3,285 bases of DNA from a phage. This document shows, one piece after another, positions 1 through 3,285 of this stretch. The DNA is taken from sequence record PZ195126.1; one strand, given 5' to 3'. The notes under the pieces are model-generated. The model saw only the letters and a list, made by a program, of their open reading frames with translations, ran no database searches and was not told the origin of the DNA. Positions within the stretch are counted from its first letter, which is position 1. Each line of letters opens with the position of its first letter. Both the position numbers and the translations under genes were made by a program.

Positions 1-50
1 ACCATGCCGTCAGGTTTAGGTGACGGTATATTCCATATACCGGAGGATCT
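1..50 (+). other. Partial 5' untranslated leader with a predicted stem-loop (stem 4-12 pairing with 21-29, 8-nt loop 13-20)
   Basis: No ORF consistent with the family layout; CCGUCA (7-12) is the exact reverse complement of UGACGG (21-26), and the stem extends to 9 bp with one G-U pair. Leader is shorter than the roughly 130 nt typical of MS2-like phages, so the 5' end is probably truncated. Confidence 0.5.
43..47 (+). promoter_or_regulatory. Shine-Dalgarno sequence (GGAGG) for the maturation gene
   Basis: GGAGG lies 3 nt upstream of the ATG at 51. Confidence 0.6.
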
Positions 51-1223
51 ATGTTTCCGAAGTCAAATATCGACAGAAATTACAAGGTTAAACTTATTTC
101 TTACGATAAGAAAGGGAATCTTGTTTCCGACGACTCTTTTGAGCAAGTCGAAAACTATCTCTTTCAAAATCGTTCGAATACGTATAAACCCGGTTATCTC
201 CGTCGCGACTTTCGAAGACCTACTAACTTTTGGAACGGCTATCGCTGTTTCAATCAGCCAGTTGGTACTTTCACTCGGAAACTCTCTGATGGTGGGAGAC
301 AAGTAGCTGATTATGGTATTGTGAACCCTAATAAGTTCACTGCCAATAGTCAGCACTTGGGGGACAACATGGTAATTTACCCTGGTCCCTTCTCTATAAA
401 TATTGATCAGCGTGCTTCTGTTGAAGTCCTCAATAAACTTTCACAATCCAACCTCAATATTGGGGTTGCGATTGCTGAAGCTAAGATGACTGCTTCATTA
501 CTCGCTAAACAATCTATAGCTCTCATCAGAGCCTACACTGCCGCAAGGCGCGGAAATTGGCGAGAGGTGTTTTCACAACTCCTCATCTCCGAACACCGTT
601 TCAGAGCTCCCGCTAGGGATCTCGGAGGTCGATGGCTCGAACTGCAGTACGGCTGGTTACCCCTTATGAGCGATTTGAAAGCCGCATATGATTTGCTTAC
701 GCAAACCAAATTGCCCGCTTTCATGCCCTTGAGGGTTACCCGTACCGTTGGCGGAACGCATAATTACAAAGTGCGTAACGTCGAATCTGCAGGGGATACT
801 TGGTCCTATAGCGATCGTTTGTCGGTGAATTACCGAATATGGTATTTCATTTCCGATCCACGTCTCGCATGGGCTAGTTCCCTCGGGCTTCTTAACCCTT
901 TAGAAATCTTTTGGGAGAAGACGCCCTGGTCGTTCGTTGTTGACTGGTTCTTACCTGTCGGTAATCTTATAGAAGCCATGAGTAATCCTCTTGGCCTCGA
1001 TATTATTTCCGGCACGAAGACCTGGCAACTCGAATCAAAACTTAATGCGACGCTTCCGGCTTCGGGTTGGTTTGGAACTGCAAAGTTATCTGCATATGCG
1101 AAAGCATATGACAGATCTACTTTCTATTCCTTCCCTACTCCTTTGCCGTATGTGAAGTCTCCACTTAGTGGTCTTCATTTAGCGAATGCATTAGCCTTAA
1201 TCAACCAACGCCTGAAAAGGTAA
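51..1223 (+). CDS. mat: Maturation (A/assembly) protein, 390 aa
   Basis: 390-aa ORF with TAA stop at 1221-1223. The translation contains blocks I recognise from the MS2 A protein (e.g. [62 protein letters not shown]...ALALI.QRL). First gene in the canonical levivirus order, with SD upstream. Confidence 0.95.
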
Positions 1224-1227
1224 TTAC

Positions 1228-1231
1228 GGAG
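1228..1231 (+). promoter_or_regulatory. Shine-Dalgarno-like GGAG for the coat gene
   Basis: GGAG lies 8 nt upstream of the coat ATG at 1240, in the short intergenic gap after the maturation stop. Confidence 0.5.
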
Positions 1232-1239
1232 TTAGCCAT

Positions 1240-1632
1240 ATGGCAACTTTACGCAGTTTCGTACTCGTCGATAATGGCGGTACGGGGAATGTTACTGTCG
1301 TTCCTGTTAGCAATGCCAACGGCGTCGCTGAGTGGCTTTCTAATAACTCGCGCAGTCAAGCTTATCGCGTGACTGCCAGTTATCGTGCGTCAGGCGCGGA
1401 CAAGCGCAAATACACCATCAAACTCGAAGTGCCGAAAATCGTCACTCAAGTTGTAAATGGTGTTGAGCTGCCTGTCTCCGCATGGAAGGCTTATGCCTCT
1501 ATCGACCTGACCATCCCTATCTTTGCTGCAACCGACGATGTGACCGTTATTTCCAAGTCACTTGCCGGCCTGTTCAAAGTTGGGAACCCTATTGCCGATG
1601 CCATCTCCTCTCAGAGTGGCTTCTACGCGTAA
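1240..1632 (+). CDS. cp: Coat (capsid) protein, 130 aa including initiator Met
   Basis: ORF MATLRSFVLVDNGGTGNVTVVPVSNANGVAEWLSNNSRSQAYRV...GNPIADAISSQSGFYA is near-identical, from memory, to the phage GA coat protein and clearly homologous to MS2 coat (FVLVDNGGTG, ANGVAEW, SRSQAY, LTIPIFA, GNPI). TAA stop at 1630-1632. Confidence 0.97.
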   Translation: MATLRSFVLVDNGGTGNVTVVPVSNANGVAEWLSNNSRSQAYRVTASYRASGADKRKYTIKLEVPKIVTQVVNGVELPVSAWKAYASIDLTIPIFAATDDVTVISKSLAGLFKVGNPIADAISSQSGFYA

Positions 1633-1823
1633 TGGGTCTGAAAGCAAAACATAAGGAAAACCTATGTTCCGGTTCACAGAGATCGAAAAGACTCTATGTA
1701 TGGATCGCACTCGCGATTGTGCTGTCCGATTTCACGTCTATCTTCAGTCATTGGATTTGGGGTCTTCTGATCCTCATTCTCCGGACTTTGATGGACTTGC
1801 CTACCTTCGTGATGAATGTTTAA
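1632..1823 (+). CDS. L: Lysis protein (L), 63 aa, overlapping the coat stop and the replicase 5' end in a third reading frame
   Basis: ATG at 1632-1634 shares its A with the coat TAA stop (UAAUG). Product MGLKAKHKENLCSGSQRSKRLYVWIALAIVLSDFTSIFSHWIWGLLILILRTLMDLPTFVMNV has a basic N-terminus and a hydrophobic C-terminal segment containing an LS dipeptide, as in MS2-type L proteins. Position between coat and replicase matches the levivirus layout; 63 aa matches the GA lysis protein size as I recall it. Confidence 0.8.
   Translation: MGLKAKHKENLCSGSQRSKRLYVWIALAIVLSDFTSIFSHWIWGLLILILRTLMDLPTFVMNV
1648..1668 (+). promoter_or_regulatory. Coat-protein translational operator hairpin enclosing the replicase start codon
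   Basis: 5'-AACAUA-A-GG-AAAA-CC-UAUGUU-3': a 6-bp lower stem, one bulged A (1654), two G-C pairs, and a 4-nt loop AAAA (1657-1660). The replicase AUG (1664-1666) sits in the 3' arm. Architecture matches the MS2 operator ACAUGAGGAUUACCCAUGU (bulged purine, 2-bp upper stem, tetraloop). Confidence 0.8.
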
Positions 1824-3262
1824 CCAAACATCCTTCACTTGGAGACAGTAATTCGGACGCACGCCGTAAGGAATTGGCATATGCCAAACTTATGGATAGT
1901 GATCAAAGATGCAAAATCCAAAACAGTAACGGATACGACCACTCCCATATCGAGAGTGGCGTACTGAACGGTATACTCAAGACCGCTCAGGCCCTTGTGG
2001 CAAACTTACTTACGGGTTTTGAATCTCACTTCCTGAACGATTGTTCATTCTCCAATGGAGCCTCACAAGGGTTCAAGTTGCGGGATGCAGCGCCGTTTAA
2101 GAAGATCGCTGGGCAAGCAACCGTTACAGCTCCTGCTTATGACATTGCCGTGGCCGCCGTTAAAACGTGCGCGCCGTGGTATGCTTATATGCAGGAAACG
2201 TATGGCGACGAGACCAAATGGTTTCGTCGGGTGTACGGCAACGGTTTGTTTTCTGTTCCGAAGAACAACAAAATAGATCGGGCTGCCTGTAAGGAGCCTG
2301 ATATGAATATGTACCTTCAGAAAGGGGCGGGATCTTTTATAAGAAAACGCCTTCGTTCCGTCGGTATAGATCTTAACGATCAAACGTGCAATCAGGAATT
2401 AGCCCGACTTGGCAGCATCGATGGTTCACTCGCTACTATTGATCTTAGTAGTGCTAGTGATTCCATTTCTGACCGTCTCGTCTGGGATTTACTTCCACCG
2501 CACGTTTATTCATACCTCGCTCGTATCCGTTCGTCGTTCACTATGATCGACGGGCGTTTACATAAGTGGGGTCTATTTTCTACCATGGGTAACGGCTTTA
2601 CGTTCGAACTCGAGTCCATGATCTTTTGGGCTCTTAGCAAGAGTGTAATGCTGTCCATGGGTGTTACTGGCTCATTAGGCATCTACGGTGACGATATAAT
2701 CGTTCCTGTTGAATGTGCCCCGACCCTCCTTAAGGTATTATCCGCTGTGAACTTTCTTCCTAATCAGAAGAAAACATTCACAACAGGTTACTTTCGCGAG
2801 AGTTGCGGTGCTCATTTCTTTAAAGGTGCCGACATGAAACCTTTTTACTGCAAGCGGCCAATGGAAACCCTTCCCGATGTCATGTTGCTATGCAACAGGA
2901 TAAGAGGTTGGCAGACCGTTGGTGGAATGTCAGATCCGCGGCTCTTCCCGATTTGGAAGGAGTTTGCTGATATGATTCCGCCGAAGTTTAAGGGTGGATG
3001 TAACCTGGATCGCGACACTTACCTCGTTTCACCAGATAAACCTGGTGTCACATTGGTTCGTATTGCTAAGGTACGCTCTGGTTTTAACCACGCGTTCCCG
3101 TACGGTCATGAAAATGGCCGTTACGTCCATTGGTTACATATGGGATCGGGAGAAGTTCTCGAGACCATATCCTCCGCCAGGTTTAGGTGCAAACCTAACT
3201 CGGAATGGAGAACACAGATCCCTCTATTTCCTCAGGAATTAGAGGCCTGCGTTCTCTCCTGA
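1664..3262 (+). CDS. rep: RNA-dependent RNA polymerase (replicase beta subunit), 532 aa
   Basis: 532-aa ORF with TGA stop at 3260-3262. Contains the palm motif YGDDIIV (GDD at 2687-2695), an upstream acidic motif IDLSSASDS (D at 2441-2443) and an SxMGNGFTFELES motif (around 2579-2617). Size and position match levivirus replicases. Confidence 0.97.
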   Translation: MFRFTEIEKTLCMDRTRDCAVRFHVYLQSLDLGSSDPHSPDFDGLAYLRDECLTKHPSLGDSNSDARRKELAYAKLMDSDQRCKIQNSNGYDHSHIESGVLNGILKTAQALVANLLTGFESHFLNDCSFSNGASQGFKLRDAAPFKKIAGQATVTAPAYDIAVAAVKTCAPWYAYMQETYGDETKWFRRVYGNGLFSVPKNNKIDRAACKEPDMNMYLQKGAGSFIRKRLRSVGIDLNDQTCNQELARLGSIDGSLATIDLSSASDSISDRLVWDLLPPHVYSYLARIRSSFTMIDGRLHKWGLFSTMGNGFTFELESMIFWALSKSVMLSMGVTGSLGIYGDDIIVPVECAPTLLKVLSAVNFLPNQKKTFTTGYFRESCGAHFFKGADMKPFYCKRPMETLPDVMLLCNRIRGWQTVGGMSDPRLFPIWKEFADMIPPKFKGGCNLDRDTYLVSPDKPGVTLVRIAKVRSGFNHAFPYGHENGRYVHWLHMGSGEVLETISSARFRCKPNSEWRTQIPLFPQELEACVLS

Positions 3263-3285
3263 TNNNNNNNNGANNNCNCCNGACG
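3263..3285 (+). other. Start of the 3' untranslated region, mostly ambiguous bases (N)
   Basis: Sequence after the replicase stop is ctgatNNNNNNNNgaNNNcNccNgacg; the genuine 3' UTR (usually over 100 nt and ending in CCA in this family) is not present. Confidence 0.6.

Follow-up and report, generated by a model that had tools for sequence, protein, structure and literature searches.

The 3,285-nt stretch of DNA analyzed here (sequence record PZ195126.1; hereafter, the window) is almost certainly derived, by way of cDNA, from the positive-sense RNA genome of an F-specific coliphage of group II (GA/BZ13-like) that belongs to Emesvirus japonicum in the family Fiersviridae and, within that species, to the GA subgroup rather than to that of KU1. 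It is a new sequence of a known phage at the level of the strain and holds nothing that is mechanistically new. As a slightly different strain of a well-known species it has little discovery value; what it adds is one strain-level variant, ~3–6% diverged, to the few full-length genomes available for group II. Sequences of F-specific RNA coliphages of this group date back to 1986, capsid structures have been solved, and the phages are in use as markers of faecal pollution from humans. The family Fiersviridae was formerly named Leviviridae, and the genus Emesvirus was formerly Levivirus.

Placement among the group II coliphages

The preliminary description of this sequence had proposed a GA-like, group II phage, and the nucleotide comparisons bear this out. 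By megablast, 99% of the window is covered at 94–96% identity by GA, DL20, and DL10. Identity to GA, the group II prototype (Enterobacteria phage GA, X03869/NC_001426), is 94.7% over 99% of the window, versus ~74–76% to the group I phage MS2 (Escherichia phage MS2, V00642, Emesvirus zinderi), which shows DNA similarity to just 12% of the window. A lack of similarity to Fiersviridae, or a coat protein identity below 40%, had been named beforehand as grounds for giving up the proposal; we found neither. One refinement is needed, in that the nearest named strain is DL20 and not GA. When compared over the window from end to end, nucleotide identity is 95.8% for DL20, 94.7% for GA, 94.2% for DL10, 85.7% for T72, and 85.4% for KU1.

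DL20 is a strain of Escherichia phage BZ13 (FJ483839; Emesvirus japonicum, genogroup II) that came from a clam in Narragansett Bay. It has the same four genes as the window, with the same lengths and spacing, and the 95.8% identity extends over window positions 1–3263. The two sequences differ at 138 nt, mostly silently (120 silent and 13 amino-acid-changing codons). The first 84 nt of the DL20 deposit are MS2-like, and this region lies outside the window. GA has the equivalent gene order, gene lengths (390, 130, 63, and 532 amino acids), UAAUG junction, operator hairpin, and lysis-control hairpin, and differs from the window by 171 nt and by one 1-nt indel in the 5′ untranslated region (UTR); the amino acid differences number 11 in the maturation protein, 3 in the coat, 4 in the lysis protein, and 13 in the replicase. 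Closer to the window than any other sequence found is contig ERR2217812_110 (L006) of the Logan assemblies, which is 97.2% identical over 3,263 nt without gaps. L006 and the window have identical coat proteins and identical bases 1–60, and their 92 nucleotide differences fall in 82 silent and 9 amino-acid-changing codons. Between the window and its relatives, substitutions are mostly silent and concentrated at third codon positions, as expected of a functional genome on which purifying selection acts.

KU1 and T72 (AF227250, FJ483838) belong to the same species and have the same gene set, but are only ~85.5% identical in nucleotides and 91% identical in the replicase protein. In both, 18 nt inserted behind the coat stop codon set the coat and lysis genes apart, and a second insertion, of 3 nt, also lies between coat and replicase; neither insertion occurs in the window, which has the coat/lysis overlap of the GA subgroup, TAATG, at 1630–1634. 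Replicase protein distances agree with this division: 0.9–2.4% to GA-subgroup strains, 8.7–8.9% to KU1 and T72, and 49% to MS2. We used distances since, in neighbor-joining analysis of the replicase proteins, the internal branches of the GA subgroup had bootstrap support below 10% and values for rooted clades were unreliable. Published genogroup II genomes are 3,458–3,486 nt long and have within-group replicase similarities of 92–98% (PMC3499819), in agreement with the values for the window.

The layout of the window is also that of an MS2-like single-stranded RNA phage, as had been proposed. The genes for maturation protein, coat, lysis protein, and replicase follow one another in this order, tightly packed, and each product matches its own levivirus Pfam family; open reading frames (ORFs) and Pfam matches place the maturation, coat, and replicase genes on one strand, as in the ~3.4–3.6 kb genomes of Fiersviridae/Emesvirus. 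The longest ORF on the – strand encodes 106 amino acids. The window has the features that separate Emesvirus from Qubevirus (Allolevivirus), namely a separate small lysis gene at the coat/replicase junction and a coat gene without a read-through (A1) extension: since the coat TAA is at 1630–1632 and the replicase starts 32 nt later, there is no space for a read-through domain. The window is assigned to Emesvirus japonicum by its high identity to GA/BZ13 in both nucleotides and proteins along the genome, and by its clear separation from group I. MS2 has the same genome plan: its replicase start likewise has an operator hairpin, and its lysis and replicase genes overlap. Protein identities to MS2 are 64% (coat), 51% (replicase), 49% (maturation protein, over residues 117–390), and 43% (lysis protein L). 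MS2 L contains 75 amino acids and starts 50 nt inside the coat gene, whereas the window lysis protein contains 63 and starts at the coat stop codon, and the MS2 genome is ~100 nt longer.

The window had been called near-complete, which holds for the four genes but not for the ends. Its 3,285 nt align to 3,284 of the 3,466 nt of GA, from GA nt 87 (base 1 of the window) to GA nt 3370 (base 3285), and thus lack ~86 nt of the 5′ end and 96 nt of the 3′ end of that genome. Because of these boundaries, the 5′ GGG-hairpin and the 3′ ...CCCA domain lie outside the window. L006 reaches 88 nt further 5′ than the window, and both GA and L006 end in ...ACCACCCA.

Genes and RNA elements

All features described below are on the + strand. 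Positions 1–50 form the 3′ part of the 5′ UTR and align with GA nt 87–135; they contain a hairpin (4–29) and a Shine-Dalgarno sequence, GGAGG (42–46), ahead of the maturation ATG, and an rRNA-binding site is annotated at the equivalent position in GA. The predicted fold of 1–50 has a 9-bp stem (4–12 paired with 21–29) and a free energy of –14.8 kcal/mol which, taken alone, is not significant relative to shuffled sequences (z = –1.6). C10 closes a G-C pair in this hairpin. An extra T at position 31 is common to the window and DL20.

The maturation (A, assembly) protein gene (51–1223) encodes 390 amino acids and matches Pfam PF03863 (Phage_mat-A, E 3e-62). Its product is identical to that of DL20 at 383 of 390 residues and to that of GA at 379. 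We considered an additional ORF at 4–306 (100 codons) as a fifth gene and rejected it, as only 28–60 codons are open in GA, DL10, T72, and KU1. The equivalents in these phages are shorter because of the 1-nt indel, the frame being open only with the extra T. When synonymous codons of the maturation gene were shuffled, 15% of the shuffled sequences had an ORF at least as long as that of the window. A 16-nt spacer (1224–1239), identical at all 16 positions to both GA and DL20, carries GGAG at 1228–1231, 8 nt before the coat ATG.

The coat (capsid) protein gene (1240–1632; 130 amino acids) matches PF01819 (Levi_coat, E 2e-38), and its product matches the GA capsid structures in PDB entries 1GAV and 1UNA (E 3e-79). 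According to the preliminary description, the coat protein is almost residue for residue that of GA. This is correct for 127 of the 130 residues, the exceptions being A59T, G79V, and E120D, but the exact match is a BZ13/TL2-type coat: the sequence is identical to UniRef100_Q2V0U3 (BAE54353.1, BAE54362.1), labeled "coat protein [Enterobacteria phage TL2]" within the Escherichia phage BZ13 taxon. The DL20 coat is identical at 129 of 130 residues. In an exact-sequence look-up against a collection of 15 billion proteins, the coat was the only one of the four proteins on record, with the maturation, lysis, and replicase proteins absent in their exact form. An exact 36-mer search of IMG/VR viral contigs gave zero matches.

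A hairpin at 1598–1622, just before the lysis start, corresponds to GA 1683–1707, which is annotated as having a "potential function in lysis gene control"; the fold of 1596–1624 has a free energy of –10.3 kcal/mol (z = –2.5). The lysis protein gene (1632–1823; 63 amino acids) lies in frame inside an ORF at 1482–1823 and matches PF11125 (Phage_MS2_lysis, E 2e-6). Its ATG shares one base with the coat TAA, and the last 160 nt of the gene are also part of the replicase gene, which is read in a different frame. Both length and position match those of the annotated lysis coding sequences of GA and DL20, and 62 of 63 residues are identical to the DL20 protein. The translation has a hydrophobic segment with an LS dipeptide.

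A putative translational operator to which coat protein would bind is found at 1648–1668, where a 5-bp stem, a bulged A, a 2-bp stem, and an AAAA loop enclose the replicase ATG (1664–1666). The fold of 1646–1670 has a free energy of –4.9 kcal/mol (z = –2.8), the hairpin sequence is invariant in all 11 GA-like sequences compared, and the equivalent element of GA, with the same sequence, is annotated as a coat-protein binding site (1733–1753). An Rfam scan of the whole window (E up to 1) returned the MS2 operator family, RF02359, at 1647–1667 and no other RNA family. The score of 18.1 bits is below the gathering score of 40, as expected for a model built on the MS2 operator.

The replicase gene (1664–3262), encoding the 532-amino-acid β subunit of the RNA-dependent RNA polymerase, matches PF03431 (RNA_replicase_B, E 1e-219). 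YGDD occupies residues 341–344, within GIYGDDIIV at 339–347, and the protein is identical to those of DL20 and GA at 527 and 519 of 532 residues, respectively. When folded alone, the 3′ end of the gene is not significantly more stable than shuffled sequences (z = –0.7). The window closes with the first 23 nt of the 3′ UTR (3263–3285), of which 13 are uncalled, these N's falling within the last 21 bases; the 10 bases that were called are the same in DL20 and in two Logan contigs.

Alternative origins of the sequence

Could the window be a natural mosaic, either of GA-like lineages or of phages from groups I and II? Group I-JS leviviruses are reported to recombine in nature (PMC3499819), and in a few 300-nt segments of our alignment (~800–1200 and 1800–2200) GA is slightly closer to the window than is DL20. 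However, maximum chi-square and sliding identity analyses with six reference pairs revealed no significant breakpoint (permutation p = 0.077–0.70), L006 ranks first or nearly first in similarity over the full length, and no segment approaches MS2. We therefore regard a mosaic as very unlikely.

An origin as a laboratory cDNA clone or an engineered construct, such as an expression plasmid or a vector for virus-like particles, is in our judgment extremely improbable. A sequence of an RNA virus given in DNA letters has necessarily passed through cDNA, and the truncated ends and the N's at the 3′ end would also fit a clone. Nonetheless, vector or other non-phage sequence is absent throughout, natural isolates align collinearly with the window over all of bases 1–3285, and there were no matches among 72,556 plasmids. 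In addition, the window differs by 4–6%, mostly silently, from every laboratory reference strain, and the sequences closest to it are environmental assemblies.

The reading of the window as a locus of cellular or prophage DNA with a mere resemblance to a levivirus is effectively refuted, as nothing beyond the presentation of the sequence as DNA favors it, whereas the full length of the window is 94–97% identical to RNA phage genomes, 5,426 complete E. coli genomes (28 Gb) and the same plasmid set contain no match, and promoter and terminator motifs occur at chance level.

Expression and strain-specific substitutions

If the window is the genome of a GA-like phage, how would its genes be expressed? 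Since it is 94–97% identical to phages for which these properties are established, the virion genome is probably positive-sense, single-stranded RNA, and infection is likely to occur through F-pili. By analogy with GA and MS2, the + strand would be the messenger RNA, and the four genes would be controlled at the level of RNA instead of by DNA signals, with the RNA elements having the regulatory roles established for those two phages. The maturation and coat proteins may each be translated from their own Shine-Dalgarno sites. Dimers of coat protein could bind the hairpin at the replicase start, shutting off replicase synthesis late in infection and nucleating packaging. Because the lysis AUG overlaps the coat stop codon by one base (UAAUG) and is preceded by a hairpin, the lysis gene is probably reached by ribosomes that terminate on the coat gene.

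Consistent with RNA-level control, DNA promoters and terminators had not been expected, and counts of such motifs are at chance level, with 5 σ70 promoter-like sequences versus 4.3 expected and 1 terminator-like sequence versus 3.1. The practical value of the sequence is in annotation: the window should carry the label of viral RNA (cDNA), only its + strand should be read, and a search for DNA promoters, terminators, or a cellular gene context would be out of place.

Finally, a few positions could be taken to mean more than strain-level variation. With C10 and the extra T31 as markers, the window and L006 might form a distinct circulating sublineage of GA-like phages, and A1672G in the window might alter the timing of lysis; more exotically, the ORF at 4–306 might be translated. 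We consider this reading very improbable. The A1672G substitution is private to the window and changes Asp14 of the lysis protein to Gly while remaining silent in the replicase frame.

Gene content and RNA elements

The window represents a strain of a phage species that has long been known, its departures from reference genomes are ordinary strain-level variation, and we found no new element or mechanism within it. The preliminary description, which took it for a near-complete GA-like levivirus genome, is upheld in both observation and interpretation. Four genes lie on the + strand, with their coding regions complete, and each product matches a Pfam family: maturation (51-1223, 390 amino acids; Phage_mat-A, E = 3e-62), coat (1240-1632, 130 amino acids; Levi_coat, E = 2e-38), lysis (1632-1823, 63 amino acids, read inside an ORF at 1482-1823; Phage_MS2_lysis, E = 2e-6) and replicase (1664-3262, 532 amino acids; RNA_replicase_B, E = 1e-219). 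The ORF listing contains no - strand ORF longer than 106 amino acids. The tight packing with overlapping frames described earlier is also evident: 16 nt separate the maturation and coat genes, the coat TAA (1630-1632) and lysis ATG (1632-1634) have one A in common, and the lysis and replicase genes, in different frames, overlap over the final 160 nt of the former. The replicase has YGDD at residues 341-344, and the coat protein matches the GA capsid structures 1GAV and 1UNA (E = 3e-79). As expected, a basic N-terminal part of the lysis protein gives way to a hydrophobic segment; this contains an LS dipeptide, a motif also present in MS2 L.

The replicase ATG (1664) sits within an operator hairpin at 1648-1668 on the + strand (ACAUA-A-GG-AAAA-CC-UAUGU), with a bulged A, a four-base loop and a predicted folding energy of -4.9 kcal/mol (z = -2.8). 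GA has a potential coat-protein binding site annotated at the equivalent position, and the operator sequence is invariant across all 11 GA-like sequences compared. The sole Rfam match in the window, to the MS2 operator family RF02359 (1647-1667), scores 18 bits, below the gathering score of 40. The equivalent of the "lysis gene control" stem-loop annotated in GA folds at 1598-1622 (-10.3 kcal/mol, z = -2.5), and GGAGG (42-46) and GGAG (1228-1231) lie upstream of the maturation and coat ATGs, respectively. By analogy with established work on GA and MS2, coat dimers bound to the operator would repress the replicase, and the lysis gene would receive ribosomes that finish the coat gene at the overlapping stop.

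Relatives and classification

In a megablast comparison with 50,697 phage records, collinear matches spanned 99% of the window. Identity was 95.8% to Escherichia phage BZ13 strain DL20 (FJ483839), 94.7% to phage GA (X03869 / NC_001426), 94.2% to strain DL10 (FJ483837), 85.7% to strain T72 (FJ483838) and 85.4% to KU1 (AF227250), all classed as Emesvirus japonicum. In contrast, 80-odd MS2-type records matched only at 2232-2632, within the replicase core, at 74-76%. The earlier assignment to group II thus stands. In a multiple alignment, the gene boundaries are those of GA and DL20, whereas KU1 and T72 carry 18-nt and 3-nt insertions between the coat stop and the operator. Both insertions are absent from the window, which therefore belongs to the GA subgroup.

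The proteins give a similar picture. Identities to DL20 and GA, respectively, are 383/390 and 379/390 for maturation, 129/130 and 127/130 for coat (which the preliminary description had likened to that of GA), 62/63 and 59/63 for lysis, and 527/532 and 519/532 for replicase. Identity to MS2 falls to 64% for coat, 51% for replicase, 43% for lysis and 49% for the C-terminal two thirds of maturation. Replicase protein distances from the window are 0.9-2.4% for GA-subgroup strains, 8.7-8.9% for KU1/T72 and 49% for MS2. These values fit the published genogroup II ranges, in which replicase similarity is 92-98% among members of the group and about 50-53% between them and group I (PMC3499819).

Strain-level variation and alternative origins

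Exact-sequence look-up found the coat protein in the protein collection (UniRef100_Q2V0U3 / BAE54353.1 / BAE54362.1), where the sources place it in the BZ13 taxon and one accession names it coat protein of phage TL2; the exact maturation, lysis and replicase sequences were not found there. Five public assembly contigs encode the exact coat. The best, the Logan contig L006 (run ERR2217812), aligns with the window at 97.2% identity over 3263 nt and has no gaps; the other four give partial-length matches at 95.5-97.2%. This makes the window a distinct strain, 3-6% diverged from the closest relatives found.

Differences from relatives are largely silent, with 82 synonymous and 9 non-synonymous codon differences from L006, and 120 and 13 from DL20; in each comparison the third codon position takes most of the changes. 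Conservation peaks at 1601-1900, where identity is 96-99% to every relative; this extends to KU1 and T72, whose average over the other regions is about 85.5%. This stretch contains the operator and the lysis/replicase overlap, and its conservation fits multiple overlapping constraints. One A-to-G change at 1672, 4 nt downstream of the operator hairpin, is absent from the 10 other GA-like sequences; it leaves replicase Arg3 unchanged (CGA to CGG) but converts lysis protein Asp14 to Gly.

That the window is a recombinant is very unlikely: six maximum chi-square triplet tests gave p = 0.077-0.70, with L006 remaining the closest sequence, or nearly so, from end to end of the window. An engineered construct is slightly less probable still, as the window is free of non-phage sequence and had no megablast match among 72,556 plasmids. 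A cellular locus, already discounted in the preliminary description, can be dismissed: megablast against 5,426 complete E. coli genomes found nothing. DNA promoters and terminators had likewise not been expected, and both motif counts are at chance level (sigma-70 promoter-like sites, 5 versus 4.3 ± 1.8 in shuffles; terminator-like sites, 1 versus 3.1 ± 1.9).

The genome ends

Base 1 aligns with GA nt 87 and base 3263 with GA nt 3348, which places base 3285 at nt 3370 of 3466. Relative to GA, about 86 nt are absent at the 5′ end and 96 nt at the 3′ end; genogroup II genomes are 3458-3486 nt long (PMC3499819). At 3265-3285, 13 of 21 bases are N, a pattern that suggests sparse coverage, or a read end of poor quality, where the 3′ end is truncated. 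The 10 called bases past the stop codon agree with DL20, L006 and another assembly contig, L007.

A 100-codon + strand ORF at 4-306 begins with an ATG inside a 5′-UTR hairpin (4-29) and runs into the maturation gene in a different frame. We considered and rejected a fifth gene here: the ORF is open (100-106 codons) only with an extra T at 31, reaching 28-60 codons in other strains, and 15% of synonymous shuffles equal or exceed its length. We judged it non-coding. The extra T is present in the window, DL20, L006 and the contig L009 (SRR19670807), and absent from GA, DL10, T72 and KU1. C10, common to the window and L006 only, replaces a G.U with a G-C pair in the hairpin.

The window and the independent contig L009 start at the identical genome position, and the T72 record starts 3 nt later. 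Such coincidence points to a common primer site, or to assembly or reverse transcription repeatedly breaking off before reaching the structured 5′ end. Nucleotides 1-84 of the DL20 deposit, just upstream of the window start, are 82/84 identical to MS2 nt 1-82, whereas GA, KU1 and L006 have a GA-type 5′ end. The change from one type to the other falls at ACCATG, where the window begins. The DL20 5′ end may stem from a chimera or a primer in the deposit, or it may reflect a natural group I/II recombinant.

Follow-up and report, generated by a model that had tools for sequence, protein, structure and literature searches.

The 3285-nt stretch of DNA analysed here (the window) covers almost the whole genome of an F-specific ssRNA coliphage of group II (Fiersviridae, Emesvirus japonicum), and its ORF map is canonical. 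The maturation protein gene (51-1223, 390 aa) has a strong Pfam match. The coat protein gene follows at 1240-1632 (+), with 130 codons and the stop codon TAA at 1630-1632 (Pfam Levi_coat, 132 bits), and the replicase β-subunit gene occupies 1664-3262 (+) with 532 codons (Pfam RNA_replicase_B, 730 bits). The coat protein sequence matches public database entries for BZ13/TL2 exactly. In megablast comparisons of window positions 1-3262, identity is 95.8% to BZ13 DL20, 94.7% to GA and 94.2% to BZ13 DL10, falling to 85.7% for BZ13 T72 and 85.4% for KU1; at the nucleotide level its nearest relatives, with 97.2% identity, are two Logan contigs. With MS2-type phages, the alignment is confined to the replicase core.

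Arrangement of the coat-replicase junction

A further ORF, the lysis gene, spans the junction between the coat and replicase genes at 1632-1823 (+). It comprises an ATG at 1632-1634, 63 codons in all and a TAA at 1821-1823, and is recognized by annotated orthologues, PF11125 and phrog_8450. Read directly from the sequence, A1632 is common to the coat stop and the lysis start, giving a UAAUG junction at 1630-1634 (+). The lysis frame is +2 relative to coat and +1 relative to replicase; the start positions of coat, lysis and replicase modulo 3 are 1, 0 and 2, so that the three genes lie in three frames. From the replicase ATG at 1664 to position 1823 the lysis and replicase genes overlap by 160 nt, and replicase codons 1-53 are also read by the lysis gene in the second frame. 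A preliminary description of this DNA, made from its letters alone, had placed a 63-codon ORF at the A of the coat stop codon in a frame differing from those of coat and replicase, and on both points it was correct.

In the program-made ORF listing, the lysis frame appears as 1482-1823 (113 aa), and in this isolate it is open upstream to 1467. We compared this region across 14 group II sequences (five from GenBank, three from IMG/VR, five from Logan, and the window). Only in the window do the 55 codons preceding 1632 contain no stop in the lysis frame; among the 13 relatives, every sequence has one to three in-frame stops there. Since these stops interrupt the upstream frame in every relative, 1632 is the conserved start, and the 113-aa ORF from ATG 1482 appears, on this comparison, to be an accident of this isolate.

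The lysis product and its relatives

The 63-aa product, MGLKAKHKENLCSGSQRSKRLYVWIALAIVLSDFTSIFSHWIWGLLILILRTLMDLPTFVMNV, can be divided into three parts. The basic N-terminal domain (1632-1691 (+), codons 1-20) contains six K/R, one E and one H, and residues 1-21 carry a net charge of +5. Next comes the hydrophobic domain LYVWIALAIV followed by LS (1692-1727 (+), codons 21-32), which aligns to MS2 L residues 38-49 and is invariant in the 14 group II sequences. The LS dipeptide, the only one in the product, is at residues 31-32 (nt 1722-1727). The C-terminal domain (1728-1820 (+), codons 33-63) is largely hydrophobic and helical. A cationic N terminus, a hydrophobic segment at residues 21-30, LS at 31-32 and a C-terminal domain at 33-63 are the elements of the L-like layout of Chamakura et al. 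2017, summarised in a later preprint as cationic N-terminal, hydrophobic, Leu-Ser and C-terminal domains (bioRxiv 10.1101/2023.10.16.562596).

Residues 22-63 are hydrophobic, with a maximal Kyte-Doolittle 19-residue mean of 1.77 at residues 21-39, compared with 1.74 for MS2 L as a positive control. The charged N-terminal and hydrophobic C-terminal parts noted in the preliminary description are thus both present. A simple sum on the biological hydrophobicity scale of Hessa et al. 2005 gives a marginal transmembrane segment for the lysis product and for MS2 L alike. AlphaFold2 in single-sequence mode predicts one long helix over residues 4-62 (pLDDT 78, with 85-93 at residues 21-60), which is compatible with a membrane-embedded helical peptide but falls short of proof.

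The ORF's own properties do not identify it as a gene. When replicase codons 1-53 were resampled with synonymous codons, the +1 frame stayed open in 31% of cases, and we therefore rejected ORF length and statistics as a criterion. The window also holds further alternative-frame ORFs of 60-113 aa, several of which are equally or more hydrophobic than the lysis ORF by the 19-residue measure, three of them also with LS. The ORFs at 4-306 and 1274-1372 score at least as high as the lysis ORF and contain LS, and those at 2409-2546 and 1835-1948 (-) are as hydrophobic without it; the frames at 4-306 and 2409-2546 are broken in relatives. The preliminary description had called a hydrophobic half with LS the hallmark of a lysis protein. 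LS is indeed present at residues 31-32, but the combination does not discriminate, because non-conserved ORFs of the window share both features. As ORF length, hydrophobicity and LS are not distinctive, the case for the gene rests on homology, on conservation and on the experimental work published for GA and KU1.

Homology is evident at several distances. In GenBank, a lysis protein is annotated at the corresponding position of GA (X03869, 1717-1908, CAA27498), DL20 (1710-1901), DL10 (1664-1855), T72 (1645-1839) and KU1 (1735-1929, AAF67675), and in GA, DL20 and DL10 the annotated start is the last base of the coat stop. Alignment to the GA and MS2 L proteins had been proposed as a check. The window product is 94-98% identical in amino acids to the annotated group II orthologues (97% to KU1), and aligns with MS2 L in BLASTP over 51 aa at 43% identity (E = 8e-11). 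In that alignment the block LYVWIALAIVLSDFT is paired with LYVLIFLAIFLSKFT of MS2 L, and LS is in register with L48-S49. The product matches Pfam PF11125 (Phage_MS2_lysis) with 30.3 bits (E = 4e-7), above the curated cut-off of 25 bits, and phrog_8450 at 1.3e-31. Together, the annotated GA, BZ13 and KU1 orthologues, the Pfam match and the homology to MS2 L bear out the earlier reading of an overlapping lysis gene.

All 14 group II sequences have the ORF intact, and residues 15-48 do not vary among them. In the five Logan contigs that contain the gene, automatic gene callers overlooked it every time. In a comparison of six complete genomes, 5 of the 53 third positions of replicase codons inside the overlap are variable (9%), vs 217 of 479 (45%) in the rest of the gene (Fisher p = 1e-7). 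Since a third position in the replicase frame is a second position in the lysis frame, any such change would alter L. The fivefold lower variability inside the overlap is what dual coding would leave in the sequence, in keeping with the earlier proposal that 1664-1823 encodes two proteins.

Low variability is also found elsewhere. Positions 1261-1349 of the coat gene are even more invariant than the overlap, and part of the constraint on the overlap could therefore come from RNA structure. An ORF at 1274-1372 was considered as a hidden cause of the invariant coat segment and is unlikely, given that its frame is closed in MS2 and L013, an uncultured contig described below. Its residues change where variation resumes, and the Pfam and PHROG searches returned no match for it.

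Within group II, the lysis genes of GA, BZ13 (DL20, DL10, T72) and KU1 occupy the same genomic position as that of the window, with residues 15-48 identical and a length of 63 aa. GA, DL10 and DL20 share its UAAUG junction. In KU1, T72 and three metagenomic contigs, by contrast, an insert of 18 nt separates the coat stop from the lysis start, the start codon is UUG and the protein is one residue longer. Relative to these orthologues, the window protein has one isolate-specific substitution, D14G: residue 14, in the N-terminal domain, is G in this isolate and D in all relatives. In the replicase frame the codon goes from CGA to CGG without altering the amino acid, and the exact lysis protein sequence with G14 is absent from the public collection. 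By sequence comparison, D14G and the fortuitously open upstream frame are the only features peculiar to this isolate.

MS2 L (75 aa, PF11125), the prototype of the 'type II' proteins, shares with the window protein a homologous core, a basic N terminus, a hydrophobic domain, LS in register and a helical C-terminal domain. Its gene likewise lies +1 to replicase across the junction of the coat and replicase genes, with the operator hairpin and the 3' arm of the Min Jou helix inside it. The two differ at their starts. MS2 L begins 50 nt inside the coat gene, +1 relative to coat, whereas GA-type genes begin at the coat stop, +2 relative to coat, and the MS2 N terminus is 17 residues longer. In MS2, DnaJ dependence comes from the N-terminal domain, which is poorly conserved in GA-type proteins (PMC10229422).

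A third lineage is represented by L011-L013, uncultured Emesvirus-like contigs from IMG/VR whose coat protein is 57% identical and whose nucleotides are ~66-70% identical over parts. Their L homologue resembles that of the window in its position at the same junction, its +1 frame relative to replicase, its phrog_8450 assignment and the conserved motif WLLLAISLSKYT; in L013 the hydrophobic stretch with LS is kept as WLLLAISLS. It differs in being 70 aa long, in starting 13 nt past the coat stop with no coat overlap, in having its own AGGAG Shine-Dalgarno, and in falling below the Pfam threshold (10 bits). A position at the coat-replicase junction in a frame used by neither neighbor, +1 relative to replicase, is thus common to the window, MS2, GA and L013. 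By every feature of membership that can be read from sequence, the protein belongs to the GA/BZ13/KU1 group and to the wider MS2 L family.

RNA structures and translational coupling

The 5' part of the lysis ORF overlaps two RNA structures. The replicase translational operator hairpin is at 1648-1668 (+), within lysis codons 6-13, and was identified by folding and by homology to GA feature 1733-1753, annotated 'pot. binding site coat protein'. Its stem pairs 1648-1653 with 1663-1668 and contains a bulged A1654; G1655-G1656 pair with C1661-C1662 beneath the loop AAAA (1657-1660), and the replicase AUG (1664-1666) lies within the 3' arm. A bulged A, a 4-nt loop and a stem-loop holding the replicase start codon, the features expected of the operator, are therefore all found here. 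The fold has -4.9 kcal/mol with z = -3.4, and the hairpin is invariant in the 14 sequences. The Rfam model RF02359 matched the operator below its gathering score of 40 (18.1 bits, E = 0.48) and at model positions 16-36 only. This shortfall is due to the partial match and to group II sequence differences (loop AAAA, not AUUA). We did not accept the sub-threshold match as confirmation, and the call is based on folding and the GA annotation. The preliminary description had assigned the operator to the dual-coding stretch 1664-1823. The whole hairpin does lie inside the lysis ORF, but most of it is upstream of 1664 and only the 3' arm falls within that stretch.

The second structure is a predicted long-distance helix of the Min Jou type, with GCUUUC at 1335-1340 (+), inside the coat gene, as the 5' arm and GAAAGC at 1640-1645 (+), in lysis codons 3-5, as the 3' arm. 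The minimum-free-energy fold of 1225-1700 pairs these segments with pair probabilities of 0.95-0.96. Folding MS2 in the same way recovers its classical Min Jou helix (1428-1433:1738-1743), which occupies the same relative positions but differs in sequence, and folding KU1 recovers the equivalent helix. Both arms are invariant in group II, without covariation within the group, so the helix 1335-1340:1640-1645 is a prediction supported by comparison between groups. It surfaced only in the full fold with pair probabilities; duplex folding of the coat 5' region against the junction was uninformative, being no better than shuffles. Lysis codons 1-13 would cross both the arm of this helix and the coat-protein-binding operator that controls replicase translation.

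The lysis start itself has the TAATG overlap of stop and start (1630-1634) that characterizes GA-type termination-reinitiation. By inspection, no Shine-Dalgarno lies at a functional distance from the lysis AUG. The sole purine-rich element near the start is GAGUGG (1614-1619), 13-18 nt upstream, and the 25-nt context up to and including the start codon is identical to that of GA. The GA lysis gene also lacks a Shine-Dalgarno sequence, and reporter fusions showed that only ribosomes coming from the completed coat gene translate it: ribosome recycling factor frees them at the UAA, they bind again at the AUG within UAAUG, and in the GA construct about a quarter of the upstream ribosomes continued (PMC9955659). 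The near identity of the two sequences leads us to infer termination-reinitiation in this isolate by the same coupling mechanism as in GA. Ribosomes terminating at the coat UAA would be released and a fraction would rebind at the overlapping AUG, so that the output of L would be limited to a small, fixed fraction of coat synthesis. Being tied to coat synthesis, lysis would be delayed until coat protein, and hence virions, accumulate.

An imperfect hairpin is found 5' of the lysis start at 1597-1623 (+), corresponding to GA feature 1683-1707, annotated 'pot. function in lysis gene control'. A role as a lysis control element is unsupported here, as the fold is no better than shuffles (z = -0.5); the hairpin is also partly broken by substitutions in relatives.

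Mode of action and competing readings

The feature at 1632-1823 is almost certainly a single-gene lysis (L) gene, orthologous to the L genes of GA, BZ13 and KU1 and homologous to that of MS2. MS2 L inserts into the membrane and oligomerises (PMC10688784); its hydrophobic domain and LS are essential, while the basic N-terminal domain can be dispensed with and is responsible for the dependence on DnaJ (bioRxiv 10.1101/2023.10.16.562596). KU1 Sgl is toxic in E. coli and has a broad suppressor profile of 36 genes in envelope homeostasis, like that of MS2 L (PMC10229422). By analogy with these two proteins, the 63-residue product would insert into the membrane, oligomerise and trigger host autolysis without blocking net peptidoglycan synthesis, that is, act as a 'type II' or L-like Sgl. 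Its basic N-terminal domain is probably dispensable or regulatory, and would be followed by the hydrophobic helix, the conserved LS dipeptide and the helical C-terminal domain. Domain 1 is not conserved between the MS2 and KU1/GA proteins (PMC10229422), and DnaJ dependence may therefore not apply to the GA-type protein.

The same ORF could in principle be a chance open frame, with the low variability of 1664-1822 reflecting RNA-structure constraint from the operator, long-range helices and the replicase start domain. The frequency with which the +1 frame survives synonymous resampling agrees with this, as do the hairpin and long-range helix in the 5' part of the ORF and the strong invariance of 1261-1349, a segment with no credible second gene. 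Chance does not account, however, for a protein-level homology to MS2 L that exceeds the curated Pfam threshold, or for a third lineage with diverged nucleotides that has a homologous ORF in the same frame with the same motif. Moreover, the frame is open from 1632 in 14 of 14 group II sequences, yet stops stand directly upstream in 13 of 13 relatives, and published work shows that the GA gene is expressed and that the KU1 protein is toxic (PMC9955659, PMC10229422). We consider a chance frame vanishingly improbable. A functional lysis gene leaves a separate question, namely whether its real product here is the 113-aa protein from ATG 1482, or a coat-L frameshift fusion. This is suggested by the single listed ORF 1482-1823, by the frame being open from 1467 and by the window alone lacking upstream stops, but the extension is unconserved, ATG 1482 is replaced by GTG in KU1 and L018, no Shine-Dalgarno-like sequence precedes 1482, and the extension falls in heavily translated coat sequence. 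Experiments on GA also put initiation at the AUG of UAAUG (PMC9955659), and a longer real product is extremely improbable. That slippage late in the coat gene or a start at ATG 1482 might yield some N-terminally extended L or coat-L fusions is itself very doubtful; if true, extended L would be a strain-specific second route to the lysis protein that bypasses termination-reinitiation.

For the 63-residue lysis protein initiated at 1632, the mode of action may also be questioned. A 'type I' protein antibiotic would inhibit a single lipid II pathway enzyme, as PP7 Sgl does with MurJ. The domain pattern of PP7 Sgl, LS included, is the same although its target is MurJ (PMC10229422, bioRxiv 10.1101/2023.10.16.562596), so the LS architecture is no proof of an L-type mechanism. 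Unlike PP7 Sgl, however, the window protein has real sequence homology to MS2 L. The suppressor profile of PP7 Sgl is MurJ-specific, whereas that of KU1 Sgl, 97% identical to the window protein, is MS2 L-like and without a dominant target such as murJ (PMC10229422). A type I mechanism is thus very unlikely, and an L-like action is favored.

The lysis gene was already known. It was put forward in 1986 together with the GA genome sequence, all complete group II genomes carry an annotation for it, and it serves as a standard model of translational coupling. Target-finding screens have already made use of the KU1 orthologue. The reasoning of the preliminary description reached the right gene; ORF length, hydrophobicity and LS are non-discriminating in this genome. 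To this family the window contributes one further, near-identical allele, distinguished by D14G.

Coat–lysis junctions and the lysis frame

The overlap between the coat stop codon and the lysis start codon (UAAUG), as found in the window, is not a constant feature of group II. In a subgroup of KU1-type arrangement, comprising five genomes (L003, L004, L007, L008 and L010, namely KU1, T72 and three metagenomic contigs), an 18-nt insert separates the coat stop from the lysis start (junction at 1718-1737 in L003), and the overlap is absent. The lysis gene of these genomes begins with UUG and carries one additional codon 5' of the operator.

A homologue of the lysis protein L was also found in a third, more distant lineage of uncultured Emesvirus-like contigs (L011, L012 and L013), whose coat is 57% identical to that of the window and whose replicase consists of 585 aa. 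The homologue (70 aa; 1664-1876 in L013) starts 13 nt past the coat stop with its own AGGAG Shine-Dalgarno sequence. It matches phrog_8450, and its Pfam score is under threshold.

Two features of the lysis frame are peculiar to the window. The 55 codons ahead of the lysis AUG (1467-1631) contain no in-frame stop, whereas each of the 13 relatives has one to three. Thus, the frame nominally forms a 113-aa ORF from the ATG at 1482. Within the lysis gene, codon 14 (window 1672) is GGT, encoding Gly, whereas all 13 relatives have GAT, encoding Asp. In the replicase frame, the substitution is synonymous (CGA to CGG), whereas in the lysis protein Gly in place of Asp makes the N-terminal domain more positive by one unit of net charge. 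This allele could be either a genuine polymorphism or a sequencing error.

An invariant coat segment and its alternative frame

Codons 8-37 of the coat gene (window 1261-1349) show no variable sites over 89 nt among the 14 group II sequences, and 3' of this segment ~60% of coat third positions vary. The 5' arm of a predicted long-range helix (1335-1340) falls within the segment, which far exceeds the arm in length. When region 1225-1400 was folded and compared with shuffles, it was more stable (z = -2.9).

An alternative-frame ORF on the plus strand (1274-1372) lies within the invariant segment and encodes a hydrophobic 32-aa product, MAVRGMLLSFLLAMPTASLSGFLITRAVKLIA, with two LS dipeptides. 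The ORF is open in all 14 group II sequences. We nevertheless rejected it as a candidate gene, because its frame is closed in both MS2 and L013, variation downstream alters residues of the product, and the product has no match in Pfam or PHROG; it is probably not a gene.

A hydrophobic ORF within the replicase gene

A second alternative-frame ORF, located in the replicase gene (2409-2546, plus strand; 45 aa with a TTG start), contains a 19-mer whose hydrophobicity (KD 2.72) is the highest in the window. This frame is uninterrupted in GA, DL20 and DL10, whereas it contains stops in T72 and KU1, and it probably arose by chance.

Record completeness and gene calls

At its termini (1-50 and 3263-3285), the window is short of GA (3466 nt) by ~86 nt at the 5' end and ~119 nt at the 3' end. 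Shortly past the replicase stop, the sequence closes with consecutive N and other ambiguous bases. In the five Logan contigs (L014-L018), automatic gene calls include coat and replicase throughout, and the maturation gene in all except L015, which begins slightly upstream of coat and lacks it. The lysis gene was left out of the calls in all five contigs, although its ORF is intact in each.

Follow-up and report, generated by a model that had tools for sequence, protein, structure and literature searches.

The translation of the lysis gene of RNA coliphages has been studied most directly in phage GA. In a reporter study of this phage by Inokuchi and colleagues (PLoS One 2023, PMC9955659), the lysis gene start was joined to lacZ and preceded by the 3' part of the coat gene, and downstream expression was abolished when the coat AUG was changed to AUU and also when the UAAUG sequence at the end of the coat gene was changed to UAAua. 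The frame of the AUG was entered by 24.7% of the ribosomes coming from the upstream ORF, while the other frames were entered by 0.2-0.6% of them (PMC9955659). When ribosome recycling factor (RRF) was inactivated, ribosomes went on in all three frames, and it was only upon this inactivation that frames other than that of the AUG were in use (PMC9955659). Placing the AUG at 0-4 nt downstream of the UAA made little difference, and moving it upstream lowered expression (PMC9955659). In the downstream sequence of these published reporters, both the stem of the operator and the AUG of the replicase had been changed (PMC9955659, legend), so that the efficiency of 25% need not apply on native RNA, on which structure and the binding of coat protein may have an influence.

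An earlier study of GA (Inokuchi et al., EMBO J 2000), as it is cited in PMC9955659, concluded that the lysis gene, which is without a Shine-Dalgarno (SD) sequence, is translated strictly by ribosomes that have translated the coat gene. In the same cited account, deletion and substitution analyses revealed no sequence that permits coat-independent lysis expression, and initiation by free ribosomes was excluded. A general statement in PMC3561173 describes the lysis protein L as translationally coupled to the coat in all enterobacterial leviviruses.

We then compared these systems with the window, by which we mean the whole stretch of 3285 bases that was analysed. A Megablast search of phage records returned six records of full-length relatives, all of them group II F-specific RNA coliphages (Emesvirus japonicum), with the following identities to the window:

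BZ13 strain DL20: 95.8% identity, over 99% of the window
GA (records X03869 and NC_001426): 94.7% identity, over 99% of the window
DL10: 94.2% identity
T72: 85.7% identity
KU1: 85.4% identity

The match of MS2-type phages in the same search was confined to a 400-nt stretch of the replicase gene. The window contains four ORFs in the standard levivirus order:

51-1223, plus strand: maturation protein gene (Pfam Phage_mat-A, 211 bits)
1240-1632, plus strand: coat protein gene, 130 aa (Pfam Levi_coat, 132 bits)
1632-1823, plus strand: lysis protein L gene, 63 aa (Pfam PF11125, Phage_MS2_lysis, 30.3 bits)
1664-3262, plus strand: replicase beta-subunit gene, 532 aa (Pfam RNA_replicase_B, 730 bits)

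Group II leviviruses are characterised by a genome with genes for the maturation, coat, lysis and replicase proteins and by a high nucleotide identity to GA/BZ13 strains, and both features were found here; by its sequence, the window belongs to the GA-type (group II, Emesvirus japonicum) RNA coliphages and is securely placed as a strain of that species. An exact-sequence look-up found its coat protein, unchanged, in phage TL2 and in another BZ13-species isolate. The same look-up gave no exact entry for the L and maturation proteins in the collection searched, so that the window represents a GA-type strain outside the annotated phage records. The record is incomplete when compared with that of GA, being without about 85 nt of the 5' end and without the 3' UTR, and positions 3264-3285, directly after the replicase stop (3260-3262), hold N runs and ambiguous bases (nnnnnnnngannncnccngacg).

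The features around the end of the coat gene are these:

1630-1634, plus strand: UAAUG junction, made of the coat UAA (1630-1632) and the lysis AUG (1632-1634), with base 1632 common to both
1600-1620, plus strand: hairpin GCCA(U)CUC-CUCUCA-GAGUGGC, in predicted folds, just upstream of the junction
1648-1668, plus strand: replicase operator hairpin (putative coat-protein binding site), which holds the replicase AUG (fold of -4.9 kcal/mol, z -3.4)

Direct reading of the junction (...UAC GCG UAA UGG GUC...) agreed with the preliminary description, according to which the coat stop and the lysis start have one nucleotide in common. The replicase start, which had been located 30 nt downstream, is at 1664-1666, and this distance was approximately right, the distance between the A bases of the two AUGs being 32 nt and the gap between the codons 29 nt. 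The L frame is +2 relative to that of the coat gene, and the L gene shares 160 nt with the 5' end of the replicase gene. The UAAUG sequence was identical in all four GA-type genomes compared (the window, GA, DL20 and DL10), and the records of GA, DL20 and DL10 annotate it as the coat end and the lysis start. Between -27 and +36 of the junction, the window does not differ from GA at any base; when 88 nt upstream and 40 nt downstream are included, 123 of the 133 positions match, and the 10 substitutions are all located in the 88 nt upstream. The arrangement is already known, since it was annotated in the 1986 record of GA (Inokuchi et al. 1986 genome). The overlap of coat and lysis genes is a textbook junction, and its observation here is correct but ordinary and carries little weight as a discovery.

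The pairing of the 16S rRNA 3' end with the 25 nt in front of each start codon was calculated. The best anti-SD duplex of the L AUG was -2.7 kcal/mol, which about 55% of the 25-nt stretches of the window equal or exceed in binding, while those of the maturation, coat and replicase genes were -9.5, -6.1 and -6.2 kcal/mol, respectively, with proper spacing. The value for L is that of the genome background, and the 25 nt upstream of its AUG contain no SD sequence; the absence of a strong SD before the lysis AUG, as previously stated, was thus borne out by the difference between -2.7 kcal/mol and the -6.1 to -9.5 kcal/mol of the three other genes. The sole SD-like stretch before L is GAGUGG (1614-1619), which ends some 12 nt before the AUG and sits in the 3' arm of the predicted hairpin 1600-1620.

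Termination-reinitiation of the GA type, acting on a lysis gene without a ribosome-binding site of its own, is very probably the best explanation of this junction. Because the junction is base-identical to that of GA, we infer with high confidence, by analogy, that the same coat-dependent reinitiation would hold for this strain. The proposal that lysis translation depends on termination at the coat stop is likewise supported through GA, in which it has been demonstrated and with which the window is identical from -27 to +36; the reporter comparison suggested along with this proposal had already been carried out on GA. The window contains no sequence evidence that contradicts reinitiation, and on every feature that can be tested in a sequence it falls into the GA-type junction class.

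The L gene of MS2 is classically described as being under the control of a hairpin, and an account of this kind can also be given for the window. According to it, coat-translating ribosomes would melt a structure that hides the L AUG, composed of ACCC (1586-1589) paired with GGGU (1634-1637) and of the hairpin 1600-1620, and free 30S subunits would then initiate de novo. The predicted folds lend it some support, given that the consensus fold of six relatives pairs ACCC with GGGU behind the start codon, that the single-sequence fold pairs the UAAUG itself, and that the counterpart of the upstream hairpin in GA (1683-1707) was annotated by the depositors of that record as 'pot. stem loop structure; pot. 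function in lysis gene control'. However, there is no SD at L for the recruitment of free 30S subunits, and the folds of the junction region were no stabler than shuffled sequence (z -1.2 and -0.4), with no compensatory change at any pair. The hairpin 1600-1620 showed one-sided changes and two breaks in the relatives, with zero compensatory changes, so that this comparison speaks neither for it nor against it, and no compensatory pairs were found around the junction in six relatives, whose sequences are too similar to be informative. The authors of the GA analyses, in the account cited above, also found no sequence for coat-independent lysis expression and excluded free ribosomes. We consider de novo initiation after the melting of a masking structure to be very unlikely; a control of L by predicted structure is possible in general but unsupported. 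An Rfam scan of the window gave no RNA family at the junction itself. Position 1593 is a T in the window and a C in GA-type relatives (AUUGCC vs AUCGC), and with this strain-specific T1593 a pairing of UAUUGCCG (1590-1597) with CG.GUAAUG (1626-1634) becomes possible in the single-sequence fold; this predicted pairing would sequester the junction.

The L protein itself bears on two other readings of the junction, namely that L starts elsewhere and that the stop and the start are next to each other by chance. The match of the 63-aa product to Pfam PF11125 covers residues 6-53 and scores 30.3 bits, the gathering score cut-off of this family being 25 bits, and 59 of the 63 residues are identical to those of the L protein of GA. 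In 11 group II sequences, L is 63 or 64 aa long, conserved in length and stop, and nearly invariant. Upstream of 1632, the L frame of the window stays open through 55 codons, among them an ATG at 1482, from which an N-terminally extended protein of 113 aa (ORF 1482-1823), overlapping 150 nt of the coat gene, could be made. Against this start, the ATG at 1482 is without an SD (-2.8 kcal/mol) and the Pfam homology does not extend upstream of 1632 (it covers residues 56-103 of the 113-aa form). In GA, DL10, DL20 and the KU1-type relatives, moreover, the frame is closed 11-31 codons upstream and there is no in-frame upstream start; in GA, the stop is located 11 codons upstream of the L start, vs 55 open codons in the window. 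ATG 1482 was rejected as the L start by this comparison, and we regard the extended protein as highly improbable. Since the frame of the relatives is closed upstream without an in-frame start, the 113-aa ORF is, on the available sequences, a strain-specific accident. The lysis start at 1632 is confirmed, and the 113-aa ORF is excluded. This strain is the only one in which the frame is open so far upstream, and automatic ORF or gene callers might favour the longer form and mis-annotate L as a 113-aa protein.

The reading in which ORF 1632-1823 is unexpressed and was juxtaposed to the coat stop by chance agrees with the frequency of the TAATG pentamer, which is not unusual, with 4 copies observed in the window vs 3.6 expected. 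What is non-random about TAATG is its position, exactly at the coat stop and in frame with a conserved L ORF. Moreover, the ORF scores above the cut-off of the Pfam lysis family, its length and sequence are kept in the 11 group II sequences despite a DNA divergence of 15%, its frame is preserved by the 18-nt insertion of the KU1-type relatives, and the L of GA is an accepted lysis protein. Chance juxtaposition, to which we attach a negligible probability, is already refuted by this conservation and by the GA literature.

With GA-type termination-reinitiation, a ribosome finishing the coat gene would terminate at the UAA (1630-1632) and, once the peptide had been released and ribosome recycling factor had acted, would briefly stay on or beside the RNA. 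A fraction of the terminated ribosomes would then re-engage the AUG (1632-1634), two bases downstream, and these restarted ribosomes would read the 63-aa L in the +2 frame, on the way crossing the replicase operator hairpin and the first part of the replicase gene. Because only a fraction of the terminating ribosomes would re-engage the AUG, L synthesis would be a fixed, small fraction of coat synthesis, and lysis would be both limited and delayed.

The operator hairpin aligned to the Rfam MS2 operator at 1647-1667 with 18.1 bits, which is below the gathering score of 40, and this was the sole Rfam hit in the window. It keeps the bulged A, the stem and the 4-nt loop, the sequence of the loop being AAAA instead of AUUA. 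It was invariant in all the group II sequences compared, and the GA record annotates it as 'pot. binding site coat protein'. As built, the Rfam MS2 operator family misses group II operators. The base of the hairpin is located 16-17 nt after the L AUG, so that ribosomes translating L must unwind it almost at once. Judged from the general size of ribosome footprints, the leading edge of a ribosome positioned on the L AUG would be roughly at the base of the operator. We speculate that the coat-bound operator (1648-1668) could act as a barrier to post-termination ribosomes on native RNA, which we consider unlikely; if it did, reinitiation at the L AUG and the timing of lysis would rise or fall with the concentration of coat dimers late in infection. 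This close geometry between the operator and the L start is specific to GA-type phages, the L start of MS2 being about 68 nt from the operator.

KU1 and T72 are like the window in having a group II genome, the same L protein, the same operator and no SD. They differ from it at the junction, where the alignment showed an 18-nt insertion exactly between UAA and UG that is not present in the window. The start codon of L in this type is a UUG located 20 nt downstream of the first base of the stop, the protein has 64 aa, and 3 extra nt precede the operator relative to the window. This is the insertion reported by Groeneveld, Oudot and van Duin (1996, Virology 218:141). An L start which tolerates the loss of its AUG and the presence of 18 extra bases, and which never has an SD, fits the delivery of ribosomes by coat translation. 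At 1708-1724 of KU1, the insertion yields a perfect 7-bp inverted repeat, CUACGCC-UAA-GGCGUAG, with a fold of -12.6 kcal/mol, the 3-nt loop of which is the coat stop codon. This repeat is common to T72 and to the environmental KU1-type sequences described below, and a terminating ribosome would have to melt the predicted structure.

The 20-mer of the operator (ACATAAGGAAAACCTATGTT) was scanned through sequence collections and was found at only 10 loci, made up of five to six group II fragments from environmental contigs, one copy of GA and four chance matches. Four to five of the group II fragments are of the KU1 type with a UUG, and one has the insertion and an AUG start; the scan gave no further junction types beyond this one AUG variant. 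The variant is the metagenome contig OGVH01001890.1, which at 375-405 is of the KU1 type with the 18-nt insertion and the inverted repeat, but reads CAGUAAUGGG where KU1 has CAGCAUUGGG. This change restores an AUG and makes a second UAAUG, with a UAA that follows the coat stop by 18 nt in the frame of the coat gene. The form could be revertant-like or an intermediate of the KU1 insertion. The chance matches are exact copies of the 20-mer in four unrelated AT-rich DNA contigs (metagenome Ga0315913-15 and Ga0228711), with the same flanks in each. A levivirus origin of these four contigs was rejected, and they were taken to represent a chance match in one repeated environmental sequence.

Overlaps of the -1 and -4 types (UAAUG and AUGA) serve termination-reinitiation in bacterial operons and in other viruses, where ribosomes fresh from termination go on to translate the downstream ORF. 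The hypovirus CHV1, for example, has the same UAAUG pentanucleotide as the window (PMC2699510). The genes of these systems are unrelated to those of the window, and the eukaryotic viruses use a different translation apparatus, so that the likeness is in mechanism only.

Comparison of the window with MS2 showed that the L proteins are homologous (Pfam PF11125), and that the L gene of MS2 overlaps both the coat and the replicase genes in another frame. The L of MS2 is also coupled to coat translation (PMC3561173). Its start at 1678 is 50 nt inside a coat gene that runs to 1727, whereas the overlap in the window is 1 nt; the arrangement of the window had been called more compact than that of MS2, and this was correct. 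In MS2, ribosomes must reach a start that is upstream of the coat stop, while the window has its start 2 nt beyond the first base of the stop. GA is like the window in its gene order, its one-base overlap of stop and start, the absence of an SD, the 63-aa length of L and the 32 nt to the replicase AUG, and it is unlike the window in the 10 substitutions of the 88 nt upstream and in 4 amino-acid differences in L. As far as these sequences indicate, the L gene of the window is homologous to that of MS2, and the geometry of its start is of the GA type and neither of the MS2 nor of the KU1 type.

Follow-up and report, generated by a model that had tools for sequence, protein, structure and literature searches.

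The window, by which we mean the whole 3,285-nt stretch that was analyzed, contains four open reading frames (ORFs) in the order typical of the F-specific single-stranded RNA (ssRNA) coliphages (leviviruses), namely, those encoding the maturation, coat, and lysis proteins and the replicase β subunit (Table 1). The coat stop codon and the lysis start codon overlap in the sequence UAAUG (1630 to 1634), and the lysis gene product is identical to the GA lysis protein at 59 of 63 residues. The replicase is 99.1% identical to that of BZ13 DL20. Megablast returned full-length matches to Emesvirus japonicum genomes BZ13 DL20 (95.8%), GA (94.7%), and DL10 (94.2%), those with DL20 and GA extending over 3,262 nt, and full-length matches at ~85.5% to T72 and KU1; the match to MS2-group genomes was limited to ~400 nt of the replicase gene. 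Judged by these sequence comparisons, the window represents almost the entire genome of a GA-like (BZ13-type) group II F-specific ssRNA coliphage. The record is incomplete at both ends: it starts ~85 nt into the genome, and it carries runs of N at positions 3264 to 3285, just after the replicase stop codon, and lacks the 3′ untranslated region. No record of the phage collection was more than 96% identical to the window, indicating that it represents a distinct group II isolate. The site described below is of value mainly for correct annotation, assigning the window to the group II leviviruses of the GA/BZ13 type.

Table 1. Genes and RNA elements of the window discussed in the text
Feature	Coordinates	Strand	Basis
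Maturation protein gene	51-1223		ORF; Pfam Phage_mat-A
Coat protein gene, 130 codons; putative trans-acting repressor	1240-1632	+	ORF; Pfam Levi_coat PF01819
GCUUUC, coat codons 32 to 34; 5′ arm of predicted long-range helix	1335-1340	+	Global MFE; invariant run 1255-1349
Lysis gene, 63 aa	1632-1823	+	ORF; Pfam Phage_MS2_lysis PF11125
GAAAGC, 2 nt 5′ of the hairpin; 3′ arm of predicted long-range helix	1640-1645	+	Global MFE; invariant run 1640-1671
Operator hairpin: 6-bp lower stem, one unpaired A, 2-bp upper stem, AAAA loop	1648-1668	+	MFE and centroid; GA feature match; covariation
Unpaired purine, A1654 (−10) or A1653 (−11)	1653-1654	+	Isoenergetic registers
Shine-Dalgarno sequence AAGGA of the replicase gene, in 5′ arm and loop, 6 nt before AUG	1653-1657	+	Read from sequence
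Tetraloop AAAA, −7 to −4 relative to the A of AUG	1657-1660	+	Sequence and fold; AUUA in MS2
Replicase start codon, in 3′ arm, paired with C1650-A1651-U1652	1664-1666	+	ORF and fold
Replicase β-subunit gene, 532 aa; regulated gene	1664-3262	+	ORF; Pfam RNA_replicase_B PF03431, 730 bits

Positions 1648 to 1668 read AACATAAGGAAAACCTATGTT, also given as AACAUAAGGAAAACCUAUGUU, and are parsed as AACAUA-A-GG-AAAA-CC-UAUGUU. The lower stem consists of the pairs A1648-U1668, A1649-U1667, C1650-G1666, A1651-U1665, U1652-A1664, and A1653-U1663, and the upper stem of G1655-C1662 and G1656-C1661, with A1654 unpaired between the two and A1657 to A1660 forming the loop. This loop has the length of 4 nt, the A at −4, and the purine at −7 that are characteristic of GA-type sites. 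Also as in such sites, the hairpin contains both the replicase start codon, the ATG at 1664 to 1666 being codon 1 of the 532-aa replicase ORF, and the ribosome-binding site. Complementarity of the Shine-Dalgarno sequence to the 3′ end of 16S rRNA is established. The initial annotation, which had placed a hairpin of this geometry here, with an AAAA loop and the AUG in the 3′ arm, was borne out by the sequence and by the fold. The hairpin lies inside lysis codons 6 to 13 (K-H-K-E-N-L-C) and replicase codons 1 and 2; being read in two frames and also having a structural role, the same stretch is put to triple use.

Folding of the isolated 21-mer gave the same structure, ((((((.((....)))))))), as the minimum free energy (MFE) and the centroid fold (−4.2 kcal/mol; z = −2.43), with 5 of 200 shuffled sequences being as good. 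The hairpin was kept in the MFE structures of 36-, 81-, and 141-nt contexts, the first of these being the folding check that had been proposed initially, and in that of the whole 3,262-nt RNA. Probabilities of the inner pairs were 0.94 to 0.99 in the full-length fold and 0.90 to 0.98 upon local folding, and the z score was ~−1.1 in context versus −2.4 for the hairpin alone. One unpaired purine interrupts the 5′ side of the stem in the MFE and in all near-optimal folds, as in GA-type sites. The registers in which A1654 or A1653 is unpaired are both at −4.2 kcal/mol, and U1663 pairs with A1653 and A1654 with probabilities of 0.51 and 0.48, respectively. This ambiguity arises because the pair below the bulge is A-U instead of G-C. 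Thus, the bulged A located two pairs below the loop in the initial annotation stands as one register (−10) but not as a unique position, since the −11 register is isoenergetic.

A scan of the window for the full geometry (6-bp lower stem, unpaired purine, 2-bp upper stem, and R-N-N-A loop) yielded a single match, the operator. By chance, this geometry is expected 0.067 times per strand, and 6% of dinucleotide-shuffled sequences contain one copy anywhere; the chance of its falling in register on the replicase AUG would be ~1e-5. Relaxing the geometry, as a search for further operator-like sites that might act as packaging signals, revealed no enrichment in the plus strand (7 matches versus 4.7 expected).

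Two other hairpins were considered. The complement of any hairpin also folds, and that of the operator does so at −5.1 kcal/mol; this minus-strand structure was rejected since it has a U-rich loop and no unpaired purine and hence does not fit the rules of coat protein binding. Minus-strand ORFs across the site (50 and 68 aa) are short and unsupported. At positions 41 to 59, the bulged hairpin CGGAG-G-AU-CUAU-GU-UUCCG has a similar outline and holds the Shine-Dalgarno sequence (GGAGG) and the AUG (position 51) of the maturation gene. It does not fit the coat-binding rules because its loop lacks a terminal A, and it may mask the maturation ribosome-binding site.

The GA record X03869 carries a misc_feature at 1733 to 1753 described as "pot. 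stem loop structure; pot. binding site coat protein." Since the replicase gene starts at 1749 in GA and at 1664 in the window, this feature corresponds exactly to positions 1648 to 1668. The window shares the sequence AAACATAAGGAAAACCTATGTTCCG, as well as the 25 nt around the hairpin, with GA, DL10, DL20, T72, and KU1; AAACATAAGGAAAACCTATGTTCCG also recurs unchanged in five metagenomic or IMG/VR group II fragments (L008, L010, L012, L017, and L107). Thus, the window combines a site identical to that of GA with a group II genome encoding the cognate coat protein. In comparison to GA, the hairpin shows no difference and sits at the same place on the replicase AUG, between the same neighbor genes, whereas the whole genome is ~5% diverged. 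The comparison with published operators that had been suggested for this site hence gave identity to GA and a difference in the loop from MS2. Among six full group II genomes, in which 78% of the columns are invariant overall, positions 1640 to 1671 form the sixth-longest invariant run. The hairpin is the already described and already known GA-type replicase operator, unchanged in this isolate, and an isolate with the canonical site unchanged brings no new information on specificity. Its initial assignment to the coat protein binding sites is supported, at the level of sequence, by the coordinate match to the annotated GA feature, by conserved pairing (see below), and by the upstream coat gene. 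The difference closest to the hairpin is found 4 nt beyond the 3′ end of the stem, at G1672, where GA, DL10, DL20, T72, and KU1 have an A; this change is synonymous in the replicase (Arg3, CGG/CGA) and places Gly instead of Asp at lysis residue 14.

The best Rfam match in the window was RF02359 (Bacteriophage MS2 operator hairpin) at 1647 to 1667, covering model positions 16 to 36 only (E = 0.48), with a score of 18.1 bits that does not reach the gathering threshold of 40 bits. In controls, the GA prototype scored 18.1 bits, KU1 23 bits, and MS2 and fr 61 bits. The model is built on group I and includes 15 upstream nucleotides specific for that group. Because of this specificity and because the GA prototype fails equally, the subthreshold score says little about function; membership in RF02359 was rejected as a functional test, since the GA prototype has the same score of 18.1 bits. 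Natural loop variants were also sought with ACATAAGGNNNNCCTATGT in viral and metagenome contigs. At least 184 matches were obtained, almost all of them due to chance and located in large DNA-phage or bacterial contigs. Among the matches listed, only levivirus-like fragments resembled the window (the five mentioned above, L010 appearing as L010/L094), and all had the AAAA loop; among these matches, the search carried no information on loop tolerance.

We then compared the replicase starts of MS2, an fr-like phage, C-1, PRR1, M, Hgal1, and uncultured relatives. In every case, the AUG falls within the 3′ arm of a hairpin whose 5′ arm carries an unpaired purine, although stems and loops differ. 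The operator is ACAUG-A-GG-AUUA-CC-CAUGU in MS2 and fr, CCAUA-A-GG-GGUA-CC-UAUGG in C-1, and CAUG-A-GU-AUAA-AC-CAUG in an uncultured clade (L011, L013, and L014); PRR1 and M have 5-nt loops, and Hgal1 and Qβ-like contigs have 3-nt loops (UAA). Thus, C-1, PRR1, M, Hgal1, and the Qβ-like phages share with the window the AUG-holding hairpin with an unpaired 5′-arm purine (see also PMC3561173) but differ from it by loops of 3 or 5 nt (PRR1, M, Hgal1, and Qβ-like phages) or by the loop GGUA (C-1) and by an upper stem of 2 to 4 bp. In the uncultured clade (L011 positions 1280 to 1304 and its counterparts), which has 48 to 49% replicase identity, the loop-closing pair is U-A rather than G-C and the loop is AUAA.

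Since MAFFT placed the gap at the 5′ end rather than in the loop when the 5-nt-loop operators of PRR1 and M were included, the covariation count was limited to the operators of equal length (MS2, fr, C-1, and clade L011 versus group II). In this small cross-genus sample of six distinct sequences, 91.7% of the cells were paired, and pairing dropped to 21 to 48% when the 3′ partner was slid by one to three columns. Two-sided changes were found in four of the eight pairs (A-U/G-C at −11:−1, G-C/U-A at −8:−3, A-U/C-G at −15:+4, and A-U/U-A at −16:+5); the AUG itself accounts for the three pairs that do not vary. Two to four of 500 column shuffles reached the observed covariation values. These sequence comparisons indicate that the pairing has been maintained in evolution across genera, the hairpin being invariant within group II.

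That invariance, together with the location of the hairpin in lysis codons 6 to 13 and replicase codons 1 and 2 and the fixation of three of the eight pairs by the AUG, could suggest that the hairpin is incidental, i.e., that its sequence is conserved on account of two reading frames, the Shine-Dalgarno sequence, and the AUG, with pairing as a by-product. Indeed, the double-frame reading of the stretch by itself favors conservation. We consider this explanation extremely improbable, since two-sided compensatory changes affect half of the pairs across genera and pairing collapses when the partner is slid, ruling out a by-product of coding constraints. Furthermore, the hairpin persists in MS2, C-1, and PRR1, where the lysis frame overlaps differently, and in M, where this frame lies elsewhere, and its geometry is not expected by chance (0.067 occurrences per strand).

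The coat protein of the window is identical at 128 of 129 residues to the crystallized GA capsid protein (PDB 1GAV). Its identity to the MS2 coat protein amounts to 61%. At the RNA-contact positions of the MS2 complexes, with the numbering verified, nine residues are kept (V29, T45, S47, R49, K57, T59, K61, E63, and Y85) and four are changed (K43R, N55K, N87S, and E89D). According to work by Gott, Wilhelm, and Uhlenbeck in 1991, the GA coat protein reportedly requires base pairing in the stem together with an unpaired purine, a loop of 4 nt, an A at −4, and a purine at −7, and it is said to be indifferent to two positions of the bulge and to have no strong preference for a pyrimidine at −5. 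The hairpin of the window agrees with every one of these rules.

Hairpins of this class at the replicase start bind the coat protein and act as translational operators (PMC3561173). The GA coat protein binds its own version of the hairpin (PMC3561173, citing Gott et al. 1991), and critical roles are played in MS2, GA, and PRR1 by the unpaired purine and by the A lying 4 nt before the AUG (PMC3561173). In an in vivo repression assay, the GA-wt site was functional with the GA coat protein (GCP) and showed cross talk with that of MS2 (MCP) (bioRxiv 10.1101/168625). In MS2, repression by the coat dimer at the TR hairpin is combined with translational coupling via the Min Jou interaction, which pairs 1427 to 1433 with 1738 to 1744 (PMC11339067). 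By analogy with GA and MS2, we infer that the hairpin of the window is bound, and replicase translation repressed, by the coat protein of the isolate itself. The GA hairpin and the GA coat protein also form an RNA tether for synthetic biology that partly cross-reacts with the MS2 pair.

The hairpin of the MS2/R17/fr phages (group I, Emesvirus zinderi; TR hairpin, RF02359) resembles that of the window in having a lower stem, an unpaired A, a 2-bp GG/CC upper stem, a 4-nt loop whose first and last bases (−7 and −4) are A, a 3′ arm that includes the AUG, and a long-range helix with the coat gene just upstream. It differs by the loop, which is AUUA as the initial annotation stated, versus AAAA in the window (U versus A at −6 and −5), by a G-C instead of an A-U pair below the bulge, and by a lower stem one pair shorter. 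At coat residue 87, MS2 has Asn and the window Ser. As established by binding studies, the R17/MS2 operator in the strict sense requires a pyrimidine at −5. The window departs from this rule, A1659 occupying the position of the MS2 U. The strict R17/MS2 operator also has its unpaired A fixed at −10, two pairs below the loop; in the window, the −10 and −11 registers are isoenergetic. Position 87 is the coat residue tied to recognition of the −5 base. The A at −5 goes with Ser87, and this pair of differences is linked to the relaxed −5 specificity of the GA coat protein, by comparison with the characterized phages. The loop difference had been considered relevant to coat-operator specificity, which is apt given the A at −5 and Ser87 in the window versus U and Asn87 in MS2. 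Structures have been solved for the complexes of the N87S and N87A MS2 coat proteins and for an MS2 complex with adenine at −5 (PDB list in PMC10610835).

Together, the identity with the GA site, the conserved pairing, and the near identity of the coat protein lead us to read the hairpin as the replicase translational operator of a group II (GA-type) coliphage, with a probability of roughly 0.93, the part concerning repression by the coat dimer being drawn from GA and MS2. As in these phages, the accumulating coat protein would bind the hairpin as a dimer. The A at −4 in the loop and the unpaired A at −10 or −11 would each enter one of the dimer's two equivalent adenine pockets, and the base at −5 would stack on Tyr85. 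The dimer would thereby cover the ribosome-binding site, block 30S initiation, and stop replicase synthesis. The same complex of coat protein and hairpin probably also marks the genome for capsid assembly. The site would thus be the place where the coat protein switches off synthesis of the replicase, and it probably nucleates packaging.

The two roles raise the question of which prevails. The hairpin might be mainly a packaging or assembly initiation signal that recruits the first coat dimer, with repression as a side effect. A role in specific encapsidation has been suggested for this class of hairpin (PMC3561173), in virions of MS2 and Qβ, the operator and stem-loops resembling it are in contact with the capsid (PMC10610835), and the window has a single site of strict geometry, as would be anticipated for a unique nucleation site. 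We regard a primarily packaging function as unlikely, since the hairpin of every relative examined contains the replicase Shine-Dalgarno sequence and AUG despite changes in loop and stem, an arrangement that a pure packaging signal does not need, and since repression is the experimentally established function in MS2 (PMC11339067). Packaging and repression are, moreover, not exclusive.

A different possibility is that the hairpin itself masks the ribosome-binding site, together with the long-range helix formed with the coat gene, coat protein binding contributing little. Both the Shine-Dalgarno sequence and the AUG are within the stem, and the predicted helix, which pairs 1335 to 1340 with 1640 to 1645 with a probability of 0.98 to 0.99 (fold of 1225 to 1720, 496 nt), abuts the hairpin. 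We find such self-masking very improbable, since −4.2 kcal/mol would be too weak to block initiation alone, the loop and the bulge carry the bases for binding of the GA coat protein (A at −4, purine at −7, and unpaired purine), and the cognate coat protein keeps its RNA-contact residues. The sequestration of the AUG proposed by the initial annotation is correct insofar as the AUG is paired in the stem, but the free hairpin is only marginally stable. Because of this weakness, the bound coat dimer rather than the fold itself is expected to block initiation, and repression would come from that dimer, as in the work on MS2 (PMC11339067). The operator hairpin would therefore be better described as presenting the ribosome-binding site to the coat dimer, which then blocks it.

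In the operator reading, the site is probably held closed by the 6-bp helix with the coat gene as long as ribosomes have not translated that gene, as for the MS2 analog of the helix. The folding procedure that predicted it also recovered the Min Jou helix of MS2 (probability, 0.74 to 0.99) and the equivalent in KU1. Both arms of the helix are invariant in group II, with no covariation within the group. It occupies the same place as the Min Jou helix but has a different sequence on both sides, and this model identifies it as probably the group II counterpart of the MS2 coupling element. The 5′ arm is included in the longest invariant stretch among the six group II genomes, which spans 95 nt of the 5′ part of the coat gene (1255 to 1349) and suggests RNA structure constraints beyond coding. 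We attach very little likelihood to the idea that the choice between A1653 and A1654 is a selected group II feature, i.e., that it offers two registers to the coat dimer and, together with this group-II-specific helix, tunes the kinetics of repression or assembly in a manner unlike that of MS2. The tolerance of the GA coat protein for both bulge positions is said to have been published already, by Gott et al. in 1991.

Two minor features of the region and one of the coat gene deserve mention. In KU1 and T72, the annotated lysis gene starts 18 nt after the coat stop codon, and 3 additional nucleotides (AUU or UUU) lie between GAAAGC and the hairpin; the window belongs to the GA type and lacks such insertions. 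A stable hairpin at ~1597 to 1623, just before the coat stop codon and the lysis start (−10.3 kcal/mol; z = −2.5), matches a feature of the GA record described as [quoted passage not shown] Finally, the coat codons of GA record X03869, which dates from 1986, specify Ala59 and Gly79, versus Thr59 and Val79 in the window, DL20, T72, KU1, and the crystallized GA protein. Position 59 is an RNA-contact position in MS2, and the residues of X03869 may reflect strain variation or an old sequencing difference.
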